Shown: in pieces, positions 1-64,000 of the stretch
How positions within the stretch are numbered: position 1 is the stretch's first letter
How the letters are laid out: each line of letters begins with the position of its first letter
DNA from: Yuukianura sp. NJ FZ-2021
Lineage: Eukaryota
Direction: 5' to 3'
Length of the DNA stretch: 64,000 nt
NCBI GenBank assembly: GCA_046563655.1
Contig: CM102288.1
Location: 2,232,001 to 2,296,000, forward strand
Notes under the pieces: generated by a model
Databases searched by the model: none
What the model was told of the DNA's origin: nothing
The model's input: only the letters and a program-made list of their open reading frames with translations
Program-made: the position numbers and the translations under genes

Positions 1-69
1 GCAAAAACCGACAGTTTCTGCAAAATAGATGAAAGTTTTTCACGGTACGAGTAGTTTTTATTACAGGAA

Positions 70-793
70 ATGAAAATGACACCGTACGGGAGAATGGTCC
101 TATGGAGTACACTGGGTAAGATTCAAAATTTTTCCAAATATTCTAAAATTTTGAAAACTCGTTTTTTTTTAAACTTTGTTTTTGGATTTCAGCTCTCCTA
201 ATGGTAGTAGTAGCTGCTAGAGCAGAATCGATGGACTACAGTGCACCAGAATTTGTTCAAATTGTTAACAAGCCCAAGACGACTTCCGCGGAGTTCCAAG
301 TTCAGCGTCTGATTGGTCCAGTTTATGAGCCATGCAAGTATGGCCATGCTGTCCAGTACAGGCTTACTGGTGAAAATCACTGGAACCATTCGCCAATCAC
401 AGAGCAACCTGCTGGAAGTAAGTTTTTACCTTAGCTGCTTAATTTTCCAAAAAAGTGATTTTGAGAATTCCAGAATTTGTGTTCAAAATTTCAAAATTTT
501 GAATTCCAGGGTTCATGATCAGTGGACTACAACCAGGTCACCAGTATGAAGTTCGCGTTGCCTGCAAAGACAACAAAATACCGCCTGGAACTGGGGCATT
601 TTCGACTCCAACTTTACTCGAGACGCCATTGGTCAATCCATCTAAAAAACCGACGAATGGCCAACACCAAGCGTCTTCTGTGGATTCTAGTGACGATGAA
701 GCCAGCGGATCTTCGGGTTCCGTTTTAGCCGTTTCCGTTGTCACCGTCACGACAGCCGTTTTGATGTCAACCGGAATCCTGGCTTCTTTTTGA
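70..793 (+). CDS. Small cell-surface protein (~184 aa): signal peptide, single fibronectin type III domain, Ser-rich linker, hydrophobic C-terminal tail (GPI-anchor-like)
   Basis: Exons 70-115, 193-417 and 510-793 join in frame across GT-AG introns: MKMTPYGRMVLWSTLALLMVVVAARA...YGHAVQYRLTGENHW...FMISGLQPGHQYEVRVAC (FN3 L-x-P-x-x-x-Y motif)...VLAVSVVTVTTAVLMSTGILASF*. AATAAA at 899-904. Confidence 0.75.
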
Positions 794-1205
794 TTCAAAA
801 AATTGCAAGTTGACGCTGGTTAGTCGTTTGTAACGTCACGCAATTCATAACAACGCTTTCCTTTCATTTCAAATTTGTGCTTCCTTGGTCTGTTTTACAA
901 TAAAAATGTATTGATACGATAGCATTTCACGTGTCGCCGCACGTTTCCGTCGTCAAGCCTCGGTCGACGTACGACACACGTACGACTCATGACGTTTAAG
1001 TTATTTTTATTTACTTTTTTCAAAAAATTGTAACTTTTTAACTCATTTTGTATGAAAACCTAAATCCTGATTCCGGGATTTACGTTGGAGGGTGGTTAGA
1101 CCTAGGTGTGAGTTTGGTTTTGTATGACGGGAATTGCTGGTGACAAACCACAAATAGGCTCATTTCCGGACTTTTCCTGGACTGGACTCTGCTGAACTTC
1201 AATGC

Positions 1206-1212
1206 TATAAAA
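1206..1212 (+). promoter_or_regulatory. TATA box of the downstream secreted-protein gene
   Basis: TATAAAA about 190 nt upstream of the ATG at 1395. Confidence 0.45.
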
Positions 1213-1394
1213 ACGATGCACCAAAATTCACTGAACACTCATACTCACACTACTAAATTCCAAAACGTTTCCAAAAAATACAACTGGAAACAATTTCAAA
1301 AAGTTCAAAAACTTCCAGAATTTTGATTTTCCAAATTCCAAAAACCTAAAACATACCAGCCGCATAAGCTCCAATCAGTTTAGACCAGTTGAAA

Positions 1395-2037
1395 ATGTTC
1401 CGATTAGCTCAAGGTCACGCCAGGTCAAATCTACGTGGAGTCGTCCAGTATCTAGTTCTGTTGTGCTTAGCAGTAATTCCAGCATGGGGACGCGTCGCTA
1501 GTAAGAAATTTTTTAAAATTTTCAAAATTTTGAGCCTATTTTTTGAGCTGGACCTGATTTTAAATGTGTTGACGTTCAGATCTCCAAGGTCTTCCGGTTC
1601 CAGCAGAATGCAGAACAGTAACCCCATCAGAACGTTCAGACAGGGCAATTCCGTCAACTTGTTCTTGGACAACGCTAGTCGACGTAGGTCTAGTGGACAG
1701 TGCCCAGGGTTGTCCAAAAAAAATATTATACAGGTCATGCACGACTGACTCTGGTGCCACTCTGTACGAATGCTGCGACACTTCTAGTCCAGTACTTGTC
1801 GCAAGGGCGTTTGCGCCAAAACACAACGCAAAAGGGCGTGACGGAACCGGATTTGTCCCAGATAAACCACAATCGACTACAACTCAGCGTCCAGTACTTC
1901 CGCCATTTCTGGAAGGCAAAGCTCGATTTATGGAACATTTAGAACGTGGAATTTATATGGTCAAAAATATGCTCGAGCATGTGGAGCAATATTTGCGACA
2001 GAAATCACAGAAGACGCACGCCAATCGGTGGTACTGA
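1395..2037 (+). CDS. Orphan putatively secreted/membrane-anchored Cys-containing protein (~187 aa)
   Basis: Exon 1395-1500 (hydrophobic YLVLLCLAVIPAWG) splices in phase 1 (GTAAG...TTCAG) to exon 1580-2037. This gives NLQGLPVPAECRT...STCSW...QGCPKKILYRSCTT...YECCDT, continuous with track ORF 1693-2037. Confidence 0.65.
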
Positions 2038-3819
2038 TCGGAAATACTGACGAAAACAAGCGAAACTTGCCAAGATGACCCAAAAAATAGGGTTGAACTA
2101 ACCCTGACATATTTTTATAGATTAACCATTGACCTTTGACCCAAACATATTAAGCTGGTTTTAATATTACGAGGTCAAAAAGAAAACTTTTTATGCTAAC
2201 TAACATTTTAACTTACTTTACTTGTATTTGCTTACTAGTTCTGGAAACTGAACTTCAGAAGATGAAATACATTCTATTTTTGACACGGAACGGTTGGCTA
2301 TTAATTTTTCTAGAATCTAAAACTTTTGAAAATTTTCCTTTGGAAATTTTTAACTATGGAATTTAGAAACTATGAATTTTTTTTGCGGTATTCGAAGGTC
2401 AGCTAAAAAATTTTCTCTTTCTAGCATCACTTTTGGTGTCGAAGGAGGACAGAATTTTTTTTAAATGGCGTCTGGTCGTAGCAAAGAAAATTCTCGAAAT
2501 GAAAATTTCAATTTTCAGAATTTTGTGATTTGGAAACAAGTAAAAATTAAAAATTTCGGTTTTGGAAAAAATGAAAAAAAAAAAATAACTAATAACTCCT
2601 ATCTACAAGCTTTAAATTCAGAACTTTCAACTCATATTTCAACCTTTACTAACTTGAGATTGTGTAAAATTAGAATTTCTTAAGTTCTTCTACTGACGTT
2701 GATACTTATTAGCGAACAGTTCTGTTTTGCTATATTGGTTGTTTTGAAAATTGGAAAGTTTGGTTACGTTTTAGTGGGTTGAGTGGATCTGCGTGTGCGT
2801 GTAACGTGCTGTACCCAATTCCTAACTTTCTTTTGTTTTCACCTGAGATACTTCTCCGGAGAATTGCATCGCTGCTCTCTGTTACGTCTTTTACTTTCCA
2901 CGCTTTTACACCTTTCTTCCCGTCGCTTCCTCGTCACTCCTTCCACGTCCATACAACAACACTCTCAACCATCCACATGCAACTGGGTATACTGCAACTC
3001 TGTAAAAACCAAATCTGTATCCTCTCACTTTGTTTAATTCAAGTTTTGACGGGGTTAAAGTTTTTGACCTTTTGACCCTGCGGGTTAAACTTGAGGGAAG
3101 CTTTTCAGGCAGAAAATTTTTAGAATTGAAAGATACTCGTTAGCTACTTTTTGGATTTTTGAATTTTTGAATACGTTAGAGGAAGAAAAACCGGAAATTG
3201 CTGAGTAGGTAGATTTGAATTGGCTGATTTGTTTTGAACTTTTTTGTTGTTAGTTGACAGTTTTGTTGTTGACAGATTTGTGAATTACTCAAAAGTTCAG
3301 TAAGTTCGTAGCCTGGTTACAGTGTAGAGATCAATAAAAGTAATGCATGGGAAAGTGTGGAGGAGAAACTTTCTCGGCGGGGGTGAAAGTTCGGAAAACC
3401 GAGAAACTCCCGACAGTCCCGTTTCAGTTTTTAGACGAAAGTGGGGCTTCGGGAGGGTAACTCTCATAGGTTAGCTATAGTCTTCTTTAGTCAGCCTCCT
3501 CCTCTTCCCTGGACCACTTTTGAACAACCTGAGTCATGGACTAACCCACTTCCAGAAGGACACAAACAGATGGGTCCTCCTTTGACCTGGACAGACCCAC
3601 TTGACCTCGTCCCACGTCCAGACACAGCCAAAGTGGGACAACAAACTGCACCCACTCACAGTTCAGTGGAAGTGGGCCAAATGGACAACTGTAGTGTTTC
3701 TGAACTTTTTCAAAATAAGTTTATGAAATTTTGAAAATGACAAACTAAAAGTGAAAGTGTTGTGAGAGAACTTTTTTGTACTTCGGGGAAGCGGAGTGAC
3801 CTCGCTGTGACCCCGAAGA

Positions 3820-6800
3820 ATGAAAACGAGTCACGACGACGAGTATGGCAGTTTTTATAGTTCGGGAATTCGGGTCAGCAGCAGTGGGGCGGCAAGTGGG
3901 GGCGGGGGTGGGTCGGGGCAGAGCAGTAACAGCAGTTCTAGCAATAGTAGACTCTATCCAAGGTATCGCGAGTACTCGCCGAGTAGGAGCCACCAGCATG
4001 CTGGCCCCACCGGAGGAGGTGGTGGGTCCCACCAAGGGTCTCTGTCTTCTTCAACTTCTACTTTGGTGGATGGGTCTCCTTATGCTCTGCCTTTACCAAC
4101 AAGGTCATACACAAGGACTCCACCTTATGCAACCACCACGCGGGGCATGGTGGAGTATGCCCCACCATGTTGCCACCAATACTATCATCAACCGCCACCA
4201 CCAAGCTCAATGCAAATCCACGGCAGTACTTCTCCCACCCACTTCAACACGATTCCTCATCCACCTCTTCAATACAGGTAAGCAAGTTTTGAAAAAATCG
4301 AAAAATTGTAAAAAATTTGACCCAAGCTGTATTCAAATTTCCAATATTTTAGAAAATTTGGTTTATTTAATTTTAAAAATCTGTTTTTTTTTTAATTTGT
4401 AGAGATGTACCACCATGTGCGACGCTGAATCGCTGCTACCCAAACAGAAGACAGCAGCAGCAGCAGCAAGTCAATCCGTACACGGCATACTACGCTCCAG
4501 CTGACTCCTCCCCTTATGCTGATCCAAGAACCGAAATCTACTACACGTCCACTCTCAGTCGACATCCTGGAAGGCACAGTTCGGCCGGTGGGGCACGGTA
4601 CTCCACCGCCAGTGGCCCACCAGATCACCACCACCAATCACATCATCATCACGGAAGCCACTCAGATACGAGCTCCTCTTCTTCCAAGCCATACGATCCA
4701 CCACCACCTCCCGTGGGTTATGGTGGCCCCACCGCGAGCCACCATTCCCACCATGGCCATCAAACTATTTACCATGGTTCACACAACTCCCACCAACATC
4801 ATCTCCATCCACCTCAGAATCTTCCACAGGCGAGATCCTACCTTAACCCACCCACCCAGCAAATGCTGCGTCTCGAAGAACCAAGAATTTTCAGCTCCTC
4901 GGCTCTTCAACTCGGAGCGGCTGCTTCTGGAGGAGGTCAAGCATGCATCCAGAGGTCAAACTCTCCGCAGCATCATCATGCTGGTCACTTCGCTGACAGG
5001 TCAATCTCTCTTATCCGACTGGACAACAGTGGGCTAGTACTGCCACCAGCAGGGTCTAACGCGTTAGAGGTCAATCAGGGAGGTCAGGGCAGGTAAGTTT
5101 CGATTTCTGCAGAAAATATAGAATTTCTGCAGAAAATATTGGATTTCTGCAGAAACTAAATATTCGATTTCTGCGGAAACTAAATATTCGATTTCTGCAG
5201 AAAATATTGGATTTCTGAACAAAATATTCAAAAATACTTGATTATCACTTTTGGAAAAGATTTTTCCCGGAATGTAATTTTATGTTTTTTGAACTCTTTT
5301 TCTAGAATCAAATTTCCACCTGAAATTTTGAACAGTTCGCCAAGTGCCGGAAGTTCGACGATGTTAAAATCGACGCTTGACCTTGGGAGCAGCGGTGACC
5401 CTCTGCAAGCATCACAAGTGACTCCAGGAAAACCTAAGTTCAAAATCATCATGGACTCCAGTTGTCTCCTTCCACCTAAATCCACGAGTACTGTTGTGGA
5501 AATGTTTGACAAGGGGGTCATGACCTCTCAGTTGCCCGAACAATGGTCACTCATGAGTTCTGGATCTTCTTCCAATGAACGACGGGGGTCAGAAACAAGT
5601 CCCCCCGGGGCTACTCCGCCCCCTGCCCTCTCCGGCGGAATTCCTGACCTCCTTCCGACTTGTGTCCCACGCTTGTCTGGGGAATTCTCTAATGCTCTGC
5701 CGTGGTAAGTCAAAAACTAAAACTCAAAGACGGTTTAGCTTTTTTGTTTTGAACATCGAAGGTCACGAGAGGTCAACGTGGCCTTATTTGTGACTTCTGC
5801 GTGAGATTTACGATGGGAGCTCAGTTAGCCTTGTGTCAATGGAAATTTGGAATTGATTATTGACTTGATTATTGATTTGGTAAAGACGCTTTTTAAAAAT
5901 GGATCGGGCGATGCATCAAGCTTTCTAGGAAATTGAGTCCGATCGCTGAATATTTAATTCTATCAACGTAAAAATATTAGAGTGAAAGTATCACACACGA
6001 ATCACGCAGTGTTTATACTGAATGCGTGCTGCCAAAAATGAAATGCTTTAAGAATGAATCAATAATTAGTTAATTACTAATTAACTAACTACTTAATTAC
6101 TTAGTCTTCCTGCTAATGAGGTCAAGGTCAAAGGTCAGCACGAACTCATGTAATCCACCTTATTGCAAATTACCTCTACAACTTTTTAAACATTTTTGGT
6201 CCAACGGAGAATGCAACTTCAACTTTTCGACTGGCGGCAATGATTTTCTTTTTGGACAGATTTTTAGAACAAAACAATTTTTTAAACAGGTGTTTCTTTT
6301 TAAATTTTGAAAACTTGGAGAAAATGGATTGGATTTTTTTGAAAATTTAGTTTTTGTTAAAGTTAAATTTAACGTAATGAACTTAAATGGGTTTGTGGAA
6401 AATTTCGGTTCATCCGGAAGAGTTATCTGCTCGACTTGTGTCGTTTCACCATCAGCGTCACGGGGCAGAGTAAGCAAAGCGCTGAGAATCGCTGCGGCTG
6501 TGCGGACTTATGAAAAGACTGGAATCCCTGTAATGTTAATGTTATATTTTGAATTTGATAATTACAGGCGCAGTTCTGGTGGGAATTTACTTGCTTCACC
6601 GCGTAGGAACTACCACGGAGCATCCGGCAGTGGAGGACCAGGGCCAAGCAGTTGCCGAGGAGCTTCAAGTAAAAGTGGAGCCGGTTGCAGCAGTGCTGGA
6701 CACCATCATGGACATGCTGGACAACGACCGATATCTCGCTGGGCAGCGATTCGAACTTACCTAAGAACAGAGACAAGAACGTTCTTTGGTTTGGTAGAAA

Positions 6801-9800
6801 ACGGAGAAGATTTGAAGGTAAACTTAAAAATTTTGACTTAACTTTAGAATTTTTCCCGATTTTGAATTGACCTTTGACCTTTGACTTATTTGTGACTTAG
6901 GAGGAATGGCTGTCCCGGAGGAAACGATTTGCTTCCCGGAGATACTCGGAGAGAAACGTAGACTCCATGCCACCGCCCAGTCCATATCAACCCAATGCTG
7001 GTCCAGGAGGGAACCATCATGACCAAGTGGATAACAGAAATGGTCAGTTGGACCATCGACACTCGTCACTGCGCGGTAGAGCACGACGCACGCGCAAGAA
7101 GGACTGTGTCTTTGTCATCTACTGGAACCTCATTCGATGGCTGTTCTGGGTAAGCTTCTTTTCTGCCACTGCACGATTCTGGACTTTGAATTTTGAATTT
7201 TTTCAAAATTCTTTTTTGAATTTTTTTCTGAATTTTGAATTTTTCTGACTATGTGACCATTTTTTTTTCAGTCAATTCGATTCGGTAGAGCTGGACAACG
7301 AGTGGCTGCAGGGGCTGGGTGCGGTTCTGATACTTCCGGTACGTACCGGTTTGACCCAGATTTTCCGGTTTCCGTTTGTACCGGACGAACTTCAAAAACG
7401 TTTTTGTTTCGACTTGCCAGGAAATCCAGGTTCGAGCTCAACGACACCAGGACGTGTTCCCATGAATAGTCAAATGTCACGTGACCGAACGAAGAGTCGA
7501 TCCGTGACCCCGGCGACCTTGCAAGATATCCCACCGAACGTCACGGTGTCAGCTCAGGAGCTTTTCTTCGACGAAGCTGAAGACAATCAGCGCAATTCTA
7601 CGCATCATCTTCAACCACCAGGGTAAAAACCGAAACAAAACAAGAATCACATTAGTTTTAAAATCTTTCAAATTTTCTGAATCAGCGATTTAAACTTGAC
7701 GTTTGACCTTAGGCGAGGACTGCACTGGAGAATTCCTCGACCGCCTCCTTCCCCCAACGGTGGCCTCCTTACTTCCAGTAATCGTATCTCCTATCAAATC
7801 CTAAGCAAAGTCCTCGACAACTCTGCTCGTCAACAGTATCGCCAAGGACTGCGTCACCTCCTGACCTCGTCAGCCTCCGCCTCAACCTCCGTCATTGATG
7901 ACTACGAAGACTTTCGCCCTTATTTTACATACTGGGTCTCCCTTGTCCATATAATCATTCTCCTTGTGTCCATGATCACCTATGGACTCGCTCCAGTAGG
8001 ACTCGACCTCCATCGCAAATCTGCCCTCGTCCTTGTCACTTCCCTTTCACTACAACAAATGGAGATTGTTCAACCAGCCAACTTCTGGATTGGACCATCA
8101 GCCGTAAGTTCAATATAATTTTTAGTTTTGTTTCAAAATTTTGAATTTTGTTTTTCGCAGTCCGATTTGATTCACTTGGGGGCCAAATTTGCTCCCTGCA
8201 TGCGCCGAGATGACCAAATTTATCGACGAATCATAGAGACAAGGGATCAAGAGAGACAGACAGCCTGCTGCATTCGGAACGACAATTCAGGGTGTGTTCA
8301 GTCAAGCAGAAACGAATGCTCGGTGAGTTGGAAATTTTGAAAACGAAAATGTTGATTTTCAAAGTAAAACTTTTCTATTTTGAACATTGGAATTTTCTTG
8401 TGCCAATTTATGCAACGACGGTTCAGATTAAGGGAGTGAGCAGAACTGTAAGTTCCGTTTGATTTGACCGTTTCTTGTGCCGTGTCAAAAATAACTTTTC
8501 GTTTTGTGTTTAAAAGCATGCAATAACCTTAGTTGTATGATAAGTTTTTTTCCAAAAAAGCTGGCTGAAGTTGGTTTTTCAATAAAGAAAAAAAAATGAG
8601 TCGATTTTTAAATTAACTAACTTTTCAAATTTTTGTTAATTTACAGGGTCTTTTGTCAACTTGGAAGAAATGGACTGGGAAAGAAGTCCCTGGTAAATTT
8701 CATTTTTAGAACAAAGTTTTTCGAAACAATTCGAAATTTGATGTGCGAATTCAAACTAAACTGGATTTTGTTTAGGGGGACGGATATCGGGTTCCGTTTG
8801 TGGCTTAGATCCAAAGTGAGTTTTCAAAAAACGAGTTTAAACAAAATTAAGATTTTTTGAAATTTTCAAAATTTGATTTTTTTTAACTTCAGGTTCTGTG
8901 AAGCTCCTGCGTCGATTGCTCCTTATGAGTGGCCAGATGATATTACAAAGTGGCCAATTTGTAGAAAGACGAGAGGCTTAAGTGGTATGTCAACAAAAGA
9001 CAGAAGTGCGGAGCACATGGTGAGTTACACTTTTGCCTTTTTTAAGAAAAGAGTTGAAATTTTGAAATTAACAATTTTTCAAAATTTTCAGGTTTGTGAA
9101 GTGATTGGACATCCTTGTTGTATTGGGATTCATGCCAAATGTGTCATCACGACACGGGAATACTGCCGTTTCGTCAATGGATACTTCCATGGTATGAAGA
9201 ATTGTCTCAAAATTTTGAAAAATTGAAAACTAGTTTTTCATTTTTGATTTTTATTTGCAGAGGAAGCTTCCCTCTGTTCTCAAGTCTCTTGCCTTCAAGT
9301 AAGTGAATTTGACTGTTTTGAGAACAAAATTTCGGAAATTGACTAAAATTTTGAATTTTTGTATTCTTCAGGACACATGTGGAATGTTTCCATTTTTAGC
9401 TTACGAAAGCCCGGACCAATTTTACCGTTTGATCTCGTCGCTGTTTCTGCATGCGGGACTGGGTCATATCTTCGTGTCACTCCTCTTCCATTGGTTTATT
9501 ATGCGCGACTTGGAGAAACTAGCAGGTCCACTGCGCATAGCTCTCATCTACTTGGGCTCAGGAATCGCCGGAAACCTGGCCTCCGTCCTACTCGAACCCC
9601 ACCGGGCAGAGGTCAGTCCAGGTCACCGCCGTAGCAGACGATTTGGTCCAAAATAAATTGATCAAAAGTGAAACGATCAAACATGAAAACGTCAATAGTG
9701 AAACTGCCAAAGGAAAAGATCAGTATGTTAAAGTGACGGAAATTCTAGGTCAAAAAGCTTAAATTGTTAGCCTTTTGACCTTTTCACTTTTGAATATTTC

Positions 9801-10436
9801 ATGTTTGATTCTTTCGCTTTTGACCATATTTTTTTAACCAAATCGGTCACCGTACGTAGCTTCAAACCAGTTTTTACGTCAAATGTCCAACTTTTATAAA
9901 CTCTGTGTCTTATTTTGTGTGCCACGAAGGTGGGTCCCGGTGGGAGTCAGTTTGGAGTGATGGCGTGTCTTCTGGTGGAGCTTTTGCATATGTGGGGGAT
10001 GCTGCGGAGGCCGTTCCAGGCCCTGGGGAAAATGGTTCTCATCCTGGGTGGGTTGTTCCTCCTGGGCTTCCTCCCTTGGATTGACAATTTTGCACATTTG
10101 GTGGGTTTTGCTACCGGTTTTCTACTCTCTCACGCACTCATGCCTTACATCGCTTTCGGAAAGTATTCTTCCTACAGGTACAGTTTCAAAATTTTGAAAC
10201 ATTTTTCAAAATTTCATGTTCTGTTTGGTTTCTTTCCTAGAAAATGGTTGGAAGTGGTGATATGCTTCGGAGGTTTTCTAGGAATCGTGGTGGGTCTCCT
10301 AGTTGTTTTTTACGCTGGATTTGGAGACTGTGAATTTTGTCGTCTTCTAAACTGTCTCCCTTTGACGCAAGACTTTTGTGCTGAGCAAGAAATTGATCTC
10401 AAGCCAGCCGGAGGTGGAATCAACCTCATCACTTAA
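3820..10436 (+). CDS. iRhom: Inactive rhomboid protein (iRhom / rhomboid-5 / RHBDF), roughly 1300 aa, ~17 exons
   Basis: In-frame exon chain 3820-4277, 4403-5092, 5306-5704, 6568-6817, 6901-7149, 7272-7338, 7421-7622, 7713-8103, then on to 10436. Motifs: [30 protein letters not shown], Cys-rich iRhom homology domain ([28 protein letters not shown]), [17 protein letters not shown] (GP signature of iRhoms) and [10 protein letters not shown]. Confidence 0.93.
5100..5229. repeat. Intronic minisatellite, ~6 units of 21-25 bp with palindromic core TTTCTGCAGAAA
   Basis: Repeated (T)GATTTCTGCAGAAA(CTAA)ATAT just after the donor at 5093. Confidence 0.85.
9639..9845. mobile_element. Degenerate MITE/foldback-like element in an iRhom intron
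   Basis: Imperfect inverted arms: CGATTTGGT..AAAA..TCAAAAGTGAAA..ATCAAACATGAAA on the left, reverse complement ending ...TTTCATGTTTGAT..TTTTGACC..ACCAAATCG on the right. Internal TCAAAAGTGAAA-like subrepeats. The intron is much longer than its neighbours. Confidence 0.55.
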
Positions 10437-10904
10437 CACTTAACTTTTTTGGAATTTCGAAAAGTTAACAAACGCTTTTTAGAAATTAAACGTTTTTAGA
10501 TAATCTGTAATGTTAACAAGCAAATTCCAAACGAAAATTTGCGCTAAAACAAAATCCTTCCAGAAACTCTTAAACGTCGTTCAGTTTTTTTAAATTCGAA
10601 ATTTGTCAAATTCAAAATTCTGTTTAGTTTTTCTTCGGTCAGATCAGAACAAAATCAGAACACGATTCAAGTCTACAATTGACATTTCTGTTTAAAAAAT
10701 TTACTTTAGCTTGATTCAAAATTAACTTTAACTTGATTCTTTTAAAAACTCGGTCTTAGTTATTGTTGACGAGATTCAATTTTATTGAGTTTTAGCTCTG
10801 GAATTAAAACAGTCACAAACTTGAAATTTTTTTTCATGGATAGTTGGAGAAGATTCTAAAATTTTCTAAAAAATTTCAAAAAATCAGGCTTTCTCTGCTG
10901 TAGT

Positions 10905-11292
10905 TTTGTACTAAAACGTAAACTTTGGAATGCTTTGACTAGATTGCTAAAATTTTAAAATTTCTAAGCTTTTTAACACTAAATTAACCTAAATCTAAAT
11001 CATAATTTGTTGTGCATTTTAGTGTTTTTAATTACAGTGATTTTTTGGACGGAGGTTTTTCATTTTCTCTGGTCAGCATTTTCATGACTAGACTTAAAAT
11101 TTAAGTTATTGCACTTGACTCGGACGGAGTGCTTTCACTTTAACAATTTGACACGAAAATCTAACTTTCACCTGACAATTAACCTAACTTTTTAAATAGC
11201 ATTAATTTTTAATTAATATTTTAGCTAATGTTGCTGGACGGACGTTTTAGTGTGCCCTGTGTGCGTAAATTCATGCTTTTTGTGCTGGACGG
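10905..11292 (-). promoter_or_regulatory. Cluster of microRNA seed-match sites in the putative FoxJ1-like 3' UTR
   Basis: Minus-strand TCCGTCCA/TCCGTCC/CCGTCCA x4 (miR-184), TCTAGTCA x2 (miR-279 family) and GTGCAATA (miR-92/310 family), all downstream of the stop at 11380. Minus-strand AATAAA at 10781-10786. Confidence 0.6.
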
Positions 11293-11379
11293 TTACAGTT
11301 GTTGAACTTTAGGCTTAATCTTTAGTATTACAAAGGTCAGAGATCAACTTCTAGAAAATGAGGTCAGAGGTCAAGGTTT

Positions 11380-12242
11380 TTAGAGAATGAGATTCCAATC
11401 GACAAGATCCAATTCAAAGACGCGTTCTCCATCCCAATCCAGTGTCCATTCTTGACAGATTTCAAATTCCGTGGGAACAAGGGCATCAGTTGCAGCGATT
11501 AGTGGCTCAGCAGCGATTAAGGATCCGACAGTAGTTGGAGTCGATCCCATTTCAACTACGCCCAAACACTGCTGTCCATCAGGAGAAATCGTTTCTTCGC
11601 GCTCGACGCGCGGTTTTTTGACGCGCCGTTTCCTCAATCGGTAGAATTTCTCACCTTTTCGTAACTTATCTTCACAGACTGGATCCAATTTCCAAAAACC
11701 GCCTTTGCCTAGAAACAATTGAGGTCAAAACGTTAGTGTTAAGTTGAAATTCTTGTTGTTAGGTTTGACCTCTGACCTCTCCCGCCTCGGGCGACTCGCA
11801 TAAAACATTTGTTGAGACTTAAATTGTGTCGAATGGAGTTCATCCAAGCCAAAGCCTCTTTGCCAGATCTAGTGTCGTAAAAAGTAAAAGTGTTGCGAAT
11901 CCATTTGTAGATTCCTGAAAGTGGTAGTGGGCCTGGAGATGAATGCAGCGCCAGCAGAATCAGCGTTGCGTAACTCAGAGGTGGACGAACGGTAGGATTT
12001 GCCCTAACAATTTTCGTAATTTTGAAACGTCAAGATTTTAACAATTTTTGATAATTTCGATGCTATTTTGGACAATTTTTTGAAAATTTTCAAGTTTACC
12101 TGCTCTTTTCGAGAACTGCTTGTGCTTTGTTGAGGATGTAATCAAGCGTTTTCTTGCCCGAACGCTGCGGAGGTTGAAGATCACGAGAGACGTCGTGATT
12201 AATCAACCAATTGAGAGGGAGGAGGTCGTCTTCTTGGGTCAT
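11380..12242 (-). CDS. FoxJ1: Forkhead transcription factor, FoxJ1-like (232 aa)
   Basis: Exons 12242-12100, 12003-11777 and 11708-11380 join in frame: DDLLPLNWL (cf. FoxJ N-terminal L-x-W-L motif)...NPTVRPPLSYATLI...LSGIYKWI...WMNSIRHNLSLNKCF...GKGGFWKLDP. SYATLI, IYKWI and GKGGFW are FoxJ1-type. Largely missed by the ORF track. Confidence 0.85.
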
Positions 12243-13222
12243 CGTGTACTAGGGAAGGAAGAGAGGTCAGGAGAGGTCAAGTGAAGGAACTAAGTGACTA
12301 ATAGGAAGAAATGGAGGAGAGAGGACACGGTGGACCAGAAGTTTGACAGAAAGAAGAGGCCTTTGACTCCTGGTGGTGGTGCTGCAGGATTAGAATAAAA
12401 ATCGGATTCGGTGGAATTCGGTGCGGGTAGTTTTCCACCTGCCCGGAAGTATGTGGAGAGGCAGGTGAAATTTCTATTGTATTCTAAAAAATCAATTTCA
12501 AAGTGTCCATGCGTTCTAAATCCATTTGGAAATGACAAAGGAAAGCCTCTTTCCCCTCTCCTTCTGCAAGATCTAAAAAACCGATATTCGGATTTTCAGA
12601 GAGAACAAAGGAATAGTGTGACTCAACATCACACTGAATCACAGGGGGCAGAACGTAATTGCATGTCTAGTTATTTAGTTAATTATCAAAATTCAATCAA
12701 AATTTAAAAATTTTGACACCAACTCGTTTCGTCTTGAAACCAGACAATTCAAAACCCAAACTACGAATAACACTACACTTCGGTAAATCCACTCGATATT
12801 TAAATTCCGGCGTGAAGACTATGCAGTTTATAAAATAAAATTATGAAAAATACAATCTAAGGTCAACCGTTTGAAAAGTTTTGTAAAAGATTTTTAGCCA
12901 ATTTGAGAAAACTGAGTTTTTCAAAATGTTCAAAAAAATTTGTGGAATTTTATTTTTCGTGACGATAAGAGAGTGACGCTTTCAAAACGGAGGCGGGGCA
13001 AAATAACGGGATTTTCAAACAGGCGCGAGTTTTGAAAGGAAAAATTTGAGGAATTTACGAAGATAAAAGAACTGTTTTTTTCTCTTCCTTTCGTCATTTG
13101 TTTTTGTTGATCGTGATCAGCAGTTGATCATTGATTTATTCTTATTGGCTAGTTAATTGTAATTAAGTTTGCTCTAATTAGCTAATTAATTAACTGTTGC
13201 TTGAAACTATAAAGAAGCAACA

Positions 13223-14504
13223 ATGGGGAAAGGTTTCAACAACTACATGTGTAAGAAGTTCTTCCATCCAGCATCCAGGGACAACTTGAAACGGGTATGG
13301 ATGGCTGAACAGAAATCGGAAGCAAATAAGAAAAAGCAGGAAGAACTACGATTACAATATGAAAAGGAACAGGATCTTTATAATAACAAGTAAGTCATCG
13401 CAATCTTCCAGATAAATTGAATACCAAATCGATTTTGACTATAGTGATTCTTTTTTTGCAGGTCCATGCTGAGTAAAGAAAGCAAAGAAAAACTTAGCGT
13501 AAACTTCATGTACGAACCACCACCAGGTATGAAAAGAGAACGTGAGAGGGAAAGCGGCGAGAGTGAGGTCAAGTTCGAATGGCAACGGAAATTTAACGCT
13601 CCCAGAGAAGAGTAAGTTTAATTACTCAAGCTTTGAAGATTTCCTCAGAAAATAAGGCTAATTTGAATGATTCGGTTGTTTTTTCAGCTATTGCAAAGGA
13701 AACGAAGAGGTCAGAGATCAGCCGTTTGGAATTCAAGTAAGAAATGTGCGCTGTATCAAGTGTCATAAGTGGGGACACATCAACACTGATCGCGAATGCC
13801 CGCTCCATGGACAAGCTCCAGAGTTGAATGGAGTTGAAATGGATCCCCTGCTGCTCATGCACAAAATGAGGGAAGAAGGTCTTGCGCTCAAACAAAGTGT
13901 TTTGGGTGTACGTCAAAATGAGCCAGCAGCGAATCAGGTAATCATAGTTTTCATTGTATTTGATAGAGTAACAAATGTGTATCAATCTACTTACAATTTT
14001 TAAAAATCGTAGGAACTGGTCGATGGTGGGAGTGAAGATGAAGAGGAGCCTCCTGCTAAGAAGGGCAAGGACGACTCAGAGCTTGATTTTTTGAAAACCC
14101 TAAGCGCCGATCAGAAATTGAAGCTTCTCAAGTAAACATTCAATTAAGAAAAATATCCATTTAGGTTAATATTGATTTCTGGTTGAACTGTAATTCTAAT
14201 TTGTAGAAAACTGGAGAAACTTGAAAAGAAGTCAAAGAAATCCAAGAAGAAGCAAAAGGACAAAGAGAGTAGCAGTAAACGCAAGGCACATTCCAGCAGC
14301 AACAGCAAAAGTAATCGAGAACGAAGTCGTTCCAGGGATCGTAGCCGTGAACGTGATCGGCGTTCCAAAGTTGATCGTAGGGATCGCGATCGTGATTCCA
14401 GTGAAGATGACAGGAGAGAACGACGACAACGACGACGTGACAGAAGTCGAAGTCGTTCAGGAAGTGAAGATCGCCAGCGCCATCGTGGACGCGATCGAAA
14501 TTAA
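13223..14504 (+). CDS. CIR1: Corepressor interacting with RBPJ 1 (CIR1), 5 exons
   Basis: [31 protein letters not shown] (Cir_N); [58 protein letters not shown]-rich tail. AATAAA at ~14675. Confidence 0.93.
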
Positions 14505-15029
14505 CTAAAATCGATGTTAAATCGATCCAGACCGCCGCAATTTTAAAAACTCATGAAGTCTATACCAAATGTGTCGCTGTTTTTAACTCCGCAGGTCGAA
14601 CTTTAAGATAGATCCTAAAAATATTGTTTATTGTAACATACTTTGATTATTTGTGGAACATTTAATTAATTAGAAATAAATCTTTTTTTAGTGACGTTAT
14701 TTGAGATTTGCTAGAAGCGCTTTACGTCAGCTTTTGCGCACTTCCGTTGTTGCCCATCTCTTCTTGGGTTTTCCTCATTTCTTTAGGCTGATTTTGCAAC
14801 AACCCTTTGTTTACAAACGAAGTGAGATAAAGACATCATCTGGGGAGTTCAAGAAACAATTACTAATTGAATTAATAATTACACGATCCTACTACCTCCT
14901 ACGACATTTTTAAACGATCATACTATAAACCACTACTCACTGAAATCGACGACTTGGCGACGTAAGCAGTATCGAATAGAGGATTGGTGAGTGAATTTTT
15001 TTTATCTATTCCTTTTGTGTGTCAAGGTC

Positions 15030-18000
15030 ATGGGGTTTGAGCCTTCTCCACCTCAGTTATTCAAATTGGCTTCGGAGTACTGCATCAATCATTTGGAGAC
15101 GATCAGCAGTAGTGATGGAAGACTGAAACCGGGAATTAAACTTCCAGCGGAGATATGCCAAACGTTGTTTGATGCTACTGATAAAGAATCGGAAGAGTTT
15201 GAAGCCAAATATGTTCCACTTTTTGAGGTTAGTACACATCAGTTTATAGCGTTTCAAAAGTGATAAACTGTTTCAGCACTAACGATTGATTGTTGATCAC
15301 AGGACACAAAAGCAACCCGCCTCAGACACATTAAGCTAAGGGGCTCGAAGATTACATCAGCTGGACTTTTGAAACTTCTTCGTCACAGACCTTATACCCT
15401 CAATATTCATCAGTGGTAGGTTCAATTCAAGTTAAAATGGATTATTCAAGAGAAGAGAGACAATAATAGAGTAATGTCTGCTTATTTATAGTGGACGGTT
15501 GACTTCCGACTGTCTCCAGTACATCAACAAGTATTCCACGAATCTAACTACGTTACACATCGGTACTACTACGCAGATATTTCCAGCCACTTCAGCGCTA
15601 TCCCTGGATGGAACAATCACCCCATTGGGATTGGAACTCATCTCGACCGGAGGGGTCATCCAAGCTCAAAATCTCCAGCAATTCAGCCTTCACATGTACA
15701 CTGCAGAGGCAGAGATATGGAACAGTCTCCTTGTGTCGTGGCCCATTTTAACACATTTGGACCTGTCGGGCTGCGATGGACTGGGTGACCTCTCTTGTCT
15801 CAAGCCTGCTGTCAATCTTGTTTGGCTTTGCCTTTACAACGTCGCGATTGGTCCTGAAGGATGGGAAGTCATGTACACCCTGACGAAACTCAGGTACGGA
15901 AACCTGTTTTGACAATTAACTCAAATGTTGTAATCATTTTTTTTTCAGGCACTTGGATGTTTCCACTTCTACGGAAATATCCTCAATTTATAGCAAGTCC
16001 AGCGAAATTTTAGCCAATCTGATCAACTCAATGCCCCACTTGACCTCACTGGACATTAGTGGTACTAATTTGGCGGGTCGTGGAGTTGCAACTTCTACGA
16101 TCGTCGATTGTGATATTCCTGGACTTGAGTCAAGAGTAAGTCGGCCACTGGAATTTCTTGGACTTTACGGCGCCCATCATGAGTAAGTTTTTGTTTCTTC
16201 ATCTTCAGTACAATTTTCTAAAGGAAAAATTTAAACTTAAACTTTAAACTTTGTTCTTCTTCATAGAGCTAGTCACCGCCATTCAATTCCTGCTAAGAGA
16301 GTCACAGGAGACAAAAATGAAGAGCAGATTCTGGCTGCTTGTCAAGCATACCTTGACCGTCCCGAATTACTCGAGAAAATTCTGAACGATCTTTTCCACC
16401 TCCACAGAGCCGATGAAGGAACACAAAGCGAGTCCAGCTTTCGGTTGATCCTTGAAGCTATGAATCGACATCTGGGAGAAAAACTTGTGCAAATCAGTGG
16501 TAAGTCATAAAACGAATATGCCGAAAACATTTTTGACATTTAGCACCTTTCATCTTCTGGAAGATTACTAATTAGCTTCCATTTCTTTAAGGTTCTGCAA
16601 GCTTATTCTACATTATTCGAAACGGTGATAAAAGCAAAATCAGCAGCGTCCTGCGGAAAGAGATTTTGAGCACTTTGATCAAGAGTATGGAAATTCATAT
16701 TCAAGATTCTACGATGATGAGAAACGCTTGCCTCACAATTTGCCTCTTCAGTGTACCCCAAGATGTGGTAAGCTTTGTGTTACTTTTTCGGTTGAACTTA
16801 ATCTACTTAATTTGTTGTATTTAGCTGTTTGCTTATCGGACGTTGGTCTCAATTCTTCTTCAAATCTTGTCTGGTGAAAGTCAAGATGAATTTGTTGAGC
16901 GCATTTCAATCTACCTCCTCAATTCCCTTGCATGGTAAGGTAGATTAGTGATACTTATATACCTTCAACTTCAACGGACCATATCCAGGTCATTCTACTA
17001 TTTTTAAACTTGCAGTCAAGTCGATGGAAGTGAAAAAGTTTTAGTGGGGGAGTTGGGTGCCATCGAGGTAAGTTGATTGATTTAAGTTAATACAGTCAAT
17101 TAATTAAATAGTTATTCAATGATTAATTAGCGGAAGAGTTAGCAGGGTTTCATCAATTTGATATAATTATAAATAATGTTATAATAATTTCCTTTTTCGT
17201 TTAAGAAAATGTTGCGTCTTATTACGTCTCGATTGGCTCGTCGTGAATGTGATGATGTAATGGAAATTGCTTGGTCAACTATGTGGAATGTTACGGATGA
17301 AACTGAGGAAAATTGTAGACGATTTCTCGATGGACGTGGCATGGCCCTCTTTCTCGATTGTCTCAGAGCGTTTCCTGAAAAGGCAGAATTACTTCGTAAC
17401 ATGATGGGTAAATTAATGAAAAATTCAAAAACGTACTTACTAAATTAATTGTTGTTGTGTATTTTTCTAGGTCTTTTGGGAAATGTGGCTGAGTGTGGCA
17501 ATCTGCGTCCACAACTAATGAATTTGGATTTCATTCAAGTATTTACTACGCTTTTGAGCTCAACTCAAGACAACATTGAGGTCTGGCCAAGAAATCTGAA
17601 ATAATGAATTTTTCATGGAGCGGTCCAAGAAGAAGCACAAATGAATTTCTTTTTTTTCTCAAGGTTTCATACAATGCTGCTGGAGTTTTGAGCCACATTT
17701 TGTCTGATGGAGACAGTTCGTGGAAGGTTGACTTGCGTCGAAGTGAAGTCGTGAAGAAGCTGGAAAAGGCGATTCTTCGCTGGGATATCAACTGCACCAG
17801 AAACATTAACTACCGCAGTTTCCAGCCTATTCTGCGACTCCTCACAGTTGACATTCAAGTGTGCCAACTTTGGGCGTCTTGGGCTTTGGCCAATCTCACC
17901 ACAGTTTACCGTAAGCAGTAACTCAGTTGAGCGCTTCAATTTTAAAAAAAAACGTATGTATTTTTTTGAATTTCAGCCAAGAAGTATTGTGAATTATTGA

Positions 18001-18164
18001 TGAGTGAAAAGGGACTGGAACTGCTTCAGCCTCTGCTGAACTCCACTTCTCCGCATGTCGAGAAGTACGCTTCAATTGCTTTTGAAAATGTGAAACTGGG
18101 AGTAGCCATTTCCAGTTCCTCTGTTGCTTGTGGAACAAACGATGAAGATAGCACTAGTTACTAG
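15030..18164 (+). CDS. ZER1: Protein zer-1 / zyg-11 family Cul2-ElonginBC substrate receptor (LRR + ARM), 12 coding exons
   Basis: N-terminal PPQLFKLA (BC-box-like) and LPAEICQTL; LRRs LTHLDLSGC and LTSLDISGTNL; VQISGSASLFYI; MEIAWSTMWNVTDETEENC; ELLRNMMGLLGNVAEC; IEVSYNAAGVLSHI; RNINYRSFQPI; WASWALANLTTVYPKKYC. Confidence 0.9.
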
Positions 18165-18608
18165 AAACTCCAAATCAATCGCGTAACATTTTTGTCTCTT
18201 TTCGAAAATCTTCGTTTGATTCAATTTGAATTGAAACAATCCCCCAACTTCTAAAAGTTTTAAATAACATTGACAATGAATTTAAAATGGAGGAATTTTA
18301 AAATGGAAATCCTTAAAAATTTTAATGAATTTAAGTATACTCTGAACTCCTTGAGAGTTTTAATTAATTTCGATAATACGTGCGTAGAATTCGCAATAAA
18401 TTTTACTTCTGACAAGTGAAGCTTATTGTGTTCATTTCAAAGTTTTAATTTGAATTTCTGGTAAGTTGTCATGAGGAGGAGGATTTTGATTGTTCTCAAT
18501 CAGGAGTCAAAGTACTTCGGTAAACTATTGGTACGTTCAACTCACAAATCCAAAAATTATCTGGAGTGTCGGAGAATTTTTAACTATTACTGTGGTTTTC
18601 AGCAGGAA

Positions 18609-20497
18609 ATGGATCATCGTCAACTTTTTAGTAACGTGGACTTGTCTTCTGGACAAGGCGACCATGGAACTTCTGAGGTCAAAGGTTACTCTCCGACAGC
18701 TTCGTCGTCGCTTCTCACCAGAAGTATTTTGCATAGTTCCATGGAGGATATCCATCATCAAAAGAGCTATGGAAGTCAGCAGGTCAAGAAGTCATCAGCA
18801 GCATCTTCTTCTACTCCAGCATCGTCAGCGTCATCCGATCACTTCCGATCGTCGGATCAGGAACTTATGACTCCATCCAAGGTCAAGCCTAAGATTTCTT
18901 TGACCAAGCGTGCGACTGTTAACAGAGGAGTGGGGACTGAAGCTGAAAATGGAGCGCTGTACAAGTACATTCAAGAGGAAAAACGAGCAGTACTTCTGCG
19001 CAAGGTCATTACGACGTTTCTGTGCGGTGGACTGAGGAAGACTTCGCAGAAACTGAACGAAGCCGAAGAGCAGCGGAAGTTGAAAGAAGTAGAATGTGCT
19101 GCCCGAATGATCATGAACACTTTGTTGCTCAATTCGTGGCGACAGGATAAGCAACAACTTACAAAACTTCTGCATGAAAATGCTCAACTAACAATTTCCG
19201 TAATTATCAAAATTTTAGTTTTCAAAAAAAATCTGAAATTAATGTTGGCTTTGTATTTATTGCAGGTTGAAAATTTGACTCTGCAACTTCGAGTTCTTCG
19301 ACATTTACAAGGTCAGGAAAAGGATCGAGCCAATGAGAAAGTCACCGAAATTCGGAATTTGAAAACACAAGTGGCTAATGCTCAAAAGTCGCTCAAAAAT
19401 TCTGAAAACGTGAGTTGCAATTCAAAATCCAAAAATTTAGTTTAAATGCTCTGATCTTCCTCTATCTTCCAGGATTTAGCAAGTATTCAAGAAGAGTTAC
19501 GCTACTGCCGTGAAGACAATCAGAAACTGACTGAGCAGAAGACATTTTTGCATAAGGAGCTGGAAGAGCTGATTGCCGAAAAAAGTCGAATGGTGGAAAC
19601 CGTTGAAACGGAACGAAGACGAGCCAGTCGAACGGAAGAAGAATGCCGAATAACTAAAGCTGAGGTACACTGATTCAGTTGTTAAAAGTACAGATTGAAA
19701 GCGAAGTTTGAGAACAAAATTCAATATTTTTAAACTTTTTAATTTGCAGTACACTGATTTACGAAAACAAGTCAAAGACTTTAGCGCGCAGAGCTTCCAG
19801 TGGAGAGAACGCAGCCGGACACTGGAAACCCAAGGGATTCAAATTCAAGAAAATCTTGACCTTAGAGAAACATCGCTTCGTCTCTTGGAATCTAATTTCA
19901 AATTGCTTTTGAGTGAACGAGAACAACTGGAACTGTAAGCTTGAGTTACATTTTTCGAAATTTTGTAAAAATCAAAATTTTTATTTCGTATTTCAGGAAC
20001 AAGAAATCGCTTGAAGACGCCTGCAGTGATATGCAAAAACTCTTGAACGCGGAAATATCAAAAAGTGAATCGCTGAAACGACAATACGAAACTACAATGG
20101 CAGCTACCGAATCTCAAGAGGAAAAGTTAGCAGCGCTTGAGGAATCACTGCTCATTTTACGGTAAATAATTGATCGTTGTTGACCTTTCATTTAAAAATT
20201 TGTTTTTTTCAGAATGAATGTTCATATTTTTTCTGATGTTTTTTTAGCAATGAAAATCAGAAGACAATGAAAGAACTCTACTGGCACAAACTTCGCAATG
20301 TTCGTAGTCGTCGAGGTGCAAATGTTTACTTTACAATAGTTTCTGTTAGAGTTTTTGACAGAACGCTGACAAAGTTTGATTTTTACATTTTAGCATGGGT
20401 CAATGCAGTAGAAAGTCTTAGCAGTCCTACGAAGTTGATCAAGTATTTGCTATTTGGTGGAGAAACGTCGAACGAAGCTCAAGAGGTAGAAGAATGA
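18609..20497 (+). CDS. Uncharacterised coiled-coil protein, ~7 exons
   Basis: Ser-rich N-terminus followed by long E/K/Q/L heptad-rich segments. The GT-AG introns at 19200, 19410, 19665, 19936, 20162 and ~20316 keep frame to ...NEAQEVEE*. Confidence 0.7.
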
Positions 20498-20687
20498 ACA
20501 GAACAAATCTTTAGACAAGTGATCTGGGAGTATTGGAGTAAACCAATTTCAATTCAAGTGTTAACTTTAACTTTCAAAAACCAATTAACCAATCTATCCG
20601 CATTTCATAAAAACGCTTGTACTTCTTCATAAGAATTCTGCTACATCTCGAATTTTCAAAAATTCTCTCTTTCGACCATTTTCAACG

Positions 20688-23156
20688 CTAACTGGATGTC
20701 CTAATCGCTGTTTTCAAACTGTCTTGTTCCACATCTTCAACAGTTTCTGGTAATCTCTTATTCTTTGTTTCTGGAAGCAGAAGTGCCACAAATCCGGCTA
20801 TAAGCGACAGTGTTCCAAACAAAGTCGACGGAATAGTCTTGTTTTCACTTCCCTGTGAAAATGAATTCAGTTTTTTAAACTTTCCCGCAAGTTTGTGATG
20901 TTTGAATTCAAAATTTTGTGGAAAGCATTTCAGAATGTCGTACCAAAATGTCAACAATGTAGGGAGCCGAAGCAGATCCGATTCTGCCCGCCATCGAAGC
21001 AGATCCGACACCAAACGTTCTGAGTAAGGTCGGTATCAACTCCGTCGCATACAGGTAAATCAATCTGTTAATTAAAAATTAACTAATTAGTTATGATTTA
21101 TGCAGTATTTAACTAATTGATGCTTTTTACTTACGAGTAGGCTGCTCCAATCATCAACTTTCCAAACAGCGCTAGGCAAACGATCATTGGCGTTCCTTGG
21201 CCAAACAGCAGCGATCCCAGAAGACTTGAACCGCAGAGCAGCAGGAACGCTGAAAATATTTTCTTCCTTCCGAAGTATTTGATCAACGGAGGCACCATGA
21301 GATAGGACGGTATTTCCAGAACTCCGCTTAGAAAAGTGTACCTGCAAGAATTTGACCTTTGACCTTGACCTTCTGGATCATTTCGTTAGAAAAATCAAAG
21401 TTAATGTACTTACACATAGAGATTTGCTGATAAGTTTGGAGAATTCAAGGCTACGCCATAATATATCATTGAGCAGGAGAACCAACAGACGTAGAGCACT
21501 AGCGTCCTTGTTCTAAGTTTTGTTGTTCGAAACAACTGCGCATGGCCCTTAAGGGTCACCTTCAGCTTTTCTGTCCAAGATTCCTTGGGCTTAGGTTCTT
21601 CTTTTTCCTAGAAAAGAATTTCCATTTTAGAAATTTTGAAAGGATTTTTCAAAAATACTAATTTTTAATTTGTTTTACAATTCCAGAAACGTTTTGGACC
21701 AACTGAGAGAAGTTCGAAGGAAGACTATTGGCTCTACCGTTGACTTGAGCAACATTTCGAAGTATCGCTTCAGCTTCAGCGATTCTTCCTTTCCTTATGA
21801 ACCACCGTGGACTTTCTGAAGCGATGAAACAAGTTAGAATCTGCAACAGCGCTGGGACGGCTACCACTAGCTGCAGAGTTCTCCAGTCACGGAAGAAGTA
21901 GGCGAACACAGGTAAGGCCATGTACCCTTTAGTAACAAAAATCTTAGAGCCGTGGCGGCAGTACTTTTGTTAAAAACTTGCAAATATTTGACACCGCTGT
22001 TTTTGAGGAGTTTACCAAAAGCAAATGGAAGACAAAACAGGTTTCCAACCAGACCTCTCCAGGAAGTTCCAACGCTCTCAACAGCTGAAAAAATGGAAGT
22101 TTGCCAATCAGAAATTCTTTGAAGCTTCGGTGATCGCTGCAAGCGCTGGGGAGCTGCAAAGTGCTTGTTTCACCTAAAACAAATGAAGTGCCATACATTC
22201 CAGGCGAAGATGCTCCAAGAATGAATCTGCCGATCATCAAAGTGGTTAGCGTTGGTGCAACGGCAACGAATGGTCCAGCGAAGATGAAGATCGTACTGGC
22301 AATTGCAATCGTCTTCCTTCTTCCGATTCTGTCCGATAGTGATCCAAATATTGGACTGCCAAAGAGAATTCCCAACATGTAAATCGACTGAACTGTTGAA
22401 GCGACTGCTTGCGAACCACAGACGAGGTCAAACTATAAACAAAAACAAACTTCAAAATTGCCAACATTGAAAGTACACATTCGGATTGAATTGTTTTGAT
22501 TTTTAGTTCAACTCACTTCCGTTACAATTGTGGACTGGAAAGTACCGTTATCGAATTCCATGGCAGAGCAAGCGACTTTGTGACCTTGGTCGATTGGTGG
22601 CAACGTTTCATTGGTCCAAGGCACTCCATTGTTATCCCACGGAAGATAGTACTGCGAACATTTTTCGTAAGCACCGGACGAATCCCTTAGCATAAAAACA
22701 ATGTTGAGTAATCTACAGTTAATTCTTTTTAATCTTTCCAGATAGACAGTAATGACTGAAAATTACACTGGAATCAACAGAGCCTTGACCTCTTCAGAAG
22801 TTAAACCTTGAACTGGCGGAAGCCGACACCAATGATCCGGAACAGCTCCAATGAAAGCGTAAACCAAATTGCTAAGAGCCGTTAAAAATCCACAAAATGA
22901 TACTGCCACGACGAGCTGTTAAGGTCAAAGGTCAAATTTGCGTTTTAGTTGAGCTTTGACTTGTATTCATTATTTTCCTTACCCGCAATTGCCACCTACC
23001 GGCATGTCCGCAAATTTTTAGCAAATCTTCAAACGTTTCGGCTGTACCGACCTCGGCTTTTTCGCCATTTTCAGCGTTGGAGTCCTCAGACGAACTAACG
23101 CTCTCTTCTGACGCTGTATCAGACGGCAAAGAGGGATGCACATCTTCTGCTTCCAT
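20688..23156 (-). CDS. SLC22 family organic cation transporter (MFS, Orct-like)
   Basis: FEDLLKICGHAGRWQ; VPDHWCRLP; FQSTIVTE; GSLSDRIGRRK; FRDWRTLQL; ESPRW; IYYGVAL; SGVLEIPSY; YLYATELIPT; LLPETKNKRLPETVED. Confidence 0.92.
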
Positions 23157-23373
23157 GTTCGTCTTATTGCGTCAACTTGTAGCTAGGGTATTTTGACCTT
23201 TGACCTCTGAATCCCCTTTCACACAGAGATAGCTGGCGTCCGGAATTTCCTGAGCAAGAACCTAATGCTCCTCTCTCTTACGACTCCAGACACTTACTAT
23301 GCGTTCCAGATACTACTGTGGTTTGGCCAACTATAAAAGCAAATTGGGTTTCATTAAGAGTGTTATAAGTGAA

Positions 23374-23413
23374 CTAGAATCTTCGGTGGCCTACGGCCAC
23401 CGAAAGATTCTAG
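23374..23413. repeat. Isolated 40-bp GC-cored hairpin
   Basis: CTAGAATCTTCGGTGGCC-TAC-GGCCACCGAAAGATTCTAG: 18-bp stem with one bulged base. Confidence 0.8.
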
Positions 23414-24783
23414 ACTGTAGCGTACGTACCAGTTTGACTGACTAATCGCACAAAAAAACGATTACACAATAGTTAAATTTAGAAAAACACGGGCCAAAAA
23501 CAAATGTTGGGTGCAATTATCCAATATTTAGTTTATTTCAACCGTTGTTTGTACAAAATTGTCATGCGCGCAGCGGAGGGTAGATTCGCTATTGGGAGAG
23601 TAAATGAGGAGAGTGGATAAGAAGACCACTACTATGACATATAGCTTGTTTTCCTCGTGTGCTTGAGTGAGAGTTAACTGTTTATGTTTTGCTCCTGTTC
23701 ACACAAAGTGAATAAGAGAGCCAGGAGTTAACTCTCATTTCACTCACACACAGAGGACAGGAGGACTGTGTTAGAGATGCTGTAATATGTAGTAGATTAT
23801 CTCCGCATTTGTGATTACTTTGACTAGACAAACTATATTATTATGTTGTCCACTTACTATGTCAAGGGAATTGTGATCAGGAGGATTCACATTTATGAAG
23901 ATGCAATTTTTTTGTGTCCAAAATCTGGATTCTTTTAGAATACTAAAAGATCAGTACAATGCAATGGTGATCAATTTGCTAAACTTTAACTTTAACGAAT
24001 AGTTATAAAAACCTGTTTAAAATTGGAATTGGACTGAAAAGAATAGAAATGACATGAACGTTGACATCCATTAATTAATAATAGTAGACGCCGTGCCTTC
24101 ACAATTAACGGCGTCAAGTGACAAGTTAAGTGGTTTTCTCACGAAGTCGTGACTTGACCTTTTGACCACGATTATAAATCGTATTTTTTTAAACAAAATT
24201 GCAAATGCTGGATTTTTTTTTCGGTCTAATGAATTTTTAAAATTAATTATAGCCCATACTGGTCCATAACTTTTTTCACATTTTGAAAACCTTTTCGCTT
24301 TTTTTTGGGGGGTTTATGAATTTTGAAATTTCGATTTCCAATGATTTCCCTTGACATTTTTGTGTTTGGTTGATAAATTGATTTGACAAAATAATTAACA
24401 ACGTCATCATCACCATGAATTGCCACTTTTACTCTGTGTTTTCCACATTACAAAAAAAAAAGTGAAGAGGCTGCTATGCTGAGCTCTCCTTTCCTTGCTA
24501 CAATTTCTGTGTTCGTCAGCTGTTATTACTATCGTTGTAGTCAGTCTTATCATTTTAATTAATCAGTTAACTAAATTAATCCAAAATTAAACATCCATTT
24601 ACCTGTAAAACAGGAAGAGCATACCTGCTGTGAGTATTTTAATTTTCGTAAGTTATACGACTTCAGAACGATTTATATTTTGAAATGATTCATTTTAGGT
24701 GTTAGATTTCACAATTTACAAGGAGTTGTGTAATCGTTTTTGGTAGTAAATTGATGGATCTTTGTGTTACAGGATCGGCAAAG

Positions 24784-27700
24784 ATGGCGGAAGTACTGCT
24801 GACGGATACGAGCAGTTGTATACCTTTAATTTCACATCTACTGAATGTATCAATTTCTATTGGCGAAGAAAATGGAGCTCAAGCGATCAGCGATGGACTT
24901 GACAGACCCTATTTACTGGACACCAGTCACTATTTGGGAGAATTGGCGCTTGAAGGAACAACTCCAGACGCTGAAAACGTTATTTCCTTGGCATGCTCAG
25001 AAGTAATTGGAATTCATGTTTCTGGTGCTTACAAGAGTCCACCGAAAGATACTCAAGGCACACCAATGGAAGGGACTGGCGGAGAACTGTCCAATGCTAC
25101 AAATTTATTGCTAGGCTACAGTGGATTTGAAACTGCCGAGGTCAACGATGCCAGTATTCTTACAAATTGGTTCCTGGAGACGCTGGAGAGGTCATATGAA
25201 TACGATCGAAAGAATCCACGGGTTAGATCAAACAAAAAAGAAATTAATGATTGTAACACCTTCAGGTTCCTAGATATTCAATTCAATTTTTCTGTTTTTT
25301 GGTTGTTCAACAGCAAAGCACCACAAGTCCTTACCGGGAAATCCTGCATTTAGTTCGTGTCCGGAGTACAGACTACATTGGGCTAATTTTACAAGGAATA
25401 TTTTGTGAAACACCGAACACAACGTCGCCACTGCTTGCCCCACTGCTGAATCAAGTCCTCCCAACAGAACTTCTAAGTACACTAGCATCCAAGTATGCTT
25501 CAGACTTCCCAGTCTTTCAAAGAATGTTTGATCCACTTCTGCGCGGACTGTGGATACGCATGAAGGCAGGGTCCATTGTTAACAGTCAGCATCGGTCACC
25601 ACTCACAGCTCTTCAAGTTTTGACTGACCTCAAATTGTCCAATAACTCGAGACCTTTTGCTCAACTCATTTCGTTGCAGGTAAGCACTTTACAATAAACG
25701 TTTTTAAAGTTTCACTCAACGCAACGATTTCACTAAAATTTCGTTTCTTTTTCAGCCCAATTTTATTCCGGAACTCTTGACCAAGGCCATTGGCAATGAA
25801 ATTGGAAATGTCTCCTACTTGGCTCCATTTTTCAATGTTTCTATTCTGTACGAAGATGATCATAAGCTGGGAGATCAGTTTTTTAGCGTCCAAAGCCCTG
25901 CCGAAACATCAGTAGTCAATACTCTCGTTCGGGAAATCGAATTCTCCAGGGTATGTAAAAATCGATTTTTAGCAACAAAACAAGTTTTATTTATAAGTTT
26001 ATTGTGATTTTGCAGACCGTTCTACATAAAATTACACACGGAATACTTTCTAACACATCATCGAGGGAAAGGTGCATAGAATTCCTCGCGTCAATTCTAA
26101 ATAAGAATTCAAGTCGAACCAAGATGCAAGCTGATCGTCGATTGAATACCTCCGATGGACCAATGCTCAATTACTTGGCTGTGTTCCAAGTCCTATGCCT
26201 CAAAGTCACCATGGACAAAGTTGACACGTTCTATCCGTTCCACCCAAAATGTCAAGTTGACCTCAAGAGTGACACCAGAATCAACTCATCGTCACAAGAA
26301 CTAGAAGAATGGGTTACATCTCTTGGTAACAACATCGTTCCAAACCTATTTTCGTCATTATCCAACCCATAATTGGAATTGAACATAACAATTTTCTGGT
26401 TTTACAGCCAATGATAGCTGGATAGAACCGAAGTTTCCTACAATTTGTTGGTTTTTGACGATTCAAGCTCATCACATCGCTCTCATTCCCGCAATCAACA
26501 CTTACACCAGACTCCTAAGACATCTTCGAGAACTTCAAAAAATGATTGCAGAGCTGGATGCGACTCAAAACATTTGGAGTGCCGGGAGATTAGCGGAAAG
26601 GAATAAGCGCCTTCTCAAGCGATGGAAACACGACGTTAAGGTGAGACTTTTACGATTAATAAGTTGCAATTAAAGTTAACTAACTTCGTTTTTTTTCTGT
26701 TGTTCTAGCTGATGACTCAGAGCAAGTTGAGCACAGAAGCTGTTTTGCTTCATGGAGACTTTTTGAGAAACTGCATGGCACATTACTCGTCAGTCGCTGT
26801 TTATCTGAATAGCATCATAGTGCCCGCACGTGCCTTTGTTGATGGTTATCCAGAAATGCCACTGTCACCAGACGTCCCGCCACTCTTTGCTAATTTACCA
26901 GAGTGGTATGTGGAGGATATCGCTGAATTTCTGCTCTTCTGTCTCCAGTAAGTCAACAGTTTTGACTATTTGCAGCGATTCATTGAAGTTTATTGACTCA
27001 ATTGTTTGTGGTTTTTTAGATACGCTCCAGGAGTGGTGATGGAAGGACTAACAGAGTCGATGATTCTTTGGCTACTACTCATGCTATGTACTTCTTATTA
27101 CATGAGGAATCCATATCTGGTAGCCAAACTTGTCGAGGTCCTTTTTGTGATCAATCCACATTTACAATCTGGACGAACAGAGGAACTGCATACAAGGATC
27201 ATGGCTCATCCAATTGCTGAGAAGTACTTGGCGTCAGCTCTGATGAAGTTTTATACTGACGTGGAAACTACTGGGGCCAATACAGAGTTCTACGACAAGT
27301 TCTCAATTCGATATCACATCAGTATAATTCTCAAGTCAATGTGGCAAAGTCATGTTCACAGGTAATCTTTCTGTAGGAAAAATTCATTCTTCGTTCTTGT
27401 CTTTAGTACTACTAACCACCTTTTTTCAACTATAATAAGACGAAACTATAGTTACCTTTTTTTTTGAAAAATTTCAGAGCGGCAATCATCAATGAATCCA
27501 AATCTGGAAATCAATTTGTCCGATTTGTGAACATGCTCATGAACGACACTACATTCCTTTTGGATGAAAGTTTGGAGTCTCTCAAGGTAAGATCTCTGCC
27601 CGTAACAAACGTATTGTAAACGTTATTTTAATGATTTTTTATGAATTTCAGCGAATTCACGAAACGCAAGAACTTCAAGCTAACACCGCGGAATGGGTGC

Positions 27701-28720
27701 GCCTTGGACAAGAGCAACAACAGAATCGTCAGCGTCAACTTCAAGTTGATGAGCGACAGTGTCGAAGTTACTTGACATTGGCCCGTGAAACTGTGGACAT
27801 GTTTCACCGGTAAACATAGAGCTTTATATTAACCTCTGAATTGACATTAAATTTTTCTATTCTTTAGATTGACGGAACACATTCACGAGCCTTTTCTTCG
27901 CCCCGAATTGGCCGGACGCCTTGCAGCAATGTTAAACTTCAATTTGACACAACTCTGTGGACCAAAATGTAAAAACTTAAAAGTTAAGAATCCAGAAAAG
28001 TATGGATGGGAACCAAGGACACTACTGGGACAACTGGCGGACATCTACTGGCATCTTGACTGTGACGAATTCGCAGCAGCGCTGGCCGCAGATGAGGTAA
28101 GTTCTATCAATCTAAGTTCCCAGAAATTCTCAAATTAACTCAATTTTCTGTTTTTCAGCGTTCGTTTCGCCAAGAACTGTTCGAAGAAGCTGCTGCTCGG
28201 ATGGAAAAGGCCAACATTCGCTATGGAGCTCCTCTAGCACAATTTAGAGCCTTAGGTCAAAAGGCACAGCGCATTGTGATACAAAATCTAAAACAAGATA
28301 CAGACTACAGCGATGCTCCTGAAGAATTTCGAGGTAAATTTTCGTTGGCTAATAAACTCTAAACTAATTAACGTTATCACAATTAACTAAATGACTTATC
28401 TTTTCTCTGTTAAATGTTTTTCAGATCCATTGATGGATGAGATCATGCAGGATCCAGTAATTTTACCAAGTGGAAAAGTTATGGATCGTTCTGTTATCAT
28501 GCGACATCTTCTCAATTCTTCAACAGATCCGTTCAATCGACAGCCCTTGTCTGGTAACTTACTTTAGTTAATTACATAATTAACGTTAAAATGTTAGTTA
28601 AAACATACTTGAATTGAAGTTTATGTTTGAATTGCAGAGGAAATGCTAGTGACAAACAACGAATTGAAAATTAGGATTCAAGAATGGAAAGCGAAGAAAG
28701 GTCAATCCCCACCGTCGTAA
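24784..28720 (+). CDS. UBE4B: Ubiquitin conjugation factor E4 B (Ufd2; U-box), 12 coding exons
   Basis: [108 protein letters not shown]-box [24 protein letters not shown]...[16 protein letters not shown]. Confidence 0.95.
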
Positions 28721-29215
28721 AAGAACGTCAAGGTCAGTACTCTTATACTTGCCTCCTCCTCGAGAACATTCGCTGTTAAATACTAATTAGTGCGTTAATT
28801 TAGTTAATCACACAATATCGCTGCTTTCACTGTCCTATCCAAGTTCAAACTTTTCTATTGTCAACGGCTGTCCTTACTAAAATGACACTGATATAACATC
28901 ATCAAAATCGTTCCGACTTTGGGGGAAAAGTCGTCATTAACAATCATATGCTATGATTTTATAAGTTTCCCTCTCCTGAGTTTGAGTTTTTAGTTGTGTA
29001 TTTATTAGGGAGTAACAATTATTAATTGTTTAAGATTTAAATGTTTTGAAATTGGTATTGGGGGATTGCCAATTATAATTATTATCAAATAATTAATCTA
29101 AAAGACTAAGAAACTGTATATAGTATAGAATTATTTAAGAAGATTTAAATAATAATAATACTTGTATGATAAGTACAAGTTCCGACATTATTGACGACTT
29201 TTAATGTTTGGGATA

Positions 29216-30807
29216 CTAACGACACAGAGTGGCATCAATTTGTGTCAGTCCAGGGAGTGCCAGCTTGACCTTGCGACGGTAGTTGGGGTCATGACCGTTG
29301 TGCCAAATAGGATTCTGTTCCAGGTAGATTGTACGAAGAGGAACGGAATTAATGTTGTCCAGTTGAGACCATTCGGATATCAAGTTACTGTTGATCTAAA
29401 TAGTAATAATGCGGGATTTTAGTTTAGTTTTATAGGGGCAATGTGAAACATTGTTTTTCAGTACCCAGAATTCTTCGAGTTTCTCCAATTGCCGAATATT
29501 CTCAATGACCTTGATTTGGTTATTGGCCAAATCCAGTGTCTGCAAAAGCGTCAACGTCGAAAGTCCTTCCATTTTGGTAATGGCGTTGTTTGACAAGTAA
29601 AGTTGTTCCAGACTTGTCAGTGCTTCCAGTCCCTCAATTTTTGTTATACGATTGCTTTGCAAGCTAAGGAGGCGCAGATTTACTAATTTGTCCAGTCCCT
29701 GGATTTTAGTAATTTTGTTCTTCCCCAAGTACAACTCGGTTAAGTTAACGAGAGGGTCCAGCTTCTCAATTACCTAAAGATTGAAACAGAATTAAGGCTA
29801 ACTATTAAGTTAAGAACGTTGTGTCACGAAAGTTTTTAGAGTTACTCGAATCTTTAAGTCACCGAGCTCCAGCATTTGCAAACCGGTCAAATCCTCCAGG
29901 TTTTCAATCTTCGAAATTTTGTTTGCACAAAGGTAGAGCTTCTTGAGACGTTGGAGTGCAGCCAAGTTTTGGATTGCGCGGATTCGGTTGAAGGAAACGT
30001 CAAGGATTCTAAAACGATAAACATAAAGTTCTGTTGATTCCAAGCAATTTATTATGTTTTTGAAGGTTGAACTCACTCTAAGTTTTGAAGCTGATCCAAA
30101 TTCTCCAGTACTGCAATTTGGTTGTCATACATGTCCAGCTCCCTTAGAGTTGTCAGCCCGCTAAGGTTCTCAATTTTCTTGATCTGGTTCCAACGAAGGG
30201 ACAAAACTTCCAGCTTATGAAGTGGTTCCAAGCCTTCTATCTTCTGGAGACGATGATGGTTCAAATCCAGATCGGTCTCTTCCGGGTCAATTATGGTTGT
30301 TTCAATAGGTGATGGGGGAATACCGATACCATTGGCAGCGCTGGCAGCTGACGGTCTTGCACCCATGACGGGGAATACACTGCTATTCCTATTCCCCTCA
30401 TCATCCGTGTCATCTTCAGAAGTACTTCTTTCTACAAACCAAAAGCATATAAATCATTACCATTTATTTCAATAATTGACTTCCAGGCCTCGTCATACCC
30501 ATGTCTACAGATACATTTGCTTCGTCACCATTCCTGATGACATTTGATTCAGCTCTGGCGTCGTATGCTTCTGCTTGCGCTCCCCCCTCCGATGTTTTAA
30601 ACATGTCTAACAGCCGTGTAAAACGTTAGGATTTGGACACATTAGGGTTCCCCATCGACCAAACTTACACTTAATTAATGGAGAGACCTTACCGTCGCTA
30701 ACGTTTTCCATCTTTTCAGGGTTCGACCGATCCAGGCTGTCACCTTCTCCTGTGAGGAGATCTGACTTTGTGGGTAATGGGCTTTGTTGTTGTTCTTCTG
30801 CCGACAT
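29216..30807 (-). CDS. PPP1R7: Protein phosphatase 1 regulatory subunit 7 (Sds22)
   Basis: Acidic N-terminus; DLDLNHHRLQKIEGL; LSLRWNQIKKIENL; LDVSFNRI; LYLGKNKITKI; LSLQSNRITKIEGL; LRR cap IYLEQNP...YRRKVKLALPGLTQIDATLCR*. Confidence 0.93.
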
Positions 30808-31364
30808 TTTTTTTTATAAATTATAACCTGTAAACACGTTAGTTAATTAGATAATCAAACCACCTCAATTCCTGACGAATTCTATAAAAACGTTTACTCT
30901 GGAATCACCAGACAGCCTCGCTCGATTGACAAGTTCCTGAAGTCCGACTAAAAATTCCGTTAAGGTTCCAGTTGTCACCCACCACTTTTTCATTTTTTCC
31001 ATTTTATTGGAATTACATGGGAATTAATTTTCATATCGAATTGCATTGATAACCACTGCTAACATGTAAGGAATGCATCAAAGGGGGTTACATTACTAAG
31101 AAAATACTAGTGCAAATTTAACTACATAGTTAATTAATGATTTAATTACGTCTAATTAAGTTTTTAGCAATTTTATTGTAAAAAGGTTCCTGCTAGTATA
31201 ATATTCTTTTTTGCTTTGTTGCCCACCTATGCCTTGAGGTAGTTTGGATGCTGTGCAGGGACTTTTAGTGCAACGGATAACGGGTCGACGATCATCTGTT
31301 TTTGTGTAAATAAATCTAAAAGTAATTTAACTTCGCTTCAGTTTGTTAATTAATCGGTCCAACT

Positions 31365-32971
31365 ATGGCCGCGGTGTCGCTGAACCGATTGACGAAACCG
31401 TTGGCCAAGTTGCTCTTGTCCAGACCATCCCTGAACAACACCCGGGTGGCTTTTATTTGTGGAAAGGCTCTTCGTCCGGATAACTATGAACGTTATCCGC
31501 CATGGCCATATGAAGGTAAGGTTATTCTAGCATTCTACACACTCAATCTCTTCTTTGTAATCGGTTTTAACTAAAACTTATATTGTAGAAAAAAGTTACA
31601 CCAATTTCCATGCTCTGTTTCGTGATAACACGACAAAACGATTTGACGAGAATTCCAAAGTCATCCTAGTCGAAGGAATGCCTGGAATTGGTAAATCAGC
31701 GTTTGCTAAAACTCTGGCAGAAGATTTGGACATGATGTATTTCCCAATGGTAACAACGGATTTGATTTACATCAATTACTACGGATATGATTTGCGAAAA
31801 CTGGATCCGGAGTTACCGAAAGGCGCTCGGAGCTTTGACGAAAAACGATTTTTTAGGGTAATACACTTGTGATATAAGTAGTTTTTCATAAATATGGTAT
31901 TTAATGGCCATTTTCTTAACTACAGGAGCCCAAAAACAGCAAGAATATAGTGCTTCAGACTAACCTCCTCATTCTCAAGACGCACCAGTACTATGATGCC
32001 TTAGCTCACATTTTGAACACTGGTCAAGGAGTTGTCATTGAAAGGAGTCCTTATTCTGACTTTGTCTTTCCCGAAGCAATGCACGCCTGCAAATACATGG
32101 ATAAAACAGGTACATAATTTTATCTCACGTTCTATCTCAAGTTCTATAATGCCACAGTCTATCGTCTGATCAAAGTTTGTGTTAAACATCTTGATTAACT
32201 TGACTATTTTTAGCGTACAACGCTTACAACAGCTACTACAACACGTTGACAAAGTTGTTGCTAAAACCTCATCTCGTTGTCTACTTGGATGCTCCAAATC
32301 ACATCATTTACGACAATTTGAAAAAGAGAGGCCAGGGAGAAGAAAATGCAATTACGCCGGAGTTCCTCGACGCCATGGAGGAGAAGTACAAGTTTAAATT
32401 CTTGAAAGACATTGAACAGCACGCAGAAGTTTTGATCTACGATTGGTCTGAACCTGGAGACGTTGAAGTTATTGTCGAAGACATTGAGAGAATTGACTTC
32501 GATCGATGGGAAACGGATGCTGACAAGCATCATCCCAAGATGAAGGACTGGAGATGGGAAACTGAGGAGGATGCGAATGAGGCCCGATGGGAGTAAGATA
32601 GACTTTACTTTTCATAAAGTAATTAAATGCTCAACTTACATTTGATTAATTGTTTGCAGATACACCCACAAGAAGCCTGAGCGGATAAGTGGCGCTTGCC
32701 TTGAAGCAGTTACGTTTGATTGTGACGCAGAGTTTATGAGCGCAGAGGATCACCAGGCTCTACAGGCCAAGATTGCTTCAGTGAGTAGAGATTATTTTTA
32801 TTTCAAAAACGTTTTTACAACTTTTTTTTTCGACATTTTTAGCTCCCTGGAATGGAGTACGACATTGGCTTCAACCCTGACAAAGGTGACAAAGTCTTGT
32901 TTAAAGAAGATGTCATTAAGAAAGTGAAAAGGCCGAGTTTGATGAAGCGTAACTTCAATTGGACATTCTAA
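31365..32971 (+). CDS. NDUFA10: NADH dehydrogenase 1 alpha subcomplex subunit 10 (42 kDa, dNK fold), 6 exons
   Basis: Basic mitochondrial presequence; [20 protein letters not shown] (P-loop-like); [53 protein letters not shown]. Confidence 0.95.
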
Positions 32972-34553
32972 ACTCCCGCCCGCCCGACCAAGAAATAGAG
33001 AATACAAACTTTAGGACCTTCGTCGGTCCTTGAACTTTGGCCACTGATCACTTTGGATTTAGTCCCCGTCGTCACCACCTAACTTTACTGCCACTAAATT
33101 TTGATTTACTCTGGACAAAATCTAAGTTGGTTGTTCTGGGTTTGTGCTAGCGCAGCGACTCACGTAAGTCCTAAGCAGTGTTTCCGAGAGTGTAAATAAA
33201 TTAGTAACTGTAATCCCATCTTAGATTTCGCGTTGGCTGATGGCTTCAAGGGGTTTATTCGGTGGGTGTGATGTGGGTTTTAGTTAAATTATGGCCTCTG
33301 CTCGACTCCTTAATTTCCCATCCACTTTCATCTGAGCTCATTTCTCATCTCCTGGGAGAACTAAGTCTCTTCTGGCCGTATTACTACCTTGTACTTACGG
33401 TTACAGTCTCTTCTTGGACGACTGAAACGACGTTCAAGGCACAAAACCAGAGAAAACCACGCTTTGATGACTTTGGACTCTCAGAACATAAGAAGTACAT
33501 CCACAGGACTTGAAGATGAAGAAAAATCCACGATCCACAATAACGTGGATTGTGGATTGTTCCTTGTGGATTGTGGAATGGGAAAGGAAGAGAGGGGGAC
33601 TTCTTATCCACTGCAATTGTGTTTTCTTTTTTTCGGTACAGAAGAATAGGATTTGGAGAGAGGACATGAAAGATGAAGATGAAGAACACACGGGAAAGAT
33701 GATGCTCCGAGCTAAGGGACACGACACACCGGGAACAACATAAGAACAGAAATTGAGCCTTACATGGATTTTCCAAGCGAAAAGGAAGTGGACCCCTTAA
33801 AGGGGCCCTTTGCATGGTAAACAGATTCAGACAACAAGGGCATTATGAATTAATTTTCTGGAAACAGAGTAGCGTCAATTGATTCAAAATACGGATCATC
33901 AAGCATCAACACAATAATTGAGATAAACCAAACTGCAGCCTTTGTAACCATCGGCCGCCATATTTGTAATCACATGATGGCAACAATAGGTCATAAGAAT
34001 GAAACTATTCTGATGATAGATTTTGTTTTAAATTTTTGTTACCAATTGATTGCAACCAATGAAATTCAGGTTTTTCAATTTTGTAACCTTTGAAACTGTC
34101 AGGTTTTTCAAGTTTAGAATACATCTGATCATAAAAACTAGGTGGTAACGACCTTATTGCTGACAGTTACACTAGTGGTTACACTGATACTCTGGTGGTT
34201 ACAAACATTGCTGATGGTTACACTGGTAGTTACAACTGATGTATGTTTTGTTTATTTCAACCAAATACCGTAAAACTTTTCATTTTATTTAGGCTAAAAG
34301 TCGTTCGACAAACATTCGTAAAATGGAGTTCCCGGCAGTTTTTAAATTTGGCTGTTGTTGATTAGGTTGAGGTAAGGTTAGTTTGAGTTACGTGAGGTCA
34401 TAGGTCACTCCGTGACCTCGCATAGAATCGTGACCTTATGTTATTATGGTGTTTGAGTAGCTGGAAGGTAGAGTGAATGGGATTATGAAGAGAGGGGGAG
34501 AATGGGCAGCTGCAAAGTGTGTGAGGGAAGTGGCAGACAAGAGCTGCAGCTCT

Positions 34554-34853
34554 TCAGTTGAGTGTCACCCGTCGAAAGAGAAAGAGCTCTCCGCACATCT
34601 CTCTCTGCTAAAACTTAACACCAATTAATACGTCAATTAACACAACAGTAAGCATCATCTCATTTGTATCTAGTGCTTAAACATTAGTTGTGTCATGGAC
34701 ATCGTCATGTACTATCATCACAGGTTGTATCTGTAACTATATCTCATTTGTCACTGTTCTAAAGAACTAGGGATTTTGGGAGAACGACACACTTTTCCAA
34801 TTGGATTATTGGGAAGTTACTAAGTGGGTGTCAAAATCGGATCTTTTTATAAG
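34554..34853 (+). promoter_or_regulatory. Putative promoter and non-coding first exon of the RERE/Atrophin gene
   Basis: TCAGTT initiator at 34554-34559 flanked by GA-rich tracts; AAG|GTAATT donor at 34853/34854. The + strand becomes persistently G/T-rich downstream. Candidate acceptor TTTCATAG at 51438. Confidence 0.4.
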
Positions 34854-35145
34854 GTAATTCACACTTTTTTTTCAATTTGCTTGCTTTCAGAATGGTAATG
34901 CTAAAGCTAATGCATGAAAATTGAAAGTTTAAGCTAGAATTCCGTCCTATCCGTGTTCTCTAAAACTCGGACTTCGTTTTGAAATAGGGACAATAGACGA
35001 GTAGAGTTCAATTCAATAACTTTTGGATCAATTTACACAGCTCAGACGTACTGTGCTGGATTTTGTATTAAACTTTGGTGATTTTGATATTGATACGTTA
35101 GTTGTTAAGTAGTTGACCTCAAGTTGACCTTTTGCTAATATCAAA

Positions 35146-35582
35146 ATGGTTGGAGTTGTATTATCTCCAGATGAAGTACCATTTCACTACTCTTCAGTGT
35201 CCATTTTTTTTTGTAAACGGATGTGAAGAGGGTATTGATCTTCGACGTTTTTACAACGAAAATGAAACCGAATTTGTCAACTGCTGAACTTTAAAAGTGA
35301 ATCTGTGCCGACTGCAATAATTCCTTTCGGAATCGGATTCTCTCTCATACTAATGGAATGGAATCCTGGAACGACGTAAGAGTTGGATTCATTTGGACTG
35401 ATGACACAAAGGTCATGTCCCGGGACTTGTCCCTGTCTGCACAAGTCAAGAGCATGGAAGGAATCTCTGACGACGAGTCCTATATCATGTCCCATTGTTC
35501 CTACAAAAACTTTTGTTTTTTGAGAAATTTGTGGGACATGAGAGCTATGGTGGAAGAAGACATTCCAAGAGATGAGGCTTGA
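35146..35582 (+). pseudogene. Possible decayed coding fragment of unknown family
   Basis: Protein-like stretches in different frames, separated by a T-run, a stop and frameshifts: MVGVVLSPDEVPFHYSS / GCEEGIDLRRFYNENETEFV / ESWNDVRVGFIWTDDTKV...NFCFLRNLWDMRAMVEEDIPRDEA*. Confidence 0.3.
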
Positions 35583-38441
35583 GGCTCTCTTAAAAGTCTC
35601 AGAATTTTGTGCTAAGAAGTCCTAAGTCTTTGAGTTAATGCGAAAAACTAAAAAAAAGTTGGCAAAAACGAATCCATTTTGCATTAGATTCTTTGCGAAA
35701 TAGAAAGGAGGAAGGCGGTTTTTTGTTCTCTCATTTGTCCTCGTTTTCACATTTCTTTTTTCTCTTTGACTTTTTAGTCTCTGCTGGCTGGTGTGGCCGT
35801 GTTTAGATGAATGGAGATTAGATTCGTCTTTATTCGGTCCGCTTTTGATGTTCTTTCATGACTTTTTGAGATTTTTCTCTTGTGTTCATGCTTTTTAGTG
35901 ATGAATGTGTAAACGATGGTTCATTGTTTTAGTTTTCACAATTTATTTATAACTTTCAGCTTAAATTTTTGGTCAAACAGTCCGAAAACGTGTGTTTTTG
36001 CAATAACGGCACAATTTTTGCTTGGTGCAAAATTCGCACTGCAAGGTATAAATTATTATTATAACTTAAACTATTATTATTTATGACGAAAAGTTGGTGA
36101 TTATTACACAACAATGTATTAGTTTTGAACAATGATGAGATAGGAATGTTTTGATTGGTTGAGCGGTGCTTTAAGAGTGCGAGAGATCCTAATCATGAAA
36201 ATCTTTTAATCACACAAAGTGTGTTGCATAATAAGAGGAGAGTTTACACATGAGCAAATTAATTTCATTTCAAAGTTTGATACATGTTTGTGTTTTTTTG
36301 AGAAGAGAGACGTAGACGACGACGTGTTTCCCTTGTGGTTATGGTTGGTTCTTCGCTTGTTGCTTTTTGAAGAGAGTTCAAAGTCTAAAACGTACTAAAA
36401 GGAGGCTAAGGTTAGGTTTATGAGAATAATATTTAAAGATGACACGGAGGCATCCAACCATGTCACACAAACGAATAAGGACGAGATTAATTGTCATGTT
36501 CAAGTCGCCACGGTGGGTGACCCCAAGGGGTCATCATGCACCGTCCAAGTTTCACGGTGCAACGCAATCTCCCTAAAGCATGGTCGTTAATTTTTAAAAA
36601 CTTTAAAGTCAAAACGTCTTTTTCTTGTTCATATTAGCTTCTTCTTCCTACTTTGGAGTTTGGGTGACTTTGATTTAACTCAAATTCCTAAAAGTGTTAA
36701 GTAATGATTTAAACTTAATTAGTTAAAACTACTTCCTGAATTAGTTAAACGTTAAAGTTGAAGAGATTCGATTGGTGCGGCTTTTTTCATCAAAGGACAA
36801 ACGGGTTTAATTTTTTTGCAATTAGGAGTTTTCGATTTTTCTTGAAAGTGCAGAATATTTGATTTTCTTGATTTTTAAGTTGAAAAGTGAGGTTTAATGC
36901 AAAAACCGGGTAGAAATATTTGATTGCAACTATATTTTTTGTATTGTGTGGATTGTTTGGAATTTTGTGAGGAATTAAGATGGTAATTCTTTTGGGTTAA
37001 AGGATCTTGTTGTTCTTCATCTTCTTAAAAACTAAAAGGAAGATCAGAGCAGGAGAGAGAGAGTGCAATTACGAGTGAAGCGGAGTTTTAGGGGAAGCAA
37101 TTTATTATTGAGAATCCCTTCAAGGCGGAACTCAAACTTTTATTACCCTTGGCAGGTCTCTCCTGTACTACTCTGTCCAACAACGACTTCTTTTTCTATT
37201 GTCTCTTTTCTATAGCAATAGTTACTCCCTCCAACAACCTCAGTAACAGGCGCACAGGCCAACGGCTGGACTCTGGGTTAACATTTCTTCCAGTTTGATT
37301 TTGATCTGTCCACAAATCCAAATGTCCTCTCATCTTCTTCTCAAATTCGTCATTTACTAGGACTTTAGTGACATAACCTTGTCAACATTCCGAAGATCGA
37401 AGGAATAAAGTCATAACCTAATGTAATAGTCTTGCAAAGTTATGTTTATTAGGTTAGGTTTTGATCGTTAGGGAACTCCAGGTCATCAGATTACGTTAGT
37501 TCGGTTGATGTATAGTCAGGGAGCAGCATGAAAATTTTTTTCGGATTCACTAAAAATGTTGCTAATGCTGAACAGTTTGCTGATATTCAGGTTTTCATCC
37601 AAATGCTCTGATCTTTCGGTCGGAAAAGTAATTTTTGTTCTTGTTTGTTTGTTTTTTGGGTAAAATTCGTGTGAATTTTGGAGTTTTATTTTATTGTTTC
37701 TGGGTTGAAAATGTTAAAATTCGACGAAAACAATGACCTATTTTGGCTAAATTTTTGGAAGGCCGCCGAGGGCTTTTAATTTTTTTCGGGTCAGTTTTTT
37801 GTATTGACAAGGACTTGGAGTAGTTGAAGTTTTTTGAATTTTGAGCAGAAGTTGGACAGTGGACTTTAGTTGAACTAAGTTTTTGAAGGTTTCTTTTGTG
37901 TAAAGTGGAAGGGTCTGGGCCCTTAAGATTAAAAGTTGAAAGGGAAGGAAGTGGAGACAGTTGGAAGAAGAACCTAACCTAACATAGTGTAGACAGGGAA
38001 GATTCAAGGGACGACACGAACTTTTACAAGTTACAAATGGAGTGTGCTGGACTAGTACTTGCAAGTACATGGTTGCTACTGGAGGATTCCAAAGTGTTTT
38101 TGTAATTAATTGCGTTAAGGAGAGACAGGAGGTCAATAAAAATAACGCCAAAGAATGTTTTGTAGACATGGCAACGACTGAGAAATGAGAATTTAGAACT
38201 ACGTAATCATGAAAAACCCAAACGGGTGGATTCTTTACGATTGAAATTTTGCACAACTCACGCTAACTCGCGAATCACTGCGTTAAATTTCAAATTTGAG
38301 AAACGTTTGCGTTTTTTCTAAAACTGCCAGACGAAGTGGATGAGCCATTTCTTAGCCTCACCTCTCAGGTTGCCCCAACTCTTGGTGACGTAATACGAAA
38401 TTGTAAATTGTAAACAAGAAATTCGTGAACTCTGACCCAAT

Positions 38442-38759
38442 CTTCTGGTGCATTTCCTGTATGATTGGTTAGGCGCTCAAAAAACTACGACCACACTTTT
38501 CGCATTAGCACACGATGATGATCAAAACATCGGACAACTAGGTGACGGAAAGAGTACCCTTCGCCCAGAAAACCTAGTTTTTCTAGATTTTCCCGAGGAT
38601 TTCAGAAACATTTTCCGGAAAACTTAAGTTTTCTGGACGAAGGGCACTGTTTTCGTCACCTAGTTGTCCGATGTTTTGATCATCATCGTGTGCTAATGCG
38701 AAAAGTGTGGTCGTAGTTTTTTGAGCGCCTAACCAATCTTACAGGAGATGCACCAGAAG
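38442..38759. repeat. Long inverted repeat (~140-bp arms, ~30-nt loop): foldback/MITE or hairpin RNA
   Basis: 38463-38547 (85 nt) is exactly reverse-complementary to the right arm; the outer and inner parts of the arms match with scattered mismatches. Confidence 0.92.
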
Positions 38760-41700
38760 TCTTATGGGAAATTGCGTTGAAGCGAATCTGTCCATCCTAA
38801 TCTTAAGGACACACTCTGCCCCACATGGATCTTGTTCCTTACCACGAAAGCCAACATTTATTTGTTTTGTGCAAAAAGGTGTAGAAGTGGATGATTTTGT
38901 GTTCTTTGTTTTTGTGTAAAAAGAGAGATGTTAGGGTGTTTTGGAGCCTTAAGTTACGTTTTAGGTTGGTTGCATTAACCTAAGTTAGGTTATGGAGCTC
39001 TACACTTTTAAAGCTCTACTCACAGTTACGCTTCCGACACTGGGAGAAAGTCTTTGTAAGTTGAATTATTCATTTATTCCCGTTAGCTTTAGCACAAGGG
39101 AGGTGAAGCGAAGGCTGGAATCGCTGCTGCTGGGGGAGAAAAGGGAGAGGAAGGATTTAGTTTCCAGAAGAAGCGAGGATACGGAAGCACAAGGCAAATG
39201 AAATGAAGTGATTGATGAAGGGCCCTATGCTTATGGCTTTCTAGGTTATAGGCTTTTTACACTTGGGTTTTTTTGCCAGCAGGCCCTTATTCCTATTGTA
39301 GGGATTTTTTAAGGCTCAAAGGCCAACTTTTCCTAAATTACTTTTTATTAGACGGGGAAAGAGAGATGTGAAAATCAAATTTTTTGAAGTGATGGTTTTA
39401 GTAGCGAGACTAAGGGAGCTAATGCTAAGGCTGCCAAATGCTTTGACGCTTTTCAGCGATTATGAAAAAGTGGCAAATGAGATATGTTTGGAGTTGTGTG
39501 AAATGGAATTTGCGTGGTATAAGTTTTTATTCTGAAAAATGTGATTTTAGTCAATTATTGGGAAATTTTTTGTAGAAAATAAGTTGATGCGATGTACATG
39601 CGGGGAACAATAGGTTTTCCAATATCTAATTTTTCAATTTACCATTCAATGTTCAAATCGAAATTTTGAATTTTGAATTTTATTTTTTTGTTGTCTGTTA
39701 AAATCATGATGTTGAATTTTATAACTTGTTTTTCGAAAAATTGTGCGTGCAGGCCGTCAATCAACTCGAAACTTTGATTTTAGGTTTCGAATTTTTCGGG
39801 GTTCAAATTTTGAGATTTTTTGTGTGTCGTTAAAATTGTGCATTACAGTTGCATATTTTTGTGGATTTTGAATTCAGGATGAAAATTCTTGTTTTGGATT
39901 TACCAACCGTGGCAATTGAAAAAACAGATTTTTCGAACAGATTTTTTTAAAACAAGTTCGTTTTGAAAAGCTTTTTTAATGGCTTTGTGATACTTTGGTG
40001 TGGTGGGTTTGGTTGTACTTCGTTTTTAAAAAAGTTTTTTTTTGTGAATTGCATTAGAGTGAGAAATTTTGTACTGTTTGGAGTGTGGGATGATGATGAT
40101 GGTGAGTAATTGTGTTGTGGTGTGGTTATAATTTGGTGAGTCTGAGGTTGTTTTTAATGCTCAATTGACACGTATTATTAAGAGCTCTCTCTACTCTGAC
40201 TGCAGAGGGACTAAAACCTTTGAGCATTGTCTGTTTTAGCCAGTGTTACTGTTTTATTTTGAATCTCTCCCTGCCCAACTTTGTGTAGATGAAGACAAGA
40301 GGAAGATAAGCGCCCATTATCTTCATTACATCTTCTTATCCTGCCTATCTTTTAGCTTTTCCACTTCTACACTTAAGTACCCCTACACACCCAGCAACCA
40401 GCCAAGCAATAAGGAGGTCTTCATCTTCCTGGAATGTCAACTCCCTCAAAAAGAGTGCAAATTTGAGTAGTTGCAGGAAATGAAAGTTCGGAGTAGGAAA
40501 AGATACGAATCCAGAATTTGGAAATCCAATTTTTAGCAAAAAGGTTAATTTTTGGAGCGAAGGATTTTAGTTGTTTTTTTTCTGTTCCTAGCATAAGCCT
40601 TAAAAATCGTCTAAATTTTGGAGGCAGAAAAATTTGATAGGTCTGGACGCCGGTCAAACTAATTCTGAAATTAAGGCACGTGAAAACCTTTCTTTTTGTT
40701 TTAGTTACTTCTTCTACAGTATATATCATCATCGACAATTAATTTTTCTGTTTCTATTTGTATAAATTTTGTAATTTCAAAAAATAGTTTTTGTTTTGGT
40801 TTACTAATTTCAAGTCGAATTTATAACCTTGGAACGCTGTTTAAAGTGAGACTGTTTTGTGTACTACGTCTAAAAAATGTTGAATTGTTTTTTTTTTAAA
40901 TTGAAAGATTGAAACTTTTTTTTTTTTTTTTTGGAAAACTGAGATGACTTGATGCTTGTTTGCTGCATAAGGGAAGTTGGTTTGATGATGGGAGGCTTTG
41001 GAGGTGTTGGAATGATGAGAATTGGAGATTAGTTGTAGTTTGGATATTTTGGTTGGACTAGGATAGTAAGTGTGGATTTGGACTAAAGTGAGAAGGATGT
41101 GATGACAGGAAAAGTGTTGGAAACAGGATTTGGAGGGAGAGGTTTTGGACACGTATTTAGACACTTTTAGCATTACATAACGAACGTATAGTTTCTGGGA
41201 AAGTGACGCTTATGCTGTGTGGTAACTAGGAAACTATCAAACTTTGTTTCGTTTTATTGGAAAAGGCTACGAACTTTTTATATCTTGACACTTTTTGGTT
41301 GGTTTTCGTGTGCTGTTGCTGTTGAACGGAAAAGACATGAGAAGCAAGTGTAGTTTCAAGATTAAAGTTTCTTTTTTCTTACAACGGTACTTGAATGGAT
41401 TGGGGACATTAACTTTGGCGTTCCCTTGTTTCAAGTTTCAGAGTTCAGGTTTTGAATGTGACTTTAAGCAGGGTTTTGTAAGTTGCCTTTTATCTGTACC
41501 GCAAATCAGTAACTCATTCGTCATCTCCTCATCATCAACTCAGTTGCTTTAAAAGTTAAAGTAAATTGTACGAAGAAATAAAATTTCATAAGTATTAATT
41601 GCATACAGCATCGAAGAAAATACGGTTTTTCAAATTTTTGAAAAGTTTTCAACTGTAGTAACTTCTGTTTCAATTTGTGGTGCAATACATGTAAACTAAA

Positions 41701-44700
41701 TTGTAGTATGAGCAGAGAAAATTTTCAATTTTTGGAGAAAGTTTACAATTTGACGAGAAAGTTGATTTGTTGTTTTGGGAGAAAATTGGAGGAGAAATTT
41801 TGAAGTTTTTGGAGAACAAACTTATGGACAAAATTTTTTTTGGAGAACCTTGAAATTTTAAACTTTTTCGAAATGCTTACAATAATTGAAAATTATTTCG
41901 AAAAATTAATCAGTATGGGAGAGACAGAGAGTCCAAGAATAACTTTTGGAGAAAAGTGTTGAGTGGGACAAATTTTAAATTTTTGAGAACGGCGTTTTTG
42001 CGATGATTTTTTGTTCTTATTTTTTTTCATAAGTTAAATAAGTTGAAGTTACAACTGGTAGTAGTGTTTTTGTGTGTTTTGTGACTTCCGGTGGAGCAGT
42101 ATGAAAAGCTATGGTTGAATTGTGACGGTGGATTTGATGAGGGGAATAAAATGGGATTAGTTATTGGAATCTGTTGGAAAGTTTAAACGGGGAGCTACGG
42201 AGTTAGTAGCCTTTTCCCCTTGTGTGTCTCTGTTCTTTAGGTTAGGTTGAATAGAAAGGCCTAACCTAATGGAAAGTTGGTAGTCAAGGCAGGGAAAGGA
42301 AGGGGAGCTTTAGTCTCTGCCTAGAATCGATATCTGATGTCTTCTCCCGCACCGCTTTTTCGGAGAATGGAGCCTATACTAGAGACGGGTAGCTCCAGAG
42401 GTTAGTTCTAAACTTCCAACCTCGTTTCCCTGCCTTTCCTACAATACGACGACGGAACTTGAACCAACGGCGGACGAAGAGTCAGTGGCAAGGGGAGAAA
42501 ATTGTTAGAGATAGAGTGAAACCATTAAAAGTAAATGACTGATACTGACTGGGGCGCTGCTGGGCTTCTTACTTCTTGTGGTCTTGGTCCAGAAGAGGTC
42601 TTGGGATCAGTGTCGCACAAATTTACTTTGGGTTTTGTTTGAAAGTGACTGGAGAAAGTTGGGTTTTTAAAAAGTAATGTTTCCTAGAATGAATTTGGAA
42701 AGTGATGAAGTGGAGAGAGAAAGTCGCCGCAGGGCATGAACTTTGACCATAGGGCAGAGAGGTGCAATGTGCAATAAAGTTAAATTTTGAAGTTTTCGAA
42801 ATTTCGGTGAAAAGGAAAATTTTTGAAAATTTGAGACTAAATGAACTGGGAATTTAGATCTTCTTGTTTTTGTGTTCTTTGTTGGTGAATACCCTAACTT
42901 TGGTCAAATAAACTAGTGTTGCAGTTTAATTTGTTTTATAAGCGAACGGAGTTGAACTTTGCAAATTTTCGACATTTTGAAAAATAAAATTCGAATGCAG
43001 GACAAAATGTTGATTTTTTTTTAATTTGTGAATTTGTTGTAGTGAAGTTTGGTTTTTGAGTTGTTGTGTCATAAAAGTGTCAATGGGAATTGACTGTTGC
43101 TTTAAAAACGTAATATGAGGAGGATGAGAGTTGTTAATTGCAATTTATAATTTGCGAGTACCATAACTCTGAAGTTAATTGCAGGAATTAAGTGCTTGTA
43201 AGTGGATATTGAGTGTGTTAAGTTGAGTTAAATGTGATTTGGATTGAAATGATTGAGTTGGTAGTTGTGTGAGTGTTGGATTCCTTGGGAAGTTGAAGAA
43301 ATTGTGCTATGTCGGGGTCTTTGCAACTCTTTTCTTCTATTCTTCATCTGTGAAGATGTTTTAGGGATGATATTAGGAGAGAGATGCGAAGTTAGGAGAG
43401 GATCTGATGTCATGGTTGGAAGCATAGCCACAAGCTCTGAGTCTTCTTTATTTTTATGATTATCAAACATCCGGTCCATCTCTGCTTTCTACAGACTAGT
43501 GCTATAGTGGTTATGTTCTAATGGTTTTGTGAGCTCTCACCATAACCTTATCAACTCTCCAACAACCATTAACCTCACGAACCGCAAGGTTTGTGTCACA
43601 ACTTAAGGTCATGAGCGATTCAACCGATTTTTAGAAACGACCACTCTTGAGAAGCGAATTCGAAGCGACAGTGGAGGTCAATCCATGAGGAACGAAAAAA
43701 AAGTGATTCTGAGGAGAGTTGCATAGAGTTTTGGAAGCAGATGCTGCCTTTGAAATTGTTCAGTTTCAGTTTCAGTTTCTACGTTCTTCTGAGCGTGTGA
43801 GTAAAAAGTTGAAAATGAAAATGTAAAATTAAACTTTACTAAAAACTGAAACTGGCATTAGCTGGGACGGTTAGGAGACTCGGTGAACGAAAAAAGTTAA
43901 ATTTCGTGATAATAAAATTCAATGAAAAGTTAAATGGCTCGGAACTGTCACAGAAAACTGAATTTTTGAGAAGCGAAGAAAGTTGCAGCTAAAATGAAAA
44001 TTTAGTTACAAGTTGCAAGTATTTAGGTTACAAAAAAATGATGAATTTATTGTGGAAACTGATTTTTTGATGGTTTTTAACGAAGAGTTTTGTCGAATTT
44101 CAGTTTCCAAAATTCTTTGTGATAAACACCGTTCACCAGATTTCTTAAATTTTGAATAGTAATTTCTAAAATCCAAATGCTCAGTTCGCGTTCATTGTTG
44201 TGCTCTGTTTTGCCATTGGTTTAGAATTGGTATTACGTGTTTGGATGAAATTTTAAATTTTGAAATTTTGTAGTTTAGAAATTTTGAAAAGCAGGAGTAG
44301 AAGAAGTGTTGCGTTTTTTGGAAATAAAAAGGAAGTGGTTCGTGTTTGGTGTATTAAGAATGGATGCTGTAGGCAGAGTGAAGGCAGGTGATTTTGAAAG
44401 TACAAGAGAGATTCAGAGTCACGTTTTCCTTGGCCAAAATTGTTTGAGGCAGTTTTTTTGCAGAAGCACTTACATTTTAGTCTGTACTCAGAGAATCATC
44501 ATCTACTTTGTGCTAGTAAGTAGTTTCTTGGTTACTAGTCTCAGGATCTCATCACACAACGATCAACAAAGCTCAAAGAGCACCGTTCGTTTCTGGTTAT
44601 GCTATGCTTCCAAACTAAAAGTCTTTGTCTTCTTCCTCCGAGCCACCGATTGTCATTCCAAAAGCATAGAGTAACTTTGACTTTTCAGTTGGCTTTGGCT

Positions 44701-47700
44701 TCACATGACACTTGAAAAAACGGAAGAGGGGAGATACTGGAAAAAAAAATTTCATGAGGTTTCCAGATTTCTTGGAAAAATATTGCTAGGAAACGAAAGT
44801 CGTTTCGAAGGAAATGTGGAAAAGATCATCGGTTATGTTTGAAAAGTACCAAATTGCCCCAATTTTGATTTTGTTAGTCTAATAATAACACCTAACATGA
44901 TCGTGATCTTTGACCTTAGATAAAGTGAGCATGTTAACCTAATGTAACATAAAGTTGTCAATTTCTGGCAAAGACGCTGCTGGATGTTCAATTTTCAAAG
45001 GTTTTTTGTTCCCTTTTTGAATATTTTGTTGAATGTGTCAAAAAGTTTTTGAAACGAGGTCAATTTTCAGTTTTTTGAAAAGAGGAATGAAGGATTTTGT
45101 GCTTTGATGTTTTTGATGTTGGAAATTTTGTGAAAGTGAGATTTTTGACATTTGAGTGGAACAGGAAATGGTTATAGATCAACTTATGGAGTAGCTGGTA
45201 CTTTACTTTCGAAAATTTTTTTGCAAGAAATGAAAATCAGGCGTAAGCTGTTAAAGCTGAAATTTTTGGATATTTCCTCTCCAGATGCGTTTGGTTTTAC
45301 GGGTAGCTGAAAAAGCTATGCTATTCCTAACATGTGCTTAATGCTTAGACTTTTTTGTGAAATAGTAAGACTTTTTTGTATTAGTTTAAGCTGCTGGAAT
45401 CTCGTCTGCCTTTTGGTCTCTCTCCGTTTTATGATTTTTGGCAGGAGGTTACTGCTGTAGAAAGGCTTGGAGCAGAAGAAGTGTGTTGGCTTTGAGTTCT
45501 TTTTGGCTTTGGCTTCAAGGACTAGTACTTGGAGTTGGACATTTTGTTCAAGTTAGTCAACCTCGGCAAAGGAAAAGTCTAACTCTGGTTTCTTGTGGAA
45601 GAGACCCTGGGACTGAGGACTTAGGAGACTGAAGGATTTATGTCCTAATGACCTCAAGGGCAGGGCACTTCTAGGATCCTCTGATTACTTGACTTTCTCT
45701 TAATTGCTTTCCAATTACTTTGGAAATGGGCATTTCCACTGGAATGAGAGGTCAGGCGTGGCATAAGGTCAACAGCCAGTGTGCTACACTTTAACACTAA
45801 TTTCGACGTCGAAAATTTTAAAAGTGTGGGAAAACTTGGACAGATTCAGATTTAGGTAAGTTTGCGATGTAAGACTTTCACGTTTTGAGCTTTTAGTTTT
45901 ACAGGAATATGTAAATTAGTGGCAAATTGTAATTTGTAATTGCTAGCTGTTGAGCTGTTTTAGGATTAAGTTAGGCTGGATTAAGTTTGTGTTAGGTTAT
46001 GGATAATAGCCTAACTTAAGCTTGAGTTATGGTAGTTAGGTTGCTAGGTTATCGTTGGAAGGCTGACTTTGGTGTATAAGCGTCACTGGATCGTGACGGA
46101 AGAAGAAGTTTGGTGAGGGGGACTTGAACCGTTGCTAGGCGACTGACATGGGAGAACAAGGCGGAACTGGTGGTGGGAAAATTTTTTACGTTAGGTTGGT
46201 TTGACTCAAGTTTCTGTCTGGGAGTGTGTATGCCTTTGGTGAATTTATTCTGTTGGTGGGTGGTGGTGGGTTTGAGAGATCATGTTTTTCCAATTAATGA
46301 CGCAGACGAAACTTAAAATGTAACCAACTAGTAGTATTTGATGGTCCAGACTTGAGTTGTGGTGAGGGTTATTTGAAACTGATGGAAGAGGAAGAATAAC
46401 AATTGGATTTTGTCTCTGAGCTTAATGAAGTTGTAAAATTTGGAAAGTTTTGCTAGATTTATGGCGTCAAAACTTGAGCAGCAATCGTGCAGGGAAAAGG
46501 GAATGAAATTATTGAACGTTAGGCTTCATTAGGCGAGCGAAATTAATGTAAAATTTGGGGGGAAAAATGTGGTTTAGCTGTGATGTTTTTTTTTTGGTGT
46601 ATTTAGGAAATAGTACGTTTTTGAACGAAATTTTCAACCTCGAAGAGTCCTCTATAAATTTTTCGGCTGTGCTTAAATTGGAAATTTTAATATTTGCACT
46701 ATTGATTACATTACACAAAGAAAAGAAAGCTTAGTTCTTTGTTAAAAAAAGAACTCCTGGATGTGGAGCCTTCTTGACTTAATAAGGCTATTGAAAACAC
46801 TTTTTTAGTTTTTTTCTTTAAAAAAGGGCCCTTAATACAACCATTTTCTGCTCATTTTTAAAAAGTTTTTTTTTGAAAGGACCTACATTTTCTTTCATGC
46901 CTTTCGGATTGAAGTTACAAGGGGTAAACGCACCTTCTTTTTTAAGGTTTAGGCTTCTTTTCTAAGAAAGAAAAAAAAACCCACTTTCAAAAAAATGTTT
47001 GGTGGTCTTTTTGAGGTAAAAGAGAACTTTTTGAGAGTTGTGGATGGAATTCGGGGCTAAAAGGAATTGATTGAAAGGCTATGGAAGCTTAAGTGGCTGG
47101 TGATTGGTAAAGATGACTTTGAAAATTCTTTGTGCTCGTCATCACGTCAGGATTTGCATTTTTTGAGGAATAGGAAAAGAGAGAGGGAGATCAAGGACGG
47201 GAAAATAAGGCTAGGCCTAGAAAGTGAGATGATGGAGAAAATGGAATGTCTTTGACGTTTTTCGGAGAGAGGGAAAATTTTGAAAGGATTTTTGGATTTT
47301 TCGGGGGCATATGGACGGAACTTTTGTGTTTTAAAAGGGGGAGAGAATTTTGAAGCTGCTCTGCATATGGGATCCATTTGGATTTCTTTATGAAAAGAGA
47401 AAGTTGAGTCTGAATTTTATGAGTGTAGGTTAGGTTACGGTAAAACTTCGAATAGATCCTGGAGTTGAATAAGCGCCGTGCTTTCTTTAAACGGCTGCTG
47501 GAGGTGAAAGTTGAGGTTTTAATAAATGCCTGTGCGTTTATGAGAAGTTTTACGGTAGAGGAAAAACAAGAAGAAAGTCGGAGATGGAAATTAGAAGGAA
47601 GGGAAAGTCTGAGGCCTTAGTTTCCGCTTTAGTTTCTAGGAGAAAGTGAGGAGATTAGAAGATTGCACACAATTTGGAAAGGAAGAAAGAAAGCTTAGAG

Positions 47701-50700
47701 CTTGGCGCTGAAAAGCTGTGCTGGAGTAGTAAAAGCTGCTCTGAATTTCTGTCCTGTCACGACGCTTTCTTTCTTTTTTCCGTTGGAACTGGACTTTCAC
47801 TGGCTCCAAAAACAGTTTTTTGGGTAGCGCTTTCTCCTTTGCTTGTCTGTTGAAATTGACATGGAGAGAGGAGGACGTCAAGTGTCATTCATGACTTGAA
47901 GTTCCAACCACGATGACTACCACACCAGTCTATGTAGTAAACCACTTTGACTAGGATAGACAGATTGAGAGTGGTTCAATCAACCTAGAGTTGGACCTAA
48001 TCGAGAACCTTGTGGGTGCTAAGGCCAGCCTAACTTTGGCTATGGGTGCTCCGAGTAGCCTTAAGTTTAGGTTTTTAGAGACAGAAACCTAATTGAAAGT
48101 GAAGGTAAGAAGATGGAGAGAAAGCGAGAAGAGGATTGGAGAAAGCAGATGCGACCACGGAGAGATGAAAATAGAACTGGAATTGTTTGTTTACCATTTG
48201 GGGTAATGTGAAATTGGAAATGGAACAAATGTCGTCTTTAGTAAAAATTGGAAATATTTTGGAAATTTTAAGATTTCGTCGGAACTAGAAAGTCCAACTG
48301 ACTTGCTTTCTTAAGATTTTTGTGATTTTGGAAACTCGGTTTTTAGTGAAAGTTTTTGGTTGAGAGAATTCCATCGTTTTCGATATTTTTAGTTTTCTTT
48401 TTTAAATATTTTTTTTGTTTCTGTTGACTAATTTGATGTAGCTGGTGGGTTGGTAGACTAAAATTTTGAATTTTTTTGGAAATGTTTTGAAAATTTTTGT
48501 TATGTAGTAGTTTAGTTTTTTTGATAATTTTGATTATTTTTGCAAGGAATTTAAAAATTTGCTGGAATATGGATTGATTTCGGGTAGGTTTGGACTGCGT
48601 TTTGTGGGTTTTTGAGCTTGGGCGTAATTGAAATGATTTGGATCAATATGAGAAGTAACTGTAGAGTAGAGGGGGACTGGTATTTTTTTTGTGGAAGGGC
48701 TCTGCCTTGGTTGTTAACAATTGTTGAGCCTTGGAAGAAGGGAGAGATGGTTTGTGACGTAAAAGGTCAGAGGGGGCCCTTGGCAAAGGGGAGAGGGAGA
48801 GCAGAGCATGGAGAAATTAGAAATAAAAGTGTTGTTCCATATGTCGCCTTTTTCTTGCACGAGGGATAGGCAGTTTAGGCTTACAAACAATCCTTGCTCT
48901 CCTAGCTGTGTTTCTTGATGCAGAATGAGTTTTGTAGCATGTTGCATTTTTGATTTCTGGACTAAAGTTATTCAAAATGTAATTTAAATGAGAAATTTTG
49001 AAAAGAGAATTTTGAGAGGCCAGTTTTGGAGAATTTTGGGTTGAACTTTTTGCTTTGCGGAGAATTTCGATCAGTGTTTTAGTTTTTTCTGGAATTTTTA
49101 GTTTTGGTTTAGTTGCGGAGAATTTTTAGTTTTCGCAGAATTTTGAGTCCTGCTTCAGTTTTCAAAGACTTTGAACTTTGGTTCAGTTTCGCAGAATTTT
49201 GAACTTTGGCTGAATTTGCAGAATATTTCGTTCCAGTTTTCAAGGAATTTTGAAGGCAAAGTAACGTGAAAGAACAGTTTTACAATTTTCGAGTGAGCTT
49301 TCGTTTTCAACAGAATTTTGTTTTCAGTTTCAGAGAATTGTGAATTTTGTGTTCTGTTTTGAGAGATTTTTGAAGGAAAAGTGTAACTGCGACTGAGCGA
49401 GAGAAGTATAAACTGGAAAGAAGCCTTTTCTCGTTTTCTTGTTGGAGAAATAGGATTTTGTGTTGTGTTGAACTTCAGGTTTTGTTGAATTTGAACACAA
49501 GCGCCTTCGGAAGTGGATTGAAGTGGGAAAGGGAAGGCTAAAAGTAAAGAGAAACGAGAAGGCACTTGAAGGTGATTAAGGATTCTAATCAGCCAAACCA
49601 CTTTGGGAAAGACGACAAAAAAAACTGTGTATTTTCTCTCTGAACTTCGACCGGTTAGTGAATGGATGGTCATTAATGTTTCTATTATAAAGAAAATTTT
49701 TTAATACGAATTCTCAAAAGTTTGCACGAATTGTTGCAAAACGCACGAAAAATCGGAACGGTTGTGCAAATTTTGGCATTAATCCTTTGAAAATCGACGT
49801 TTCATAAGTGTAACAATAAGTAATCAGTGGGTTTGGAACAAAAAAATTGAATTTTTTTTCTTTCGATGGAAGGCCCCCTCCCTTCAAAACAGCAAAAAGG
49901 GGGGCTCTTGCACCAAAAAAAATTCTTGGCAGAAAACGATTGGAAATTGCTTGAAACGCCGTAAAACGTGAAAAAGACAAAAAAAATTTGGAAAAATTTG
50001 TCAAAGTAAACGTTTCTTGTGTGGATCCGAAAAATTATGGATCTAATTTGAATTTCAAATTTTGAAGATTTGAAAACAAAATTTTTTTGTTGGCTAATTA
50101 CACGTTTCATAGTGTAACAATACGTTAAAAAATTGTGATTCGAATTGGGTGATGCTTTCTTCTTTCCGTTTCCATTCTGTTTCTTGTCAGATCCTGCTTA
50201 ATTGTTGGCATTATTGATTTTTGAAACCTGAAAATGTTGTTTGCATATTTTTTTTTGATTTTTTTTTGAAAAGCTGATGATTTTGTTGGAAGTTGAGCTG
50301 GGTTGAGCGTGGCTGTGTTTGATTGTTCTATTGTTTTGGTTGTCTTTTGTTTTGAATGACTGAAGGAAGAAGGAGGTTTGGAGGATAGGTTAAAATGCTG
50401 ACTCTCTGCATTTCGTTTCTTTTGTAAAGGTTTTGGCTGTTGTACGGGTTTGGTTGGTTTGGCCTGTGCCTTGTGCAGTAGTGAATGTGTTGAAGGTTTT
50501 TGTGGTGTAACTGTTTGTGCTGTGTTAATTCCTGGGCTGTGGGACTGAGTTTGACGGTGGTTCTGGTTGGTGGTAGGGAATATAAATGGTTTTACTTTCT
50601 CAAAATCTTTCCTCTGAGGATGAAGAAGAAGAAGAAAGGGAAGCGGAGATGCAGAGGAAGACAATGGAATAGGATTCTTCCTTTGGCATCCATTCCTGTA

Positions 50701-52323
50701 GCTTAGAACCACAAGGAACGACGATTTCCAGCTACGAGTTCAAGCCCAGGAGCAATGTACGGAGGAGAGAAAAAATGGAGCGCATGGTGTTTATAATACT
50801 TTTAACAACTTTTATTAAGTACAGAACGAGCAGTGGAATTCAAAAAACGGAATTATTTTGGTCGTTTCCTCGTTTCTGTCTAATTTCACTCAAAATGGAA
50901 TGCTTTCATGCTAGTCACCACTCACCAATGAGAAAGTTGAAAAGAAGTTGAATTTTTAGAAAGAAAGTTAACTCTACAGGGAATTGAAAGAAAAAGAGAA
51001 AATAAAAACGAAAAAGTCGAAAAACTTAAGCACGAGCTCATCTTTTGAAGTGTGAGAAGAATTTTGAATTTCATTGACAAATTAGGAAGATTGCAAAATT
51101 GAATTTTTGAGACAAAATTTTGTGATTTTTTTTGGTGCTGCAGCTACGGTGGTGTAAAAGTTTGCAAAGAATTTCTCGGCTTGATGACGAAAATTGTGGT
51201 TTTATTCTTCAATTTTTGGATTTCGAAATAGGGATTTTTTTTTAAAAAACTTAGTTTGTAGGACTTTGTAGAATATTGTATCTAAGTAAGTTTGTTTTTT
51301 TGAAAAGTAGTTTGTAACGGGTGTTTTGTGTTAGGTTTGTGCCTAGTTTGGAATGTGTTTGCCCTTGTATTTTGTTATTCTGGTGGTAAAGTGATGTCAG
51401 AGTTAATCTAACCGATGATTTGTTTTTATTTTCATAGAAGACTCCCTACGAACGGAATATTTTCAAAGGAAGGAAGAAAGTTTGGAAAGAAGAAAGTGAA
51501 GAAGGCGCTTGACATTTTGAACACGCCGAAGGAAACGAAGGAGCTTTTGGTCTGGAACGCTCCGAGTTTTCTGCGCTTTCTTTAGTTTTGACTTTGGAAG
51601 GAGCAGCGTCAGAAGCAGCAGCCAGCACAATCTTCCAGCCTCCAGCAGCACAAGAAGAAAAAGTCCAACGCTGGAAGAAAGAAAGAAAGTGGTTGGTTGG
51701 TGGTGGTGCTGAAAATCAAAAAAAGAGAAGAAAAGTGGAATGAAATGAAACGGAAAAAAATACAAGAATAGAAACGGTCCAAGGATAAAAGTCTCTTCTG
51801 ATTCGTTTTACTTTTTTGAAAGTAAACTTTGTGCAGCAACTACAACGGAAAGTAACAGTGTGTAAGTGTGCTGTATCACAAGAAAAATAAAGTTTGGTGG
51901 AAGATCTAATGCCGCTTTTTCCATTCTTCAAGTGAACTTCCACTTCCGGTTGTTCTTCTGAACCACAAATAACATAAGGAAATTCTGCCATTTTCAGGAA
52001 TTTCGGAAAGACGACGACGGAGGAACTGAAAACTGAAAAGTTTATCAAAAAAGCAGAAGTCGACGCAGACGCTTCGAGTTTTTTGAAAAACCGTGCACGA
52101 CTCTCCCAGTTTTTCGAAAACTGACGCCGACACTCCGAGTTTTGCGAAATCGTTGTTACATTTTTTTGGAGTTTTGGAACATATTGTGAATTTTTGAAGA
52201 AAAGTTGTGAAGTTTTTGACTTTTGCTGGACACAACAAATGCAACTGACGAACTTAACTTTGGTGACGATCGAAACGATACCTCAAGCGGTCCTTGTTGC
52301 TGGATCCGCACAGAATCGTCAGC

Positions 52324-55300
52324 ATGACTTCAGTGACGGCAGAGGGAGTGAGTAATGGGAGTGCGTCAGGGTCTGGTGGCAGTGGAAATCCAAATAAAGG
52401 GAAAGGGGAGTCCCCTGGACAAGGTGCACAAAGTGCCAAAGTGACCCCTGTCAAAGGGAACAGTCGAAGTGGGGCCAAGGGGGCATCAGGACGCCTTGCC
52501 ACAGCGACACAGAAACTGAAACAGGCTTTGGACGATAAGAGAAAAGACGGCGGAGGAACAGCGGAGAGTGACACAGTGACGGCGACAGTGGCTGCTGTTG
52601 CGGCGAGTGGGAAAGTGAAGAGTGGGGCTGGTCATCCGCTGGGAACTTCGAATTTGCCCAATATTTTGGAAGATGAAGTGGTTGAGGAAGTTGTAATTCC
52701 AGTGACAGGAAAGAAAGGACCAATAAGAGGAAGAGCCTGGAGAGATCTCAGTGGAACATACACCAAGTACATTTGTTTCTCAGACGGAGGAGCAGAGTAT
52801 CGTCCAGGAGGTGAGAAAGTTTAGAAAAAATTAACTTCGGTTTTGAAATTTTATGTGCTTTTTAGTTTCATGTTTTTAGAAAACTACGAAGTTTAACGGC
52901 GAACGCTAAAATTTTGTCTTAAGTTCGTGGTTTTATTTATGAAGGAAAAGTTAATTAAACGGTCCAACTCGAAATGGCTTGTTTGGGAGGATGCAGGTTT
53001 TGAATTTGACCTTGACATTGAATTTGACCTGACCTAGGAAAGTGTCAGTCGAGGTCAACGGTCAAGAGTACAATTTTTTGGTTGGTAAAGATTTAATATT
53101 TTTCGAAGAAAGTTGATTTTTTTTTTGGCAATTGTGGAATTTTTTTGCTTATTGCTTGGCTTCAGTAATCTGTTGTGATTTAAATTTTCGGTTTTTAGAA
53201 ATTGCGGAATGATTGAATGCGGAGGTTTTGTTTTTAAATGAAAATGGGAGTGAATGTGGATTTGTGAAAAATGTGGGGATTGTAAACCCTCGTGAGTTTG
53301 TTTCTAGAATTTGGAATTGAAAAAAGATGGAGGGGAGTTGTGTGCTGTTGTATTCTTTTGGCGGAGTGTGGCATTACGCCCGTATCCGGGTAATAAGTTG
53401 GTTCTGGAAGACGGAGGAGGGGGAGGGAGCTCACTCAGTGTTAGTAGGAATAGGAATTCCCATTTCCCCGTGTGTCCTGAGTCGCTTCATCTTAAGATCT
53501 AAAAAGGCTGAAGCTTTAAGCTTTAGTCCTTGTTGTTCCATTTGGAAGGTGACGGGCAAAATGCCTTGTCCGCAAAGTGTAAAGAAGGTGGAAAGAAATT
53601 ACTCAATTTGACACACTGTTACGTTCTGGAAGGACCTCCCTCCTAGACTATTACAAGAGATTCAACTACAAAATGACCAACTAACACTCAATTACAATTG
53701 AAGTTGTAAAAAGGAAGAGTTAAAAAGTAGTTTTTACTTTTGACTAAAAAGTTTGGTTTCTACTTTTGTACTTTTTCCAACTTTTGAAATGTCTAAAATG
53801 AGAAATTTTCAGTTTTTGGTAGAATAGGATTCGATATTTAAGTAGCAGATGGGAATTCGACGATGCATGGCGGTGTTGCATCAGTTTCTATGTTCAAAAT
53901 TTTACTTTTTGTTTTTCTCGGAAAATAAGAAATTTTGAAAATCCTTTTCGGATTTTGGGAAACGAAAGTTGGTTATGCGAACAAATTGGGAAATGGAATC
54001 CATTTGTAATTATGACTAGAGAGAGATATCCATTTCAATAAATAATTGGAACCGCAAGGGAAATGCGGGGCAGCAGAACAGATTTTTTGGCTGATTTCCA
54101 GCGTTTCTTCCTAGCGCAGCATCTTGAAGCAGCTTCGGCAGGGAGATTTTGTGCAGAAAAAAATTTTTCGAAAGAATTCTAAAGAAAACGGATCCGTAAC
54201 GTTCAAAAGCTAGTTTTGGTTTGAACTGTTTTTGTATTTGACTGGAGAAACCAAAAGAAAACCTGAATTTTTTCTATAATTTATAGTTTGAAATGAAAAC
54301 TTGTTTCAGAGTGGCGGCGAAATTCAGAATGTTTTTGATTTTGTAATGATACGGGTGTTAAAAGTCCAAAGAGACAATGTTGTGAAATTGAAAAGGTGTT
54401 TAAAGCTAGTCGTTTTCGTTTTTTCGGTTTTTTGTCGAGGTTGTTGAGCCTGCTTAGAAGTTCTTTATGAGATTCCTATTTTGGTAATTTGTTTGAAAAT
54501 TTTGGTTTGAGCTGGTTGGTTGGTTGTGACAAGAGAAAAGTGAGACTTTTTACTTCCTCGTTTATTTTTAAATCCTGGACTGAAACTGACTGGAGCTTCT
54601 TTTGTGGAAGGGGAAAGTAGGTGGGTTGCCTATTCCTCTGCTTCCTCGGAAAGAGAAAGCTGTGCTGTAGCGTAATAATGTTCTTTTTTGGGAGGAAGTA
54701 AGAGGGGAGAAAGCGGAGTTTATTCCTTTTCGGTGTAATAGACGGAGAATCCAATCATGTCTTTTATGTAACTACATTCTCCAGTCTTCCTTTTTTTCAG
54801 CCAATCCAACCCCATCAACTCTTCATCTCCATCACAACCTTTAAACTAGGAAAAATAACCAGTTAGCCTTAAAAGGGTTTGGTTACGTTAACCTCATGTT
54901 TGATGTAAGCATGATGTAACCTAACTAACCTAAACCTGAATCTATTTTGGTAATAGAAGTCACTCTAGTGTGAGTTATGTATTTCATGCATAGTTTATGT
55001 AATAGTAGCATTTATGTAAGGCCGTACATTTTATATTCATCTATGTAAAGCATATGTTCATGTAAGGTTATGTAATAATGTAACAATTGTGTAATGTTAA
55101 TGTGGATTTTGTTTTATGTAATTTTGATGTAAAATTTGGGCTTTTTATGTAGTTTATGGAGCTGGGTTATGTAAATGTTAGGTTGACCTATTATTAGTTT
55201 TTATTTATTAGTTTATGTTGTTGTAAGAGAGTGCATAAAGTTTGAGAGTTTTAGAACAAAGGATTGGTTTGGTGAAAGGAGGAAGGAAGGAGGCGGTGAA

Positions 55301-58300
55301 ATTATGATGATTGAGATCCAAATTCAATCAAGCAGTCACTTTCCAGGTTTCCAGGGAGAGCATTTTGACTGGAGTGAGGTTGGGTGGAGAAAGTGGAGGA
55401 GGAAAGTCAAGAGTTTGTAGCGTTGTGTGAACTTTCTTTTGTTGTCGTCATTTTGTGATCTGGGGTGTGATTGGGTATGAAATATAAAAAATTGAGGAAG
55501 TTAAGTGATGGTGGTTGAGCACTAGGGTAGTTGCTTCGTAGATAACTGGAAAGGACAGCAGAGCTAGTGACTATAGCGCAGAAAAATCGTCTTTTGTCTG
55601 GATTTTGGAACGTAAAAAAGTGGCAGAAGAGACATCTGCTTTGATTTTTATATTAGATCTCTGCAGTAGTAGTATTTTTTTAGTTCTTTTGCTTTTACTT
55701 ACTTTTGCTATGCTTTTTACAAAACTAGGCTAGCAGAAAATGCGAATGCTACGATGTCAATTGTCACATGGTTTTTAAACACGCGAATTTTGACTTGCGT
55801 TTTTTGTGTGGAAAAGTTCGATTTTTTGGAAATCTGTCATGCTAAACTTCTTTGCCGTTTGTTGTATTTTTGGTCAGTTTTAGAAGCATATTTCTGTTGT
55901 TAAAAGATCCTATGCTCTCTAGTTTTTGGTTGTTTAAAAATTTGTCTTGTACGACACGACTGTGATTTGAAAGTTTGATATGTTACTACATTTCTTGTGT
56001 TTTCAAAAAGGAATACACATTTTTGCAATTTGTATAGAGTTAGCGGACTACGGTTTGTTTTATTCAATGACTTTTGCAGTCTTACACTTGTTTCGTTCTT
56101 TTTTTGAGACTGATGTTAGGAAGGTGTGAAACTTTGTTATAATTGCAGGAATTTTTTGCGTGTTTGGATTATAACGTAGGTAATTTTTGTTTGTGTATTG
56201 TTTGAAGCCAACTTTTTATTATGATTTAGCGTAAGAATGAAGAGATGAAAATGTGGAAAATGTGTTTTCTGTTTTGGTTTTGATTGGTTGAGCAGATGCT
56301 GATCTCTTGTGTTGGTTAACAATAGAAAACAGACTGTGGAATCCAATATGTTTTGTGTAAGGTACAAACAATTGTTAGAGCTGTGCCTTTTATAAAGGGA
56401 ATGGAGAGTAGTCTCTCTTTTCTGTATAACTAATTAATTGAAGGTTGAATTAAGTGCTATTTGTACTTTCTGTTTTTGTAATATTAATATTTCCACTTGC
56501 TCTTGTGCAATCTCTTGTTTTAGCCTTGTGGTGTGATGGGTTGGTGGATCCTATTGTTTAAAAAGAGAAGCTAAACTGACTATGTGTTTTGTTTTGCTGC
56601 ATCTCTAGTCTCAACTTTTAAATAAGTTCATCTGTTAATCTAAAATTGTGTTTAAGGCGTGACACGTTTGGTTCATTTTCATTTTTTAACAGTGCTAAAA
56701 ACGGATGGGATTGACGTTTTCTTCATGGAAAGCAAATAGAAGTTGCTTTACGTGTTGTTTTGAAAGTGACGAAAAGGGAACTGAAAGTTTGAGTTGGAGT
56801 GGAAATTGTTATTTGGCTATGCATTTTTTATTGATCGCTTTCAATTCCAAAGTGGCTGGAAATGGGAGATCAGAGGGGAAGTGGAGCTGAAGGTGTGTCT
56901 GGGTGAGGCGGATAAGGGAAAAACGCAAAGCCTCCGTCTGTCGACGCTTTTCAAATTTCAAGGTTTCGGTTTTTGTACTTTTTCAATTTTTGAAAAGCTA
57001 CAACTGATTTTTGAGGGTAAATTTTGGAAAATGGGGATACGGAATTATAGAGTAGGAAAATACAAAAATGTGAAGAAAGGAAAGAATTTTAAAGAATTCT
57101 GTTACGAAAGTGAACATTTTTTGACATGATTTTGATGAGATATTTTTGTTTTTGTGTTTTCAGATTCGGTTTACATTGAGAGTCAACGGGCGGACTTACC
57201 TTTCTTCATCTGCACAATCCAGGAATTTAAGAGGGTAAGACAAAAGATAAAGTAAAAGTTAGGTTTAGGTTAAGTTAGTGTAATGGATGTGAAGTTGATG
57301 TGTTGGAAGTGCAGAAGAGGAAGTTTGTTGTGTAAATAGAGTTGATTTGAGGGAGGAATTGTTATATTTTGGAAGTGTTAGTTCCTTTGAAGAGTGTATG
57401 TTTTCAAAAGATACAGAAAACAATGGGAAAAAGTAGAGATGAGAGGTCACGCCCTTCATTTCCATCTGCTTTTGGAAAGTAAGGTTAAGTTGTGATTTTA
57501 TGAAGAGCATTTGAAACTTTGTATAGTTACTTAAAAGTAGGTGTGAAGATGACAAAAAGAAGGTTTTTGAGCATTGTTAACAGGGACTGACAATAAGTGA
57601 TCTGGTGACCTCCGTGACCTCGGTGACCTGGCAGGTCACGGGTTCAATACTGCTATTCTTTTTAAATTCCATTTTTGGTGATTTTCCTTGTCGAACTGAA
57701 ATTTTTTAAACTGATGCTTCGGTTTTTTTTCTTAAATCTTAAAGTTAACTGTGGGTTCTTGAATCTTGATTCTTCATCTTTTAATTTTTGCCGGATTTAA
57801 AAAAAAATCTGTAATTTGATCAAAATTTGTTACTTTTTTTTCAATTTGGCGATGACGATGAGAGAACGAACGTAGTTGGTGGTAATTTGCAGTAACTAAC
57901 TTGTTTCCTTCCTCTGTCTTAAGTTTGCATGCGTAAGAAGAAACTGTGTTTGTATCGAAGCGTATCTTTTTGTTCTTACTTTTGAAGTTCAATTACTAAA
58001 CTACTATACGTTATGTACTATTCGACTAGTAAGCAACAGAGACTACTTGTGGTAAAGTTAGAACAAGTAGAAGCACCAAAGAGCCGCATGAGAAGCTTAA
58101 ATTGGTTGGAAAAGTTCCTTGTGTCGTTTTTTTTCTTCTGCGTCCTCCTAAGTGGATATTTTTTTAGCTTCTGTAGAGTACTTTTTAACACGAACTCTCT
58201 TTAGCTTACAGTGCGGAAGACGCACACAAGAAAAGTTGAAACTGAAAAAAAGTTTTCCCGTTGGTGCTCACCTGAGCTTGTAAAAAAAAGAACTTAACTT

Positions 58301-61300
58301 TTCAATGCTAAATTAGGTTCGTTTTGACCTAAAGTTTTAAAGATGTGGACAATAGGGCTTTAAAAGTGGCGGAGAGTGCTGAAAATCGCTTTGGTGCGAA
58401 AATTACTTTCCAAAAAGCAGTTTTGAAAACAAAAAACAAGAAAAATGGTGTGCTAAAAAGATTTTTTCCTCGGTGGTGTGCGTAATTTGTGGATGGAAAC
58501 ACACGGTTTTTATGAGGTGTGAACCGGAAGAGGGAAGTTACAAAAATTTGCAATTTTCGGCACATGAAATGCATGGAACGAAGTTTTTGACTTTTCTAAC
58601 GGAACTTTTGGAGAGAAAAAGTTCATTCTTCAAGTTGAGAATTGGTGATTGAAAATGTCCATTTTTATAAATGTTTTATTGTTATTTTTGTCTATTGTTT
58701 GGAAACAGTTTGAGAGTATCAAACAACTTTAGGACGAAGAGAGTTGAGAGTTTAGCTGTAGGCTATTTGGAAAACAATGGAAAAGTAGGAAGATGCGGAT
58801 TTGTACTTTTTTGAAAAAAGCCTTGAGGCGGGAGTGACTGTTAGGAAGAATGACTTTTAAAAGATACAAGTTTTTTGAAAGAATAGGACGAGGACGATTT
58901 TGTTATGTTTGTAAATCTGTGTCTCTTTAAAGTTGTTTCTGAGATGGAGATGTTGACATGGATTGTCCTTGTCATCTTTTGTGAGGACTGTGCTCAACAT
59001 CAAACATGAAGATCATCACTGGTTTTCAAAATATGGAATAACGTTGCAATTTTGAAAAAAAAAGAGAAGAGAAAAGCTGAGGAGAAAGTCTGTTTGCTTG
59101 GATTAGGCTACCCGCTTTTCACTTTTTATTTAAATCAGGGCAAGATCCTGCCGCGGAAGAGAAAGTTTTTTGGGAGAAAGTTGTATTTTTTGGATTTAGT
59201 TTAAAAACTAGGGAAGACTTTATTTTTGGTAGGCTACTGGCTCATATGAATTGTTGAATAAACTAAAACGATTGCGAATGTCTAAACAGAATTGGTAATT
59301 TTGGAGAGTTTTTTTTTTGAGGTTGAAGTTGAACTCCTCAGTGAGAGTTTAGTCTGTTCAGTCCCCAGAGTTTTTTGGGAGGGAAAGTTTGCAGAATTTA
59401 AGTTTTTCAAAGTGAAAGCTCATTTGAACAGGGCTGCGCTGCTGATTCTGGTGGTGGTGAAGGTGGTGCCGCAAGGAATAAAACATGAGGCAAAGTTAAA
59501 GAGTCTGGATGCTCAAATTATGCTTTGACGTTTGACCTTAATGAGCTGGAACTCTCACCTTTCACCTCTTCTGGAACTAATTACTACACAAAAACTTCAA
59601 ATGAAATGACTAGAAGGCTTTTTTGAAAAACTTTTTGGAAAGTGAAAAGTGATGATGGCTTTTTGGAAAAGATTGATTGATTTGTTTGAAAATGAACAAA
59701 AAGGGCTGAAGTTTTGACCTTATGATGAAGTGTTTATTTTGAAATTTAAAGTGAAGGAGAAGGAGAATGTGGAAATGCTTGAAGTTCTAAGTATGGTTGT
59801 GGTTAATTGTTTAATTGTTAGTTTAAAGAATTACGTTGTTGAATTAAGGTAATTGAGAAGGTAAATGGAGGTGGAGAATTGATTGATGAGTAGAGAAATG
59901 AAGATTTTGAGAAAGGGGAATGACGGGGTAATGACAGGGTTTTGCTCATTTGCTTTTCATTGGAAATTTTACTTTTCTTTTTGATTTGATGTTTCAAAAT
60001 GGAGCCGTTTTATGGTTTGTTTTGTAGGTTTTTCAAAAAAGTGTAAAGCAATTAAACACCGTTTAATAAGAAACGTTCTGGAACGCGTGCGAAAGTACCA
60101 GCACTAAATAAGGTTTGAAAAGGTGGTGCTTTGGGTTTTGCCGAAACTGGAAGTGAAAGTTGTTCGTGACTTTTAATTTTACGGGAAACTGTTGTGTGTC
60201 AAATCCAGTAGTTGATATGGTCTTTTGAAGTTTTTTCATGGTAACTAGGTTGTTGGATGTGAGAAGTTAGGCAAGGTGTGGAAGTTACGTTATGTTACGG
60301 CTAACTTTGTGTTTGAAAGTGAAAGGCGGGGCGGAGAGATTGGTCTTAACTGGTGCTGAATGTGGAGCTCACTTTCACTTTGACGGTGGTAACAAGTGAA
60401 AGTGGGAAGATAAGGAGATAACATCTCAAAGAAGTTTGTGTAGGAAGAGCTATTACTGCTGGTGAAGTTGTTACTTTTTTAGACTTTTTTGAAAAAAGAA
60501 AGTTATCAAAAAAATTTGTGGTGGACTATTGTTCAATCTCTTTTTAAGTGATTTTTTAGACATTGTTTTAGGTTATGTTGTGCAGCGTAACTTATGCTGG
60601 TGAGAAAAATGGAAAGATGTGTCATTGGACTACTAATTGCATTAGGCATTAAGAGTCTACAGGGCCAAATAAGATTTTGTCTGTAGTCTATCAATCTGGT
60701 CCATGAGTAACATGAAGATGATCTTCATCAGCTTCCTTCTGCTGTTTGTTGGTTGGATCAGGCTCAAAATGAACTTAAGGCGAAGAGTAGTTTGGGAAAC
60801 TTTGTTTTTTAAGATCTTTTGGGAGGAAGTTGTTGCGGATGGGAATAAGAGATGTGATGCGCTAAAAGGAGATGCTTGATGCTGGCTGTGCTTTGAGTCT
60901 GGTGGTGTCTTTTCTTGTGTGGCGGCCAAGCTGTGTTATTAGACTTGAAGAGTGGGGATTTGGGAATTGGGAGGTGTGAAATCCGAAGTGGGGACTCTTT
61001 TATAGTTGGGGCAACCAAAATAGACCCAAGTTTTTCTAGAGGATACTCGCACTCACACCTCTGTAAAGCTTGTGGCAGTCTCTTCTTAGGTGGGAGGTTC
61101 ATTTTGGAGTTGAGTGGAGAAGCGGGTGCCAGTTGGAGAAGGGCGTGAGTGCGAGTATCCTCTAGAAAAACTTGGGTCTATTTTGGTTGCCCCAACTATA
61201 GTTTTACTAGGTTTTGCGGAAAAGTTTTAAGAACGGATGCTACCACCTAGGTTGAAAATAGAGAAGTGTGGTTTTGAAAGAGGGCCGGCCACAGTTACGT

Positions 61301-63309
61301 CTCGACGTGCTTGCCAATTTGAAATTTTAAGTAATTAAAGCTAAAGAAATGACTAAGTAGGTTGGTTGTTTTGCTAAAGTTTCAAGTTAAAATATGAGTC
61401 ACTAAAACACCACTTAAAATTTATTTAAAACTGTTTGGCTTAACAGAGCGATTAAGGACAATGACAGGTAGACGTGATGGGTTTGTTTTGCACAATAACT
61501 ACTAACAGATTTATTGCAAAGAATTTCAAGACTTTTATAATTACATATTAGAATATTAGATACTACAGTATTCTTTTAACAAAATTATGGATTTAATTAC
61601 TATTGCCGCATTAATTAAGAGAAAATCAGAGCTACGATGTTTGGATAGAAAATTTACCGGAATATGTTATGTTCAGACATTTTTTAAATATAATGTTGCG
61701 ATTTGCGAATGACTGATGTAACATGAATATTGTTGAATTAGTTTTGTAAAGTAAAGATGGAATTGGTACAAGTCATTTCAACAAGTTAGTGGTTTTGCGT
61801 AGTTGGAGCGTAGTCGGTATGGATCGGGTTTATGAGAGAGGGGCTCGGTCTTATTGCTTTTTCTCACTGGAGTGGAATCTGGCAACGGAGGGAGAGGAAA
61901 ATGGCTGGCAGTGGAAAATCAGTGGAACTGAACATCAACCTCTTGTGGTTATCAGGCTATGCTGCTGTGAAGTGCTAGTGAAATTCACAACTTAACATAT
62001 CAAGGGTATTACGAATCTAGTGACAGTTAAAATTGTGAAGTAACAGTAAAGGTTGCAATTTTGTGATCATCACTGAAGAACGAGAGGGAACTGTCGGTCG
62101 CCCACTAGGTAATTGATTAATTGAAGGCTCATCTATTATTCACACCTCGACAGAGCCTTCCTGCTCCCCTTCTTGTGGGATTGTCTTGAGTTTTTGAAGG
62201 AGAGGGGAGCGGAGGTTGCCAATATAACTTCGGTATAGTATCACTGCTATGTATACACATTTTTTACATAAGGTTAGGTTGAATCTCTCTTGAATCGAGA
62301 ATTCGAAAAGATTAGGGATGTGTTTATTACACTGCGGGTGTTAATGTTTACATTTGTGTTCTCGCCACTTCAAAGTCGTAGTCTCTGATTCCCGTGTCAG
62401 TTCAACTTCTAAAGAAGAAAAAACTGTTCAGGTTGTGTACTAAACAAAACAAAGTCGAAGTGTGTATTTAAATCTCAGGTTATTTTGATCTTTGTCACTC
62501 TTTTTCTTAGTTACTAGTTGAGTTTGATTGTGGTTCGGAGTGAGCAGTAAACTTGGTGAAAGATGTTTTTTTCTCATTTATAAATTGTGAGAGCAAAAGT
62601 CAAAGCTCAAATACGCAAATGACAGAAATTATTAATTGACGTTTGCTGATGCTATGTTGGGAGAATTTTGGACGGTAGTCAAAAAGTTCACAGTCGGTTG
62701 TACTTGTTATGTTTTTGGCTAGAGAAGAGTGATTGTTCATGTTCACTGATTTGTTTAACGTTTTGGCTTTCCACTTTTTAATGATTCATATGGTGGGAAT
62801 AATGTTATGCAATAATTTGGTTTTGAGAAATGAAGTTTAAAACTAAAGTACTCTGTGAATTTGCAAACAAGTAAACCTGATTTGTATGGTTTAAAATGGA
62901 GATGAATGAATAAATTGGCAAGATAGGATCAAATCAGGGAAGGGAGACCAGATTGAACCAACTTAAATTTACTGCTAAAACTTGATCATTACTACGTAGG
63001 AGTTCATACACTTGTTTGTCGTGGTCTAGACTTTAATTCTTTCATTAATTGAGTAGAAGAGACCACAGGAAACGGAGTACAAAAGATTAATGGGTGTTTA
63101 GGTCAAATTACTGCGAATCAGAAAAAATATCCCCGAGTTCTAAAACGCCTTTTTTTTCTCATTTCAGAGTAAGCGTGATACGTTGATGGTCCACATCAAG
63201 TGGTTCTATCGTCCATGTGAAGTTCCAGAAACAGTTTACCAATTACTTGTTCAAGACAGGACAGCTCTCGATTCTCAGGAAAACAAAAACGTTCTCGACG
63301 TTGGAAATG
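52324..63309 (+). CDS. RERE: RERE/Atrophin corepressor, 5' partial: N-terminus and start of the BAH domain; continues beyond the window
   Basis: Exons 52324-52810 (phase 1), 57164-57234 (phase 0) and 63168-63309 join in frame: ...[69 protein letters not shown]. This matches the vertebrate RERE BAH sequence YRPGDCVYIES...YFICSIQDFK...[31 protein letters not shown] as recalled. Confidence 0.9.
54764..55174 (+). repeat. Co-oriented cluster of TTATGTAA / NNATGTAA motifs
   Basis: Exact TTATGTAA at 54764, 54995, 55012, 55068, 55114 and 55167, plus variants at 54901, 54912, 55041, 55058, 55076, 55087 and 55125. Confidence 0.8.
61001..61200. mobile_element. 200-bp MITE-like element with perfect 56-bp terminal inverted repeats
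   Basis: 61001-61056 is the exact reverse complement of 61145-61200. Both ends finish in TA, compatible with a Tc1/mariner-type TA target duplication. Confidence 0.75.
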
Positions 63310-63368
63310 GTGAGATGATTATCTCAATTAGTAATCGAAAGAGGAGGGAAAGTGTTTAGTTTTTAGTA

Positions 63369-64000
63369 CAGAGGGTGGGGCAGCTTTATTTGGACAACTT
63401 TGAAGTCTGATTGCTATTGTTCTGTAATTTCTACAGTCTTAAAATTTTAACCACTTATTTATTATGTTGTTGAGAATATGTGGCGCGAATTTCATACAAA
63501 TCGGCAGAAAAATGCCAAAGATATTGAGTTTCGAAATTAACACTATCAAAAAAAAGTTTCCAGTGAAGGTTTAAGGCTCAAAGTAGTTCAAAAAAGGCTC
63601 AGGGTCAAAGGTCACAGTGTCAACGCGTCTCAAATCGTTAATATAGCTAATTGAAATGGTAAAATTCGAAAAACTGGCAAAAACACGTGTGTCATTCGTC
63701 ACAAACCCCAATTTTGCCAAAAAAAAGCAAGAGTCCTCAGACCTGGATTTCACAGAGAAAAAAAGTTTTGAGAAAAAGTTTGAGCAATGTGCGGGAAGGG
63801 CGTATTACCCCTCATCAAAGTCCCCCCAAAGGTCAAGGTCAACGCTGAACTCTACATTGAGCACGTTCTGAAGCCTTTGGTGGAAGTGTACGTGCCTGAA
63901 AATTACGGAAACGAGGTCAACAAGGTCATTGTTCACCATGATAAAGCTTCATCACACACATCAAGGAAAGGTCAAGGCTATGCAGCTGACCTCAAGGTCA
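63369..64000 (+). mobile_element. Decayed Tc1/mariner-superfamily DNA transposon, truncated by the window end
   Basis: From 63784: AMCGKGVLPLIKVPPKVKVNAELYIEHVLKPLVEVYVPENYGNEVNKVIVHHDKASSHTS, matching the transposase pattern V-N-x-x-x-Y...L-x-P...(Q/H)D-x-A-x-x-H. This frame is preceded by TGA at 63781 and the upstream part lies in another frame. Candidate left end TA|CAGAGGGTG at 63367-63377. Confidence 0.8.

Follow-up and report, generated by a model that had tools for sequence, protein, structure and literature searches.

Four copies of the word CCGTCC lie packed into a span of about 250 nt downstream of a divergent forkhead (Fox) gene in the window, by which is meant the whole 64,000-nt stretch of DNA analysed here, and with a probability of roughly three in four they form a selected cluster of target sites for the microRNA miR-184 in the Fox 3′ UTR. 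The predicted control is very probably of the canonical seed-match type, a textbook mechanism on a new target. The features on which this reading draws are given below by window coordinates, with the distance in nucleotides past the Fox stop codon marked by a plus sign; L001 is a metagenome contig with an orthologous locus.

10436 (end), plus strand: rhomboid-domain gene, convergent with the Fox gene
10781-10786, minus strand: AATAAA, +594
11027-11032, minus strand: ATTAAA, candidate poly(A) signal 14 nt past the last site, +348
11046-11053, minus strand: site s1, TCCGTCCA, miR-184 8mer with C opposite miRNA position 9
11107-11114, minus strand: GTGCAATA, miR-92 family seed 8mer adjoining s2, conserved at L001 1911-1918
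11122-11128, minus strand: site s2, TCCGTCC with G as the next base, miR-184 7mer-m8 with C opposite miRNA position 9
11208-11213, minus strand: ATTAAA between s3 and s2, +167
11235-11242, minus strand: site s3, TCCGTCCA, miR-184 8mer
11286-11292, minus strand: site s4, CCGTCCA preceded by A, miR-184 7mer-A1, 88 nt past the Fox stop
11708-11380, minus strand: Fox exon 3, stop TAA at 11382-11380, 81% identity to L001 over 108 residues
12003-11777, minus strand: Fox exon 2, most of the forkhead domain (Pfam PF00250, E 1.5e-22)
12242-12100, minus strand: Fox exon 1, ATG at 12242-12240; start and exon junctions the same in L001
13223 (start): CIR-type gene

A word search of the window finds GGACGG on the plus strand at 11047, 11122, 11236 and 11287, always in one orientation. 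Read in the sense of the Fox gene, the four sites are located 88-334 nt 3′ of the stop codon (TAA, 11382-11380). Each of the four is a canonical seed match: the pairing covers miRNA positions 2-7 and is extended by a match at position 8, by an A facing position 1, or by both. The site classes were assigned against the miR-184 sequence printed in Table 5 of PMC6814974, and they agree with those proposed in the sequence-only reading (8mer, 7mer-m8, 8mer, 7mer-A1), which had also placed the four words correctly, in their single orientation and at the right distances from the Fox stop. Its description of the flanks as mostly unrelated is accurate too, with one further base in common to s1 and s2 (CTCCGTCC). 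On inspection by hand, no 3′ supplementary pairing to miR-184 is evident at s1 or s2.

As printed in Table 5 of PMC6814974, Drosophila melanogaster and Ixodes scapularis have the same 22-nt sequence of miR-184, from which the human and mouse forms deviate at the final base alone. Among the literature matches listed, the species with the exact 22-mer include insects, ticks, mites and a snail. miR-184 ranks third in abundance among the miRNA hairpins of Daphnia magna (PMC6828783) and is named among the most abundant miRNAs in Rhodnius prolixus (PMC10423254); what these three sources state agrees with the earlier claim of a miRNA that is conserved and abundant in arthropods. The source of the window is treated here as a springtail-like hexapod: one of its exons, from UBE4B, has its best match (67%) in the protein of the springtail Orchesella cincta. 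For miR-184, springtails can be regarded as bracketed by Daphnia magna and Rhodnius prolixus. No report of miR-184 in Collembola, Folsomia or a springtail was found in the literature searched, and an Rfam scan of the 64-kb window at gathering scores returned 0 matches.

The enrichment of the word is local. Over the whole window and both strands there are 16 copies of GGACGG/CCGTCC against 9.5 expected, a count reached by 5 of 100 shuffles, and at this scale the word is not enriched; the 12 copies outside the cluster are single and stand in unrelated contexts. The intergenic stretch tested for local enrichment, 10437-11379 (943 nt, GC 0.296), runs between the stop codons of the convergent Fox and rhomboid genes. 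Here, three or more copies occur in none of 20,000 dinucleotide shuffles, and two copies in 11. A comparison of CCGTCC counts with dinucleotide-shuffled sequence had been put forward as a check when the cluster was first noticed, and its outcome favours the cluster, with 0 of 20,000 shuffles reaching three copies in the window stretch.

A second locus allows the word to be followed in another species. A metagenome scan with the protein of the C-terminal Fox exon as query gave 446 pattern matches and three confirmed loci (L001-L003). L001 contains the Fox orthologue: 202 of 226 aligned residues agree, the three exons and the stop position correspond, and the convergent neighbour is again the rhomboid gene, whose stop lies at 2468-2470. 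Neither of the other two loci is an orthologue: the exons of L002, a canonical FoxJ1-type gene in an unrelated metagenome record, are different ones, and L003 reaches 35% identity over 47 residues.

Of 93 fourfold-degenerate sites in identical codons, 32 have the same base in the window and L001; unrelated sequences would be expected to agree at 23.2. The first 360 nt (window) and 340 nt (L001) past the stop codons, when aligned globally, score no higher than shuffled sequence (z 0.58), and 88 of 300 shuffles do equally well. Neutral divergence between the two is near saturation, and the downstream stretches are globally unalignable. A global MAFFT alignment of these regions being uninformative, they were compared by shared words and local alignment. 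Past the Fox stop in L001, CCGTCC is found at +107, +180, +249 and +253, all Fox-sense (span 107-258 nt), reading cTCCGTCCA, cTCCGTCCA and aCCGTCCGTCCg, that is, two 8mers and an overlapping 6mer/7mer-m8 pair. Neither four copies of CCGTCC nor three of TCCGTCC are reached by the L001 downstream stretch in any of 10,000 shuffles. This enrichment is an independent test, because the choice of the word preceded the retrieval of L001, which went through the protein alone. Conservation in related species, the other check put forward with the original observation, thus has a positive answer from a single orthologue, which keeps four CCGTCC words in the same orientation (0/10,000 shuffles). When all six- and seven-mers with at least two copies in both stretches are scanned, CCGTCC, TCCGTCC and CCGTCCA come first by a wide margin; the joint Poisson tail for CCGTCC in this unbiased word scan over both UTR stretches is 1e-14.

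What the two stretches have in common is concentrated at the sites. Eleven ten-mers are common to both intergenic stretches, and nine of them overlap a seed site or its immediate flank; the others are AGTGCAATAA, adjoining s2, and one near the rhomboid stop. The flank of s4, GTCCAGCACAAA (11279-11290), is identical in L001 at the same distance from the stop; the site together with its flank, AACCGTCCAGCACAAA (+86), corresponds to AACTGTCCAGCACAAA in L001, where the site at +88 is CTGTCCA, a G:U wobble variant. s3 has CGTCCGTCC in common with the L001 site at +249/+253, followed in both by a block of 76 columns that is 68% identical. s2 shares the 13-mer AAGCACTCCGTCC with the L001 8mer at +180, after which AGTGCAATAA follows in both, and by these shared words s2 and the +180 site form a clear orthologous island. 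s1 has CCTCCGTCCA in common with the L001 8mer at +107. Two sites have both flanks and position in common between the window and L001, and the order of the s1 and s3 counterparts is not collinear between the species. The changed order, together with the weakening of one site to a G:U pair, therefore points to rearrangement or turnover in which the number of sites is maintained.

Over the eight core words of the two species, the footprint consists of T in 6/8, CCGTCC in 8/8 and A in 5/8, and the bases beyond are variable. Three of the eight sites have G instead of A opposite miRNA position 1, and at four an additional C faces miRNA position 9. All eight carry an A seven bases upstream of the core, a feature unaccounted for by miR-184 pairing. 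In both species, all eight words are Fox-sense and lie 508-856 nt from the rhomboid stop. Relative to the flanking UTR, the seed matches are preferentially conserved in the one orthologue compared.

For the sites to act on the Fox mRNA, they need to be included in it. In the L001 locus, AATAAA occurs in Fox sense at +208 and +322. In both species there is no AATAAA or ATTAAA before the first two canonical sites, and there is one shortly past the last site. Hexamers in the rhomboid sense are located at +49 and +367 (window) and at +391 and +454 (L001) from the rhomboid stop. The simplest reading of these signals is a Fox 3′ UTR of ∼350-370 nt in which every site is included, perhaps alongside a shorter isoform with the proximal sites only; through use of the proximal hexamer (ATTAAA at +167 in the window, AATAAA at +208 in L001), some isoforms could lack the distal sites. 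Folding of the Fox-sense RNA is not strong (z −0.52 to +1.33).

Seed words of two other miRNAs occur in the same stretch. AGTGCAATAA, which spans the miR-92 match, is located at +265 in the window and at +203 in L001; miR-92 sequences beginning UAUUGCAC are printed in PMC6053560. The conservation of GTGCAATA could reflect a miR-92 site or, in L001, the overlapping AATAAA. The word TGATCTC at 11340-11346 on the minus strand, 34 nt past the Fox stop, is a 7mer-m8 match to the seed of bantam (sequence as printed in PMC6053560). No counterpart was seen by eye in the L001 downstream stretch, and this match may be chance.

The gene that carries the sites has GT..AG introns of 96 and 68 nt and encodes a protein of 232 aa. 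FoxJ1 and Drosophila Fd3F are regulators of motile-cilium genes, as described for example in PMC3555814, and the window protein resembles them in having a forkhead domain, which appears to group with FoxJ1-labelled proteins. The forkhead exon has 2661 relatives. Among the best 120 of these, identity is 48-59% and the named ones are mostly labelled FoxJ1, with a few labelled J2, G1 or other; the hits labelled J2 or G1 are about as similar to the Fox domain as the FoxJ1-labelled ones. In a domain tree of 31 sequences, made up of the window and L001 proteins and 29 others hand-picked among the best 120 to span the labels, the window/L001 pair has a very long branch (2.63 changes per column) and falls within the side of a 94/85 split on which FoxJ1 proteins dominate. 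A GKGGFW motif after the third helix is common to the window protein and the canonical FoxJ1-type gene of L002. The C-terminal exon has no relatives among proteins of 190-2000 aa and belongs to no Pfam family. Its 108 residues (11383-11706, minus strand) end in EFEICQEWTLDWDGERVFELDLVDWNLIL, a tail identical in L001, and this part of the protein can be described as a lineage-specific conserved tail.

Unlike FoxJ1 and Fd3F, the window protein is short, at only 232 aa, with at most 59% identity in the domain, a long branch and a tail that has no relatives among longer proteins, and it is therefore not a clear FoxJ1. By these features it appears as a divergent, fast-evolving FoxJ1-class factor rather than a clear FoxJ1 orthologue.

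The surroundings of the gene contain further conserved or repeated DNA. A block 165-276 nt upstream of the Fox ATG (12407-12518, minus-strand sense) shares 67% identity with L001 across 129 alignment columns (E 7e-12), and the rest of the 600-nt upstream stretch gives short weak matches only. The block contains CTTCCGGGCAGGTG, which we take to be an ETS-like core with a CAGGTG E-box, and GAATTCCACCGAA; it likely serves the Fox gene as promoter or enhancer. Direct repeats of the DR1 type, AGGTCA-N-AGGTCA, number 18 in the whole window (at most one mismatch; 8 perfect), where 0.24 would be expected; the count of GAGGTCA is 46 and its expectation 6.4. AGGTCA is a nuclear-receptor half-site. The flanks of the repeats are unrelated, and the repeats are therefore free-standing motifs and not a repeat family. 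Around the Fox gene they are found at 11334-11373 (plus strand), 11766-11778 (minus strand) and 12263-12279 (plus strand), one of them within the first 20 nt past the stop; L001 has none at the same stringency. On the other side of the intergenic stretch, the words TAATTTCTA and AAGCGTTTG stand directly past the rhomboid stop in both species (window 10469-10490; L001 2424-2452), and the final 39 rhomboid residues differ at one position between the window and L001. These words are probably elements of the rhomboid 3′ UTR.

Enrichment, strand bias, position and conservation together show a selected RNA-level element, [T]CCGTCC[A], and not its reader. The CCGTCC words could thus be sites in the Fox mRNA for some other trans-factor, an RNA-binding protein or a small RNA that shares the core, with the match to miR-184 being coincidental. 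The invariant A 7 nt upstream of the core, for which miR-184 pairing gives no reason, would be in keeping with such a factor; we know of no RNA-binding protein with this motif. Against it stands the shape of the element, an 8-nt footprint with T on the position-8 side and A on the position-1 side as in a canonical seed match, and half of the sites extend it by the C facing position 9 of the miRNA. By chance, a selected 7-mer would match the seed of one of the ∼65 conserved insect miRNA families (PMC10423254) in well under 1% of cases. An 8-nt footprint and exact seed identity with a conserved, abundant miRNA therefore make miR-184 far likelier than another RNA-level reader, which we consider unlikely.

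Less probable again is a function at the DNA level, in which the words would be transcription-factor sites in a 3′ element that enhances or silences either the Fox gene or its convergent rhomboid neighbour. The stretch does lie between two convergent genes, with other dense DNA motifs (the AGGTCA direct repeats) around the Fox gene, and the conserved upstream block indicates conserved regulatory DNA at the locus. Transcription-factor sites are usually free in their orientation, however, whereas all eight core words have one orientation and are found close to the Fox stop in both species. GGACGG, moreover, exactly matches the seed of a conserved miRNA, and we know of no arthropod factor with a GGACGGA motif.

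It is very improbable that the plus strand is the functional one, as a set of miR-184-like hairpin genes (it reads TGGACGGAG, the 5′ end of the miRNA) or as elements of the rhomboid 3′ UTR. The first 7-9 bases of miR-184 do occur four times on this strand, on which the rhomboid gene also ends (10436), but the identity to miR-184 ends after these 7-9 bases, there is no Rfam match, and the sites are 616-856 nt from the rhomboid stop, past the rhomboid-sense ATTAAA at +49 and +367. Eight folds of 121-131 nt, covering both strands, have z from −1.54 to +1.33; those of the plus strand range from −1.54 to +1.30 and contain no long stem with the word. A miRNA gene on the plus strand was rejected, the folding and Rfam results being negative and no hairpin of the expected ∼60-80 nt having been found. 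Chance or a decayed local repeat, to which we give an equally slight probability, is already close to refuted. In its favour, the sequence-only reading had not fixed the word beforehand, 134 six-mers have at least four same-strand copies per 250 nt somewhere in the window, and s1 and s2 do agree in one base beyond the seed. Against it, only three of the 134 hold five G/C letters (GGTGGG, CCCACC and GGACGG), three copies are never reached in 20,000 shuffles, and the word, by then specified, is enriched again in the independently retrieved L001 (0/10,000), with unrelated flanks.

In the case of a miR-184 target cluster, we infer that the Fox mRNA includes the sites, that the host makes miR-184 and that repression occurs. 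A miR-184-loaded Argonaute would use miRNA positions 2-8 to pair with as many as four sites in ∼250 nt of a weakly structured, AU-rich UTR; the bound complex would then repress translation and destabilise the mRNA. Given the abundance and broad expression of miR-184 in other arthropods, the Fox factor would be kept off or low wherever this miRNA is present. The proposal that miR-184 clamps a FoxJ1 programme agrees with these data in part: there are seed sites, in the sense of the gene, enriched and retained in L001, but the gene is not a clear FoxJ1. The canonical FoxJ1-type gene of L002 has no CCGTCC in the 1393 nt past its predicted stop, and a general link of miR-184 to FoxJ1 genes is therefore not supported.

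Canonical multi-site targets of animal miRNAs include lin-41 and hbl-1, with their let-7 sites. The Fox gene is like them in that a developmental transcription factor has several seed matches to a conserved miRNA in its AU-rich 3′ UTR, with sites that are preferentially conserved between the window and L001 while their flanks drift; unlike the let-7 pairs, the pairing of miR-184 with a FoxJ1-class gene is a prediction from sequence. Drosophila miR-184 reportedly has germline and embryonic targets, as described by Iovino, Pane and Gaul in 2009, and to our knowledge these include no forkhead gene. The present case has the same miRNA, an invariant seed and a developmental regulator as the predicted target, in a host that, unlike Drosophila, is a springtail-like hexapod. 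In vertebrates, miR-34/449 controls multiciliogenesis, and FoxJ1 is not known to be the direct target there; a conserved miRNA acting on a motile-cilia programme would be common to that system and the predicted miR-184 case, and the miRNA and the targets differ.

No described link between miR-184 and FoxJ1 was found in the literature searched, where no paper that names both does so in its title or abstract and, in those with the most mentions, the two stand in separate gene lists; among the papers listed for fd3F, chordotonal or sperm flagellum in connection with miR-184, none contains miR-184. The earlier statement that such a link was not known to be described is in line with this search.

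In abundance and conservation miR-184 is among the foremost animal microRNAs, yet few direct targets of it are established outside Drosophila and mammals, and the Fox gene would supply a concrete pair for a non-insect hexapod, in which the target is a lineage-specific FoxJ1-class regulator whose dosage evidently matters. Four sites kept by selection in two species whose neutral sites are saturated amount to about the strongest computational prediction that two genomes allow. If the Fox factor acts in ciliated sensory neurons or sperm, a ubiquitous miRNA would be tied to the control of the motile-cilium programme. A wider and more speculative proposal, possible although we hold it doubtful, is that in springtails, and perhaps in hexapods more widely, miR-184 through four sites and miR-92 through one conserved 8mer gate a fast-evolving FoxJ1-derived factor that specifies the cells with motile-type cilia, either chordotonal neurons or sperm. 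If this were true, one of the most abundant arthropod microRNAs would be a switch restricting the motile-cilium programme to a small number of cell types.
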